A DNA stretch of 64,000 bases from Anaeromyxobacter sp. (GTDB taxonomy: Bacteria > Myxococcota > Myxococcia > Myxococcales > Anaeromyxobacteraceae): positions 96,001 to 160,000 of the forward strand of contig JASGJN010000022.1 of the NCBI GenBank assembly GCA_049840735.1. Direction: 5' to 3'. Below the pieces are notes generated by a model. It saw only the letters and a list, made by a program, of their open reading frames with translations, made no database searches and was not told where the DNA came from. The stretch's first letter is position 1. Each line of letters begins with the position of its first letter. A program made the position numbers and the translations under genes. Positions 1 to 64,000 of the stretch are shown in pieces.

Positions 1-438
1 CGGGCGCCGGTGGTGAACGTGAACCAGGACCGCAGCGTCCGGGCCTTCCACGGCCGCTACGCCCGCTGGAGCGTGCTGCAGCGCAAGCTGGTGGGGACGC
101 CGGTCTTCGCCGCCCAGGCGCTGCTCAACCCCGTGCTGCTGGCCGCGCTGGGCGCGCTGGCGGAACGCGACGCGCGCGCGGGGGCGCTCCTGGCCGCGGT
201 CTGCGCGGCCAAGTGCGCGCTGGACGGCGCCAGCGCGCGGCTGCTGCGGCCCGGCGGCTTCCGCCTGCGGGCGCTGCTGCTGGTGCCGCTCAAGGACCTG
301 GTGCTGGGCGCGGCCTGGGCCCAGGGGCTGGTGTCCGACCAGGTCGACTGGCGCGGCCACCGGCTCCGGGTCCTCCCCGGGACGCGGCTGGCGGCGGTCG
401 AGGGGGAGGGTGAGGAGGCGCTGGGGGCGGAGGCCTGA
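1..438 (+). CDS. Glycosyltransferase family 21 / ceramide glucosyltransferase (HpnI-like), C-terminal part; 5' end lies outside the window
   Basis: RxxRW motif (RYARW), hydrophobic C-terminal helices and terminal VDWRG motif typical of GT21. Confidence 0.65.
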   Translation, partial: RAPVVNVNQDRSVRAFHGRYARWSVLQRKLVGTPVFAAQALLNPVLLAALGALAERDARAGALLAAVCAAKCALDGASARLLRPGGFRLRALLLVPLKDLVLGAAWAQGLVSDQVDWRGHRLRVLPGTRLAAVEGEGEEALGAEA

Positions 439-535
439 GCGCGGCGCACCCCGCGGAGCCTGCGACCCCTCCGCGCGCTCCCGAACGTTCACCTGACGTG
501 GCCCGGCCGCTGGGGTACGCTCGCCGCGCCCCGCC

Positions 536-1882
536 ATGCCGTCCACGCCCGCCCAGCCCCCCAAGCCCGTCGTCGTCGCAGTGGACATGGGGTACGGCCA
601 CCTGCGCGCCGCCACCCCGGTGGCGGAGGCGCTGGGGCAGCCGGTGCTGAAGGTGGACGAGCCGCCGCTGGTGCAGCCGCAGGAGGTGAAGCTCTGGCGG
701 CGGCTGCGCGGCGCGTACGAGTGGGTGTCGCGCCTCTCGCAGCTCCCCGTGGTCGGCGCGCCGCTCCGCTACGCGCTCGACTCGATGACCAACATCCCGC
801 GGCTCCACCCGTACCGCGACCTCTCCGCGCCCACGCGCGGCGTGCTCACGCTGGAGCGGATGGTGCGGCGCAACCTGGGGCAGGGGCTGGTCGAGCACCT
901 GCGCGACACCGGCGCGCCGCTCCTCACCACCTTCTACTCGCCGGCCATCGTGGCCGACCGCGCCGGGCTGGAGCGGATCGCCTGCGTGGTCACCGACACC
1001 GACATCAACCGGATCTGGGCGCCGGTGGACGCGCGCAACACGCGCATCCAGTACCTGGTCCCCACCCGGCGGGCCGCGCGCCGGCTGCAGGCCTACGGCG
1101 TGCCGCCGGAGCGGATCACCTTCACCGGCTTCCCGCTCCCCGAGGCGCTGGTGGGCGGGCCGTCGCTGGCCACGCTGAAGCGCAACCTGGCCGCGCGCAT
1201 CGTGCGGCTCGACCCCTCGGCCGAGTTCCGCCGCTCCATGCCGGAGGAGCTGGCCCACTTCCTGGGCGCGCTGCCGCGCGAGGAGGAGGGCAAGCCGGCG
1301 CTGATCACCTTCGCGGTGGGCGGGGCCGGCGCGCAGGCGGGGATGGTGGGCGCGTTCCTGCCCGGGTTCCGGCGCGCGCTCGAGTCCGGCCTGGTGCGCT
1401 TCGCGCTGGTGGCCGGCGTCCGGCCGGAGGTGGAGGCGCGCTTCCGCGAGGCCATCCACCGGGCCGGGATGGAGCCGCTGCTGGGCAACGGCATCGACCT
1501 GCTGGTGGCCGGCTCCTTCCCCGACTACTACGCCCGCTTCAACGCGCTGCTGGCCCGCACCGACGTGCTCTGGACCAAGCCCTCCGAGCTCACCTTCTAC
1601 GCGGCGCTGGGGCTGCCGCTGGTGCTGGCCCCGCCGGTCGGCGTCCACGAGCGCTACAACCGGCGCTGGGCGCGCGAGAGCGGCGCGGGGCTGAAGCAGC
1701 GCGACGCCGGCTCCGCCGCGGAGTGGATCACCGACTGGCTCGCGGACGGGCTCCTGGCCGGCGCGGCCTGGGCCGGCTACATGCGGCTGCCCAAGTTCGG
1801 CCTCTACCGGATCCTCGAGGCGCTGGGCGAGCTGCCCGCCGCGGGTCGCGCGGCCGACGGCCACGCGGGGCTGGCGCCCTAA
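536..1882 (+). CDS. Putative GT-B fold glycosyltransferase (MGDG synthase/UgtP-like)
   Basis: N-terminal DMGYGHLRAA, VVTDTD and C-terminal TKPSE motifs resemble GT28/MGDG synthase family. Confidence 0.5.
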   Translation: MPSTPAQPPKPVVVAVDMGYGHLRAATPVAEALGQPVLKVDEPPLVQPQEVKLWRRLRGAYEWVSRLSQLPVVGAPLRYALDSMTNIPRLHPYRDLSAPTRGVLTLERMVRRNLGQGLVEHLRDTGAPLLTTFYSPAIVADRAGLERIACVVTDTDINRIWAPVDARNTRIQYLVPTRRAARRLQAYGVPPERITFTGFPLPEALVGGPSLATLKRNLAARIVRLDPSAEFRRSMPEELAHFLGALPREEEGKPALITFAVGGAGAQAGMVGAFLPGFRRALESGLVRFALVAGVRPEVEARFREAIHRAGMEPLLGNGIDLLVAGSFPDYYARFNALLARTDVLWTKPSELTFYAALGLPLVLAPPVGVHERYNRRWARESGAGLKQRDAGSAAEWITDWLADGLLAGAAWAGYMRLPKFGLYRILEALGELPAAGRAADGHAGLAP

Positions 1883-1960
1883 CTCGTCCGGGGGGGTTCC
1901 TGGCGGGTTCCGCTGGGAACCCCTGGGGGTCTGTGGCACGCTGTCACGCGCGGAGCGCGC

Positions 1961-3902
1961 GTGAAACGAGCCCAGCCAGAGCAGGAACTCCTCGCCAGCT
2001 GGCAGCTCCTGTCCGCGCTGGTGGACCGGAGCCCGGACCTCATCTGGACGGTGGACGCGCGCGAGTTCCGGATCCTGACCTTCAACCGTGCCCTGGCCCG
2101 CCAGTTCTCGGCGCGACGCGGCCTCACGCTGCGCACGGGCCTGACGCAGGCCGAGCTCTGGCCCGAGCCCGACCTCCGCGAGTGGTTCTGCGACCTGTAC
2201 CGGCGCGTGCTGCGGGAGGGCTCGCTCGAGCAGGCCTATGCGAACCCGCGCGGCGACCTGGAGCTCGACCTCCACTGCGAGCTGCTGCGCCACGCCGAGG
2301 AGCCGTTCGCGATCGCGGTGTTCGCGCGCGACGTCTCCGCCGAGCGGCGGGCGGCGCGCGAGCTGCGCGAGAGCGAGGAGAAGTACCGGCGGCTGGTGGA
2401 GGAGGTGCCGCTCGGCATCTTCCGCCGGTCCCTGGAGCCGGACGTCGGGTACGAGTACGTCAACCCCAGCCACGTGCGGCAGTTCGAGTGCGCCAGCGTG
2501 GAGGAGTTCCGCGCGCAGTACGATCGGCTGAGGGAGTGGACCGAGCCCGAGCCGTACGCGGCCTTCGTGACCCAGCTCATGGCCGAGGGGCGGGTGGACG
2601 GCTACGAGGTCGAGGTCCGGCTGCGCAACGGCCGGCAGAAGTGGTTCTCGATCTACGCGCGCGTGGACGGCGGGCGCCGGTCGGTGAGCGGCTTCCTGCA
2701 CGACATCACCGCCCAGAAGCAGGCCGAGGCGGAGCGGGCGCGCCTGCGCGAGGAGCTGCACCGGGGCCAGAAGCTGGAGGCGCTGGGGCGCCTGGCGGGC
2801 GGGGTGGCCCACGACTACAACAACCTGCTCACGGTGGTGCAGGCCGAGGTCAGCTACGCGCTGCACGTGCTCCCGGCGGGCGGGGAGGTGCGCGAGGCGC
2901 TCGGCGCCGTGCTGGAGGCCAGCGGCCGGGCCTCGGCGCTGACGCGGCAGCTGCTGGCCTTCGGGCGCAAGCAGGTCCTGCGGCCCGAGCCGCTGGACCT
3001 GAACCGGGTGGTGGCGGGGCTGGAGAAGATGCTGCGGCGGCTGGTGGGCCAGGGCGTCGAGCTCCAGGTGGCGCTGGGCGCGGAGCCGGGGCTGGTGCTG
3101 GCCGATCCCGTCCAGCTGGAGCAGGTGCTGCTGAACCTCGTCATGAACGCCCATGACGCCCTGCCGGCGGGGGGCGCCATCACGGTGCGGACCGCGGCCG
3201 CGGTGCTCGACGCGGCGCGCGCCGACCCGGCCGGCGTGGCGCCCGGCGCGTACGTCACGCTCTCGGTGACCGACACCGGCGCCGGCATGGACGAGGCCAC
3301 CCGGGCCCGCGTCTTCGAGCCGTTCTTCACCACCAAGGCGCCGGGGAGCGGGGCCGGGCTGGGGCTGGCCACCGTGCACGGCGTGGTGAAGCAGTCCGGC
3401 GGCGGCGTGGTGGTGCGCAGCGCGCCGGGGGCCGGCTCCACCTTCGAGGTGCTGCTGCCGCGGCTGGAGGGGAGCGCGCCGCACCCGGCGCCGCCCTCGC
3501 CGGGGCCGGAGGCCGTCGGGAGCGAGACCATCCTGGTGGTGGAGGACGAGCCCGCGGTCCGCGAGAATCTGCCGCCGCGCGCTGGAGGCCTGCGGGTACA
3601 CGGTGCTGACGGCGGCCGGGCCGGGCGAGGCGCTGCTCACCTGCGAGGTGCAGGGCGACCGGATCCAGCTGCTGCTCACCGACGCCGTCATGCCGCAGCT
3701 GGGCGGGGCGGCGCTGGCGGAGCGGCTGATCCGGCGCCACCCGGCGCTGCGGGTGCTGGTCATGTCCGGCCGCGCCGACGCCGACACCCGCAAGGCCGAC
3801 GGCGCCGCCTTCGGCTTCCTCCAGAAGCCCTTCACGGTGGGTGCGCTCGCGGGCGCCGTGCGGGCGGCGCTGGACGGGGCCCCGGCCGGCGGGTCACGCT
3901 GA
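1961..3902 (+). CDS. Hybrid PAS-PAS sensor histidine kinase with C-terminal receiver domain (frameshift near 3570)
   Basis: H-box GGVAHDYNNLL, N-box LNLVMNA, G-boxes DTGAGM/GLGLA; receiver (ILVVEDE...LLTDAVMP...KPF) split between ORFs 1961.. and 3603..3902. Confidence 0.9.
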
Positions 3903-3920
3903 GGCAGACGGGAGACGCAC

Positions 3921-5261
3921 GTGGCGCAGCCGCTCATCCTGCTGGTGGACGACGAGGCCGCGATCCGCTTCTCGGTGGGGCGCTACCTGGGCGCGCGCGG
4001 GTTCGAGGTGGTGACCGCGGACGGGGTGGCGGCGGGCGTGGCGGCCTTCCGGGCCCGGACGCCCGACGCCGCGGTGATCGACTACGAGCTGGGCGACGGG
4101 GACGCCATCGAGCTGCTGGGTGCGTTCCGGGCCATCGACCCGGCGGTGCCGGTGGTGGTGGTGACCGGCCACGCCACCATCGACCGCGCCGTGAAGGCGG
4201 TGAAGGAGGGGGCGGAGAACTTCCTGGTGAAGCCGCCCGATCTCACCGCGCTCACGCTCACGCTGGAGCGGGTGCTCCAGCGCCGCCGGCTGGAGCGGCG
4301 GGAGGCGGCGCGCGGCCGGGGCCGCCGCGCGCTCCCGGATCCGTTCATCGGCGACAGCCCGGCCATCCGGCGGCTGGCCGACCTGGCGCGCCGGATCGCG
4401 GCCAGCGACACCCCGGTGCTGATCACCGGCGAGACCGGCAGCGGCAAGGGGGTGCTGACGCGCTGGCTGCACGCCCACGGGCCGCGGGCCGAGGAGGCGC
4501 TGGTGGAGCTCAACTGCGCCGGGCTCAACCGCGACCTGCTGGAGAGCGAGCTCTTCGGCCACGAGCGCGGGGCCTTCACCGGCGCGGTGGCGGCGCGCGC
4601 CGGGCTGCTGGAGGCGGCGCACCGGGGCACGCTCTTCCTGGACGAGATCGGCGACATGGACCCGGCCGTCCAGCCCAAGCTGCTCAAGGCCATCGAGGAG
4701 GGCACGTTCCGCCGCGTGGGCGAGGTGGAGCCGCGCGCGGTGGACGTGCGGCTGGTGGCGGCCACGCACCGCGACCTGCCCGCGCTGGTGCGCCAGGGGC
4801 GCTTCCGCGAGGACCTGCTCTTCCGGATCAACGCCGTCCCGCTGGAGGTGCCCGCGCTGCGCGAGCGCCCGGAGGACATCCCGGCGCTGGCGGCCTGGTT
4901 CCTGGCCGAGCGCAGCGCCTGCCGCGGCAAGGCGCTCTCCCCCGCCGCGCTGGCGCGGCTGCAGGCGTACCGCTGGCCGGGCAACGTCCGCGAGCTGCGC
5001 AACGTGCTGGAGCGCGCGGCGGTGCTGGCCGCCGGCGACCTGCTCGAGGCCGAGGACATGCGCTTCGACGCGGCGCCCGGCGGCGCCGCCGCGGACGAGG
5101 ACGGGCTGACGCTGGCGGAGGTGGAGCGCCGGCAGATCGAGCGGGCGCTCCGCGCCGAGGGCGGGCGCGTGGTGGCCGCCGCCCGCCGGCTGGGGATCCC
5201 GCGCTCCACGCTGTACGAGAAGCTGAAGCAGCACGGCCTCACCTCGCGTCCCGAGGACTGA
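3921..5261 (+). CDS. Sigma54-dependent response regulator (NtrC family enhancer-binding protein)
   Basis: Receiver domain, Walker A GETGSGKG, ESELFGHERGAFTGA, WPGNVREL, C-terminal Fis-type HTH. Confidence 0.95.
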   Translation: MAQPLILLVDDEAAIRFSVGRYLGARGFEVVTADGVAAGVAAFRARTPDAAVIDYELGDGDAIELLGAFRAIDPAVPVVVVTGHATIDRAVKAVKEGAENFLVKPPDLTALTLTLERVLQRRRLERREAARGRGRRALPDPFIGDSPAIRRLADLARRIAASDTPVLITGETGSGKGVLTRWLHAHGPRAEEALVELNCAGLNRDLLESELFGHERGAFTGAVAARAGLLEAAHRGTLFLDEIGDMDPAVQPKLLKAIEEGTFRRVGEVEPRAVDVRLVAATHRDLPALVRQGRFREDLLFRINAVPLEVPALRERPEDIPALAAWFLAERSACRGKALSPAALARLQAYRWPGNVRELRNVLERAAVLAAGDLLEAEDMRFDAAPGGAAADEDGLTLAEVERRQIERALRAEGGRVVAAARRLGIPRSTLYEKLKQHGLTSRPED

Positions 5262-5332
5262 TCGGCGCAGCCGGCGCCATGGGGCTTCAGGCCTCAGGCT
5301 GCAGGAGACGCGTCGGCTCACCCCGCCGCGGC

Positions 5333-5368
5333 CGTCCGGAGTCTGGACGGGCGTCCAGAAGCTGGACG
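5333..5368. promoter_or_regulatory. Tandem 17-bp palindromes, candidate enhancer (UAS) for the adjacent EBP
   Basis: CGTCCGGAGTCTGGACG (5333-5349) and CGTCCAGAAGCTGGACG (5352-5368), about 50-90 bp upstream of a -24/-12 motif. Confidence 0.6.
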
Positions 5369-5419
5369 CCGCCCTCGCCGCGGCGGCGACAACCCCGCGA
5401 GCTTGCTCGCCCGGCTGCC

Positions 5420-5435
5420 TGGCCCGGGCCGTGCT
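5420..5435 (+). promoter_or_regulatory. Sigma54 -24/-12 promoter
   Basis: TGGCCCGGGCCGTGCT: GG-N10-GC spacing, directly upstream of the GAF-MCP genes. Confidence 0.65.
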
Positions 5436-5447
5436 CTGCCTCCGGAC

Positions 5448-6014
5448 GTGATCGATTCCAGCCAGGACGACGAGGGCCTCGTGGCCCAGCTGCGGAGGCG
5501 GCTGCGCCAGGCCGAGGCCGACGCGGACGCCGCCCGCCGGGCGCTGGCCGCGGCCGACCAGCGCTCGAGCTGGGCCATGACGCTCTTCGCGGTCTCCTGG
5601 CGGCTCCACCAGGCCCGGACCGCGGCCGCGCTCTTCGCCGCCCTGGACGAGGTGGCCGCGGAGGTCCTGGACGGCCGCGCGCTGGCGGTCTACCTGCGCG
5701 AGCCGGGCGGGTCCGGGCTGCGCCTGGCCCACGCCGGGCGCGGCCCCGGGCTGCCGGCCTCGGCCGTGCTGGGCGAGGGGCTCGTGGGGCGCGCCGCCGC
5801 CGAGGGGCGCACCCAGCACGCCCCCGCGGCCGGCGACGGCCCCTGCCTGGCCATCCCGCTCGGCGCGCCGCCCCGCGTGCTGGGCGCGCTGGCGGTGCAC
5901 GATCCGGCGCGGGCCGGCCCGCTCGACGCCGATCGCACCGAGCTCCTGCAGGTGGTCGCCCGCATCGCCGCGCACCAGCTCCCCGAGCTGCTCCCCCTCC
6001 CAACCCACCCCTGA
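5448..6014 (+). CDS. Coiled-coil + GAF-domain protein
   Basis: GEGLVGRAA...CLAIPL...LGALAV GAF pattern; GTG start at 5448 inferred from promoter position. Confidence 0.7.
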   Translation: MIDSSQDDEGLVAQLRRRLRQAEADADAARRALAAADQRSSWAMTLFAVSWRLHQARTAAALFAALDEVAAEVLDGRALAVYLREPGGSGLRLAHAGRGPGLPASAVLGEGLVGRAAAEGRTQHAPAAGDGPCLAIPLGAPPRVLGALAVHDPARAGPLDADRTELLQVVARIAAHQLPELLPLPTHP

Positions 6015-6032
6015 TCCTCTCCTGGAGCCCGA

Positions 6033-8787
6033 ATGCTGAAGCAGCTCAAGACCGGAACGAAGATCCTCCTCTCCTACGCCGTGCTCATGGTGGTCCTGGC
6101 CGTGGTGGGCGCGGTAGCCTTCCGCGCGCTGGAGCGCGTGGCGGACCGCCTGCACGTGTTCGCCACCGTGCGCTACCAGGCGGCGCACGAGCTGGCCGTC
6201 ATCGAGGAGGCGCAGACCGACTCCCTGCGGGCCATCTACGGCCTGTTCAACCGCTCGACCCTGCCCGAGCGGCGGGTGGAGCTGCTGGCGGAGCACGAGG
6301 TCGCGCTCGAGCGGATGCACGCGGCCTGGGCGCACTACGGGGCGCTCCCGCTGACGCCGGAGCAGGTCCAGGCCTGGCAGGCGATGGCCGGGCCCTGGAA
6401 GGAAGGGGAGGCCATCGGCCAGGCGTTCCTGGCGGCCTACCAGGAGCGGGCGGCGCTGGAGGAGAGCGGGCTGACGCAGGAGGACCCCCGCTGGAAGGCT
6501 GCCCACGACCGCTGCCGCGAGCAGATCAGGGCCATGGACCGGGCCCAGAAGGTCAGCGACCCGCTGCTCCACAGGCTGGAGGCGATCACCGGCGAGCTGG
6601 TGGATCGCGAGCGCGCCGAGGGCATCGCCGAGGGCGACGCCGCCTCGCACACCCTGGTGGCCGGGCTGGCGGTGGCCTTCGCCCTCATGCTCGGGCTGGG
6701 GCTGTACCTCGCCCGCGCCATCGCCCGGAACATCGGCGCGCTGCTCGCCCAGGCGCGACGGCTGGCCGGCGCCGTGGAGGAGGGGCGGCTGGGCGTGCGC
6801 GCCGAGGTGGGCGCGGTGACGCCGGAGTTCCAGGCCCATCCTGGCCGGGATGAACGACACCATGGACGCCTTCGCGCGCCCGCTGGCGATGGCCTCCGGC
6901 CACCTGGAGCGGCTCGGCGCCGGGGACGTCCCGCCCCGCATCACCGAGGCGTACCAGGGGGACTTCAACCGCATCAAGGACGACCTCAACGCCTGCACCG
7001 ACGCGGTCAACCGGCTGGTGGCCGACGCGCTCCTGCTCTCCGAGGCGGGCCAGGCCGGCCGGCTCTCCGTCCGCGCCGACGCCGGCCGGCACCAGGGGGA
7101 CTTCCGGAAGGTGATCGAGGGCGTCAACCGGACGCTCGACGGCGTCACCCGCCCGCTGGCCACCGCCGCGGGGCTGGTGCAGGAGATCTCCCGCGGCAGC
7201 ATCCCCGCGCCGGTGACCGAGGCCTGGGCCGGCGACTTCGACGCGCTCAAGGGCTCGCTCAACCGCTGCATCGAGGCCGTGAACCGGCTGGTGGCCGACG
7301 CGCAAGAGCTGGCCCGGGCCGGCGTGGAGGGGCGGCTGGCCACCCGCGTCGACGCCACGCGCCACGAGGGCGACTTCCGCAAGGTGGTCGAGGGCGTCAA
7401 CGCCACGCTGGACGCGGTGGTGGGGCCGCTCACCGTGGCCGCGCACTACGTGGAGGAGATCGCCGCCGGCAACGTCCCGCCCGCGATCGCCGAGAGCTAC
7501 CCGGGCGACTTCGAGACGCTCCGGCTCAACCTCAACGGCTGCATCGCCGCCATCAACCGGCTGGTGGACGACGCCGGCCGGCTGGTGGAGACGGCCGTGG
7601 GCGGCCAGCTCGGCACCCGGGCCGACGCCGGGCGCCACCGGGGCGACTTCCGGCGCATCGTGGACGGCGTCAACCGGACGCTCGACGCCGTCATCGCGCC
7701 GGTCACCGAGGCCACGGCGGTGCTGGAGAAGCTGGCCCGGCGCGATCTGCGCGCCCGCGTGGCGGGCGACTACCAGGGCGACCACGCCGCCATGAAGCGG
7801 GCCCTCAATGGCACCGCCGAGGCGCTGCACGACGCCCTGGGCCAGGTGGCCGGGGCCGTCGAGCAGGTGACCGGCGCCAGCCAGCAGATCGCGGCCTCCA
7901 GCGAGGCGGTGGCCTCCGGCGCGAGCGAGCAGGCCTCCTCGCTCGAGGAGACCTCCGCCAGCCTGGACTCGGTGCTGGCCCTGACGCAGCAGGCCTCGGC
8001 CAGCGCCCAGCAGGCGAACGGGCTGGCGCAGGCGGCGCGCAACGCCGCCACCGAGGGCGCGGCGGCGGTGGAGCAGATGCAGGGGGCCATGGGCAAGATC
8101 CGCGAGAGCGCGGAGGGCACCTCGCAGATCATCAAGGACATCAACGACATCGCCTTCCAGACCAACCTGCTGGCGCTGAACGCGGCGGTCGAGGCGGCGC
8201 GCGCCGGCGAGGCGGGGCGCGGGTTCGCGGTGGTGGCCGAGGAGGTCCGGAGCCTGGCGCTGCGGGCCAAGGACGCCGCCGCGCGGACCGAGGCGCTGAT
8301 CCGCCAGTCGGTGCGGGAGGCCGCCGAGGGCGAGCGCAGCGCCGCGCACGTCACGCAGAAGCTGGGCGAGATCGTCCGCGGCACCGGCAAGGTGGGCGAC
8401 ATCGTGTCGGAGATCGCGGCCGCCGCCGGGCAGCAGGTCACCGGCATCGACCAGGTGAACCGCGCGGTGACCGAGATGGACAAGGTCACGCAGCAGAACG
8501 CCGCCTCGGCGGAGGAGTCCTCCTCCGCGGCCAGCGAGCTGAACGGCCAGGCCGAGGAGCTGGCGGCGATGGTGGCCGGGTTCCAGCTGGAGCGCGCGGC
8601 CGGATCGGGCGCGCGGGCGGTGGTGCGCGCGCGCGCCGTGAAGCCGGCCCGCGCCGCTCCTCCGCCGGCGGGCAGCCCCCGCGCCGCGCCGCCGGCGCGC
8701 CCGGCGAAGCCGGCCCACCCGCCCCGGCTGGTGGCGCTGGAGAGCTTCCCCATGGACGACGGCCCGACCGATCCCCTGGACTTCTGA
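6033..8787 (+). CDS. Methyl-accepting chemotaxis protein with 4HB sensor and poly-HAMP region (frameshift near 6835)
   Basis: TM-4HB-TM, repeated GDF..HAMP units, signalling hairpin [34 protein letters not shown]. Confidence 0.93.
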
Positions 8788-8788
8788 G

Positions 8789-9211
8789 GTGCAGCGGCTC
8801 GAGACCACCGCCTACGGCTTCCGCCTGGCCCTCTCCGGCGCCGTCACGCTCGACGAGCTGTCGGAGCTGAAGCAGGCGCTCCAGCGCGCGCTGGAGCGCC
8901 TGTCCCCGGGCTTCGGCGCGCTGGTGGACCTGCGCCGGCTGGCACCGCTCTCCGCCGAGGCCAGCGAGCGCATGATCGAGCTGCAGCGGCTCTGCCGCGC
9001 GGCCGGCCTCGTCCGCTCGGCGGTGGTGCTCGACTCTGCCCTGGTGGCCACGCAGTTCAGCCGGCTGGCGGCGCTGGCGCGGATCCGCCAGGGAGAGCGC
9101 CACCTGGACGCCGGCCGGCACCCGGACTGGGAGCGCGCGGCGGAGCGATGGGTGGTGGCGGCCGAGGAGCCGGTCGCGCCGGTGCCGCTGCCCGCCCCGC
9201 GCAGCCGGTAG
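8789..9211 (+). CDS. Hypothetical protein, STAS/SpoIIAA-like
   Basis: Starts immediately after the MCP stop; LVDLR..L pattern and final W typical of SpoIIAA-like proteins. Confidence 0.55.
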   Translation: MQRLETTAYGFRLALSGAVTLDELSELKQALQRALERLSPGFGALVDLRRLAPLSAEASERMIELQRLCRAAGLVRSAVVLDSALVATQFSRLAALARIRQGERHLDAGRHPDWERAAERWVVAAEEPVAPVPLPAPRSR

Positions 9212-9227
9212 CCCCTCGGGCCCGGGC

Positions 9228-9668
9228 TCACGCCCGCCGCGCGGCCCGCCGCCCCTTCTCCAGCGCGCGCACCGAGAGCTCGGCCACGGTGCGGCTGGAG
9301 AGCGCCGAGAGCAGCCCGCCCAGCGCCTGCTCCTCCACCTCTGCGAAGGCCGCCCGCATCCCGGCGCCGATGGGGCAGCGCGCGCTGGGCTCGGCCGGCG
9401 AGGGGGCCAGCGGCCCCTCCGGCTCCACCGCCCGGTAGACGTCGGCCAGCGTGATCCGCGCCGCCTCGCGCGCCAGCCGGTAGCCGCCGGTCCGCCCCTC
9501 GCGCGCCTCGACCAGCCCCGCGGCCACCAGGTCGCGCAGGATGCGGCGCAGGAAGACGGCGTGCGTGTTGACCGACGAGGCGATGTAGCCGGAGGGGTGG
9601 CCGCCCTCCGGCGCCTGGGAGAGGACGGCCAGCGCGTGCAGCGCCATGGCGAAGCGGCCCGAGGTCAC
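9228..9668 (-). CDS. Rrf2 family transcriptional regulator
   Basis: RFAMALHAL...IASSVNTHAVFLRRIL...GGYRLAR...ITLADVYRAVE winged-HTH signature; true start inside the long ORF. Confidence 0.9.
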   Translation of the reverse strand: MTSGRFAMALHALAVLSQAPEGGHPSGYIASSVNTHAVFLRRILRDLVAAGLVEAREGRTGGYRLAREAARITLADVYRAVEPEGPLAPSPAEPSARCPIGAGMRAAFAEVEEQALGGLLSALSSRTVAELSVRALEKGRRAARRA

Positions 9669-9770
9669 CCCGAAACTGTAACCGGGCCGGGCTCCGGCCA
9701 CCACCGGGCCGGCGGGCCCCGCGTCCTCCCGCCCCTTGCGGACGGTACGCCCGGGAGGACAGGATGCCGC

Positions 9771-10526
9771 GTGCTCCTGATCTTCTCCGCCGTCTACTGG
9801 GTCTTCGTGTGCCTCACCATGCCGGTGCTCTACGCGGGCGCCCTGCTGGTGTTCGTGATCACCCTGCCCTTCGACCGCCGGCGGCTCGTGCTGCACATGT
9901 ACTCGTGCATGTGGGGCACGTTCTACGTCTACGCCAACCCGCTCTGGCGGCTGCGCGTGAAGGGGCGCGGGCTCATCCCGTGGCGCGGGCCGGCCGTGAT
10001 CGTGGCCAACCACCTCTCGATGCTGGACATCCTGGTCCTGTACGGGCTGTACCGGCCCTTCAAGTGGGTCTCCAAGGCCGAGCTGTTCAAGGTGCCGTTC
10101 GTCGGCTGGAACATGGTGATCAACGACTACGTGCGCGTGTGGCGGGGCGACCGCGAGTCGGTCCGCAGGATGATGGCCCACTGCCGCGCCCACCTGGCGC
10201 GTGGCACGCCGGTGCTGCTCTTCCCCGAGGGGACCCGGTCGCTGGACGGCCACCTGCAGCCCTTCAAGGAAGGGGCCTTCAAGCTGGCGCACGAGGCCGG
10301 CGTGCCGGTCATCCCGGTGCTGGTGACGGGGACCGCCCAGGCGCTGCCCAAGCACGGCCTGGTGATCCGCCAGCGGATGGTGGCCGAGGTGGAGGTGCTG
10401 CCCGCCATCGACACCAGGGCGTACGCCACGCCCCAGGCGCTGCGCGAGGCCACCCACGCCGTGTTCGCGGCGGCGCTGCCGGAGGCGAACAAGCCGGCCG
10501 CTCCGGCGTCGCGCGCGGCGACCTGA
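9771..10526 (+). CDS. 1-acyl-sn-glycerol-3-phosphate acyltransferase family (PlsC-like)
   Basis: NHLSMLD (NHxxxxD) and FPEGTRS motifs. Confidence 0.9.
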   Translation: MLLIFSAVYWVFVCLTMPVLYAGALLVFVITLPFDRRRLVLHMYSCMWGTFYVYANPLWRLRVKGRGLIPWRGPAVIVANHLSMLDILVLYGLYRPFKWVSKAELFKVPFVGWNMVINDYVRVWRGDRESVRRMMAHCRAHLARGTPVLLFPEGTRSLDGHLQPFKEGAFKLAHEAGVPVIPVLVTGTAQALPKHGLVIRQRMVAEVEVLPAIDTRAYATPQALREATHAVFAAALPEANKPAAPASRAAT

Positions 10527-10635
10527 GGGGCGCGCGGCCTCGGGCGGCGCGTGGTGGGGAGATGTGAGCGCGGTCGCCGCGCTGGCGCAGCGCAGGATGT
10601 CCCTCCATCGTCCCGGTCCGCGGATAGGATGCGCC

Positions 10636-11852
10636 ATGCGCCTCCCCATCGTCGCCTCCGTCCTCCTCCTCGCCGCGTGCAACCAGCAGGCGGTCACCGA
10701 GCTCGCCAGGTGCCAGCGCGAGCTCGGCGCCACCGACGCCTCCGTCCAGGCGGCGCAGGCGGCGCAGGCCGGCGCGGAGAAGCGCGCCGCGGCGCTGGCC
10801 GCGGAGCTCGAGCAGGTGAAGGCGGAGCTGGCGTCGGCGAGGGCGCAGGCCGAGGCCGCCCCGGGCGCCGTCGCGGCCGAGCCCGGGGTCGCCCCGGCGC
10901 GGGCGGCGGCGAACGGGCCGGTGCGCGTCGGCCTCTCGCTGCCCACGCAGCGCGAGGAGCGGTGGGTGAAGGACAAGCTCACCATGCTGGCGGAGGCGCG
11001 GAAGCGCGGCATCGACCTCCGCGTCCAGATCTCCGAGAACGATCCGGCCCGCCAGCTGGCGCAGTGCCAGAAGCTCATCGCCGACGGGATCCAGGTGCTG
11101 GTGCTCGCGCCAGGCGACGCGGCCGGCGCGGCCCAGATCGTGGATCTCGCCGCCCGGGCGGGCGTGGCGGTCATCAGCTACGACCGGCTCGTGACCGGCT
11201 CGCCGCGCGGCTACTACTACCTCTCCTTCGACAACGTCCGCGTCGGCGAGCTGCAGGGCGAGTACCTGTCCCGCGCCGCCCCCGCGGCAACTACGTGCTC
11301 CTCGCCGGGGCGCCCAGCGACCACAACGCCACGCTCTTCCGGCAGGGCGCGATGCGCCGCCTCCAGCCGCTCATCGCGAGCGGCGCCGTGAAGGTGGTGC
11401 TCGACAGCCCGGTGGAGGGCTGGAATCCGGCCGTCGCCCGGAAGCTCTGCGCGCAGGCGGTGGAGCAGAGCAGCGGCCACATCGACGCGGTGCTGGCCCC
11501 GAACGACGGCACGGCCGGCGGCTGCCTGGAGGCGCTGGCCGCGAAGGGGCTCGCGGGGAAGGTGGTCGTGACCGGCCAGGACGCGGAGCTCGCCGCGGCC
11601 GTCCGGCTGCTCCGCGGCACGCAGGCGATGACGGTCTACAAGGACACGCGCCGCCTGGGCGCGCGCGCCATCGAGCTGGCGCAGGCGCTGGCGCTCGGCA
11701 AGGCCGTGATGGAGGACCGGCTGGTGGACAACGGCGTCCGCCAGGTGCCCGCCATCCTGCTGCCGCCCTTCGCCGTCACCCGCGAGAACCTGGACGAGCA
11801 GCTCATCTCCACGGGCTACCTGAACCGCGACGCGGTCTACCGCCGGAGGTGA
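10636..11852 (+). CDS. Lipoprotein: coiled coil + XylF/ChvE-like sugar-binding domain (frameshift near 11280)
   Basis: Lipobox LLAAC; ERWVKD, VISYDRL, SFDNVRVG, APNDGTAGG, TGQDAE, MTVYKD motifs of XylF family. Confidence 0.85.
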
Positions 11853-11867
11853 CGGCGGGCGCGCCGG

Positions 11868-13716
11868 TCAGCGCCCCGCCGGCTCCGCGATCCAGAGCTC
11901 CACGCGCCGGTTCCGCTGCCGGCCCGCCTCGGTGGTGTCCTCTGCCAGCGGCAGCGCCGAGCCCATCCCGGCCACGCGGACGCCGGTGAAGCCGCGCTGC
12001 GCCAGCGCCTGCGCCACCAGGGCGGCGCGCTCGGTCGAGAGCTCGGCGTTCTGCGTGGGCGTGCCCTGGCCGTCGGCGAACCCGAGCACCCGCACGTCGG
12101 CGGGGCTCACGTCGCGGGCGTGCAGGTAGACCACCACCCGGTCGAGGTCCCGCAGGGCCCGGTTGTCGAAGGCGGAGGCGCCCGCCTCGAACCGGGAGCG
12201 TGGTCGAGAGCCGGCGCGCACCGGCGGTGAGCGTGCGGTAGGCCCTGGGCGCGGACGTCGGCGCCGAGACCCGCTCCGCGCGGATGGCCAGCTCCACCAG
12301 CCCGGAGCGCTGGACGGCCCGCTGGCCGTCCTCGCCCATGGCGAACTCGAGGAAGCGCGCCACGTGCGGGTTCCGGCTGGCCTGGGCCGAGTAGAGGAAG
12401 ACGCGGTGCGCGAGCGGGTACTCCTCCGTCGCGACGGTGAACGGGGTCGGGAGCGTGGCCACGCGCCCGGGCTCGGAGACCGGGACCACCCGCGCGCCAG
12501 CCACCCGGGCCATGGGCACGAACCCGATGCCGCCCGGATTGCCCACCACCGCGTCCACCACCGCCTGGAAGCCGCCCGGTCGCCTCGCCTCGGCGCCGAG
12601 CGCACGGCCGCCCAGGACCGTGGCCTGGAGCACCTCGGCGACGCCGGAGCCGGCGTCGGGCAGGTAGACGTGGACCCCCGAGGCCACCGGCCCGCCCTTG
12701 CCGTCCACGCCCACCGAGGACCACTCGTCGTCGCCGGCCAGCCCCAGCGCGGACCAGTCGGACACGTCGCCGGCGAGGAGGTCCGCCAGCGCCGCCCTGT
12801 CGAGCTGGGAGACGCCGTTGGCGCGGTTCACGATGACGGCGATGCCGTCGAGCGCCAGCACGTGCTCGTTCGCCTGCGAGGTCATCGTGCCCAGGGCGGC
12901 GAGCCGCTGCCGCTCCTCCGGGCTGATCCGCCGGGACGAGAAGGCCAGGTCGGCCGTGCCGGCCAGGAGGCCCTCGAAGCCCCGCGCCGTGCTGCCGAGC
13001 ACCACCGTCACCGCCGCGCGCTGCCCCCCGAGCTCCGCCTCGACCCGCACCTCGCCGCCGGCGGGGCTGGTGGCGCGGATCCCGGAGGCCCCGAGCACGC
13101 CCAGGTAGGCCTGCGCGAGCGCCGTCGCGACGTCGGCGCCGAGCGCGTCCGCGCCGGCCAGGCGGAGCAGCGGCGCGGCGCCGGCGGGCACGGCGGGCAC
13201 GGCGGGGGACGCCGTCGCGGCAGGGGGCTCGGCGGTGGCCGCGGGCGCCGGGCCGCCGCGCAGGGCGAGCCAGGCGCCGGCGCCGAGGACCAGCGCGAGC
13301 GCCGCGCCCGCGCCGGCGAGGAGCAGGGCCCGCGGGCGAGCGCCGGACCGTCCCCGCGCCGCGGCGCCCGCGCCGACGATCCGGCGGCGCTCGTCCGCCT
13401 CCCGCTGCCCGTCGAGGAGCAGGAACTGCCAGGTCCGGCTGATGGTGACGTGCGGTGAGCGCACGTCGGCGGCCAGCGCGACGGTCCCACCGTGCCAGGT
13501 GAGGATCTCCTGGAACGCGACCTCGCCGGCGCCGCGCTCGGTCTCCGCGTGCACCAGGCGGCCTTCGCGGAAGAAGATGCGCCCGGACCTGCGCCCGTGG
13601 GCGACGGTGATGCAGCCGGTGAACCCGGTCGCGCCCTTCAGCTGGACGATGTCGACCAGATCGAGCCCGACGACCGCGGTCTCCCGCTCGTCGGCCGCCC
13701 GCGGCGTCGATGCCAT
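11868..13716 (-). CDS. DUF4388-like domain - TM - PstS-like binding domain - OmpA-like domain fusion (frameshift near 12195)
   Basis: GRIFFREGRLVHA N-domain; GSTARGF, SSRRI, LALDGIAVIVN, YPLAHRVFLY PBP motifs; GFADGQG..N..LS..RA and NRRVE OmpA motifs; start approximate. Confidence 0.8.
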
Positions 13717-13939
13717 GGACCCCCGTTCCATGCCCGCGGCGCCGCCCCCCCGGGCGCGCCGCAGTGACCGCTTCCTCGCGCCGCGGAGTCTCCCACCGGG
13801 GGTTCCAGCGGGCAAGCAGGCGAGCGCGGCAGGCGCGAGGCGCACCTCGTCCGACATGGCGGATCCCCGGCCGGACTCCGAGCGCCCCGGCGTCGCCCGG
13901 TCCCGGGCGACCGGCCTCGGCGGTGAGGCTACCTGGGCC

Positions 13940-15184
13940 TCACTGTGAGGCCGGGGTCCCGCGCGGCAACCGCACCGTCACCTCGGTGAACCCGTCCTCC
14001 GAGGCGACGCCGATCTCCCCGCCGTGGCGGGTGACGATCTCTCGCGCGATGTAGAGCCCCAGCCCCAGCCCGGAGCCCTTGCGGCTCTTCTCCTCCGGCG
14101 GGCGCGAAAACGGCTCGAAGAGCCGCGCCAGCACCTCCGGCGGCACCGCCGACCCCTCGTTGCGCACGCCCAGGATCACGTGCCCAGGCTCGCCGCGCAG
14201 CCGCACCTGCACCGGCGTGCTCGGGTCGCCGTGATCGATGGCGTTGGCCACCAGGTTGGAGACCACCTGCTCCAGCCGGTCCGGATCCCACTCCCCGCGG
14301 ACGTCGCCCTCCACCTCCAGCGCCAGCGTCCGGTCCGGGTTGGCCGCCTGCAGCTCCTCCACCACGCGGCGCGCCAGGTCGTCGAGCTGCGCCGGGCGCG
14401 GCTGGACCGGCAGCCCGTTCCCCAGCCGCGTGCGCGTGTACGAGAGCAGGTCGGCGATGATCCGGCCCATCCGCCCGGCCGAGGAGCGCATCCGCTCCAC
14501 CGCCCGCGCCTGCCAGCCCTCCAGCGCGCCGCGCTTCTGCAGCAGCGCCGCGGACATGTGCACCGCGCCCAGCGGGTTGCGCAGGTCGTGGCCCACCACC
14601 CCCAGGATGAAGTCCACCGCCTTGCGCCGCGACTCGAGCTCCAGCGCCGCCCGCCGCGCCTGCTCGCCGGCCCGGCGCTGCTCGCGCTCGGCCTCGCCCT
14701 GCTGCAGCGCGCGGCCGCAGCGGTCGGCCGCCACCCGCAGCAGCGCCAGCGCCTCCTCGCCCAGCGCGTCGCGCGCCCGCGAGCCCAGCAGCAGCGCCCC
14801 GCGCCGCTCGCCGGACCGCAGCGGCACGCCCAGCGCGCCGCGCGTCCCGGCCGGCAGCGGCGCGCCCGGCGCCGAGGCCGCGGCCGGCGCGCCGGCGGCG
14901 ATCACCTGCGCGGCCAGGCCGGCCGGCTCCGGCGCCGCCTCGTCCTCGGCCGGCTCCAGCCCCACCGCCGCCGCCACCTCCAGCGCGCCGCCCTGGTCCA
15001 GCACCAGCGCCGCCGCGTCCGCCTCGGGCACGGCGTCCACCAGCGCCGAGACCAGCCGCCGCAGCGCCGACTCCTCCGGCTCGACCGCCAGGATCCGCTC
15101 CACGCGCGCCGCCAGGCCGGCCGGCTCGGGCTCGGGCGCGTGCGCCGCGCCCGGGACCACCCCGAGACCGCCCTGGTCTGCCAT
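13940..15184 (-). CDS. GAF sensor histidine kinase
   Basis: HDLRNPL H-box, NLVANAIDH N-box, GLGLGLYI G-box. Confidence 0.9.
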   Translation of the reverse strand: MADQGGLGVVPGAAHAPEPEPAGLAARVERILAVEPEESALRRLVSALVDAVPEADAAALVLDQGGALEVAAAVGLEPAEDEAAPEPAGLAAQVIAAGAPAAASAPGAPLPAGTRGALGVPLRSGERRGALLLGSRARDALGEEALALLRVAADRCGRALQQGEAEREQRRAGEQARRAALELESRRKAVDFILGVVGHDLRNPLGAVHMSAALLQKRGALEGWQARAVERMRSSAGRMGRIIADLLSYTRTRLGNGLPVQPRPAQLDDLARRVVEELQAANPDRTLALEVEGDVRGEWDPDRLEQVVSNLVANAIDHGDPSTPVQVRLRGEPGHVILGVRNEGSAVPPEVLARLFEPFSRPPEEKSRKGSGLGLGLYIAREIVTRHGGEIGVASEDGFTEVTVRLPRGTPASQ

Positions 15185-15292
15185 CCCCCCGATCTGCGCG
15201 CGCCAGGGGCGTCCGGGAACCCCCCTCGCGGCCGCCCGACTGCCCCCTACGCGGGCCAGCACCCATTGACTGGCCGGCACCCGGGGCAGCGG

Positions 15293-15395
15293 CTGGCCTT
15301 CGACTCCGCCGCCGCTCCGCAGCGGCTACGCTCAGGCGGAACGGCGGAGCCCATCCGTTCGGCCTGCCTCAGCAGGCTCGGAGTCGAAGGCCAGG
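15293..15395. repeat. Inverted pair of REP-like elements (15293-15344 on +, 15355-15395 on -)
   Basis: CTGGCCTTCGACTCCG-hairpin-CTACGCTCAGGCGGAACGG and a shortened reverse copy. Confidence 0.85.
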
Positions 15396-15590
15396 TGCGG
15401 AGCTGCCCGCTCTCCGTGCAGCGGCCCGGGGCGCGCCTTGACGCGGCGGGTCGAGGGGGCCCCGGCCGCCCCGGCGCCGATGTGTGCGTCAGCTTTACCG
15501 GACCCGCCCCCGCGGTTATGGTGGCGCGATTTCCGGGCCGTTTTTCCAACGCGCCGCAGGGCGCGACCGCCGCTGGGAGGCCGCCGCCGC

Positions 15591-17132
15591 ATGAGCACGC
15601 CGTCCTCGAGGAAGATCACCAAGGTCCTGGTCGCGAACCGCGGGGAGATCGCGGTCCGCGTGGTCCGGACCTGCCGCGAGATGGGGCTGAAGACGGTCGC
15701 GGTCTACTCCGACGCCGACCGCGGCTCGTTCCACGTCCGCAAGGCCGACGAGGCCGTGCACATCGGCCCCTCGCCCTCGCGCCAGAGCTACCTGGTGATC
15801 GAGCGCATCCTGGACGCCTGCCGGAAGACCGGCGCCGACGCGGTCCACCCCGGCTACGGCTTCCTCTCCGAGAAGGCGGAGTTCGCCCGCGCGCTCGACG
15901 CGGCCGGCATCACCTTCATCGGCCCGCGCGCCGAGTCGATGGACGCCATGGGCGTGAAGACCACCGCCCGCAAGAACATGCAGGCCGCGGGCGTGCCCAC
16001 CGTGCCCGGCTCGGCGGCCCCCATCGCCGACGCCGACGAGGCCAAGGCCTTCGCCGACTCCATCGGCTACCCGGTGATGATCAAGGCGGCGGCCGGCGGC
16101 GGCGGCAAGGGCATGAAGAAGTGCGACCGCGCCGAGGACTTCCCGGGCCTGTGGGCCTCGGCCAAGCGCGAGGCCGGCAGCGCCTTCGGCGACGACCGGA
16201 TGTACCTCGAGAAGTTCCTGGAGAAGCCGCGCCACGTGGAGATCCAGGTCTTCGCCGACGAGCACGGCAACTGCGTCTACCTGGGCGAGCGCGAGTGCTC
16301 GGTCCAGCGCCGGCAGCAGAAGGTGATTGAGGAGAGCCCGAGCTGCATCCTGGACGAGAAGATGCGCCAGGCCATGGGCGAGGTGGCGGTCCGGGCGGCG
16401 CGCGCCGTGAACTACCGCGGCGCCGGCACGGTCGAGTTCCTGGTGGACGCCCACCGCAACTTCTACTTCCTCGAGATGAACACCCGGCTCCAGGTGGAGC
16501 ACCCGGTGACCGAGATGATCACCGGCCTGGACCTGGTCCGGATGCAGCTCGAGGTGGCCCAGGGGGAGAAGATCCTGGCGCAGCACGAGGTGGTGCGGCG
16601 CGGCCACGCCGTCGAGGCGCGCGTCTACGCCGAGGATCCGGCCAGGGGGTTCATCCCCAGCCCCGGGAAGATCACCTACCTGCGCGTGCCCGGCGGCCCG
16701 GGCGTGCGCGACGACTCCGGCATCTACACCGGCTGGGTGGTCCCGCAGTTCTACGACCCCATGCTCTCCAAGCTGGTGGCCTGGGCGCCCACCCGGACGC
16801 AGGCCATCGACCGCCTGGTGCGCGCGCTGGACGAGTACACGGTCCATGGCATCACCACCAACATCGGCTACCTGGTCGCGGTCCTGAACCACCCCGCCTT
16901 CCGGTCGGGGGAGTACGACACCGGCTTCTGCGGCAAGTTCGCCGCCGATTTGGTGCGACCGCCCGATCCACGCTGGCAGCCGGTGGCGCTGATCGCCGCG
17001 GCCATCGCCGCCCACAAGCGCGACACGGAGGAGGCCGAGGCCTTCGCCGCGCGCGCGGGCGCAGGGGCGGCCGGGAAGTCGGCCTGGGCGCGGCTGGGGC
17101 GCGCACGCGCGATGCGGGGAGGTGTGCGGTGA
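15591..17132 (+). CDS. accC: Acetyl/propionyl-CoA carboxylase biotin carboxylase subunit
   Basis: KVLVANRGEIA, HPGYGFLSE, GGGGKGM, RECSVQRRQQK, EMNTRLQVEHPVTE. Confidence 0.93.
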   Translation: MSTPSSRKITKVLVANRGEIAVRVVRTCREMGLKTVAVYSDADRGSFHVRKADEAVHIGPSPSRQSYLVIERILDACRKTGADAVHPGYGFLSEKAEFARALDAAGITFIGPRAESMDAMGVKTTARKNMQAAGVPTVPGSAAPIADADEAKAFADSIGYPVMIKAAAGGGGKGMKKCDRAEDFPGLWASAKREAGSAFGDDRMYLEKFLEKPRHVEIQVFADEHGNCVYLGERECSVQRRQQKVIEESPSCILDEKMRQAMGEVAVRAARAVNYRGAGTVEFLVDAHRNFYFLEMNTRLQVEHPVTEMITGLDLVRMQLEVAQGEKILAQHEVVRRGHAVEARVYAEDPARGFIPSPGKITYLRVPGGPGVRDDSGIYTGWVVPQFYDPMLSKLVAWAPTRTQAIDRLVRALDEYTVHGITTNIGYLVAVLNHPAFRSGEYDTGFCGKFAADLVRPPDPRWQPVALIAAAIAAHKRDTEEAEAFAARAGAGAAGKSAWARLGRARAMRGGVR

Positions 17133-17637
17133 GCACGTACGTGGCGCTGCTGGAGGGGGATCGCGAGCAGGCGATCGAGGTCGTGCAGCTGGAGCAGGGC
17201 ATCTACGAGGTGCGGATGGCGGCCAGGTGCACCGGGTGGACGCCTACCGGCACGACTACGGCACCTTGTCGCTCCTGGTGGACGGCGCCAGCTACAGCGC
17301 CACGCTGGACGAGCGCGGCACCAAGCTGCATGTGCGAATCCAGGACTCGGTCTACCCTCTCGAGATTCTCGACGAGAAGAAGCTCAGGCTCCGTCGCGCG
17401 GCAGCCCGCTTCACCGTCGAGGGAAAGCAGACGCTCACCGCGCCGATGCCCGGGAAGATCGTCAAGGTGCTGGTCGGCCTGGGCGACACGGTGACGGAAG
17501 GGCAGGGGCTCCTGGTCGTCGAGGCCATGAAGATGGAGAACGAGCTCAAGAGCCCCAAGGCCGGGAAGGTGGTCGAGCTGCACGTGAAGGAGGGGCAGAC
17601 CGTCGAGGGCAACGCGAAGCTCTGCGCGGTCGAGTGA
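17129..17637 (+). CDS. Biotin carboxyl carrier protein (frameshift near 17218)
   Basis: APMPGK...EAMKMENE biotinylation motif; N-terminal part in ORF 17129. Confidence 0.88.
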
Positions 17638-17778
17638 GGAACCGGTCACCCTGAGCCCGCGCGCCGCCCGGAGGGCGGCGGCCGCCCAGGGCCGACGGAT
17701 GGCACGCGAGCGGGTCGCCCCGATCCCTCGCGAACGGAGCGGGCCGGCCCAAGGGCCGCGCCCGCCGGGAAAGAAGAG

Positions 17779-19429
17779 ATGGCGGACGACAGGAAGCAGC
17801 GCTGGCTGGAAGGGACGTACGGCAAGGCGATCAAGAAGGCCCCCGAGCGCCGCAAGAAGTTCGACACGACCAGCGGCGTGGTCGAGGAGCCGGTCTACAC
17901 CGCCGGTGACGTGAAGCCGGGGCTGGAGGACCGCCTGGGCCTGCCCGGCGAGTTCCCCTTCACCCGCGGCGTGCAGCCCACCATGTACCGCGGCCGCTTC
18001 TGGACCATGCGCCAGTACGCCGGCTTCGGCACGGCCGAGGAGTCCAACGAGCGGTACCGCTACCTGCTCAAGTCCGGCCAGACCGGCCTCTCGGTCGCGT
18101 TCGACCTGCCCACGCAGATGGGGCGCGACTCCGACCACCCGCGCGCGCGCGGCGAGGTCGGCAAGGTCGGCGTCGCGATCGACTCGATCCGCGACATGGA
18201 GATCCTCTTCAAGGAGATCCCGCTCGGCGAGGTCTCCACCTCCATGACCATCAACGCCACCGGCGGCATCCTCCTGGCGCTGTACCAGGCGGTGGCGGAG
18301 AAGCAGGGCGTGGGCCCGGAGAAGCTCCAGGGCACCATCCAGAACGACCTGCTGAAGGAGTACGCGGCCCGCGGCACGTACATCTACCCGCCCGAGCCCT
18401 CGCTCCGCGTCATCACCGACATCTTCGCCTACACCGCGAAGGTGATGCCGAAGTGGAACCCGATCTCCATCTCGGGCTACCACATCCGCGAGGCCGGCTC
18501 GACGGCGGCGCAGGAGATCGCCTTCACGCTGGCCGACGGCATCCAGTACATCGACGCGGCCGTGAAGGCCGGGCTCGACGTGGACGCCTTCGCCGGCCGC
18601 CTCTCCTTCTTCTTCAACGCGCACAACAACCTGCTGGAGGAGGTCGCGAAGTTCCGCGCCGCCCGCCGGCTCTGGGCGCGCATCGTGAAGGAGCGGTTCA
18701 AGGCCAAGGACCCGCGCTCGATGATGCTGCGGTTCCACACCCAGACCGCGGGCTCCATGCTCACCGCGCAGCAGCCGGACAACAACATCGTCCGCGTGAC
18801 GCTGCAGGCGCTGGCGGCGGTGCTGGGCGGCACCCAGTCGCTGCACACCAACTCGCGGGACGAGGCCCTCGGCCTCCCCACCGAGGACTCGGTGCGCATC
18901 GCGCTCCGCACCCAGCAGATCATCGCCAACGAGTCCGGCGCGGCCGACGTGATTGACCCGCTGGGCGGCAGCTGGTTCATCGAGGCGATGACCGACGAGC
19001 TGGAGGGGCGCGCCGAGGAGTACATCAAGAAGATCGACGAGATGGGCGGCATGGTCCAGGCCATCTCCAAGGGCTACGTCCAGCGCGAGATCCAGGAGGC
19101 GGCCTACGCCTGGCAGCGCTCGGTGGAGAACAAGGAGCAGGTGGTCGTGGGCGTGAACGCCTACAAGGCCGAGGATCTCGCCGGTGCCGGTCATGAAGAT
19201 CGACCCGTCCGTCGAGGCCCGCCAGGTCGAGTCGCTGCAGGCCTTCAAGAAGGCCCGCAACGCCGCCGCCGTGTCGGCCGCGCTGGACAAGGTGCGCGCG
19301 GGTGCGAAGGGGAAGGAGAACCTCATGCCCCTGTTCCTCGAGGCCGTGAAGGCCGAGACGACCATGGGCGAGATCTCCGACGCGCTGCGCGACGTGTTCG
19401 GCGAGTACAAGGAGACGGTGGTACTCTAG
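17779..19429 (+). CDS. Methylmalonyl-CoA mutase, large N-terminal catalytic subunit (frameshift near 19180)
   Basis: [48 protein letters not shown]-terminus in ORF 19184..19429. Confidence 0.93.
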
Positions 19430-19435
19430 GAAGGC

Positions 19436-21442
19436 GTGAACGACGCCCCTCCGAAGCCCCCCGGCCGTCCGCGGCCGGCCACGCCCTCGGCGCCGCCACG
19501 GCTCGAGCGCGTGGGGCCGGCGGGGGGGCCGTCGCAGCCTCCGCCCGCTGCGCCGGCGGCGCCTGCCGCCGGGCAGCCGGGCCCGATCCTCACCCCACCT
19601 CCCGCGGCGCCCCGGGCGCCGGCGGCCCCGCCGCCGCCTCGCCCGGGCGCGTCCTACGGCATGGCCGCGCGCGAGGTGGGGGCCGAGGCCGCCATCGCCG
19701 CCGGCCTCCCGCTGGTGGGCGCGCTGGATCAGGCCTCGACGCTGCGCCTGCTGGGGCTGGCCGCCGCGGCCGGCGCCAGCGGCCGCCTCTCGCTCTCCGC
19801 GGAGGGGCGCACCTACGCGCTCACCTTCCGCCGCGGCGCGGTCGAGCACGTGGTCAGCAGCGAGCCCGCCGACGACCTCGGCCGCTGGCTCCTCCGCAAG
19901 GGCGTGCTCACGCCCGAGTCGCTGGTGCAGGTGGAGGCCGTCCGCGCCTCCGCCGGCGGCGACATGGGCACGGCCCTCATCACCTCCGGCCGCGTGAACC
20001 CGGCCGACGTGGCCGGCCTGCTGGCCGAGCACGGGGCGGCGCTGGTGCTCCGGGCGCTGGCCCTGGAGGCGGGCGCCTTCTCCTGGGAGCCCAACGTCCC
20101 GCCGCCGCCCTCCTCGTTCCCGCTGGGCGCCCCCTTCGCCGCGCTGGTGGCGGCGGTCCGCTCGCTGGACCTGGCCGCGCTGCAGCGGCGGCTGGGCGAT
20201 CGCGAGCGGCGGGTGGCCTCGCGCATGGCCGGGCGCGTCCGGCCCGAGGACCTGCGGCTCGCGCCGCAGGAGGCGCGCGCCGCGGCCCAGTTCGACGGCC
20301 TCCGCAGCCCGGCCGAGATCGCCGCCGCCGCGCCCGCCGAGGCCGCCACGGTGCTGCGCCTGGCGCTGCTGCTGGGCGAGGTGGACCTGCTCGCCTTCGG
20401 CCCCGAGCACGCGCCCCGGCCCGCGGCCCCGGCGGCCGCGCCCGCCCCGGTCGTCACGCCGCCGCCGGTGGCTCCGGCCGCACCCGCCGCGTCCGCCGCG
20501 CCTGCTGCCGCGCCCGCGCCGCCGCCGGTCGCGGCCCGGCCTGAGGTCCCCACGCCGCCCCCGGTCGCGGCCCGGCCTGCGGTCCCCACGCCGCCGCCCG
20601 CGCCCAGGCCTGCGGTGACCACGCCGCCGCCCGCGCCCCGGCCGCCGGCCACCACCCCGCCGCCCGCGCCGCGGCCGCCGCCCGCGCAGGCGGCCCCGCG
20701 CCCGCCCCCCGCCGCCCCGAGGCCCCCGCCGGCCGCGCCGCCGCCCGCGGCCGCCGCCGTCACCACGCTCGACCCGGCCGCGCTCCGCGCGCTGCTCGAG
20801 AAGGTGCGCGCCGCCGATCACTTCGACGTGCTGGGCGTGAAGCGCGACGCGCAGGTCGCGGCCATCAAGATCGCCTACTTCAAGCTGGCCAAGACCTACC
20901 ACCCGGACACCGTGCCGGCCGGCGCGCCGCCCGAGGTGAAGAAGCTCTGCGCCGACATCTTCGCGCGCGTGGGCGAGGCCTGGGGCGTGCTGGGCGACGA
21001 CGCGCAGCGGGCCGCCTACGTCCAGGAGCTGCAGGCCGGCGGCAAGCCGGACGTGGACGTGATGGCCATCCTGCAGGCCGAGAACATCTTCGGCGCCGGG
21101 ACGCTGCTGGTGAAGTCGCGCCGGTACGACGAGGCGCGCGCCAAGTTCGAGGAGGCGCTGAAGCTCAACCCGGACGAGGCCGAGTTCGCCATGTGGAAGG
21201 CCTGGTGCGACTTCCTGCTCGCGCCGGCGGGCGACCGGAAGGGCGTGCACCGGACCTGCGCCGCCGTGATCGAGGCCGGGCTCAAGAAGAACCCCCGCTG
21301 CGCGCCCGGCTACCTCTTCCTCGGGCAGATGGCCAAGCTGGAGAACGACCCGGCGGCGGCCGAGAAGCACTACAAGCGCGGGCTCCAGGTGGTCCCGGAC
21401 GACCCGGAGCTGACCCGGGAGCTCAAGTACCTGAAGCGCTGA
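19436..21442 (+). CDS. DUF4388-like + Pro/Ala linker + DnaJ domain + TPR protein
   Basis: HFDVLGV...[13 protein letters not shown]-domain motif, C-terminal TPR-like helices. Confidence 0.85.
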
Positions 21443-21488
21443 CGGCGCCGCAGGGCGGGGGCCTCGGCGCCCGTGGTATAAGCCCCCC

Positions 21489-22040
21489 GTGCCCGCCCCC
21501 ACCAACCCGCGCAAGAAGTCGCTCATGCCGTCCTCCCCGCTCCGCCGCCAGCTGCGCGCGGCCGGGCACCACCTCGCGCCCATCGTCCAGGTCGGCAAGG
21601 AGGGGGTGACCGAGGCGGTGGTCCGGCAGCTCTCCGAGGCGCTGCTGGCGCACGAGCTGGTCAAGGTGAAGGTCGGGACCGAGAGCCCGGAGGACCGCTT
21701 CGAGGCGGCCGAGCGGCTGGGCACCGAGGCCGAGGCGCAGGTGGCGCAGATCCTCGGGCGCACGATGCTGCTCTACAAGCGTCACCCGGAGAAGCCCCGC
21801 TACGAGCCGCGGACGGCGCTGCCCGGCGACGAGGACGCCCCGCGCGCTGGTCGCTCCACGCGCCCCACCCGCCGCCCCGCCCCGCGCGGCCGCGCCGGCG
21901 GGGCCCGCGGTGGGCGCGGTGGCGGAGCGCGCGGTGGCAGCGCCGGCGGAGCGCGCGCCGGGAGCGGTGGCCGCGGCGGGAGCGGTGGCCGTGGCAAGCC
22001 CGCCGCCCGGACCGGCGCGGGGCGCAGGCCGGCGCGTTAG
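21489..22040 (+). CDS. yhbY: YhbY/CRM-domain RNA-binding protein with RGG-rich tail
   Basis: LRAAGHHLAPIVQVGKEG...HELVKVKV...QILGRTMLLYK. Confidence 0.88.
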   Translation: MPAPTNPRKKSLMPSSPLRRQLRAAGHHLAPIVQVGKEGVTEAVVRQLSEALLAHELVKVKVGTESPEDRFEAAERLGTEAEAQVAQILGRTMLLYKRHPEKPRYEPRTALPGDEDAPRAGRSTRPTRRPAPRGRAGGARGGRGGGARGGSAGGARAGSGGRGGSGGRGKPAARTGAGRRPAR

Positions 22041-22070
22041 AAGCCGAGCTTGCAGGGCGGACCAGCAGCG

Positions 22071-22431
22071 CCCTTCGACTCCGCTCGCCCTGAGCCTGCC
22101 GAAGGGCTCAGGGCGAACGGTCGTTCCGGACCGTTCGGGCTGAGCGAAATGAGCCGAACGGTCGTTCCGGAGCGGTTCGGGATGAGCGAAACGAGCCGAA
22201 CGGTCGTTCCGGACCGTTCGGGCTGAGCGAAACGAGCCGAACGGTCGTTCCGGACCGGTTCGGGATGAGCGAAACGAGCCGAACGGTCGTTCCGGAGCGT
22301 TCGGGCTGAGCGAAACGAGCCGAACGGTCGTTCCGGAGCGTTCGGGCTGAGCGAAACGAGCCGAACGGTCGTTCCGGACCGTTCGGGCTGAGCGTAGCGA
22401 GCCCGCAGGGCGAGCGAAGTCGAAGCCCAGG
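22071..22431. repeat. REP-bounded tandem array of 7 units of 41-42 bp (BIME-like)
   Basis: Unit CGAACGGTCGTTCCGGACCGTTCGGGCTGAGCGAAACGAGC at 22114, 22155, 22197, 22238, 22280, 22321, 22362; REP copies at 22071-22120 (+) and 22379-22431 (-). Confidence 0.92.
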
Positions 22432-22469
22432 AGGTTTCCGGAGGTGGGCCCGAGGCCGCCCGGATCCGC

Positions 22470-22790
22470 TCAGTGCACCTGGCCGTCGCGGCCCGGCTCG
22501 TCGCCGCTGGGCAGGCCGCGGGCGTCGCCGTGGAACCGGCGGCGCATGTCCTCGATGTCCTCCTCGTCCGCCACACCCTTCTCGACGAGGAGCGTCTCCG
22601 ACATCTCGGCCTGCGTCACGGCGTGCGCCACGTCCGCCTCGGCGGCGTCCACGCGCGCGCCCAGCTCGCGGACGCGTTCGTGCAGCGAGGCCAGCTCGAG
22701 GGTGAGGGCCTGCTCGCGCCGGTGGAGCCGGGCGGCGAGGGCCAGGAGCACGAGGGCCAGCAGGGAGAGGGCGGAGAGCGCGACGACCAT
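22470..22790 (-). CDS. Hypothetical membrane-anchored coiled-coil protein
   Basis: N-terminal hydrophobic helix, heptad pattern, TAGCAT upstream of ATG. Confidence 0.7.
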   Translation of the reverse strand: MVVALSALSLLALVLLALAARLHRREQALTLELASLHERVRELGARVDAAEADVAHAVTQAEMSETLLVEKGVADEEDIEDMRRRFHGDARGLPSGDEPGRDGQVH

Positions 22791-22901
22791 CGAGCGGCAT
22801 GCTATCCGCCCCCGCCGGGGCCGACAAGCTGCCCGGAGGCGCTAGGGCGCGCGAGCTTGTGAGACTTGTCGGTGCTGCGGCGACCTGTATGCTCAGGTGT
22901 C

Positions 22902-23489
22902 GTGCGCCGGCCCAACGTCACGCTCGCGGTCAAGCGGCTGATCCGCGACGTGGTCCGTCGCGTGCCGGAGCTGGCGTACGTGAAGCCGTCGCGCATCCTG
23001 GTGGTGGCGGGCGAGGCGCGCCGCAACTCGCGGGCCACCATCAGGCCGGTGCCGCGCGGGCACCGCCGCGGCGGACGGGCGCAGCCGCTGGTGCGCGTGA
23101 AGGGGCGGGAGATCCTCTACGTCATCACGCTCCGTCCGCTCTGGTTCCTGGCCTCGACGCCCGAGCAGCGGATCGCCACCATCCTCCACGAGCTCTACCA
23201 CGCGTCCACCCGCTTCGACGGCACGCTCCACCGCGGCCGGCGCCACTCGCGGCTGCCGCTCTCCGCCTACAACCAGAAGATCCGCCGCCTGCTGCGGCGC
23301 TACCTGGCGGTGGCGCCGGAGGGCGTGCTGGCGCCGTTCGCCCGCGACGGCGAGGTGCGCGCCCGCATGTGGCTGGAGCGCCCCGGCCCGGCGCGGGAGG
23401 ACGACGGCGCGGCCCGGCGCGTCTACACCGAGCGCGAGCTGTTCTACGGGCTGGCGCGGCTCAGGACCTTCCGGCGGCGCCTGAACTGA
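22902..23489 (+). CDS. Putative zinc metallopeptidase (HExxH)
   Basis: ILHELYH motif; GTG start at 22902 chosen because TATGCT lies 8 nt upstream. Confidence 0.7.
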   Translation: MRRPNVTLAVKRLIRDVVRRVPELAYVKPSRILVVAGEARRNSRATIRPVPRGHRRGGRAQPLVRVKGREILYVITLRPLWFLASTPEQRIATILHELYHASTRFDGTLHRGRRHSRLPLSAYNQKIRRLLRRYLAVAPEGVLAPFARDGEVRARMWLERPGPAREDDGAARRVYTERELFYGLARLRTFRRRLN

Positions 23490-23491
23490 GG

Positions 23492-23707
23492 CTGGCCTTC
23501 GACTCCGGGCCTGCTGCGCAGGCCCTACGCTCAGGCCGAACGGCGAGGCCCTGACGGCGAGGCCCTGACGGCGGGGCCCTGACGGCGAGGCCCTGACGGC
23601 GAGGCCCTGACGGCGAGGCGCCGCTCTACCTCTGGCCCGGACTCACGCCCACCGTTCGGGCTGAGCGTAGCGAGCCCGCAGGGCTCGCGGAGTCGAAGCC
23701 CAGGCCC
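23492..23707. repeat. Inverted REP pair enclosing a 14-bp tandem repeat
   Basis: REP + 23492-23543; 5 copies plus a partial of ACGGCGAGGCCCTG 23540-23619; REP - 23652-23707. Confidence 0.88.
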
Positions 23708-23744
23708 GGAGCGCTGGTTCGCGAGCGAAAGCCACAGCCAGCCC

Positions 23745-24332
23745 TCACCCCGCCGCCGGCTCGTGGCGCTCTTCCCCGCCCTCGGGGCGCAGCGGCGCGT
23801 GCAGGCTCTCGCCGTGCGCGTCCATGGTGACGGTGGCCGGGAAGTCCTCCACCTCCACCAGCCAGAGCGCCTCGGTCAGCCCCAGCGCGTCCAGCCCGTG
23901 CACGTCCACCACCCGCGTCACGTGGCGCGCCAGCGTCACCGCCAGCTGCGGGCCGGCGTGCAGGTAGACCGCCCCGTGGCGGCGCAGCGCCTCCAGCGTC
24001 TCGGGCCCCATGCCGCCCTTGCCCAGCAGCCCGCGCACGCCGCAGCGGGCCAGCACCTCGGGCGCGAGCGCCTCCACCCGCGAGGAGCGCGACGGGCCGG
24101 CGGCCACGAAGCGCCAGGCGCCGGTCGCCGGATCGCGCGCCACCACCGGGCCGCAGTGGTAGAGCAGCGCGCCCTCGGTCCAGCCCCGCGGCGGCGCCTG
24201 GTCCGGCCTCACCAGCAGCCGGTGGCCGGCCTCGCGCGCGGTGAGCAGGCGGCCGGAGATGCGCACCTCGTCGCCGGCGCGCAGCGCGCGGAGGGCGGCC
24301 TCGGAGGCCGGGAAGGTGAGCGGGGTGGCCAC
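23745..24332 (-). CDS. Class I fumarate/tartrate hydratase beta (C-terminal) subunit
   Basis: LRAGDEVRISG.LLTAREAGH, YHCGPVV, AAGPSRSSR, GKGGMG, TMDAHGESLH. Confidence 0.88.
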   Translation of the reverse strand: MATPLTFPASEAALRALRAGDEVRISGRLLTAREAGHRLLVRPDQAPPRGWTEGALLYHCGPVVARDPATGAWRFVAAGPSRSSRVEALAPEVLARCGVRGLLGKGGMGPETLEALRRHGAVYLHAGPQLAVTLARHVTRVVDVHGLDALGLTEALWLVEVEDFPATVTMDAHGESLHAPLRPEGGEERHEPAAG

Positions 24333-24453
24333 GGATTCGACCCATAACCGGCCCGGGCGCCCTTGTCGCTTGCGCCTGCCGGGGCGGAGGGTCTATCTCC
24401 GCGGGACGTCCACGAGCCTCCCCCGGAGGTCTCACGCGCTGGAGGTCTCCCCC

Positions 24454-25386
24454 TTGAAGCAGCAGGTCCGGCTGTCCCTCACCGTCAGCGGCCGGCTCGA
24501 CCGCGCCCTGGCCGACGCGCTCGGCCTCGGGCGCGCCGCCGTGAAGCGCGCCTTCGCGCTGGGCGAGGTCCGCGTGCGCGGCAAGCGGGCCCGGGCCTCG
24601 GATCCGGCGCCGCCGGGCGCCCTGGTGGAGCTGGACGTGGAGGGGCCGGCCGGGCCGCCGGAGCCGGACGAGGAGGCCCCGCTGACCGTGCTGGTCGAGC
24701 ACCCGCGGCTGGTGGTGGTGGACAAGCCCGCCGGCGTGGCGGTCCACCCGCTGGCGCCGGGGGAGGGGGGCACGCTGGCCAACGCGGTGGCCGCCCGCTA
24801 CCCGGAGTGCGCCGAGGCCTCGCCGGATCCGCGCGAGGGCGGCGCGGTGCAGCGGCTGGACCTCGAGACCAGCGGCTGCGTGGCCTTCGCGCGCGATCCG
24901 GAGGCCTGGGCCGAGCTGCACGAGCGGCTGAAGGCGCGCGAGGTGGAGAAGCGCTACCTGGCGCTGGCGGTGGGCCGGGTGGCCTCGGGCGGCGTCTGCT
25001 CGGTGCCGCTGGCGCAGCGGGGCGGGCGGGTGGTGGCGGCGCCGGACCTCGAGGCGGAGGAGCGGCTGGCGGCGCGCGGGCTCAGGGCCCGGCCGGCGGA
25101 GACGCGCTACGAGGTGGCGCGCCGGTTCCGCGGCTTCACGCTGCTGGAGCTGCAGCTCATCACCGGCGTCATGCACCAGATCCGCGCCCACCTCGCGCTC
25201 CTGGGCCACCCGGTGGCCGGCGACGCGCTCTACGGCGGCGCCGCGGCCGCGGTGCCCGGCCTGGAGCGCCACTTCCTGCACGCCGCCACGCTCTCGCTGG
25301 AGGCGCCCGGCGGCGGGCGGGTCGCGGCCCAGAGCCCGCTGCCGCCGGAGCTGGCGCGGCTCCTGGACCGGCTGACGGAGGAGTGA
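24454..25386 (+). CDS. RluA family pseudouridine synthase
   Basis: VDKPAGVAVHP, QRLDLETSG catalytic motif, TGVMHQIRAHL, GDALYG; SD GGAGG before TTG. Confidence 0.92.
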   Translation: MKQQVRLSLTVSGRLDRALADALGLGRAAVKRAFALGEVRVRGKRARASDPAPPGALVELDVEGPAGPPEPDEEAPLTVLVEHPRLVVVDKPAGVAVHPLAPGEGGTLANAVAARYPECAEASPDPREGGAVQRLDLETSGCVAFARDPEAWAELHERLKAREVEKRYLALAVGRVASGGVCSVPLAQRGGRVVAAPDLEAEERLAARGLRARPAETRYEVARRFRGFTLLELQLITGVMHQIRAHLALLGHPVAGDALYGGAAAAVPGLERHFLHAATLSLEAPGGGRVAAQSPLPPELARLLDRLTEE

Positions 25387-25396
25387 GGGGCGCTCG

Positions 25397-25452
25397 GGGC
25401 CTGGGCTTCGACTCCGCGAGCCCTGCGGGCTCGCTACGCTCAGCCCGAACGG
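25397..25452 (+). repeat. REP-like element, exact 56-bp reverse complement of 23652-23707
   Basis: GGGCCTGGGCTTCGACTCCGCGAGCCCTGCGGGCTCGCTACGCTCAGCCCGAACGG. Confidence 0.9.
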
Positions 25453-25488
25453 AGCCGGGAACATTCGCCCGAGCCTGTGAGAGGCCGC

Positions 25489-25520
25489 AAAAGAAAGAGG
25501 GCCGGCTCGCGCCGGCCCTC
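25489..25520 (-). terminator. Intrinsic terminator after the exbD genes
   Basis: GAGGGCCGGC-loop-GCCGGCCCTC stem followed on the minus strand by a T-rich run. Confidence 0.65.
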
Positions 25521-25547
25521 CGTGATCCCTTCGCTCCGCTCCGCCCG

Positions 25548-26027
25548 CTACGGCGTGGGGGCCGGCTCGGCCGGCGTGCCCTCGGCCGGCGCCGCCTCGG
25601 CCTGGGCCGTGATGGGCGGGTCGGTCATCATGCCGATGGTGTTGACGCCGGCGCCGTGGGCCGCGTCCAGCACCTTGAACGCCAGCTCGTAGTCGACGTC
25701 GTCCTCGGCGTTGAAGAAGAGCGGCTTGGACGGGCGGCCGTCGTAGGCCGTCTCCAGGCGCTGCATCGCCTCGCCCACGTCCATCTCCTGCTTGTTGAGC
25801 AGGACGTGGCCGTTCTTGAGGACCGTGAGGACGGTCTGGTCCGGCGGCACCGAGTCCGGCGGCACCGGCTGCGCATCCGGCTGGTACTCGGGCACGCGGA
25901 GGAACTTCTGCTTCTCCGCGAGCGGCGTGAGCACCATGAAGATGATCAGCAGCACGAGCACCACGTCGATGAGCGGCGTGACGTTGATGTCCGTGACGGG
26001 CCTCTTCGTGCCCAGCCCCATCGCCAT
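25548..26027 (-). CDS. exbD: ExbD/TolR family protein
   Basis: DINVTPLIDVVLVLLIIFMV signature. Confidence 0.92.
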   Translation of the reverse strand: MAMGLGTKRPVTDINVTPLIDVVLVLLIIFMVLTPLAEKQKFLRVPEYQPDAQPVPPDSVPPDQTVLTVLKNGHVLLNKQEMDVGEAMQRLETAYDGRPSKPLFFNAEDDVDYELAFKVLDAAHGAGVNTIGMMTDPPITAQAEAAPAEGTPAEPAPTP

Positions 26028-26031
26028 GGCG

Positions 26032-26480
26032 TTATTCCTTCTTGTCCGGGCTCGCGGAGCCGGTGGACGCGTCCTTGATCTGCGAACCGGCCAGGCTCAC
26101 GCCCATCAGGTGGGTCTTCGAGAATCTCGAAGATGAGCCCGCGGATGTCCTTGTACTTCACCTCGCGGTCGCCCTTCACCAGCACGGGCGAGCCGGGGTG
26201 CATGGCCATCTCGGCCTGCAGCAGCACCGCCAGCTCGTCCTTCGCGACCTCGGACTTGTCGATCCGAGATCTTCCCGTCCTTGGTCATGGAGACCATGAC
26301 GGGATCACCGCCGCTCTTGAGCGCGGAGACGTGCTTCGCGTCCGGGAGCTGGACCGGCTTGCCGCGCTGGAGCATCGGGGTGATCACCATGAAGATGATG
26401 AGGAGCACCAGCACGACGTCCACGAGGGGCGTCACGTTGATGTCGCTCTTCACGTTCTTCGAGCCGACGTCCATGGACAT
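26032..26480 (-). CDS. exbD: ExbD/TolR family protein (two frameshifts near 26270 and 26125)
   Basis: DINVTPLVDVVLVLLIIFMV; VLVKGDREVKYKDI continues in a second frame, C-terminus in a third. Confidence 0.85.
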
Positions 26481-26530
26481 CGCGGAATCTCCTCAGATGG
26501 AGTGGGGGAGCGCAGCGACCTCGGCTGCGC

Positions 26531-27280
26531 CTACTTCTCCCGCCCTTCCTTCATGAAGAAGTCCATCAGCTCGGTGGCCGAGTCGGTGATGTCCACCTGC
26601 ATGTCCTCGACGCGGTTGGTGAGGAAGTTGAACATCATCACGGCGGGGATGGCCACCAGCAGGCCGAACGCCGTGTTGATGAGCGCCTCGGCGATGGCGC
26701 CGGAGACGGTGCCGAGACCGCCGGAGCCGGAGGCCGCCATGCTCTGGAAGGCCTTGATGATGCCCCACACCGTGCCGAGGAGGCCGACGAACGGGGCGGT
26801 GGAGCCGATGGTGGCGAGCGCGCCCAGGCCGCGGCGCAGGTCGTTCACGGTGCGGAGCGAGGAGCGCTCCACGGCGCGGTTCACGGCGGCGATGATGTCG
26901 AAGTCGCCCACGTCCTGCGGGCCCTTGCTCCGCAGCGCCTCGATGCCGCGGCTGTACTCCTCGATCGCCAGGCCGAGCACCTTGGGCAGGTGGCCGCGCT
27001 TCAGCTTCTTGGAGAGGCTGACGGCGTCGCCGAACTTCCCGCTGGGCAGGATGGTCCGGAGCGCCTCGGCGTACTGCCGGGAGGCGGAGTTGGCGCGGGC
27101 GTAGGTCACGAGCCGCTCGGCCATCACGCCCAGCGAGTAGATGCTCATGATGATCAGGATGCCGGCGATGACGATGCCGAAACCCTCGATCTTCTTGATC
27201 ATGTTGACGATTTCGAAGCTCCCGGCGTCGACGCCCGCGGACTGCGCGAGCACGAGGGAGGTCAGGGACTGGAGCGACAT
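26531..27280 (-). CDS. exbB: MotA/TolQ/ExbB proton channel protein
   Basis: LATIGSTAPFVGLLGTVWGII...IAEALINTAFGLLVAIPA. Confidence 0.93.
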   Translation of the reverse strand: MSLQSLTSLVLAQSAGVDAGSFEIVNMIKKIEGFGIVIAGILIIMSIYSLGVMAERLVTYARANSASRQYAEALRTILPSGKFGDAVSLSKKLKRGHLPKVLGLAIEEYSRGIEALRSKGPQDVGDFDIIAAVNRAVERSSLRTVNDLRRGLGALATIGSTAPFVGLLGTVWGIIKAFQSMAASGSGGLGTVSGAIAEALINTAFGLLVAIPAVMMFNFLTNRVEDMQVDITDSATELMDFFMKEGREK

Positions 27281-27342
27281 CGCGTTCTCCTTGGAGGAGT
27301 GAGGCAGTTTTGAAGACGCGTGCTGGCCGGGCTAGCGCGCGT

Positions 27343-28089
27343 TTACTGGGCGAAGCGGATGGGGAGGATGACCCAGATCGACGTGGGGCGGCCCTGCGGG
27401 TCGGCGCCGGGGACCCACTTGCAGCTCTGCACCGCGGTCCAGATGGCGTCACCGATCCGCTTGTCCGGCACGTTGGACATGACCTGGAACTGGCTCGGCG
27501 TGCCGTCGCGGCCGATGGCGAACCGCACCGTGACGGAGGAGACGAAGCCCTGCAGCTCGCGGGGGACGCGCACGGCCTCCTGCACGCAGAACTTCTTGGC
27601 CATCTCCGGCTTGCGGTAGCCGGTGGTGGCGTAGGCGGGCGCGTCCTCGACCTCGTTCTGCGCCGGGGCGCCGCCCACGACGCCGCCGATCACGCCCTCG
27701 CCCGACGCGGCGCTGTCGTCGCCGTAGTCGTAGTCGGGCTCCTTCGGCGAGGTGTCCTCCTTCATCTCCTGCTGGACCTCCTGGGGCTGGATCAGCGCCT
27801 GGGGAGGAGGAGGCTTGGGAGCGTCGGTCTTGGGCTTGTCCGTCGGCGGCGGCTTGTTCTTGGGCCGGGGCGGCGGCGCGGCGGGAGGCGGCGGAGGAGG
27901 CGGCGGCGCCGCCTGCTTCACGAACTTCACCTCGACCGGCGCCTGCTCGACGATCGCCCTGCTGACCTTGGCCGAGGCCCAGAGCACCAGGACCACGAGG
28001 CCGAACTGGAAGGCCGTGGAGCCGAAGACGAACCCGGCCCGCCTGGCGGCGTTCTTGCCGCCCTCTTTCTTGGTGACCTCGTCGAACAT
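27343..28089 (-). CDS. tonB: Energy transducer TonB
   Basis: N-terminal TM, Pro-rich linker, GVIGGVVGG, C-terminal TonB domain. Confidence 0.88.
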   Translation of the reverse strand: MFDEVTKKEGGKNAARRAGFVFGSTAFQFGLVVLVLWASAKVSRAIVEQAPVEVKFVKQAAPPPPPPPPAAPPPRPKNKPPPTDKPKTDAPKPPPPQALIQPQEVQQEMKEDTSPKEPDYDYGDDSAASGEGVIGGVVGGAPAQNEVEDAPAYATTGYRKPEMAKKFCVQEAVRVPRELQGFVSSVTVRFAIGRDGTPSQFQVMSNVPDKRIGDAIWTAVQSCKWVPGADPQGRPTSIWVILPIRFAQ

Positions 28090-28140
28090 TTGTCTCGCTC
28101 GATTGACGGCGAAATCAGCCGGGGTGCAGAGGAGGCCCGC

Positions 28141-28169
28141 TTCGTAGTCGCCCCCCCGGAACTTGTCAA
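28141..28169 (-). promoter_or_regulatory. Sigma70-type promoter of the tonB-exbB-exbD operon
   Basis: Minus strand TTGACA-N17-TACGAA. Confidence 0.55.
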
Positions 28170-28578
28170 TACTCGGCCTCTGCGCCCGCGGCGGGCCTCA
28201 CCGGCACAGTGGGATCCGGGGGGAATCGCCTCGTTGACGATGGGTACGCCCCACGGCGGAACCCGATCCGATCGGCCCCTCCTGGGCTGCGTGCCAGCCG
28301 ATCAGGCACCGAGGCAGGAGCTGGCCCCTTAGGGTGAGACAACCTAAGGCGGCGATTCGGTTTCGGAATCGGGAAAAGGGGTGGGTTCGGGTGCTCGAAA
28401 CCCAAGCAGGGCACCCCGGGCGAAGCGGTCATAACAGCCCAACCCGCCTTGACATTCCACCAAATGCGGTGGAGAACGGACGCCTACTGACCCGTCGGAC
28501 AACCAGACGCGCGGCAAAATTGCGCACGCCCGGGGGTCCGTCTGGCTGCGGCTGAGTGCTCTCTCCCTGGAGGAAGTC

Positions 28579-31500
28579 ATGATGAAGAAGTTGCTTGGCC
28601 TCCTGCGGATGGCGCCGCTTGCGTTGCTGTTCGCGAGCGTCGCTTCCGCACAGACCACCGGCACGATCATCGGTGTGGTGACCGATGGCGCGACCGGAAA
28701 GCCCGTCCCTGGAGCCGTGATCATCGCTCGTTCCCCGAACCTTCAGGGCGAGCAGACCGCGGTTTCCGATGACAAGGGCAACTACCGTATCCCCCAGCTG
28801 CCCCCTGGCAGCTACGTCCTGGCCGTCCAGATCGACGGCTACAAGCCGGCCGAGCGGTCCGACATCGTGCTGCGCCTCGACAAGACCATCCGCGCGAACA
28901 TCGCGGTGATCCCCGAGGCCGTGCAGATGGAGGAGCAGACCGTCCGCACCGGCTCCGCCCCCGTGGTCAACATCGGCAACGCCGAGTCCGGCGCGGTCGT
29001 GGCCCGCGAGTTCGTGGCCAACGTTCCCGTCGGCCGCACCGTCGAGTCCGTGACCGCGACCGTCCCCGCCGCCACCGTCGACAGCTACGGCGTCGGCTTC
29101 GCCGGCGCGCAGTCGCCCGAGAACGCCTACATCCTGGACGGCTTCAACGTGACCGACCCGGTGTACGGCACGTTCGGCGGCAACCCCGGCGGGCAGAACC
29201 CGCAGCAGACCCTGCTGACCAACTTCATGCAGGAGATCGACGTCAAGACCGGCGGCTTCGGCGCCGAGTACGGCCGCGCCACTGGCGGCGTGCTCAACAT
29301 GATCACGAAGTCGGGCTCCAACGAGTTCCACGGCTCCGTGTTCGCCAACTGGACGCCGCGCAACCTGACCCAGCCGGACGGCCAGGTGCAGGGCCGCACC
29401 GGTGAGGCCATCGGCTACTACTACAAGCCGAGCGAGGGTTCGTACGACCTCGACATGGGCTTCGAGCTCGGCGGCCCCATCATGAAGGACAAGCTCTGGT
29501 TCTACGCCGGCTTCGCGCCGGTCGTGACCAAGCGCACCACGGACCGGTTCTACCGGACCAACGTCCTCACCACGGACGCGGGCGCCGAGTGCGACCTGAC
29601 CAAGGACGATCCGTCGGGCCTGGACCGCTGCATCACCGCCAACGGTGACTACGTCCAGAACAAGGTGGCGGGCAGCGACGAGATCATCGACTCCGGCCGG
29701 ACCACGTACCAGATGACCGGCAAGCTGACCTACCTCTTCAACGAGAACCACAACCTGACCGTCGGCGGGTACGCCGCGCCGTCCAAGGACGAGGCCTTCG
29801 CCACGAACGTCTCCCCCGGCCAGCGCATCACCAAGACCGACGACAACATCTACGACGTGATCGGCCACTACGCCGGCAAGTTCCTCGACAAGCGCCTCAT
29901 CGTCGAGGCCACCGCCGGCTACCACCGGTCCACCACCAAGGACACCTCCGGCGCCGAGCTGCAGAGCACGCCGGTGCTCCGCTTCACCTCCAACCGCGCC
30001 CTCAACACCCTCGAGGACATGGGCGACATGGCCGGTGCCTGCGGCACCACTGCTGGCGAGCAGCTGCAGCGGTGCACCGTGAACCGGTACTGGCTGGGCG
30101 GCGTCGGCTACATGGCCGACAACCTCTCGACCCGCACCGCCGGCCGCCTGTCGGCCAGCTACCTGTTCGACGCCTTCGGCTCGCACAACGCCAAGGTCGG
30201 CATCGACGCCGAGCGGAACACGTTCAAGATCAGCAAGAACTACTCCGGCGGCGGCTTCTTCGAGCAGTCGGGCGCCAACGGCTACGCGACTGCGTACCGC
30301 GTCTACGGCCGCGTGATCGAGGGCGACGACGACCCGGTGAAGGACGGCATCACCAACTCCGGCGTCCGCAACCCGGCCGCCAACGCGTCCGGCTTCGTGA
30401 TGGAGGCCCTGTCCTCCACCTCGGTCAACACCAGCACCGCCATCTTCGCGCAGGACAGCTGGCAGCTGCCGGTGGCCAACCTGACCATCAACTACGGCCT
30501 CCGCTGGGAAGGCCAGAAGATGGAGAACCAGGACAACCCGAACTTCAACGGGTTCTCCATCAACAACAACTGGGCGCCCCGCCTCCAGGCGGTGTGGGAC
30601 TTCACCGGCAACGGCCGCGGCAAGGTGGCCGCCAGCTGGGGTCGGTTCTTCTACAACCTCCCGCTCGACCTGGGCGACCGCGCGTTCGGCCAGGAGACCC
30701 GCCTCAACATGCGGACCAGCCTCGCCAACTGCGGCGACTTCGGCGCGCTCAACACCGCCGGCCAGCTCTACAACTTCGACCCGAAGGCCATCCAGCCCGG
30801 CTCGGACACCTGCCCGATCGTGCAGCGCGGGACGGCGTCCAATCCGTTCAAGGTCATCCAGGGCGGCACGGCGGCCACGCCGGTCGATCCCGACCTCCAG
30901 GGCATCTACGTCGATCAGTACGGCGCGCAGGTGGAGTACGAGGTGCTGGCCGACCTCTCCGTCGGCGTCGAGTACTCTGCTCGCCGCCAGGGCACCTGGA
31001 TCGAGGACATGTCGCCGGACGACGGCAACCACTACTACCTCGGCAACCCCGGCAAGTCGGGCGAGTTCGAGATTGGTGACGACGGCTACACGACCACCAA
31101 GGGCTGCTCCGACCTCGCCCGCGAGGAGGGCCGCTGCCTGAGCTCTTCCTCGGTGACCGCCACCGACCCGGCCACCGGCCGCTCGATGGTCATCCAGTTC
31201 CCGAAGCCCACGCGCGACTACGACGGCTACACCGTCTTCGCCCGCAAGAACTTCTCGAAGAACTGGCTGGCGTCCGCGAGCTACACCTACTCGACCCTCA
31301 CCGGTAACCTGGCCGGCCCGTACCGTCCGGAGACCGGTCAGCTCGACCCGGGCCTCACCTCCGAGTACGACCTGGCGGCCCTCATGGCCAACCGCAAGGG
31401 CTGGCTGCCTGGCGATCAGCGCCACCAGCTGAAGCTCTACGGCTCCTACACGTATGTCGTGAACTCCCGCTTCAACCTCACCGGCGGCGCTGCCTACACC

Positions 31501-31965
31501 GGCAACTCCGGCTCTCCGGCGAGCGCCCTGGGCGGCGGCACCAACGACTACGGTCCGGGCGAGGCGTACGTCCTCCCGCGCGGCATGGGCGGCACCACCC
31601 CGTGGCTCAACAAGGTGGACCTCCACGGCGCGCTCGAGTACGTGGTCAAGCCGCCGTACGCGATCAAGTTCTCCGTGGACGTGTTCAACGTCCTGAACTC
31701 GCAGGAGACCATGACCGTCGACGAGAACTACACCTACGACGTCGTGCAGCCGATCGTGGGCCTCAAGTGCACCGGCAACGCGGTGTCTGCGGCGAACCCG
31801 TCGCAGGCGCTCCAGAACCAGTGCCCTGACCTCAAGTACCTCAAGACCATCGACGGCCGTCCGGCCACCGTGAACCCGAGCTGGGGTCGCGCGCTGGCCA
31901 ACGTTGGTCGTTCCGCCTACCAGGCCCCGCTCTCCATCCGGCTGGGCGTGCAGCTGGCCTTCTAG
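28579..31965 (+). CDS. Oar-like TonB-dependent transporter with N-terminal carboxypeptidase-regulatory-like domain
   Basis: Signal peptide, TGTIIGVVTD, GGFGAEYGRATGGV..TKSGSNEFHGS plug, FAQDSW, NNWAPRL, C-terminal aromatic residue. Confidence 0.92.
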   Translation: MMKKLLGLLRMAPLALLFASVASAQTTGTIIGVVTDGATGKPVPGAVIIARSPNLQGEQTAVSDDKGNYRIPQLPPGSYVLAVQIDGYKPAERSDIVLRLDKTIRANIAVIPEAVQMEEQTVRTGSAPVVNIGNAESGAVVAREFVANVPVGRTVESVTATVPAATVDSYGVGFAGAQSPENAYILDGFNVTDPVYGTFGGNPGGQNPQQTLLTNFMQEIDVKTGGFGAEYGRATGGVLNMITKSGSNEFHGSVFANWTPRNLTQPDGQVQGRTGEAIGYYYKPSEGSYDLDMGFELGGPIMKDKLWFYAGFAPVVTKRTTDRFYRTNVLTTDAGAECDLTKDDPSGLDRCITANGDYVQNKVAGSDEIIDSGRTTYQMTGKLTYLFNENHNLTVGGYAAPSKDEAFATNVSPGQRITKTDDNIYDVIGHYAGKFLDKRLIVEATAGYHRSTTKDTSGAELQSTPVLRFTSNRALNTLEDMGDMAGACGTTAGEQLQRCTVNRYWLGGVGYMADNLSTRTAGRLSASYLFDAFGSHNAKVGIDAERNTFKISKNYSGGGFFEQSGANGYATAYRVYGRVIEGDDDPVKDGITNSGVRNPAANASGFVMEALSSTSVNTSTAIFAQDSWQLPVANLTINYGLRWEGQKMENQDNPNFNGFSINNNWAPRLQAVWDFTGNGRGKVAASWGRFFYNLPLDLGDRAFGQETRLNMRTSLANCGDFGALNTAGQLYNFDPKAIQPGSDTCPIVQRGTASNPFKVIQGGTAATPVDPDLQGIYVDQYGAQVEYEVLADLSVGVEYSARRQGTWIEDMSPDDGNHYYLGNPGKSGEFEIGDDGYTTTKGCSDLAREEGRCLSSSSVTATDPATGRSMVIQFPKPTRDYDGYTVFARKNFSKNWLASASYTYSTLTGNLAGPYRPETGQLDPGLTSEYDLAALMANRKGWLPGDQRHQLKLYGSYTYVVNSRFNLTGGAAYTGNSGSPASALGGGTNDYGPGEAYVLPRGMGGTTPWLNKVDLHGALEYVVKPPYAIKFSVDVFNVLNSQETMTVDENYTYDVVQPIVGLKCTGNAVSAANPSQALQNQCPDLKYLKTIDGRPATVNPSWGRALANVGRSAYQAPLSIRLGVQLAF

Positions 31966-31985
31966 GCCCGACGGGAGAAACCAAC

Positions 31986-32826
31986 ATGAGCAAGAATCAG
32001 CAAGCTGTGGATCGTCGGGGCCGTGGTGCTGGCGGCTGGCTGCAGCAAGGACCCGTACGACGACACCAAGGGCGGCACGCCCACCATCCTCTCCGTGCTC
32101 GGCACGGTGACGGACGGTGAGACGGGCATCCTGAGCGTCGCGGGCGTCGCGCCCACGACCGAGGGCGGCAGCTGGGTGGTCGCCGACCTCCCCGAAGGCC
32201 ACACCGGCTTCGTGGTCAAGTACAACAAGCTGCTCGACGGCGCGTCGATCCAGACGGAGTGGGACTCGTGCGTGCCGCTGAGCCTCTCGGTGAACGCCGA
32301 GAGCCTGCCGGCCGACTGGTTCACCTGCTACAGCCCCGGCACCGCCACGGTGGAGGAGGGCGCCTCGGTCATCATCTACCCGGGCACCGACGTGGTGAAG
32401 GGCGACCAGGGGTCCGGCTGGATGGCCAACTCGGAGCTCCTGCCGGGCTTCTACGTCATCTCGTCCACGGTCGCAGACAAGTCCGGGGCCGAGAGCATCA
32501 TCAACATCGACGCCCGCGTGGCGCCGGTGCTGGTGGACGACACGATCACGGACACGACGGCGCTCCTGGTCTGGACGCCTGACGCGATCGGCGGGACGGG
32601 CCAGGAGATTCGGCGCGCCACCGTCACCGAGGGCGTGGCCGGCGCGTTCGAGAAGCTCGCCGACCTCACCTCCGACGTGGGCGAGTTCGAGGACACGGGC
32701 CTGACGCCGTCCACGGACACCACCGACTCGGTCTACGTGTACCGGCTGGTGGTGCTCGGCACGGACACGCTCACCGCGACCAGCCAGGATCTCGAGATCC
32801 TGATGGAGCCGACCCCGGCTCCGTAG
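31986..32826 (+). CDS. Lipoprotein cotranscribed with the TBDT (1-nt frameshift near 31992)
   Basis: Frame-corrected MSRISKLWIVGAVVLAAGC lipobox; beta-rich Ig/FnIII-like body. Confidence 0.75.
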
Positions 32827-32849
32827 CTGAGCCTCGGCTGAGCTGAAAT

Positions 32850-32889
32850 CAGGGGGAGCTGGCTCCGGCCAGCTCCCCCTGAGCTTTTG
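32850..32889 (+). terminator. Intrinsic terminator
   Basis: CAGGGGGAGCTGG-loop-CCAGCTCCCCCTG stem then GCTTTT. Confidence 0.75.
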
Positions 32890-32905
32890 AAGGGCCCGGG
32901 GTGAA

Positions 32906-32938
32906 CCGCTCGTGGTGAGCCTGTCGAACCACGAGCGG
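32906..32938. repeat. Short palindromic REP-related element
   Basis: CCGCTCGTGG-TGAGCCTGTCGAA-CCACGAGCGG shares TGAGC and GTCGAA with the long REP family. Confidence 0.6.
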
Positions 32939-33046
32939 GAGTGCGCCCGCCTCCCCGTCCACCCGCCCTGGGCCACGATGGCGCTCGCCTCCGCCGCCCG
33001 GTCCGGCTAGTTTCCCCCTCCCACTCCAGCCGAGAGACGCCGAGCC

Positions 33047-34711
<1,665 letters not shown>

Positions 34712-34737
34712 CGAGCTACTCAGGCGCACAACGGGCA

Positions 34738-34790
34738 CCGTTCGGCCTGAGCGTAGCCGCCGCACCGCGGCGGCGAAGTCGAAGGCCAGG
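34738..34790 (-). repeat. REP-like element
   Basis: CCGTTCGGCCTGAGCGTAG-CCGCCGC ACC GCGGCGG-CGAAGTCGAAGGCCAGG. Confidence 0.85.
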
Positions 34791-34853
34791 AATCCGCTGG
34801 AGGGCCACCGAGATCGCGCCGCTTCGGTCCTGCCGCGCGGCTATGCTGCCGGT

Positions 34854-35349
34854 GTGATCGCCGCGCTCGCGCTCGCCCTCTTCGCCGCCGCCCCCAGCGC
34901 GGAGGCGCTCAGCCCGCCGGCGCTCCGCCTCCCGTCCGGCGTGGTCCCGCTGCGCGGCGAGCTGGAGCTGTCGGTCGATCCGGCCGCCGAGCGGAACGCC
35001 GGGACGGTCGCTACCAGGTCCGGCTCGACGCGCCGACGCCGGTGATTTGGCTCCACGCGCACGAGGCGGTGGAGCTCACCTCCGCGTCTGTGGCCGGCGC
35101 GCCGGTGCAGGTGGTGCGCGCACCGGGCGACTTGCTCGGGCTGGTCCCCGCGGCGCCCCTGGCCGCCGGGACGGTCGACGTGAAGCTGGAGTTCACCGCG
35201 GCGGTCAGCCGGTCGGGCAAGTACCACCGGCCCCTCGGCGTGCTGACGCACCAGGACGACGCTGGCGCCTGATACGCAGAGAGCTTCTTCGAGCCGCTCG
35301 GCGCGCGCCGCGCTTTCCCCTGCTTCGACGAGCCGTCGCTTCAAGGTGG
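34854..35349 (+). pseudogene. Truncated M1 family aminopeptidase (5' fragment only)
   Basis: Signal peptide, RLP..V.P, FFEPLGARRAFPCFDEPS-FKV motif; frameshift, in-frame TGA at 35270 and no HExxH catalytic part. Confidence 0.75.
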
Positions 35350-35450
35350 ACTGCCGGCCTGGCGGCGGCAGGGCGCTGGTGATCATCGACGCCGCTACAG
35401 CTTCGAGCGGGGCGAGTGGGTGGTGCGGAGGCGGACGGTGAAGGCCTCGC
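35350..35450 (+). pseudogene. Remnant of a paralog of the 41051-41797 candidate immunity gene
   Basis: VDCRP...RYSFERGEWVVRRRTVK resembles VSCER...RYVYSNGRWSVSRRKAT (manual alignment, one frameshift). Confidence 0.5.
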
Positions 35451-35503
35451 GGAGTGACTTTCGATAAAGTGAAAACCCCTGTGCATCAGGAGGGGCCCTG
35501 AGT

Positions 35504-35986
35504 ATGCGACCTTGTGGACGGGTGGTGGCGTGGTGCACGGCTCTTGTGATTTTGTCGGTGCCCGGAGGGGTTCTGGGTGGGGGAGGCGAACGAGTTGAGC
35601 CTTGGCGACAGTACGTTGGAAAAGCCGGCATGGGGCCTATAGCGGAAGAAGTGTATGTAGTCTTGAGGTCGGCCCACAATGAGCTGCTGGTGCGAGGAGT
35701 GAGTTGGAGAGGCGGAGCCGCTTCGAGTCGAGAGGTCGTCTTGGATAGGGGCTTCTCTTGCATGGCGCTCAGGCCAGCGCGGGGACACGCTCGCTGCTCT
35801 GGCCAGCCTCCTAGAATCCTGCTCCTCCTCGCCTCGGGCCTTGGCTGGCGCGGCGGCCGGGGCAGGAAGTGGGCCGAGAGCCTGGCGGCGGGCACTGCAA
35901 TCGTCGCGCTATCCACCCTGCTCGGAATCTCGCTGGCCTGGGTGAGCCGGTCCTTCGTCCTGGTGGAGGTCGGGCATGAACGCTGA
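35504..35986 (+). CDS. Hypothetical, probably chimeric ORF (lower-GC 5' part with signal-like segment)
   Basis: SD AGGAGG upstream; AT-richer 5' half; no recognisable motif. Confidence 0.3.
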   Translation: MRPCGRVVAWCTALVILSVPGGVLGGGGERVEPWRQYVGKAGMGPIAEEVYVVLRSAHNELLVRGVSWRGGAASSREVVLDRGFSCMALRPARGHARCSGQPPRILLLLASGLGWRGGRGRKWAESLAAGTAIVALSTLLGISLAWVSRSFVLVEVGHER

Positions 35987-36581
35987 TTCCGCCCTGGTGA
36001 CGGCCGGGCTTCTGTGGTGGCTGGCCCACGGCCTCGCCTGGTGGTGGCTCGCCAGGCGGCTGGCGGATCCCGAGGAGGCGAGCCGTGACGGTGAGGAGCG
36101 CAAGGTCCGGAGGGGCCTCCGCTGGCTGCTCGCGCTGGCCCTTTCCCTGGGAGTTCCGGTCGGCATCCCAACCGCAATCGTCTTGGTGTGGGGCCTCGAC
36201 CCAGGGGTGGTGGATCCGGCGGTGATGGGCGCCGCCTTCGGCGCGGTGATCATGTTGATCCCGCTGGTGGACCTGGCCCGCGAGGCTCGCAGGATGGAAG
36301 ATCAGCGACTCGCGGGCGAGCCCGTCGACCCTTCCTGCAGCATCTGGGTCAGCTCGGGGACCACGGGGCTGGCGGTCCCCTGGTGGTGGCCACAGGATCG
36401 CCTGGACTGGATCGCGCTGCTCGCCCTGGCGTCGGCGTGGCTCGTGAGCTGGCGGGTGGGGATCACCGTGCTCTGCGCGGCCGCCTGGGCCTGCACGATG
36501 TGGCTGCTGATGCTCGAGGCCCGGCGCCGGCCGCCGGAGCGGTGGAGGCGCCCGCGACGAGGCAAGGTTCGGGGGCCTTGA
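35976..36581 (+). CDS. Hypothetical polytopic membrane protein
   Basis: SD GGAGG, several Trp-rich hydrophobic helices. Confidence 0.55.
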   Translation: MNADSALVTAGLLWWLAHGLAWWWLARRLADPEEASRDGEERKVRRGLRWLLALALSLGVPVGIPTAIVLVWGLDPGVVDPAVMGAAFGAVIMLIPLVDLAREARRMEDQRLAGEPVDPSCSIWVSSGTTGLAVPWWWPQDRLDWIALLALASAWLVSWRVGITVLCAAAWACTMWLLMLEARRRPPERWRRPRRGKVRGP

Positions 36582-36671
36582 GGCAGAGACGACGAAGCCC
36601 CAGGCCGCGATGGCGGACCGGACCGCGACGAGCCGTCTGCCGACCAGGCCCGCCTCAGCTGGCTGGAGCGG

Positions 36672-37107
36672 GTGGCACTGGGCGCGCTGGAGTGCGCCCT
36701 GCTGGGGGTTCCCGCCGCGTCGCGGGGGGCGGAGCCGGCGTGCGGCGAGGATCCCGCCCTATGGGCCTTCCTCCGGGTCGGCCAGGCGCACCGGGACGGG
36801 GACACGTCGTTCAGATTCGCCTGCGCCAGGGTGGACCTGGGCGGCGACGGGTCGCCCGAGGAGACGGCACCACGGGTGGCGCGACCTGGGAGTCTGGGTG
36901 GCGGGAGGGGGCGTGACGCCGCACGAAGCGGCAGTCGAGTTCAATGGGACCCGGTACGCGGGCAATCCGAGCATGACGCGGACCACTACCACCGAGAAGG
37001 GCGCCGTGCTGATCCCGAGCGACGCGCCGCTCTACGTGCTGACCCGGTTGGCGGACGCGCGCCGCGCCTCCAGCCATCTACGAGGCGGGGATCGGGCGAC
37101 GAGGTGA
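36672..37107 (+). pseudogene. Degraded exported hypothetical protein
   Basis: VDLGGDGSPE in one frame and GWRDLGVWVAGGG...FNGTRYAGNPS in another; look like parts of one protein with an internal deletion. Confidence 0.4.
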
Positions 37108-37664
37108 AGGACGGCCGGGCCCGGCTGCACTGGGACAGCCCGGTCCACCTCGCGTCGCCCGACGGTCGCTGGCGGCTGGAGCTGCGCCCCAGCGCGGAGG
37201 CCGGGAGGGCCTATCTGCGCAACGCCTCGGGCGGTGAGGCGAAGCCGCTCTTCACGGTGGATCGGGACGCGCAGCTGCGCTGGGGGCGCGCGGGCGGGCA
37301 AGACCCCCTGCTCCTGGAGGACGAGTACGCCAGCAACGAGCACCGGCTGAAGCTGTTCCGGCTGGGACGGGCGCAGCCGGAGGCCGAGACGCTCGCGATC
37401 AACGCGCTGATTGACCAGGAGTAGCAGAGGCAGCGCCCGGCCGGTCGAAAGGTCGCGTACTACTTCCCGACAGTCGCCGCCTGGGTGGCCGACGACATCA
37501 CGGTGGCCGTGGGCGTGGTGCATGCTCTCGCCGGCGGCGGCCCCTATCAAACCGACTGCAGGGGCTACGTGGTCCGCGTGGGCAACGGCCCGCGCATCCT
37601 CGCCAGGTTCTCGCAGGCGGAGCTGAAGGAGCTGCTGGGCGTGGAGTGCCAGGTCTGGCCGTAG
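37104..37664 (+). pseudogene. Hypothetical beta-rich protein interrupted by an in-frame TAG (37422-37424)
   Basis: Coding-like sequence (SPDGRW..., YYFPTV..., DCRGY...ECQVWP) continues in the same frame past the stop. Confidence 0.45.
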
Positions 37665-37795
37665 GTGGCGGCGGCTAGGTGGTGGTGGCTCGGCGGAGTC
37701 CAGGCCCTAGCGAGGCGGCCCGACGTGTCGGTTCGAAGCCTTCACCTGCCTCACCGCCCTGCCGTGCAGGTCGCAGCTCGCGATAGACTCCCAGT

Positions 37796-38818
37796 ATGAA
37801 GCTCCGCCGCCCGGCCCTCGCCGCTGCCCTGGCCCTGCTCGCCGCCTGCAACTCGTCCAGCGGCGCCGCCACCACGCCCCCGGTCGATCCGCCTCCGCCG
37901 CTGGCGCCGGGGCCGCTCTTCACCGGCGCCGTCCCCTGGAACGACCCGGTCGACGCCGCCCCGCTCTCGGACAGTTCCACGGCCATGCTGGACGCGCTGG
38001 AGTCGGCCGGCGGCTGGGGCATGGGGAACGTCCTGCGCATCGACTTCTCGCTGGCGGTGATCCCCGGCGACGCGAACAGCGCGCGGGTGCCGCTGGTGAA
38101 GCGGAGCGGCTACTGGGCGCCGGACTGCGACGACCTGGCCAGCTTCCCGCTGCCGGCCGGCGGCGCGGCGGAGGGGTCGAGCAGCTACGCCTGCAGCGGC
38201 GGCGACTGCCACGTGCTGGTGGTGGACCAGGACGCGGGCGTGCTCTACGAGTCCTACATCTCCAACCAGACCAGCGCCGGGCTGCAGTCGCGGTGCGCGG
38301 TGGCCTGGGATCTCGGAAAGGACTACGGCGCCACCCTGCGCGGAGACCAGTGCACCAGCGCCGACGCGGCCGGGCTGCCCATGGCCGCCTTGCTCTTCAC
38401 CGCCGACGAGGTGGCGGCCGGGTCAATCGACCACGCCATCCGCTTCATCCTGCCCAACGAGCGGATGCGGGCCGGCGTCTACGTCCGCCCCGCCACCCAC
38501 GCCGGCGCGCCCTCCGGCGGCGACGCGCTCCCGCCCTACGGCACCCGGCTGCGGCTGCGGGCCGACTACCCGCTGGACACGCTCCCCAGCGACGGCGCGC
38601 GGGTGGTGGCGGTGGCGCTGCAGCGGTACGGGATGGTCCTGGCCGACGGCGGCAACATGGCGCTCACCGCGGCGGACGACCGGTTCACGGCGCACGGCTG
38701 GGACGAGGTGGGGATCGACACCCGCTCCCTGGCGGCGCTGTCCACCGGGGACTTCGAGGTCGTGGATCCGGGCGCCGAGCCAATCGCGATCACCTACGAC
38801 TGCGTGCGGGTGCCGTGA
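37796..38818 (+). CDS. Hypothetical lipoprotein (SADAAGLP family)
   Basis: Lipobox LLAAC; GDCHVLVVD, CTSADAAGLP, IDHAIRF, YGMVLADGG; host-like codon usage. Confidence 0.8.
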   Translation: MKLRRPALAAALALLAACNSSSGAATTPPVDPPPPLAPGPLFTGAVPWNDPVDAAPLSDSSTAMLDALESAGGWGMGNVLRIDFSLAVIPGDANSARVPLVKRSGYWAPDCDDLASFPLPAGGAAEGSSSYACSGGDCHVLVVDQDAGVLYESYISNQTSAGLQSRCAVAWDLGKDYGATLRGDQCTSADAAGLPMAALLFTADEVAAGSIDHAIRFILPNERMRAGVYVRPATHAGAPSGGDALPPYGTRLRLRADYPLDTLPSDGARVVAVALQRYGMVLADGGNMALTAADDRFTAHGWDEVGIDTRSLAALSTGDFEVVDPGAEPIAITYDCVRVP

Positions 38819-38819
38819 G

Positions 38820-39221
38820 GTGGCCTTCCCGTCCTTCCGCGTGAGCTCCATCGACGACCTCCTGGCCCGCCAGACGCCGGCGGTGGCGGCGCTGGTCCAG
38901 GCGGCGCGCCGCCGCGTCCAGGAGGTGGTCCCGGAGGCGGCGGAGCGGCTCCGCGCAGGCTGGGGGATCATCGGCTACGACGCGCCACGCTACTTCGCCT
39001 TCGTCGCGCCGGCGAAGGACCATGTCCGGATCGGCTTCGAGCGCGGGGTGCTGCTGGACGATCCGGCGGGGCTGCTGCAGGGCGAGGGGACACAGGTCCG
39101 CCACGTGGAGATCCGCGCCGCGCGCCAGCTCCGGTCGGCCGCGCTGGCCGCGCTGCTCAGGCAGGCGGCGAGGCTGGGCGGGTCGGGGAAGGCGCGGCGC
39201 AAGGCGGCTGGCCGGCGCTGA
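38820..39221 (+). CDS. DUF1801 (YdhG-like) domain protein
   Basis: HVRIGFERGVLLDDPAGLLQGEG.QVRHV motif. Confidence 0.75.
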   Translation: MAFPSFRVSSIDDLLARQTPAVAALVQAARRRVQEVVPEAAERLRAGWGIIGYDAPRYFAFVAPAKDHVRIGFERGVLLDDPAGLLQGEGTQVRHVEIRAARQLRSAALAALLRQAARLGGSGKARRKAAGRR

Positions 39222-39479
39222 CGGCTCCGGGGGGGGCGCCGTCCGCTGCAGATGCCCGTTGCCTCGCGGCGGTTGGCCGGGCCAGCGGGGAGGTCGAGGT
39301 GGCGGAGGCGTTCGCGGGCGCGCTGGAGCGACTCGGCCCGCGGCGGGCCCAGGTCCCTGCGGAGGGAAACCCGGCGTGAACGATGCGCGGGACGCGTTGT
39401 GCCTCCGAGCGCGGACCGGGCCCGGTTACGGTGCGATAGGTCCTCCGTCGAGCTGCTCGGCGGAGCCCTGGAGGCTTTG

Positions 39480-41013
39480 ATGCCCACGCTCCGCACTGCC
39501 GCCCGCGTCCTGCTCTTCTCCCGCAGACGCATCCTCGCCGCCGGCCTCGTGCTCGGGCTGGTGCTCCTCCCGACTCCGGCGCGCGCCGACGCGGGCATCC
39601 CCATGCTCGCGCTCCTCTGGCCCGCCTCCTGGGTCCTGTTCCTGCCCGTTGTCGCCCTCGAGGCCTGGCTGGCCCGGCGGATATACGAATACGATCTGTT
39701 CAAGCATCTCGTGTCCGTGAGCAGGGCCGGGGGGGAGAGCGAGAAGCTCTACTATGCTCCCGGGGGCGAGTTGCTCTATCGCCAGATCGGAAGCCGCTTC
39801 GTCTTCTACATGGGGGAATACGGGACGATCACCGCGACTGGACAGGCCGGATGCTCGGGCGCGGCCTGCGCTCCCGCTGCTCCTGCGTTGGATGCTCACG
39901 TCATCTTCGCCGGGACGAGATTGGCGAGCTTCAGGCCGAGTCGTTCTCTCTATTACTACAGAAGCCGGCTGGGGTCGGTCGTTGCCACTACGCTGGGGGG
40001 TGCCAGCCTTCGGGCGGGTTATCGCTACAGCGTGTATGGCGAGACGGAGGCTCGAACGGACTGGGACTCCAACGGCGATGGGCAGATTAACGAGCTGGAC
40101 GACAGCTACTCGGAGTTGGGCTACACCAATGCCGTGCGGCTCAGCGGTTCGCTTATCCACCTGAAGAACCGAGTCTACGACGCGCAGGCTCGCGTGTTCC
40201 TCCAGTGCGACACGGTCGACCGGTTGCGCTATGCGTATGTGGAGGGCGATCCCGTGAACGGGGCGGATCCGACCGGGCTGGCCACCACCCAGACCTCGGC
40301 TCAATCGGGAGGCGAGAAGGTTTATTACGTGCGCCGCGGGGACGAGTTGCAGGTTGTAACCAGGAGCGCCAATGGGAAGCTGAGTATCGTGGCGAGTTTG
40401 GACACTGCGCACCTTACTGCCGAAAACGTGAAGGCGTTTGCGGATAAGGTAGCACTCGCGGTCGAAAAGACTGAGCGCGGTGCCGCGGGGCGGTGGTCGG
40501 GTGAGGGGGCAGCCAAGTTTGGTTCGGTCACGGGGACCGCGAACGGGGTGACGACTTCCATCGTGTCTCTCCGTGAAGGCACCAACCTCGACATCTCGAT
40601 CGAGAATCGTCATGGCAACATCACGTATCGCGACAATAACCCCGGAAACTTGAGAATCGAGTGGCGCGCAGGTGGGCCACGATCCGGCGGGATTCGCCAT
40701 CTTTGGGTCGAGCCTGGAAGGGTTCGACGCGATGGATGATCTTCTGCGGGGCCCCAATTACATCGACAAGACGATCGACGAAGCGATTGCGAAGTATGCT
40801 CCTCGCAAGGACAATAACAAGACGTCCGAATATCAGCAGAGGGTCAGAGATGCGGCGGGGGTGAGTGGCAAGACGCGCCTGTCCGATCTCAGCGACAGTC
40901 AGTTTGAGCGCATGGAGCGGCAGATGTGGCGTGAGGAGGGGTTCTTCAATAACTTGAGGGATGGGAACCCGTGGACGAAGACCAGGAGTTACAGTATCGA
41001 GCCGCTGCCGTAG
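39480..41013 (+). CDS. Signal peptide-fused orphan Rhs core with C-terminal lysozyme-like toxin domain (frameshift near 40656)
   Basis: YEYD...YYY.SRLGSVV...Y.YSVYGE...GYT...NRVYD....FLQ.D...YAYVEGDPVNGADPTGL Rhs core; frame-corrected CT DNNPGNLR...GFAIF...TIDEAIAKYAPRKDNNKT. Confidence 0.8.
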
Positions 41014-41050
41014 GGTCGTTGGTCTCCATGCCCCGAGGGTGAGGCAGGTT

Positions 41051-41797
41051 ATGCGCTACATGGTGTTGGCTCTGCTGTTCGTGGGCGTGTGTCAACCGGC
41101 GTGGGTCTGGGCGGATCAGCCGACGAAGGGGTATGTCGAGGCGGCAAGCGTTCGGTATGGACCAGCCGGAGGAGAGGCCGGTGTACGGGTCGCGCTGTAT
41201 GTCGACGAGCGAATGACCAAGGACGTCCAGGGCCAGTTGTGGGGGCAGGGAGATTGGGCCGATGTCCTCCCGGCGGCATCGCCCGTCCGAAAGTCCTTCG
41301 CCGGGAATGCGCCCCGGCCAGCGCTGCTCGTCTTGCGGAATGAGCAGGGCGTGACCCTGGATCGACGGACTCTCGAGGTTGTCCTCGCACGCGTGGAGCA
41401 ATGGCCTGCCGGCATATCTCCAGATCGATCGTTGCTCTTAACCCTCGACTATACCGCTGGTGCGGGGTCCTATGGTGGGCTGGTCACGATGGTGGTCGGG
41501 GTAGTTGGGGGAAGGTTGGTGGATGTGTCGGCTGCAGATGAGTCGGCCGCGAACGGCCCGATACTGTTTTCTCGAACTGGAAAAGCGGACTGGAAATTCG
41601 CTCCGGGTTCCCCGCTTTCAGTACTCGCCGTGTCCTGTGAAAGAGCCGAGAACGGCGACGATGCTGCCGGCACGGGGTTCGAGTTGCTCTTGGAGCGGTA
41701 TGTGTATTCCAATGGGCGGTGGAGCGTGAGTAGGAGGAAGGCGACCGGTTATTGGGAGGTGGGTTACCCGTTCCCGTCTTTGAGGCGGTTCCCGTAG
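41051..41797 (+). CDS. Candidate periplasmic immunity protein
   Basis: Directly downstream of the toxin, same lower GC, Sec signal MRYMVLALLFVGVCQPAWVWA. Confidence 0.65.
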   Translation: MRYMVLALLFVGVCQPAWVWADQPTKGYVEAASVRYGPAGGEAGVRVALYVDERMTKDVQGQLWGQGDWADVLPAASPVRKSFAGNAPRPALLVLRNEQGVTLDRRTLEVVLARVEQWPAGISPDRSLLLTLDYTAGAGSYGGLVTMVVGVVGGRLVDVSAADESAANGPILFSRTGKADWKFAPGSPLSVLAVSCERAENGDDAAGTGFELLLERYVYSNGRWSVSRRKATGYWEVGYPFPSLRRFP

Positions 41798-42067
41798 CGT
41801 CCTGATAGACGCTGTGGCTCAGACGGCGGGATGCAGGTCGACCTGGCGGCGCTGGCCGGCGCTCCCCGGCTGGTGCTCCTCGCCGAGGGACCCGGGGCGG
41901 TCCTGCGGTTCCGACGCGGGACTTGGAGGCGGTGCGGGCGGCCTCCGCCGCCGAGGGGGTGGGCCCCCACGTGCACGCCTTGGGCCGCCCTGTGGCCGGG
42001 GGCCGAGAAGAATCGGCCGTCCCTCGTTCGGCCGGGTGTGGTGTTGTTAGTGAGTAGATGAATGACA

Positions 42068-42100
42068 AAGCCCCGGCCCGCCTTCGCGGACCGGGGCTTC
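42068..42100 (-). terminator. Intrinsic terminator after tsf
   Basis: AAGCCCCGG...CCGGGGCTT stem with T run on the minus strand. Confidence 0.7.
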
Positions 42101-42125
42101 TGACCTTCAGCAGGCTGCCGCTGAC

Positions 42126-42785
<660 letters not shown>

Positions 42786-42871
42786 GGTTCTTCTCCCTTC
42801 AAACGTTCGGGGGCGGACCTCGTCGGTCCGCCCCCGGATAAGGAAATTCCGGTACTGCGAACTTGTGCGAC

Positions 42872-43897
<1,026 letters not shown>

Positions 43898-43910
43898 CTG
43901 ATCTTCCTTC

Positions 43911-44028
43911 CGGTTGTAGTCCGCCACTCCACGTCTGACCGGCGCGCCGTACGTCCGGAGCGGACGCCGTGAGGGCCGTTCCACCGGAGAGCACCGGAGC
44001 GCGCCGTGCTCGGGAGTGTGTGAATTTA
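43911..44028 (-). ncRNA. rpsB 5' leader (t44-like S2 autoregulatory RNA)
   Basis: Minus strand starts AAATTCACACAC, contains GGTGC and ends GTGG..TACAACC just before the rpsB RBS. Confidence 0.55.
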
Positions 44029-44223
44029 CTGCTCCGCGACGTCCACGATGGACGGCTGCGGCCCGCTCCGCCTGGGCGGTGCGGGGGACGGTCATCTAAC
44101 ACAACCAGGCGGGCACCGCAAGGCTGGTTGGGTGATGCCGGGCACCCTGTATTCAGCTGCAAATACGGGCACATCGCCGCTCGCCGGCCCCCAGGGATCA
44201 TCACCCGGAGCGAACGCCGGCGC

Positions 44224-45366
44224 TCACCCCCTGGCCCGCTGCCACCAGCCCAGCTCCACCAGGCCGCCGTCGTACCCCCGCCAGGCCACCGGGCGATCGC
44301 CGGCAGCGGGGCAGGGGTGGCGGGCGATCCGCTGCCCCAGCGCGATCTGGTCGCCGCCGCACTCGGGGCAGTGGAACCGCTGCCGCAGGCTGGCCTCCTC
44401 GTCCGCGGAGATGGGGGCCTCGGGATTCCCCCTGCATCCTTCAGCGGGGTAGGGGCGTGCCTGGCCGGGGGGTGGATCGCCCACGGCGCGCAGCAGGCCG
44501 CGCGCCCGGTAGGCCTCCAGCTCGGCCAGCTGGGCGGCCTCGCCGCCCTTGTCGCGATCCTGATCGGCCCGGGACTGGGCCTGGCAGGCCGGGCAGGGCG
44601 GGAAGGCCAGGCTGCGCAGGCAGGCGATGGCCACGCCGTCGCCGTCCGGCTGCTCCCACGGCTCGGCCGCGTCGATCTCGACCGCCGGCACCCCGGCCGC
44701 CGTGAGCGCGGCCTCCTTCTCGGCGTCCACGGCGTGCGTGACCAGCACCTCGAAGGCCAGCGCCGGCGCGCCGCCCTTCATGATCAGGACGTCGGCCCGG
44801 AGGGCGCCTACCGCGCCCTCCGGCACGGCCCAGTCGCCTTCGCTGGCCAGGTCGCGCGGCGCCAGCCGCCGGCAGCGCGGGCAGCGCGAGAGCACGGTGA
44901 CCCGGCGCCGCCCCGCGAACGCGTCGGCGCAGAGCCCCAGCAGCCGCTCCTTGGCGTCGAGGTGGAGCGCGGTCTCCGGCGCGGTCAGCGGGCAGGAGGA
45001 GCCGGCGCGGTGGGCGAAGTGGCGGGCGCGGACCTCGCCCAGGTGCGGGATCAGCTCCTCGCCGCAGCCGAGGCAGGTGAAGGGGGCGCGGGCCCGGCGG
45101 TCGAGCGGGCCGAGGCGTTTGGCGTGGACCTTCTGGCCGTCCTTGTCGAGCGCCCAGGCCAGCTGGACGTCGCCCTGGAGGGCGCGGGGCGCTCGCGGGC
45201 CGTGCTCGTCCTTCGACTCGGCGCCGGCTGCCCGCGGAGCGGCGCCGGTCGGCCCCTGGCCTTCGACTTCGGGCCGCTGCGCGGCCCTACGCTCAGGCCG
45301 AACGGGGCTGGGACGCTGCTTGGATGGTGTTCCGGGGTGCTTCACCGGTGTGCGGCGGCGGCGCAT
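44224..45366 (-). CDS. CoiA-like protein with Zn ribbons and PD-(D/E)xK-like region
   Basis: FTCLGCGEEL...HFAH...C...ETALH, RADVL...AFEV.VTH, further CxxC pairs; TAGACT 8 nt upstream of ATG. Confidence 0.75.
   Translation of the reverse strand: MRRRRTPVKHPGTPSKQRPSPVRPERRAAQRPEVEGQGPTGAAPRAAGAESKDEHGPRAPRALQGDVQLAWALDKDGQKVHAKRLGPLDRRARAPFTCLGCGEELIPHLGEVRARHFAHRAGSSCPLTAPETALHLDAKERLLGLCADAFAGRRRVTVLSRCPRCRRLAPRDLASEGDWAVPEGAVGALRADVLIMKGGAPALAFEVLVTHAVDAEKEAALTAAGVPAVEIDAAEPWEQPDGDGVAIACLRSLAFPPCPACQAQSRADQDRDKGGEAAQLAELEAYRARGLLRAVGDPPPGQARPYPAEGCRGNPEAPISADEEASLRQRFHCPECGGDQIALGQRIARHPCPAAGDRPVAWRGYDGGLVELGWWQRARG
45255..45305 (+). repeat. REP-like element lying inside the CoiA-like reading frame
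   Basis: CCTGGCCTTCGACTTCGGGCCGCTGCGCGGCCCTACGCTCAGGCCGAACGG (51 bp). Confidence 0.85.
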
Positions 45367-45511
45367 CGGCGGGCAGTCTACCCGAGGCGGCCTGCATCCC
45401 CGCCCGGGGTCCTGCGGAGCGCCGCCGGGCCGGGTAGGTCAGGGGCTCACCCTGGATGGACAGCGACGCCCCGCAGGCCAGCGGCCGCGGGCGCGCGAGG
45501 AGGAGGCAGCC

Positions 45512-45967
45512 ATGGCGCTCGAGGTGGGCAAGAAGGCCCCGGACTTCACGCTCCTGGACGAGAACGAGGAGAAGGTGAAGCTCTCGCACTTCAAGGGGAA
45601 GCGGGTGGTGGTCTTCTTCTATCCGAAGGCCAACACGCCGGGCTGCACGCAGGAGTCCTGCGACTTCCGCGACGAGGTGGACGCGTTCAAGAAGCAGGAC
45701 GTCGTGGTGCTGGGCATCTCCAAGGACTCGCCGGCCGCGCAGCGCAAGTTCAAGGAGAAGTACGAGCTGCCGTTCCCGCTCCTCTCCGACGAGGGCCTGG
45801 AGGTGCACAAGGCCTGGGGCGTGTGGGGCAAGAAGAACATGTACGGCAAGATGGTGGAGGGGACCATCCGGACCACGGTGCTCATCGGCGCCGACGGCAA
45901 GGTGGAGAAGATCTTCCCCAAGGTGAAGGTGGACGGGCACGTGGCGGACGTGCTCGAGAGCCTGTAG
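45512..45967 (+). CDS. bcp: Thioredoxin-dependent thiol peroxidase (BCP/PrxQ)
   Basis: FYPKANTPGCTQESCDFRD. Confidence 0.95.
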   Translation: MALEVGKKAPDFTLLDENEEKVKLSHFKGKRVVVFFYPKANTPGCTQESCDFRDEVDAFKKQDVVVLGISKDSPAAQRKFKEKYELPFPLLSDEGLEVHKAWGVWGKKNMYGKMVEGTIRTTVLIGADGKVEKIFPKVKVDGHVADVLESL

Positions 45968-46013
45968 GCTCGCGCCGCCTCGCCCTGGCCTTTCCGCGGG
46001 GAGGCCCCTGACA

Positions 46014-47828
46014 ATGCCCAAGCGTCCCCCGCGTCGTCCCTCCTCGCCGTCTGCTTCTTCCCGCCCGCGCGCCGCGGGACCGTCGCGTCCCGCCGGCCGC
46101 CCTGCGGCCCGCCCGGCGTCCGCGTCCGCCGCGCCGCGGCCGGAGCGGCCGCAGCGCCAGCCGCACACCGGCAAGCCGCGCCCGGTCCCGGCCGCAACGC
46201 CGGGCGCGCGGCCGCGCACGCGGACCTCGGAGGACTACGAGCGCGAGCAGGCGGCGCGGCCGTCGCGCGAGCGGCCCTGGCCGGACGTCCGCGAGGAGCG
46301 CGGCGGGCGGGAGCGGCCGGAGGGGCGCCGGCCCCGCGCCGGCGGCGAGCGGGCCGGCGGCGAGCGGCGCGAGCGCGGCGCGGGTGAGCGCAGCGGCCGC
46401 GGTCCGGGCGAGCGCTGGGAGCGGGCGGCGGGGCAGCGGGATCGCCGCCCAGAGCGCCGGCCGCAGCGGGCCCGGGGCGGCACGCCCGGCAACCGCCCGC
46501 CGCGCGAGGACGTGGTCGACGCGGTGGTGCTGGAGGTCTACGGCCTGGTCCACGACCAGGGCTGGCTGGCCGACCGCGCGCTGGAGCGGGTGCTGCGGCG
46601 CGAGCGGAAGATGTGGTCCAGCGAGCGGCGGCTGGCGGCCGAGGCGGTCTACGGCCTGCTGCGCGCGCAGGGGCAGCTGGACTTCCTGCTGGGCGGCGCC
46701 GCGCCCGGCGAGGCCGCGCGCGGGCCGGGCGAGGCCGGCCGCGGGGTCGAGCTGGGGATGCGCTACGCCGGCTGGCTGGTCCGCTCCGGCGGCGCGACCG
46801 CGGAGGACGCGGCCCGGCGGCTGGTGGTGCCGGCCGCGCCGCTGCGCGGGCTGGCCGGCGCCGAGACGCGCATCGCCGCGGTGAAGGATCCGGTGGCGCG
46901 GCTGGCGGTGGAGGGCTCCATCCCGCGCTGGATCGCCGAGCGGTTCGTGGCCGAGCTGGGCCAGGAGGAGGCGCGGCAGCTGGTGGGCGTGCTCAACGCG
47001 CGCGCGCCGCTCACGGTCCGGGCCAACGCGCTCCTGGGCGACCGCGAGGCGCTGCGGGCCAGGCTGCAGGAGGAGGGCGTGGGGGCCGAGCCCACCCCGC
47101 TCTCGCCCTGGGGGCTGACGCTGGACGGCCACCAGAACGCCTTTGCGCTGAAGTCCTTCCAGGAGGGCTGGTTCGAGATCCAGGACGAGGGCAGCCAGCT
47201 CATCGCGCTGGCGGCCGGCGCGCGGCCGAACAAGGTGGTGGTGGACGCCTGCGCCGGCGCGGGCGGCAAGTCGCTGGCCCTGGCCGCGGAGATGCATAAC
47301 AAGGGGACGCTCTGGGCGCTCGACTCCGACGCCGGGCGGCTCTCCGAGGCGCGCCGCCGCTCGGCCCGCGCCCACGTCGACAACCTGCGCACCCGCCCCA
47401 TCCCCGCCGGCGCCGAGGCGGCCGACGCCATCGCCGACCTGGCCGGCCAGGCCGCGGTGGTGCTGGTGGACGCGCCCTGCAGCGGCCTGGGCACGCTGCG
47501 CCGCAAGCCGGACGCGCGCTGGCGGCTCAAGCCGGAGGACCCGCAGCGCTTCGCGGCGCTGCAGCGCGAGCTCCTGGCCCGCTTCGCGAAGCTGCTCGCG
47601 CCCGGCGGCCGGCTGGTCTACGCCACCTGCGCCATGGGCCGGACCGAGAACGGCGACGTGGCCGACTGGGCGGTGAAGGAGCTGGGCCTCGCGGCCGCGC
47701 CGCTCGCCGCCACGCTGGGCGCGGCGCGCGCCGCGGCGGCGGGGGCGGCGGAGAACCAGCTGGAGCTGTTCCCGCACCGGCACGGCACGGACGGCTTCTT
47801 CATGGCCGCCTTCACCAGGCCGAGGTAG
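46014..47828 (+). CDS. RsmB/NOP family RNA m5C methyltransferase with Arg-rich N-terminal extension
   Basis: QDEGSQL, DACAGAGGKS, LVDAPCSGLG, LVYATC, TDGFF. Confidence 0.9.
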   Translation: MPKRPPRRPSSPSASSRPRAAGPSRPAGRPAARPASASAAPRPERPQRQPHTGKPRPVPAATPGARPRTRTSEDYEREQAARPSRERPWPDVREERGGRERPEGRRPRAGGERAGGERRERGAGERSGRGPGERWERAAGQRDRRPERRPQRARGGTPGNRPPREDVVDAVVLEVYGLVHDQGWLADRALERVLRRERKMWSSERRLAAEAVYGLLRAQGQLDFLLGGAAPGEAARGPGEAGRGVELGMRYAGWLVRSGGATAEDAARRLVVPAAPLRGLAGAETRIAAVKDPVARLAVEGSIPRWIAERFVAELGQEEARQLVGVLNARAPLTVRANALLGDREALRARLQEEGVGAEPTPLSPWGLTLDGHQNAFALKSFQEGWFEIQDEGSQLIALAAGARPNKVVVDACAGAGGKSLALAAEMHNKGTLWALDSDAGRLSEARRRSARAHVDNLRTRPIPAGAEAADAIADLAGQAAVVLVDAPCSGLGTLRRKPDARWRLKPEDPQRFAALQRELLARFAKLLAPGGRLVYATCAMGRTENGDVADWAVKELGLAAAPLAATLGAARAAAAGAAENQLELFPHRHGTDGFFMAAFTRPR

Positions 47829-47832
47829 CGCC

Positions 47833-48667
47833 GTGCCGGAGCTGCCGGAGGTCGAGTACGCCGCGCGCTGCCTGCGCCGCTGGACGGCGGGGCGCTGGAT
47901 CGAGGGGGTCGAGGTCGATCCGCGCGGCAAGCGGATCCTGCGCCCGGTCACGGCGCGCGCCTTCGCGGCCGAGCTGGTGGGGGCGCGCTTCGAGGCCATC
48001 CGCCGGGTGGGCAAGAACCTGCTCATCCAGCTGCAGCGCCCCAGCGGCCGGCCCACGGGCCTGTTCGCGCACCTGGGCATGACCGGCAAGTGGCTGCGCA
48101 CGGCGGCCGGCGAGCCGCCGCCGCGCCACGCCCGCGCCAGCTTCGCGCTCGACGACGGCAGCGCGCTGCACTTCAACGACCCGCGCCTCTTCGGCCGGCT
48201 CTGCCCGGTGCCGGGCGCCCGCTTCGAGGCGCTGCCGGCGCTGCAGGGGCTGGGGCCGGATCCGCTCGAGGACGGCATCGACCCGGCGCGGCTGCAGGCC
48301 GGCCTCGCGCGCACGAAGCTGCCGGTCAAGGTGAAGCTGCTCGACCAGCGGCTCCTGGCCGGCGTGGGGAACATCCACGCCAGCGAGGCCTGCCACCGCG
48401 CCCGCATCGACCCGCGCCGGGCCGCCCGCACGCTCACGCTGCCGGAGGTGAAGCGGCTCTCGGGGGCCATCCTGGCCTCGTTCCGGATGACGCTCCAGGC
48501 CGAGGACGGCCCGGGAGATCGTCTACGTCGAGGAGGGCGGCGAGAACCCGTTCCTGGTCTACGCGCGCGAGGGCGAGCGCTGCCCGCGCTGCCGCGCACG
48601 CGGGAAGATCGAGCGGCTGGTGCAGGCGCAGCGCTCCACGTTCTTCTGCCGGCAGTGCCAGCGGTGA
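47833..48667 (+). CDS. mutM: Formamidopyrimidine-DNA glycosylase (frameshift near 48512)
   Basis: MPELPEVE, HLGMTG, DPRLFG, GVGNI; Zn finger CPRC...FFCRQCQ in the shifted frame. Confidence 0.92.
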
Positions 48668-48711
48668 CCTTCTTCCCGCCGTGCGGGCCGGTCGTCTAGA
48701 CTCGTCTGCCG

Positions 48712-49599
48712 ATGCACCCCGAGGACCTCCCCGCCCTGTCCATCGCCGAGCTGCGCCAGCGGCTGGTGGAGCGCGGCGAGGCGCTCTCCGAGGCCTGCGA
48801 GGCGGCGCTGGAGGCCGACCCGCGGGCGGGCGCGCGGCAGGTGCTCGCCCAGGTGCGCCGGCGTCGCAAGGAGAACCGGGCCGAGGGGCAGCGGCTGCGC
48901 CACCTGCTGCGCTACGAGACCGAGCTGTGGGCGCAGGGCGTGGTCCACATCGCCGGCGTGGACGAGGCCGGCATGGCGCCGCTGGCCGGGCCGGTGGTGG
49001 CCGGGGCGTGCATCCTGCCGCCGGACTACCGGCCGCGCGGGATCGACGACTCGAAGCAGCTCGACCGCGCCGAGCGCGAGCGGCTGGCCGAGGACATCAA
49101 GCGGAACGCCGTCTGCTGGGCCACCGCGCGGGCGGAGGTGGCGGAGATCGACCACCTCAACATCTACCACGCCGGCCTGCTGGCCCTGCGCCGCGCCGTG
49201 CAGGCCCTCGACCGCGCGCCGGGCCACCTGCTCATCGACGCGCGCAAGCTGCCCGAGCTGCGCATCCCGCAGACGCCCATCATCCACGGCGACGCGCTCT
49301 CGCTCACCATCGCGGCCGCGTCGATCCTGGCCAAGACCACCCGCGACGCGCTGATGGCCGAGCTGGACCAGGCGCACCCGGGCTACGGCTTCGCGCGCCA
49401 CAAGGGCTACCCCACCGCCGAGCACTTCGACGCGCTCCGCCGGCTGGGCGCCTGCCCGGTCCACCGCCAATCGTTCCAGCCGGTGCGCGAGGCGCTGGGG
49501 CTCTCGCCGGTGCAGCGCGACCTGTTCGCGGCGGAGGCGCCGGCGGCGGCTACCGGCGCGGGTGAGGGGCCGCCTCGGGACGACCGTTCCGAGGGCTGA
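48712..49599 (+). CDS. rnhB: Ribonuclease HII
   Basis: [27 protein letters not shown]. Confidence 0.95.
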
Positions 49600-49645
49600 A
49601 GCGGCTCCGCCCGGGTCGCGGCGACCCGGGCCCCACCCTCGACAT

Positions 49646-49674
49646 TTGACCCGGGCGCCAGCAATCGCTACAAC
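49646..49674 (+). promoter_or_regulatory. Sigma70-type promoter of pcnB
   Basis: TTGACC-N17-TACAAC. Confidence 0.5.
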
Positions 49675-49759
49675 CGCCCCCGAGGACGAGCCCGACGGTG
49701 AAGGTGCGTCCCCTCGCCTGGAATCCTTCCGGCCAGGGCGCCCCCCGATCCGGCAACCA

Positions 49760-51442
49760 ATGACAGAGAGAGCCCCGAACCTCGACCGCGCGCTGCAGTA
49801 CGACGACGAACATGATGACGAGGGGCCCCGGCGTCCGCCGCCTGGCCTGGCCCTGGATCCCCCGGAGGATCCGCCCCTCTCCCACCCGCCCGAGATCCCG
49901 GTGGAGCGCCTCGACCCCGAGGCGCTGAAGGTCATCGCCCGGCTGCGCCACATGCACCACCGCGCCTACTTCGTGGGCGGGTGCGTGCGCGACCTGCTGC
50001 TCGGCCACAAGCCCAAGGACTTCGACGTGGCCACCGACGCCCACCCGGGCGAGGTGCGCGCCATCTTCCGGAACTGCCGCCTCATCGGCCGGCGCTTCCG
50101 GCTGGCCCACGTCTACTTCCGCGGCGGCAAGATCATCGAGGTCGCCACCTTCCGGAAGAACCCCACCGAGGTGGCCGAGGACACCGGCGCCGACGACGCC
50201 GACCTGCTCATCACGCGGGACAACGTCTTCGGCACCGCCGAGGAGGACGCCGTCCGCCGCGACTTCACGGTGAACGGCCTCTTCTACGACGTGGCCACCG
50301 GCGAGGTGATCGACTACGTCGGCGGCCGCGCCGACCTCGAGGCGCACCGGATCGCCACCATCGGCGACCCGGAGATCCGCATGCGCGAGGATCCGGTCCG
50401 GATCATGCGCGCGGTCCGCTTCGCGGCCCGGCTCGGCTTCACCATCGCGCCGGACACCTTCGAGGCCACGCGCCGCTCCGCGCCGGAGCTGGCGCGCTGC
50501 GCGCCGGCCCGCGTGCTGGAGGAGATCTTCAAGCTGCTCCGCTGCGGCGGCTCCTCGCGCGCCTTCCAGCTGCTGCGCGCCTGCGGGGCGCTGCCGGTCA
50601 TCCTGCCGGCGCTGGGCGCCGCGCTGGAGGGCTGGGACGAGGCCGGCCGCAAGGGCTTCTTCGCCCACCTGGCGGCGCTCGACCGGCTGGTCCGCTCCGG
50701 CGCCGAGGTCTCCGACGCGGTGCTGCTGGGCGCGCTGGTGATGCACATGGGCACCGAGCGGCCGGAGGTGGCGGTCGAGGGCCGCCCGCACCACCGCGGC
50801 GACTCCGGCGCCGAGACCTTCCTCGACACCCTGGTCTCCTCCTCGCGCCTGCCGCGCAAGGTGGCCGAGCGGGTCCGGCTGGCGCTGCACGCCCAGCGGA
50901 CGCTGAAGGAGCCGGCTCGCAAGCGCCGCGGCCGCGGTCGCGGGCCGGGCGGGCAGTCCTACTTCGTCGATGCGCTCCAGCTGCTGGAGCTCTCGGTCGA
51001 GGCTACCGGGCAGGGCCGGGAGGCGCTGGCGCGCTGGTCCGCGCAGCCGCAGGCCCGCGCCGAGGGCGATCGCGAGGAGCGGCGGGCGCGCCGGCGCGCG
51101 CCGGCCAAGGAGAGCGAGCGCGAGCGCGGGGCCGAGGCGGACGTGCTGGACGAGGCGTCCGAGGTGTCGGTGGCCGAGATCCCCGCGGAGTCCGCGGACC
51201 TGGCCGGCGAGGTCGAGGTCGGGGACGAGGACGACGCCGAGACCGAGGCCGAGGCCGAGGTGGCCGCCTCCGGGCCGGGTGGGAGCCGGGCCGACGGGGC
51301 CGCCGAGGCGGGGGACGCGCCGGGCAACCGCCGCCGGCGTCGCCGCCGCGGGGGACGCCGCCGCCGCCGCAGGGGGGCGGGCGCACCCGGGGGGGATGGC
51401 GCTGCCCCGGCCGTCGCCGGTGACAAGGGATCGCAGGCCTAA
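49760..51442 (+). CDS. pcnB: Poly(A) polymerase I
   Basis: [28 protein letters not shown] (PAP-specific), [16 protein letters not shown]. Confidence 0.92.
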
Positions 51443-51462
51443 ATCCCCGCGAAAACCGCGCC

Positions 51463-51491
51463 TTGACCGACCTCGCGCCGCCCGGTACAAA
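51463..51491 (+). promoter_or_regulatory. Sigma70-type promoter of pyrH-frr
   Basis: TTGACC-N17-TACAAA. Confidence 0.55.
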
Positions 51492-51500
51492 CCGCGGACC

Positions 51501-52277
51501 ATGAGCGAGAAAGCGTCCAGCCCTGAGCGCGCCGCCGGCGGCGCGCCTTCGAAGTCGCGCTACAAGCGGATCCTCCTCAAGCTGTCGGGCGAGGCGCTGA
51601 TGGGCGACGGGAAGTACGGGATCTCGCCCAAGATCCTCTCCAACATCGCCCAGGACGTGAAGGACGTGGTCGACCTGGGCGTCGAGGTCGCGCTCACCAT
51701 CGGCGGCGGCAACATCTTCCGCGGCGTCTCCGGCGCCACCGAGGGGATGGACCGCTCCTCCGCCGACTACATGGGCATGCTGGCCACGGTCATCAACTCG
51801 ATGGCGCTGCAGGACGCGCTCGAGAAGATCGGCGTGCCGACGCGGGTCCAGTCCGCCATCGAGATGCACCAGGTGGCCGAGCCGTACATCCGCCGCCGCG
51901 CCATCCGCCACCTGGAGAAGGGGCGGGTGGTGATCTTCGCCGCCGGCACCGGCAACCCGTACTTCACCACCGACACCGCCGCCTCGCTCCGCGCCATGGA
52001 GATCCACGCGGACGTGCTGCTCAAGGCGACCAAGGTGGACGGCGTCTACACCGACGACCCGAAGAAGAACCCGGCCGCCACGAAGTTCAAGGAGCTGAGC
52101 TACATCGACGTCCTCAAGAAGAACCTGAAGGTGATGGACTCCACCGCCATCAGCCTCTGCATGGACAACGAGCTCCCCATCATCGTGTTCGACTCCACCC
52201 AGCGCGGGAACGTGCGCCGGGTGGTGCTGGGCGAGGAGATCGGGACCACGGTCGGGGGCAGCCCCCGCACCGCGTAG
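51501..52277 (+). CDS. pyrH: UMP kinase
   Basis: [38 protein letters not shown]. Confidence 0.97.
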
Positions 52278-52288
52278 GGAGAAAAGCC

Positions 52289-52851
52289 ATGGGCGTCGCC
52301 GAAGACATCCTCAAGGACCTGCACGACCGCATCAACAGGACCCTGGACCAGCTCCGCCATGACCTCTCGGCGGTGCGGACCGGGCGCGCGTCGCTCCACC
52401 TGCTCGACAACGTCAAGGTGGACTACTACGGCACGCCCACCCCGCTGAACCAGGTGGCCACCCTCTCCGTCCCCGAGGCCCGCCTGATCGTGGTGAAGCC
52501 CTGGGAGAAGAACCTGATCCCGCCGATCGAGAAGGCCATCCGGGACGCCAACCTGGGCGTGAACCCCATGTCCGACAAGGACCTGGTGCGCGTGCCGATC
52601 CCCCGCTCACCGAGGAGCGGCGCAAGGAGATCGTGAAGCAGGTGAAGCACAAGGGCGAGGAGCACAAGATCGCCATCCGCAACGAGCGCCGCGACGCCAA
52701 GGAGCTGATCGAGGCCTCGGAGAAGGACGGCGAGATCGCCGCCGACGAGGCCAAGAAGGCGCTCGAGAAGATGCAGAAGGAGACGGACGACGGCGTGAAG
52801 AAGGTGGACGAGATCATCGCCGCCAAGGAGAAGGACGTGATGCAGGTGTGA
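52289..52851 (+). CDS. frr: Ribosome recycling factor (frameshift near 52601)
   Basis: VRTGRAS...VDYYG..TPLNQVA; LTEERRKE...IRNERRDA in the second frame. Confidence 0.95.
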
Positions 52852-52900
52852 TCGCGGCGGCGCCGCGATCAGGGCCTCGGGCGCCGGCCTCAGGCCTCGG

Positions 52901-53113
52901 GTGCCTGGCCTGGGGTACCGCTGGTTGAGCCACCTCCTCCTGTATGGCCCGCTGCTCGCGCTCGGCTTCGCCGCCGGCGCGCTCCGGGTCCTCGCCCGCC
53001 GCCCCGGCCTCGCGCCGCGGCGGCGGCGCTCGCTTCAGGCGGCCTGGGTGCTGCTCTTGCTGGCGGGCGTGCCGCTCTGGCTGGTGCTGGCGGCGGTGCT
53101 GCGGGTGGGGTGA
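52901..53113 (+). CDS. Small hypothetical membrane protein
   Basis: Two hydrophobic helices, fills the intergenic gap. Confidence 0.45.
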   Translation: MPGLGYRWLSHLLLYGPLLALGFAAGALRVLARRPGLAPRRRRSLQAAWVLLLLAGVPLWLVLAAVLRVG

Positions 53114-53132
53114 GCTGGGCTGGGCTCGCCCG

Positions 53133-55634
53133 CTAGCGGCCGCCGCCGGTGCGCGCCAGCGCGGCGCGCGCGGCCTTCACGATGGGCAGCCCGGGATCGG
53201 CGCCGGCCAGCTCGGCCTGGAGCCGCGCCAGCTCCTCGCGCGCCTCGGAGGTGAACCCCTGCCACTCCAGCGCCGCCGCCAGCAGCAGCCGCGCGCGCGG
53301 ACGGGGGAGCGCGAAGCCGTCGTGCAGGTCCAGGAAGCGGTGCAGCGCGGCCGCGGCCAGCGCGGGGTCGCCCTGATCGGCGTGCAGCTGGCCAAGCAGG
53401 AAGTCGGCCAGCGGCTCGGCGTGCTGGGCGCGCACCCGCTGCAACGCCTGGACCGCGCCAGGCGCGTCGCCGCGCTTCCACTGCAGCACGGCGTCGCAGA
53501 GCAGCCGCTCGCGGCCGGCGGTCCCGCGGCAGGCCTGGACGGCCTGGGCGTAGCCGGCAGCGGAGGCCACCAGGGCCGGCTGCGGACCGGCCGGCCAGCG
53601 CGCGCCGGCCTGGGCCGCGCGGAGCCAGGCCTCCGCGGCGCCGGCGTCGTCGCCGGAGGCGTAGCGCGCGGCCCCCTCCAGCGCGAGCGGCAGCCCGGCC
53701 GCCGCCAGCGTCCCGGTCAGCGTCCCGGAGAGGCGCCGCAGCTCCGCGGCCCGGCCGCGCGCCGCCAGCCCGCGCGCCAGCTCCCACTGCGCCCGCTGCC
53801 GGGTGGCCGGCTCCTGCTCCTCCGCCGTCCAGCGGCGCAACACGCGCTCCGCCTCGGCGGCGGCGCCGCCGTCCTGCAGCACCGAGGCGAGCCGCCAGGA
53901 GACCTGGAGCGAGAGCGTGCTCTCCCCGGCGGCGGCGCGGCGGGCCTGCTGCATCGCCTCCTCGGCGTCGCCGCGCATGGCGTGGGCCAGGGCCAGGTAG
54001 ACCTGGCTGGCCGGCGTGGGGCGCAGGGCCACCGCATCCTGGGCCCGCCGCACCAGCTCGTCGGCGCGCCCCCACACGCCCAGCGCGTGCCAGGCCTGGA
54101 AGCGGCGGTCCAGGGCCGGGAGGTGGCCGGGGTCGAGCTCCAGCGTCTGGCGGTAGCTCTCGGCCGCGCCCCACAGGTCGCCGCGCTCGGCCGCCGCCTC
54201 GCCGGCCAGGAAGGTGATCTCCCGGTCGTCGGGGTAGGCGGCCACCAGCGCGTCGAAGCGGCGGCGGTCCTCCTCCGCGGCCGCCTGCTGCGCCCGCGGG
54301 GTGGTGGCCTGGCGGGCGTCGGCCGCCCGGGCCCGGAGCGCCGCCAGGAGCCGCTGCTCGCGCTCGGGCAGCGCCGCGGCCCAGGCCGGCAGGTCCTCGG
54401 CGGCGATCGCCTCCGGCGCGTCGCCCAGCAGCGTCAGCTGGAACCGGACCGCGGCCGAGCCGGGGTCGAAGGTGAGCGCCTGGCGCAGCAGCCGGCGCGC
54501 CTGGGGGACGTCGTGACCTTCCGTGAACGCGGCGCGGGCGCGCTGGGTGAGGGAGAAGGCGCTGGCGCGGGCCCGAGGCTCGACCGGGCCGGCGGCCGGT
54601 GAGGCGGGGCCGGGGGCGGGGGGCGCGGCGCGGCGGGACCAGAGCGCGGCGCCGCCGGCCAGCGCGAGCAGGAGGACCAGCGCGGCGGCCGCGGCCCCGG
54701 CGCGGCGCGCGGGCCGGCGGGGAGCGGGGCGGGGCAGCGCCAGCAGCGCCTGGAGCACCGCGGCGCCGTCGCGTGGGCGCCGCTCCGGCTCCGCCGCGCG
54801 CATCCGGAGCGCCAGCGCCCCCAGCGCGGGCGGGCCGGGCAGGGGCGGCTCCGGGCGCGCCTGGGCGGGCGCGGGGGGCGCGCCGGCGACGGTGGAGGCC
54901 TGGCCGGGCAGCGCGCCGCTGAGCATGCGGTGGAGCATGACCCCCAGCGCGTAGACGTCCGAGCGCTCGTCCTCCGGCTCGCCGCGCTGCTGCTCCGGCG
55001 CCATGTAGGCGGGCGTGCCGCCCACGGCCCGGTGGCGGCCCAGCGCCAGCGCCAGGCCGAAGTCCACCACCTTCACCTGGCCGTCGTCGCAGAGGAACAC
55101 GTTCTCCGGCTTGAGGTCGCGGTGGATGACGCCGTGCCCGTGGGCGTGGGCCACGCCCCGGGCCACCTCGGTGGCGACGCGGAGCGCCTCGAGCGGCGGC
55201 AGCGGCCCGTCCGCGGCGAGCCGCGCCGCCAGCGACCGGCCGCGCAGCAGCTCCATCACGAGGTAGGGGCCCTTCTCGCAGCGCCCGGCGTCGAAGAGCG
55301 TGACGAGGTTGGGGTGCGAGAGCTGCGCGGCCGCCTCGGCCTCCCGGACCAGCCGCTCCTCCTGCACCTCCGGCCGGCCCCCGGCGCGAACCGACTTGAA
55401 GGCCACCGACCGGGAGAGCTCGCGGTCGCGCGCCTCGAAGACCACGCCGAAGCCGCCGCGGCCGATCTCGCGCACCAGCTCGAAGCGCTCCGCGACCACG
55501 TCGCCGGCGCGCAGGCCGCCGGCCCAGTCGCCCTCGAGCGCCTCCTCGGGCAGGAAGGCGAGCTCGGACAGGAGCCGCGTCAGGGCTCCCCGCGCGACGC
55601 CTTCGCGCGTCCGCTCGACCGGCTCACCGCCCAA
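53133..55634 (-). CDS. Hanks-type Ser/Thr kinase with TM helix and TPR-like C-terminus
   Basis: [42 protein letters not shown]. Confidence 0.93.
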
Positions 55635-55823
55635 TGCGACCTCCGTCCGGGCAGCTTAGACGGGCGGAGCGGATTGGCAAGCGGGCGGGGGCGCGGTGGG
55701 TGCGGGCCGTGGTGGGAGGCGGTGCGTGCGGGAGGTGGGGGCGGTGGGGGGTGGGGCGGCCGCGGTGCACGGGGAGGCGCGCAGCAGCGGGCGGCGGGTT
55801 CGCCGGACGGTGTAAGGTGGGGC

Positions 55824-56405
55824 ATGGCCGATGAGGCGCTGGACCTCGAGGTGCGGCGGCTGCTGGGCGCGGGCGAGCGGGACGCGGCCGCGACGCTGGC
55901 GCTGCGCCGGCTGGGGCCCAAGGTGGTGGGCTACCTGCGCACGGTGCTGCGCAACGAGGCCGACGCGGCCGAGGCGTTCGGCGTCTTCGCCGAGCACCTC
56001 TGGCGCGGGCTCGAGGGCTGGCGCGGCGAGGCCCCGCTGCGCGGCTGGGCCTTCCGGCTGGCCTGGAACGCGGCGCTGAACCTGCGCAACGAGGCCTGGC
56101 GGCGGCGGGTGCGGCGCATGGAAACCGGGGAGGCGTCGCGCATCGCCGAGGAGGTGCGCACCGCCACGGCGCTGCGCGTCGAGCGGCAGCGGCGCGGGCT
56201 GGACAAGCTGCGCGAGGCGCTCTCGCCGGAGGAGCAGACGCTGCTCAGCCTGCGGGTGGACCAGGAGCTGTCCTGGAGCGAGATCGCGGCCGTGCTGGCG
56301 CCGGAGCAGGGCGAGGTGGACCCGGCGGCGCTGCGCAAGCGGTTCGAGCGGATGAAGGCGCGGCTGGGGGAGCTGGCGCGGGCGCAGGGGTTGATGGAGG
56401 AGTAG
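55824..56405 (+). CDS. ECF-type sigma-70 factor (myxobacterial kinase-associated type)
   Basis: Region 2 ADAAEAF...LRGWAFRLAWN; region 4 LSPEEQTLL.LR..QELSWSEIA...LRKRFER. Confidence 0.85.
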   Translation: MADEALDLEVRRLLGAGERDAAATLALRRLGPKVVGYLRTVLRNEADAAEAFGVFAEHLWRGLEGWRGEAPLRGWAFRLAWNAALNLRNEAWRRRVRRMETGEASRIAEEVRTATALRVERQRRGLDKLREALSPEEQTLLSLRVDQELSWSEIAAVLAPEQGEVDPAALRKRFERMKARLGELARAQGLMEE

Positions 56406-56429
56406 GCGGCGGGGGCCGCGCGCCGGGGC

Positions 56430-56456
56430 TGTCACGAAGCGAAGGGGGTCCTGTCT
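56430..56456 (+). promoter_or_regulatory. Candidate ECF promoter, copy 1
   Basis: TGTCACGAA-N11-CCTGTCT, conserved with 58238-58264. Confidence 0.5.
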
Positions 56457-56526
56457 GCGTTGCAGGGCGGCCGGTGCCGTCCCCAGCCACTGACGCGGCC
56501 GGCCCCTGGTCCGGCCCAGGACCCCC

Positions 56527-58171
56527 ATGACCATCCGCTCCCCTCGCCGTCCTCGCCGCGGTGGCGTCCCTGGCCCCTCCCGCGGGGCCGGCGGTCGCCG
56601 CCGAGCCCGCCGGCCCCGTCACGCAGTGGCAGCATGACTGGGCGCGCGGCGCCGTGTTCTACGAGGTCTTCGTCCGCTCCTTCGCCGACTCCGACGGCGA
56701 CGGGATCGGTGACCTGCGCGGCCTCACCTCCCGGCTGGACGCGCTCAACGACGGCGATCCCGCGACCACCCAGGACCTGGGCGTGGACGCGCTCTGGCTC
56801 ATGCCCATCTTCCCGTCGCCCAGCTACCACGGCTACGACGCGACCGACTACCTGTCCATCCACCGCCAGTATGGGACGCTGGCGGACTTCGACCAGCTGC
56901 TGAAGGAGGCGCATCGGCGCGGGATCCGCGTGATCCTCGACCTGGCGCTCAACCACACCAGCACCGCCCACCCATGGTTCCGGGAGTCCGCGTCCTCCCG
57001 GACCTCCCCCCGGCGCGGCTGGTACGTGTGGCGGGACCAGGACCCGGGCTGGACCCAGCCCTGGGGAGAGCGGGAGCCGACCTGGCACGAGGCCGGCGGC
57101 GCGTACTACTACGGGCTGCCCAACGCGCAGCTGCCGGACCTCGACCTCCGGAACCCGGAGGTCAGGGCCGAGGCGCGGCGCATCGCCCGCTTCTGGCTCG
57201 AGCGCGGCGTGGACGGGTTCCGGCTCGACTACGCCCGCTACATGATCGAGGACGGCGACGGGGCGGGGCAGTGTGACACCCCCGCCACGCACGCGCTCTG
57301 GACCGAGTTCTCCGCCTACGTCCGCTCGGTGAAGCCCGAGGCGCTGCTGGTGGGCGAGGTCTGGACCGACGCCGGGCGCATCGCCGGCTACTACGGCGAC
57401 ACCTCCCGCGTGAAGGGCGGCGACCAGCTGCCCATGACCTTCGACTTCCCGCTCTCCGGCGCCATCGTGGCCGGCCTCAGGGCCGGGGTGCCGGACCAGA
57501 TCGCCGACGCGCTCGACACGGCGGCCCGGCTCTACCCGGCGGGCGTCCTGGACGCGCCCTTCCTGACCAACCACGACCAGGTGCGTATCGCCACCGAGCT
57601 CGGCGGGGACGCGGCCAAGCTCCGCGCCGCGGCCGCGATCCTGCTCACCCTGCCCGGCGCTCCGTTCATCTACTACGGCGAGGAGCTGGGCATGCTGAAC
57701 GGACCGGGGACCGATGATGCGGAGAAGCGGACCCCCTTGCCCTGGGATGGCTCGAAGGGAGGTGGGTTCAGCAGCGGGAGGCCCTGGATGCCCTTCGCGC
57801 CCGGCCGCGAGGTCGCCAACGTGGCGGCGGAGCAGTCGGATCCGAGGTCGCTCAGGTCCCGCTACCGTGAGCTGATCGCCCTGCGCCACCGCTCGGAGGC
57901 GCTCAGGGAGGGAGGGCTGGAGCTCCTGCCCTGCCCTGGGACCACGCTCGCCTTCGTGCGCCGGTCGGCGCACCAGACCGTCCTCGTGCTCCAGAACGTG
58001 GGCGACGAGGTGGAGATGGCGGGGCCGTACCGGCTGCCGGAGGGGACGGCCACCGTGCTGTTCTCCGACCCTGGCGTCGGCGAACCCGTCCGGAAGCCGG
58101 AAGGGACGGCCGTGCGCCTCCCGCCGCACGCGACCGCCATCTTCGAGCTCGGGGAGGCGAACCCTCGATAG
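56527..58171 (+). CDS. Exported GH13 alpha-amylase family glycosidase, copy 1 (frameshift near 56540)
   Basis: [49 protein letters not shown]. Confidence 0.92.
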
Positions 58172-58181
58172 CCTCCACCTG

Positions 58182-58219
58182 GCGCCCGCCGCGGTCCTGC
58201 CCCGGGCCGCGGCGGGCGC
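58182..58219 (+). terminator. GC-rich hairpin after GH13 copy 1 (paralogous hairpin at about 59986-60023)
   Basis: GCGCCCGCCGCGG...CCGCGGCGGGCGC stem downstream of both paralogs. Confidence 0.55.
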
Positions 58220-58237
58220 GGCCGTGTACACGAAGCG

Positions 58238-58264
58238 TGTCACGAAACGACTCGAGGCCTGTCT
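58238..58264 (+). promoter_or_regulatory. Candidate ECF promoter, copy 2
   Basis: TGTCACGAA-N11-CCTGTCT. Confidence 0.5.
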
Positions 58265-58331
58265 TGCGTGCAGGGCGGCCGTCGCCGCCCCCCACGACAG
58301 CCGCGGCCGGGCCGCCGGCCCAGGAACCTCC

Positions 58332-59975
58332 ATGACCCTCCGCCTCCTCGCGCTCCTCGCCGCGCTGGCGCCGCTCGCCGCGGGCGCCGCCGATCCCGCT
58401 CCGCCTGTCGGGGCCGCCTCCTCTCCCGCCGCCTGGAGCAACGGGTGGGCCCGGGGTGCGGTCTTCTACGAGGTCTTCGTCCGCTCCTTCGCCGACTCGG
58501 ACGGCGACGGCACCGGCGACCTCCGGGGCCTGACCGCGAAGCTGGACGAGCTGAACGACGGCGACCCCGCCACCACCGGCGACCTGGGCGTGGACGCGCT
58601 CTGGCTCATGCCCATCTTCCCGTCGCCCAGCTACCACGGGTACGACACCACCGACTACGAGGACATCAACCCGGACTACGGCACCCTGGCGGACTTCGAC
58701 CGGCTGGTGAAGGAGGCGCACCGGCGCGGGATCCGCGTGATCCTCGACCTGGTCGTGAACCACACCTCGACCCAGCACCCGTGGTTCCAGGACGCGCGCT
58801 CGTCGGCCAAGGCGGTCCACCGCGACTGGTACGTGTGGAGCCAGCAGGATCCGGGGTGGCACCAGCCCTGGGGCCAGGACCCGGTCTGGCACCGCGACGG
58901 GAGCGCCTACTACTACGCGCTGTTCTGGGACCAGATGCCGGACCTCGACTTCCGGAACCCGGAGGTGCGGGCCGAGATCCGCCGCATCGCCAAGCTGTGG
59001 CTGGACCGCGGCGTGGACGGCTTCCGGCTGGACGCGGCGCGCCACCTGGTGGAGGACGGCGACGGTGACGGACAGTGCGACACGGCGGGGACGCGGGCGG
59101 CGTGGGCCGAGTTCGCGGCGTACGTCCGGAGCGCGAAGCCGGACGCGGTGCTGGTGGGCGAGCTCTGGACCAGCACGCGGAACATCGCGCCGTACTACGG
59201 CGACGGCGCGCGGGTGGTCGGCGGCGACGGGCTGCCGATGGCGTTCGACTTCCCGCTGGCGACCGCGACGATCGCGGCGCTGCGGACCGGCGCGCCGGAG
59301 GGGATCGCCACGACGCTGGCCGAGGTGCAGCGGCTCTATCCGAAGGGCGCCCTGGACGCGCCGTTCCTGACCAACCACGACCACATCCGCGTGGCCACCC
59401 AGCTCGAGGGCCACCCCGGGAAGCTGCGGGCGGCCGCCGGGATCCTGCTCACGCTGCCGGGCGCGCCGTTCGTCTACTACGGCGAGGAGCTCGGGCTGGT
59501 GAACGGGCCAGGGACGGACGACCCGCAGAAGCGGACGCCGATGCCGTGGGACGCGACCAAGGGCGGCGGGTTCACGACCGGGCGGCCGTGGTTCCCGTTC
59601 GCGCCCGGGCGCGAGGTCGTGAACGTCGCGGTCGAGAAGGGCGACCCCCGCTCGCTCCGATCGCGGTACCGGGACCTGATCGCGGTGCGGCACCGGTCGG
59701 AGGCGCTGCGGGAGGGGGCGCTGGAGCTCCTGCCGGGCGCCGGGCGCACGCTGGCGTTCGTGCGGCGCGCGGGCGGGCAGACGGTGGTGGTGCTGCAGAA
59801 CGTGGGCGAGGGGGCGGAGGAGGCCGGGCCGTATGCGCTGCCCGACGGCGCCCTCCGGCCGCTCTTCGCCGACCCCGGCGTCGGCGCGCCCGTGACCGGG
59901 CCGAAGGGGGTGACCGTGAAGCTGCCCCCGCACGGCACGGCGATCTTCGAGTTCGCGAGGGCGACCCCCCGATAG
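58332..59975 (+). CDS. Exported GH13 alpha-amylase family glycosidase, copy 2
   Basis: Signal peptide [19 protein letters not shown]; same GH13 motifs, [10 protein letters not shown]. Confidence 0.93.
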
Positions 59976-60077
59976 CCCCCGCGAGGCGCCCGCCGCGGTC
60001 CCGCTCCCGGCCGCGGCGGGCGCTCTTCCCTTCTTCTTCTTCCTCCCGTCGTCTTCCCGTCGCGTCGTCTTCCTCCC

Positions 60078-61327
60078 GTCCCAGAGTTCGATGACGACTC
60101 GATCGGTGCTCGTCACCTACAAGGGAGTCGGTCGGGTGTCGGGATGAGGCGTGGCGAGGGGGAATCGCAGCGAAGGGGCGGGCCGCGTGCCGTGCAACGA
60201 TGCGCGAACTGCGCAGAGCGGCTTCGACGACGGGGTCTGGGACAGACCTCGACGCCTCCGGCGCCGCGGGCGGCCGGCAGAAATGGGCAAGCGGGGATTG
60301 AGCACGACGCGTCCTGCTCAGGAGCTCTCGCAGGGCACGCTCAGCTGCACGCGCAGCCAGTAGGTTCCAAGCGGGAACACGACGCCGTCCACCTTCTGCT
60401 TGAACTTCGCGAGCGCCGCCTGGTAGCGCTCGCGGAAGCTGCGAAGGCGCTCGATGGCGGCGACGCGGGCTGCCACGTCCCTGGCCGCGATGCGTGGGTT
60501 GAGCTGGCGGAAGGGCTCCCAGCTCCTGGCGCGGTCGGACGGCTTCTGCGCCAGGACGGCCGCTGCCCCGGCGAAGGTGCGGCCCTGCTCCGCCATCTCC
60601 TCGGCGGCCTCGCGCTCCAGGCCTCCCAATCGAATCGGCGAGCGCCGCCCGGAACTCCTCGGCCGAGTCGAACCCGGGCGGCACGGTGAAGCGGAGCTCC
60701 GCGGTGGCGGGCATCGTGCCCTTCGGGCTGAAGAAGTGGTCGGGGCGCGCGATGACTTCAGGGGGGCCGCCGATGGCCTCCAGGGAGCTGCGGACGCCGG
60801 GCCACTCGTCGCCATGCTCGACGAGCCCGGCGGCGACCGGGTTGTTGAGCGTGTAGGCGATCTTCTCGAAGACGGCTTCCTTCGTCTCGAGGGTGACGCC
60901 GCTGAACGTGCCGCACTGCCAGAAGTGGTCGCTGCGGCCGTGCAGTGCGTTGAGGGCGCGCGCGACGAGGCCGTCGAGGAATTGATGGAACTCGGGGGCG
61001 CGCGCTTCGGGATTGGAGGCCACCAGGTGGTAGTGATCCGACATCACGATGAGCGCGTGCAGGTCGATGTGGCAGCGGTTCGCGGCCACGGCCAGGATGT
61101 ATTTGAAGATTCGATCGGTGTCCGGATTCGGCCGAAGGAAGAAGGTCCGCTCGAGCGTGCGGCGCGTGAGGAGCAGGATTGCGTTGCGGAGCACCTGGCG
61201 GGGATGGGACATGGGCCAGGGACATTCCACGTCCCGTGCCGGCGCCAGGTGCGCGAAAGAACGAGCGGCCGCCCCGGGGCCGCCGGACGATCCGCGGACC
61301 TCCGTCCAATATACGGACCTCTGGGAC
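60078..61327 (-). mobile_element. Putative HUH/Y1 transposase element bounded by a 12-bp imperfect inverted repeat
   Basis: GTCCCAGAGTTC (60078-60089) vs reverse complement GTCCCAGAGGTC (61316-61327) flank the transposase. Confidence 0.5.
60318..61212 (-). CDS. RAYT-like (IS200/TnpA-REP related) HUH Y1 transposase (frameshift near 60630)
   Basis: LLTRRT..R.FFLRP, VMSDHYHLV (HUH), HFWQ, IAYTLNNPVAAGLV (catalytic Tyr), WPG, C-terminal FPLGTYW. Confidence 0.85.
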
Positions 61328-61331
61328 CGGA

Positions 61332-61784
61332 TCAGCCGCGGAAGATCATGCCGGCCAGGGCGATCAGCCACAGCGTGTGGCCGATGCCGGCGAACATGGC
61401 CATCCGGCGCGCGGGGGCGGCGGCGGGGGCGAGGTCCCCCGCGGCGACGGCCTCGACCACCTTCCGCCAGGCGGGCTGCAGCCCGAAGAAGAGCACGCCC
61501 AGCCGGAGCAGGGCGGCGACCAGGCCGATGCTGAGCCCGGTGGGCGGGTGCTGGCCGGGGTAGGCGATCATCAGGAGGGCCAGGCCGGTCAGGACCGTGC
61601 CGACGCCGGTCCACAGGTCCAGCCGCAGCGCCGCGCGCGCCCTGGGCAGCAGCGCGCCGACGTGCGGCGCGCCCAGGGCCACGGTCCGCTTCACGTCGCC
61701 GGCCGTCCAGAGCGCGGCGCCGAGCCACGCGGCGGCCAGCGCGATGTGCACCACCAGCAGGATCCCATACAAGGTGTCGTTCAC
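61332..61784 (-). CDS. Hypothetical 4-TM membrane protein
   Basis: VHIALAAAWLG, GIGHTLW; overlaps the ppk2 stop. Confidence 0.7.
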   Translation of the reverse strand: MNDTLYGILLVVHIALAAAWLGAALWTAGDVKRTVALGAPHVGALLPRARAALRLDLWTGVGTVLTGLALLMIAYPGQHPPTGLSIGLVAALLRLGVLFFGLQPAWRKVVEAVAAGDLAPAAAPARRMAMFAGIGHTLWLIALAGMIFRG

Positions 61785-62557
61785 GTGAGCTTCCCTTCCA
61801 GCAGCTTGATGGTCGTGCGCAGCACGGTCAGCCGCGCGTGCCGCTTGTCGTTGGCGGGGACCAGCACCCACGGCGCGTCGGGGCGGTGGGTCCGGTCGAG
61901 CATGTCCTGGATGGCCTCGGCGTAGGCGGGCGCCTTCTTCCGGTTGCGCCAGTCCTCCGGGCCGAGCTTGTAGCGCTTCACCGGGTCGGTCTCCCGCTCC
62001 TTGAACCGCCGCAGCTGGGTCCGCGCGTCGATGTGCAGGAAGAACTTCACCATCCGGACGCCCTCTGCGGTCAGCGTCCGCTCGAAGGCGTTGATCTCGT
62101 CGTAGGCCCGCTTCCAGGCGTCGCGGGCGGCGAACTCCTCGACCCGCTCCACCAGCACGCGCCCGTACCAGCTGCGGTCGAAGATGGACAGCTCGCCCTG
62201 GGCGGGCACGCGGGTCCAGAAGCGCCACAGGTACGGGTGGCGCCGCTCCTCCTCGTTGGGGGCGGAGATGGGCCAGACCTTGTAGCCGCGCGGGTCCATC
62301 AGCGTGGTGAGCCGCTTGATGGCGCCCCCCTTGCCGGCGGCGTCCCACCCCTCGAACAGCACCAGCGCCCGCCCGCCGTCGAGGAAGTTGCGCACCTGGA
62401 GCGCGTAGGCCCGCTTCTGCAGCTCCAGCACCTCGCGCTCGTAGGCGTCCTGGTCGACCTCGACCGAGAGGTCCACTTCGTCCAGGGAGAGCGTGCCCTT
62501 GCGGTAGACCTCGAAGGTGAGATCGCGCTCGCGGAGCTTGCCGGCCTTCTTCGCCAT
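61781..62557 (-). CDS. ppk2: Polyphosphate kinase 2 family protein
   Basis: FEGWDAAGKGGAIKR, FDRSWYGRVLVERVE, EDWRNR. Confidence 0.92.
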   Translation of the reverse strand: MAKKAGKLRERDLTFEVYRKGTLSLDEVDLSVEVDQDAYEREVLELQKRAYALQVRNFLDGGRALVLFEGWDAAGKGGAIKRLTTLMDPRGYKVWPISAPNEEERRHPYLWRFWTRVPAQGELSIFDRSWYGRVLVERVEEFAARDAWKRAYDEINAFERTLTAEGVRMVKFFLHIDARTQLRRFKERETDPVKRYKLGPEDWRNRKKAPAYAEAIQDMLDRTHRPDAPWVLVPANDKRHARLTVLRTTIKLLEGKLT

Positions 62558-62657
62558 GGCCCCGAAACCTAGCACCGGAACGGTCCGGCTTCAGGTCACG
62601 GACGGTGCGTGCACCCAAGGTGAAGACGTCCACGCCACGGGCCTCCTGGGCCAGGCG

Positions 62658-64000
62658 TCAGGCCCGGTACCCGTGCGCGATGGGGAAGCGCCGCCCCTCG
62701 CCGAAGGCCTTCTCCGACACCTTGAGCACCGGCGCGGCCTGGCGCCGCTTGTACTCGCTGGCCACCACCATGCGCAGCACGCGCCGGACGGTGGCCTCGT
62801 CGTGGCCGCGGGCCACGATGGCGGCGGTGGGCAGCCGCTCCTCCACGTAGGCCTGCAGGATGTCGTCCAGCACCTCGTACGGCGGCAGCGAGTCCTGGTC
62901 CACCTGGCCGGGCTTGAGCTCGGCCGAGGGCGGCTTGGTGAAGGTCCGCTCCGGGATCAGCTCCCGCCCGGCCCGCGCGTTGGCGGCCCGCGAGACCCGG
63001 TACACCAGCGTCTTCGGCACGTCGCCGATCACCGCCAGGCCGCCGGCCATGTCGCCGTACAGCGTGCAGTACCCCACCGCCAGCTCGCTCTTGTTGCCGG
63101 TCGAGAGCACCAGCCCGCCGGTGTCGTTGGAGAGCGCCATCAGGATCTGCCCGCGCACGCGCGCCTGGACGTTCTGCTCGGCCAGGTCGCCCAGCGCCCG
63201 CCCGCCGCCGGCGTCGACCGTGGCCATGAAGGCGGCGTGCATGGGCTCGATGCCGATCTCGCGGTAGCGCACGCCCAGGTTGCGCGCCAGCGCCGCCGCG
63301 TCCTCGCGCGAGTGGTCCGACGAGTAGCGCGAGGGCATGCCCACCCCCAGCACGTTCTCCGGCCCCAGCGCCTCGGCGGCGATGCACGCGGTGAGCGCCG
63401 AGTCGATGCCGCCCGAGAGGCCGATCACCGCGCTGCGGAACCCGCACTTGCGCACGTAGTCGCGCACGCCCACGATCAGCGCCGACAGCACCTCGTCCGC
63501 CACCGGGTCGGCCGCGGCGGGCCGGGCCGGGATGGGCGCGCCGGTGAGCCCGACCACCTGGGCCCGGCCGCCGTCCAGGTCGGCCACCACCAGCGCCTCC
63601 TCGAAGAGCGGCGCGCGCGCCAGCACCGCGCCGTCGCGCCCCACCAGCATGGACCCGCCGTCGAAGAGCAGCGCGTCGTTGCCGCCCACCTGGTTCACGT
63701 AGGCGATGGGCGCGCCGTGGCCGCGGGCGCTGGCGGCCAGCATCCGCTCGCGCAGCGCCGGCTTGCCGATGGCGTAGGGCGAGGCCGACAGGTTCACCAC
63801 CAGCCCCGCCCCGCCCGACACCAGGTCGGCGATGGGGTCGCGCGCGTAGCGCGGCCGGTCCCAGAACCGCTTGTCGTTCCAGACGTCCTCGCAGACCGAG
63901 AGCCCCAGCGGCAGCGGCACGCCCGCGCCGGCCGGGACCGTGGTGGAGCGGTCGGCGGGAAGGAAGTAGCGCGTCTCGTCGAAGACGTCGTAGGTGGGCA
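62658..64000 (-). CDS. nadE: Glutamine-dependent NAD+ synthetase, 5' end outside the window
   Basis: SVCEDVW, NQVGGND, GLSGGIDS, STGNKSE, KPPSAEL, SEYKRRQA. Confidence 0.95.
   Translation of the reverse strand, partial: PTYDVFDETRYFLPADRSTTVPAGAGVPLPLGLSVCEDVWNDKRFWDRPRYARDPIADLVSGGAGLVVNLSASPYAIGKPALRERMLAASARGHGAPIAYVNQVGGNDALLFDGGSMLVGRDGAVLARAPLFEEALVVADLDGGRAQVVGLTGAPIPARPAAADPVADEVLSALIVGVRDYVRKCGFRSAVIGLSGGIDSALTACIAAEALGPENVLGVGMPSRYSSDHSREDAAALARNLGVRYREIGIEPMHAAFMATVDAGGGRALGDLAEQNVQARVRGQILMALSNDTGGLVLSTGNKSELAVGYCTLYGDMAGGLAVIGDVPKTLVYRVSRAANARAGRELIPERTFTKPPSAELKPGQVDQDSLPPYEVLDDILQAYVEERLPTAAIVARGHDEATVRRVLRMVVASEYKRRQAAPVLKVSEKAFGEGRRFPIAHGYRA

Follow-up and report, generated by a model that had tools for sequence, protein, structure and literature searches.

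Orphan modules of Rhs proteins are composed of a remnant of the core, a variable C-terminus and an immunity gene. For Rhs proteins a DPxG motif has been described (PMC6833914). The closest described relatives of the toxin domain presented here are known from other settings. The Enc34 endolysin (PDB 7Q47; PMC8943055) serves phage lysis and bears a membrane domain at its C-terminus. According to this account lysis of permeabilised Gram-negative cells is brought about by its PHA02564 domain, which has the fold of a permuted all-helical lysozyme (alpha-lobe) and carries a proposed catalytic signature of Glu131, Tyr95 and Trp79; its classification as N-acetylglucosaminidase is the authors' inference, and the bond specificity was not measured there. 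An antibacterial effector with an Enc34-like domain and an immunity protein is already published as well, namely Tae5/V5 with Tai5a from Stenotrophomonas rhizophila's type VI secretion system (T6SS) (PMC13340143). In Tae5, a two-domain cargo linked to VgrG, the Enc34-like domain occupies the N-terminal position, and activity of this domain alone is not shown in that account; Tai5a has a size of 18.5 kDa. Finally, PliI, Tsi1 and XAC2610 (X-Tfi) are described as exported partners that block a hydrolase by an exposed loop inserted in its active site (PMC10933484).

Here, we analyse a locus in a window of 64,000 nucleotides from Anaeromyxobacter sp. (contig JASGJN010000022.1, positions 96,001 to 160,000 of the forward strand). 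With reasonable confidence we read it as a detached Rhs toxin–immunity cassette that encodes a likely glycosidase of Enc34 type and its likely periplasmic inhibitor, the toxin being probably undelivered from this copy (Table 1). With the Enc34 endolysin the domain shares the NNPGN motif, an aromatic residue followed by Ala-Pro, a tyrosine and a C-terminal glutamate, which are equivalent to Trp79, Tyr95 and Glu131; it differs in being the C-terminus of an Rhs protein, in a shorter loop after NNPGN and in the presence of a partner gene. With Tae5 and Tai5a it has in common the Enc34-like domain and an immunity protein with a signal peptide (predicted in the present case), whereas its position at the Rhs C-terminus is different; the downstream product P0003 is likened to Tai5a by description. 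The Rhs-borne form is new in so far as no Enc34-type domain was found described as Rhs C-terminus in the literature searched. From orphan Rhs modules the locus has the 3' core remnant, the DPxG motif, the variable C-terminus of low GC, the downstream immunity gene and a core that carries other C-termini in relatives. It deviates from them by its foreign 5' end, by the cell wall as predicted target and by the lack of a full-length parent, adjacent or elsewhere in the assembly. The likeness of P0003 to PliI, Tsi1 and XAC2610 consists in one near-invariant loop, and there is no sequence match to any of the three.

Table 1. Coordinates of the cassette and its neighbour (positions in the window) and of related fusion proteins
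Feature	Position	Strand	Basis or remark
First 67 codons of an unrelated gene for a membrane protein, in-frame fusion to the Rhs fragment	39480..39680	+	sequence match, GC3, hydropathy
Rhs core end, last 199 codons, with DPTG cleavage motif at 40266-40277	39681..40277	+	TIGR03696 above cut-off
Post-DPTG linker, ~94 aa	40278..40559	+	weak similarity to post-DPTG segment of the G017 Rhs
PHA02564/Enc34-type muralytic domain (predicted)	40560..41013	+	stop 41011-41013; family profile match
Landmarks in the lysin domain (P0002 numbering)	NNPGN 40635; Tyr79 40795; Tyr91 40831; Glu126 40936
+1 frame break within the 8-mer GAGAATCG	40652..40659	+	phase-switch statistics of the assembly
Predicted exported immunity/inhibitor protein P0003, 248 aa, unnamed family	41051..41797	+	loop DY[ST]xGxGSYxG at 41447-41479
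purL-like gene fragment directly 3' of the cassette	41824..42005	+	76% identity to intact copy on contig C7; purL identity by eye from translation
Fusion and membrane-anchored members of the P0003 family	L164:9164-10252; L165:9312-10520; L114:2255-3910		proteins P0160-P0204

Judged by sequence match, composition and hydropathy the open reading frame from 39480, which is preceded by GGAGG at 39470-39474, is a chimera with its first 67 codons from a different membrane-protein gene family. This 5' end encodes two hydrophobic segments (hydropathy); of 54 residues aligned with an ORF of genome G032, which continues differently, 46% are identical (E 4e-12). A second copy of the 5' end is missing in its own genome. 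Its GC3 of 0.94 is host-like. For the cassette GC3 amounts to 0.70-0.78 versus 0.94-0.98 in host-like neighbours. The Rhs core ends at DPTG, as the sequence-only reading had stated, and reaches 36.6 bits against TIGR03696 (cut-off 32.5 bits). It is 68%, 57% and 46% identical to the Rhs cores of G017, G009 and G049, respectively, and those three carry other C-termini; the DNA similarity to the G017 Rhs begins at 39684. Behind the motif the linker resembles the corresponding G017 segment with a local score of 46, which was reached by 3 of 5,000 shuffles, while BLASTP did not pick up this similarity. The 199 core codons correspond to residues 1270-1468 of the G049 Rhs (an ORF of 1,771 codons), the only part of it with a match in the genome studied here. 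The Rhs relatives in the genus (L121:1467-6782 in G049 and L011:7172-10675 in G017) look exported and not of PAAR type: the G049 protein begins with a short hydrophobic stretch (by eye) and contains DUF6443, and the C-terminus of the G017 protein ends in a Tox-WTIP segment.

By these features the locus is an orphan Rhs C-terminal/immunity cassette without Rhs delivery part: the full YD-repeat cage and the N-terminal delivery domain are absent. A homologous parent of its core was not found in the assembly (tblastn retrieved only the 39480 locus). At 94% completeness the genome contains four other Rhs-core matches, unrelated to the cassette core (tblastn), besides VgrG and TssC genes, so that the parent could be unassembled. 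Among 36 other members of the genus the core was found in three, each time with a different C-terminus, and the N-terminal fusion in none. The cassette is part of a stretch of ~9 kb (window ~32900-42060) between a TonB-receptor/lipoprotein pair and tsf that is absent in the complete relative G023; besides the Rhs cassette and the purL fragment, this stretch comprises an ABC-F ATPase gene and, near 34950-35380, aminopeptidase-like fragments (by eye). The view of the sequence-only reading that this is an orphan Rhs toxin thus holds for the C-terminal cassette; a deployed toxin is improbable. Because the delivery part is lost, the 5' end derives from a foreign membrane-protein gene and the assembly contains no homologous parent, delivery of the toxin from this copy is probably absent. 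The fusion junction itself could be a misjoin in the assembly. On contigs C4, C11, C13, C17, C19 and C22 of the same genome there are many very large YD-repeat ORFs, the longest open frame measuring 5,254 aa; several of these ORFs recur at contig ends.

The toxin domain was analysed as P0002 (150 aa), i.e. read through the frame break with an X. At E<=0.001 there are 1,948 matching protein clusters, the alignments extend across the break, and the reality of the domain is therefore far beyond chance. Matches were also obtained to PHROGs families labelled endolysin and tape measure, but neither to a Pfam family nor, as single sequence, to an entry of the PDB. A profile of 92 homologues aligned with gp29 (9VVP; residues 3-114, E 5e-23) and with the Enc34 endolysin (7Q47; E 1.6e-14). 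In the latter alignment Trp, Tyr and Glu of 7Q47 fall on Tyr79, Tyr91 and Glu126 of P0002, their positions lying one later than the numbers in PMC8943055 (the offset is inferred). Among 149 homologues Glu126 is conserved in 146, Tyr91 in 142, and an aromatic residue (Tyr, Trp or Phe) occupies position 79 in 143. The proposed catalytic signature (Glu131, Tyr95, aromatic 79) is thus complete in P0002. The profile matches assign the C-terminal domain to the PHA02564/Enc34 endolysin family; it is likely a peptidoglycan glycosidase of this type, from which we infer muralytic activity. A lysozyme-like phage lysin domain had been proposed from the sequence alone; the sharing with virion lysins and endolysins of phages supports this, and the family as such was already described.

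The Rhs-core motif precedes the lysin domain in 16 of the 149 top protein matches and in 9 of 79 genome loci. In other relatives the lysin domain is joined to VgrG, LysM/CHAP, PAAR-like or portal domains, and some carry it without Rhs. Of 50,697 phage records 488 are matched by an intact homologue. From this distribution the lysin domain is classified as a mobile conflict module. Metagenome-assembled genomes (MAGs) of Alphaproteobacteria, several of them named Candidatus Enterousia, contain a protein of ~330 aa that ends in the lysin domain and is followed by a membrane-anchored partner of ~205 aa (L015, L027, L069 and 27 more loci). Stand-alone lysin-domain proteins with an extra C-terminal domain, which is DUF3892 in L037, occur in Bdellovibrio-like and deltaproteobacterial MAGs (L037, L046, L048, L050, L054 and L083).

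In the assembled sequence the toxin domain is distributed over two frames. RDNNPGNL (near 40635) lies in the frame of the Rhs core and the remainder (GFAIF..YAP..N..Y..EEG, up to the stop) in the +1 frame; since the latter has a TGA at 40651, the break falls at about 40652-40659. The sequence-only reading had placed a one-base break near 40656 with the domain continuing behind it, which agrees with this position and with the cluster alignments. Comparison with a complete relative covered 192 conserved genes (195 kb) and revealed frameshifts of this assembly in 14 of them; of the 16 shifts 13 are +1, and three that were mapped precisely sit on GAATC. When third-position phase was followed genome-wide in high-GC3 genes, to which this test is confined, a +1 switch appeared at 318 of 553 testable GAATC sites and at 43 of 45 testable copies of GAGAATCG. 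For well-sampled control motifs the proportions were 1-4% (GAACT 43/3,788, CAATC 20/525, GAATG 5/141), and in the complete relative the switch occurred at 1 of 17 GAATC sites in 400 kb. As 43 of 45 copies of the same 8-mer also shift the frame, the break in the toxin is very likely an artefact, i.e. probably a systematic base-calling error of the assembly; methylation-related miscalling of long reads at GATC may be the cause. The 8-mer does not always mark an error, because the second copy in the island (40602-40609) keeps the frame. In an fpg/mutM-like gene (window 47833-48699; identity by eye) the frame changes within a G run beside GATC, near 48510-48516, probably an artefact of the same kind. 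In this assembly, frameshifts located at GAATC are best regarded as artefacts, and frameshift-based findings from this genome are suspect.

The partner P0003 starts with a hydrophobic segment (hydropathy). As single sequence it matches only itself; its family has no counterpart in Pfam and no sequence match in the PDB, and none of 30 members matched a Pfam family of known lysozyme inhibitors (PliI, Ivy, MliC/PliC, Tsi1, XAC2610) at E<=0.1. The Atlas rows with named families are under the Atlas bar (PliI row 0.81). What characterizes the family is the near-invariant loop listed in Table 1. Seen from the toxin side, 71 of 79 lysin-domain loci have a downstream ORF: 30 of these belong to one membrane-anchored family, 24 are DUF4431-like, two are P0003 homologues (L038, E 5e-36; L037, E 4e-13) and the rest forms small groups. 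In all nine loci with a preceding Rhs the next gene is either DUF4431-like (eight) or a P0003 homologue (one), and L038 contains two toxin–partner pairs in tandem, one DUF4431-like and one of P0003 type. Seen from the partner side, the lysin domain is located directly upstream of the P0003 homologue in 4 of 25 metagenomic loci (L091, L093, L097 and L112), the toxin of L097 being a long Rhs. This brings the homologues directly behind the same toxin domain to six. Among metagenomic homologues with at least 500 nt of upstream sequence 4 of 19 are toxin-adjacent and 15 have no toxin nearby, and in 10 further genome loci the toxin domain was not found near the homologue. No other recognisable toxin type lies directly upstream in the 25 metagenomic loci. 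In a tree of 51 rows P0003 falls in a clade (support 100/97) with five of the six toxin-adjacent homologues, a position that is unsure because of its very long branch (1.96).

The product of the downstream gene is likely a periplasmic inhibitor of the Enc34-type enzyme, as predicted from its N-terminus and the adjacency of homologues. A periplasmic immunity protein, possibly of an uncharacterised family, had been proposed in the sequence-only reading; six of its homologues lie behind the same toxin domain, and most stand alone. Because most homologues have no adjacent toxin, the P0003-type protein may be a general rather than a strictly cognate inhibitor. The exported DUF4431-like proteins (L045:6378-6806 and 23 related loci) were observed behind the lysin domain in 24 of 79 loci and in eight of the nine Rhs cases; L045 scores above the Pfam cut-off and L025 just below. 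Immunity is a candidate function of DUF4431, a term for which no paper was found in the literature searched.

A family profile built from 30 rows yielded 47 protein matches, and the loop is kept in 42 of them. In 24 matches the immunity-like domain is C-terminal to HNH (10), DUF4062 (8), TIR (5) or SEFIR (1) modules (assigned by motifs, with Pfam and PADLOC labels). These fusions carry the whole domain, with the exception of one truncated TIR match, and have neither a signal peptide nor a membrane helix between the modules. Five further matches have an N-terminal hydrophobic segment and most of the remaining ones are partial. In the tree the fusions form one clade with a support of 100/100 and a long stem. 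All three loci considered have defence-like neighbours, namely a type I RM system ~4 kb off (L164), a second TIR gene (L165) and an Mrr-like nuclease (L114); this is a small sample, and two of the matches are weak. The same effector modules stand N-terminal to a conserved partner domain in CBASS HNH-SAVED, TIR-SAVED and bSEFIR effectors (PADLOC models), whereas in the fused clade the C-terminal domain is the immunity-like family. PADLOC matches cover the effector end of the fusions (the bSEFIR match on P0172 runs ~50 residues into the C-terminal domain), and the C-terminal domain was in no library searched.

Several features of the locus would also fit other explanations. If the frameshift were genuine, the toxin would be a pseudogene, inactivated for example after the fusion had given it an export-like N-terminus, with only the immunity gene kept. 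Gene fragments abound in the region, the copy of the 8-mer located 50 bp upstream is genuine, and selection on an already truncated cassette may be relaxed. We nevertheless regard this as quite unlikely, given that the break sits in the motif of the dominant error of the assembly, that all catalytic positions are intact and that a repair by a single base produces a loop of 12-13 residues, which is present in intact homologues (19 of 228). The opposite possibility is that the chimera functions as it stands, its borrowed ribosome-binding site, signal-like segment and helix expressing and anchoring the cassette, and DPTG self-cleavage freeing an enzyme that, kept in check by the inhibitor, cuts the walls of its own cell or of neighbours. 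This is favoured by the in-frame fusion, the good GGAGG, the presence of both aspartates flanking the cleavage motif and the relatives that have the domain without Rhs. An Rhs core of 199 residues cannot form a cage, however, and the fusion was seen in no other genome, including the three of 36 genus members with the core. Moreover, hydropathy suggests that the enzyme would stay in the cytoplasm after a signal-like segment, if this is cleaved, and a single helix that ends in ARR. We therefore give this reading little credence.

With respect to the partner it might be argued that P0003 does not inhibit the enzyme and that it is exported for some other function, its gene having been captured behind the toxin in some cases. 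A mostly stand-alone family, with one clade fused to cytoplasmic effectors and without a match to known inhibitor families, would be compatible with that. Yet adjacency to this rare toxin domain was met six times independently and from both search directions, other toxin types are missing directly upstream in the 25 loci, and the slot is shared with the DUF4431-like family, both pair types standing in tandem in L038. This explanation is thus unlikely.

For the detached cassette with its inhibitor, the preferred reading, the following mechanism is proposed. If the parent were intact, its cage would undergo export and cleave itself at DPTG, releasing linker and enzyme. Glu126, together with Tyr79 and Tyr91, would then cut the glycan strand of the rival's wall, by extrapolation from Enc34. 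The partner, likewise exported, would block the groove of the enzyme, most likely with the invariant GSYxG loop, by analogy with PliI, Tsi1 and XAC2610. With the frame break as a likely assembly error and the delivery part lost, the useful product in its own genome would likely be the inhibitor, as a guard against the Enc34-type lysins that rivals, and perhaps phages, produce.

A conserved domain that bears interchangeable suicide effectors represents the usual layout of anti-phage sensors. By its architecture the fusion clade is a candidate for such sensors, and its immunity-like domain may sense phage lysis proteins. We tentatively suggest that the unnamed domain binds Enc34/PHA02564-type lysins in two roles, i.e. 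as exported antidote against Rhs wall toxins and, in one clade, as cytoplasmic receptor of single-gene suicide defences that detect a freshly synthesised phage endolysin or ejectosome lysin. If the domain does bind such lysins, the simplest trigger would be the phage's own lysin made in the cytoplasm. This proposal is doubtful at present, as the long stem of the clade leaves room for a changed ligand; no report of such a sensor was found in the literature searched, including the available text of PMC12803255.

The present analysis gives a widespread, Pfam-less Rhs toxin domain a name as predicted wall hydrolase of Enc34 type with testable catalytic residues. It ties at least three partner families to one enzyme family as candidate inhibitors, i.e. 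the P0003 family, the DUF4431-like proteins and the membrane-anchored proteins of Alphaproteobacteria, and these could also limit phage lysins of Enc34 type. The interest of the locus comes mostly from the partner family. Should the fused clade sense phage lysins, this would link interbacterial immunity with anti-phage sensing and provide a defence system with a known trigger; a toxin-immunity protein would have turned into a phage pattern-recognition sensor whose trigger was predicted in advance.
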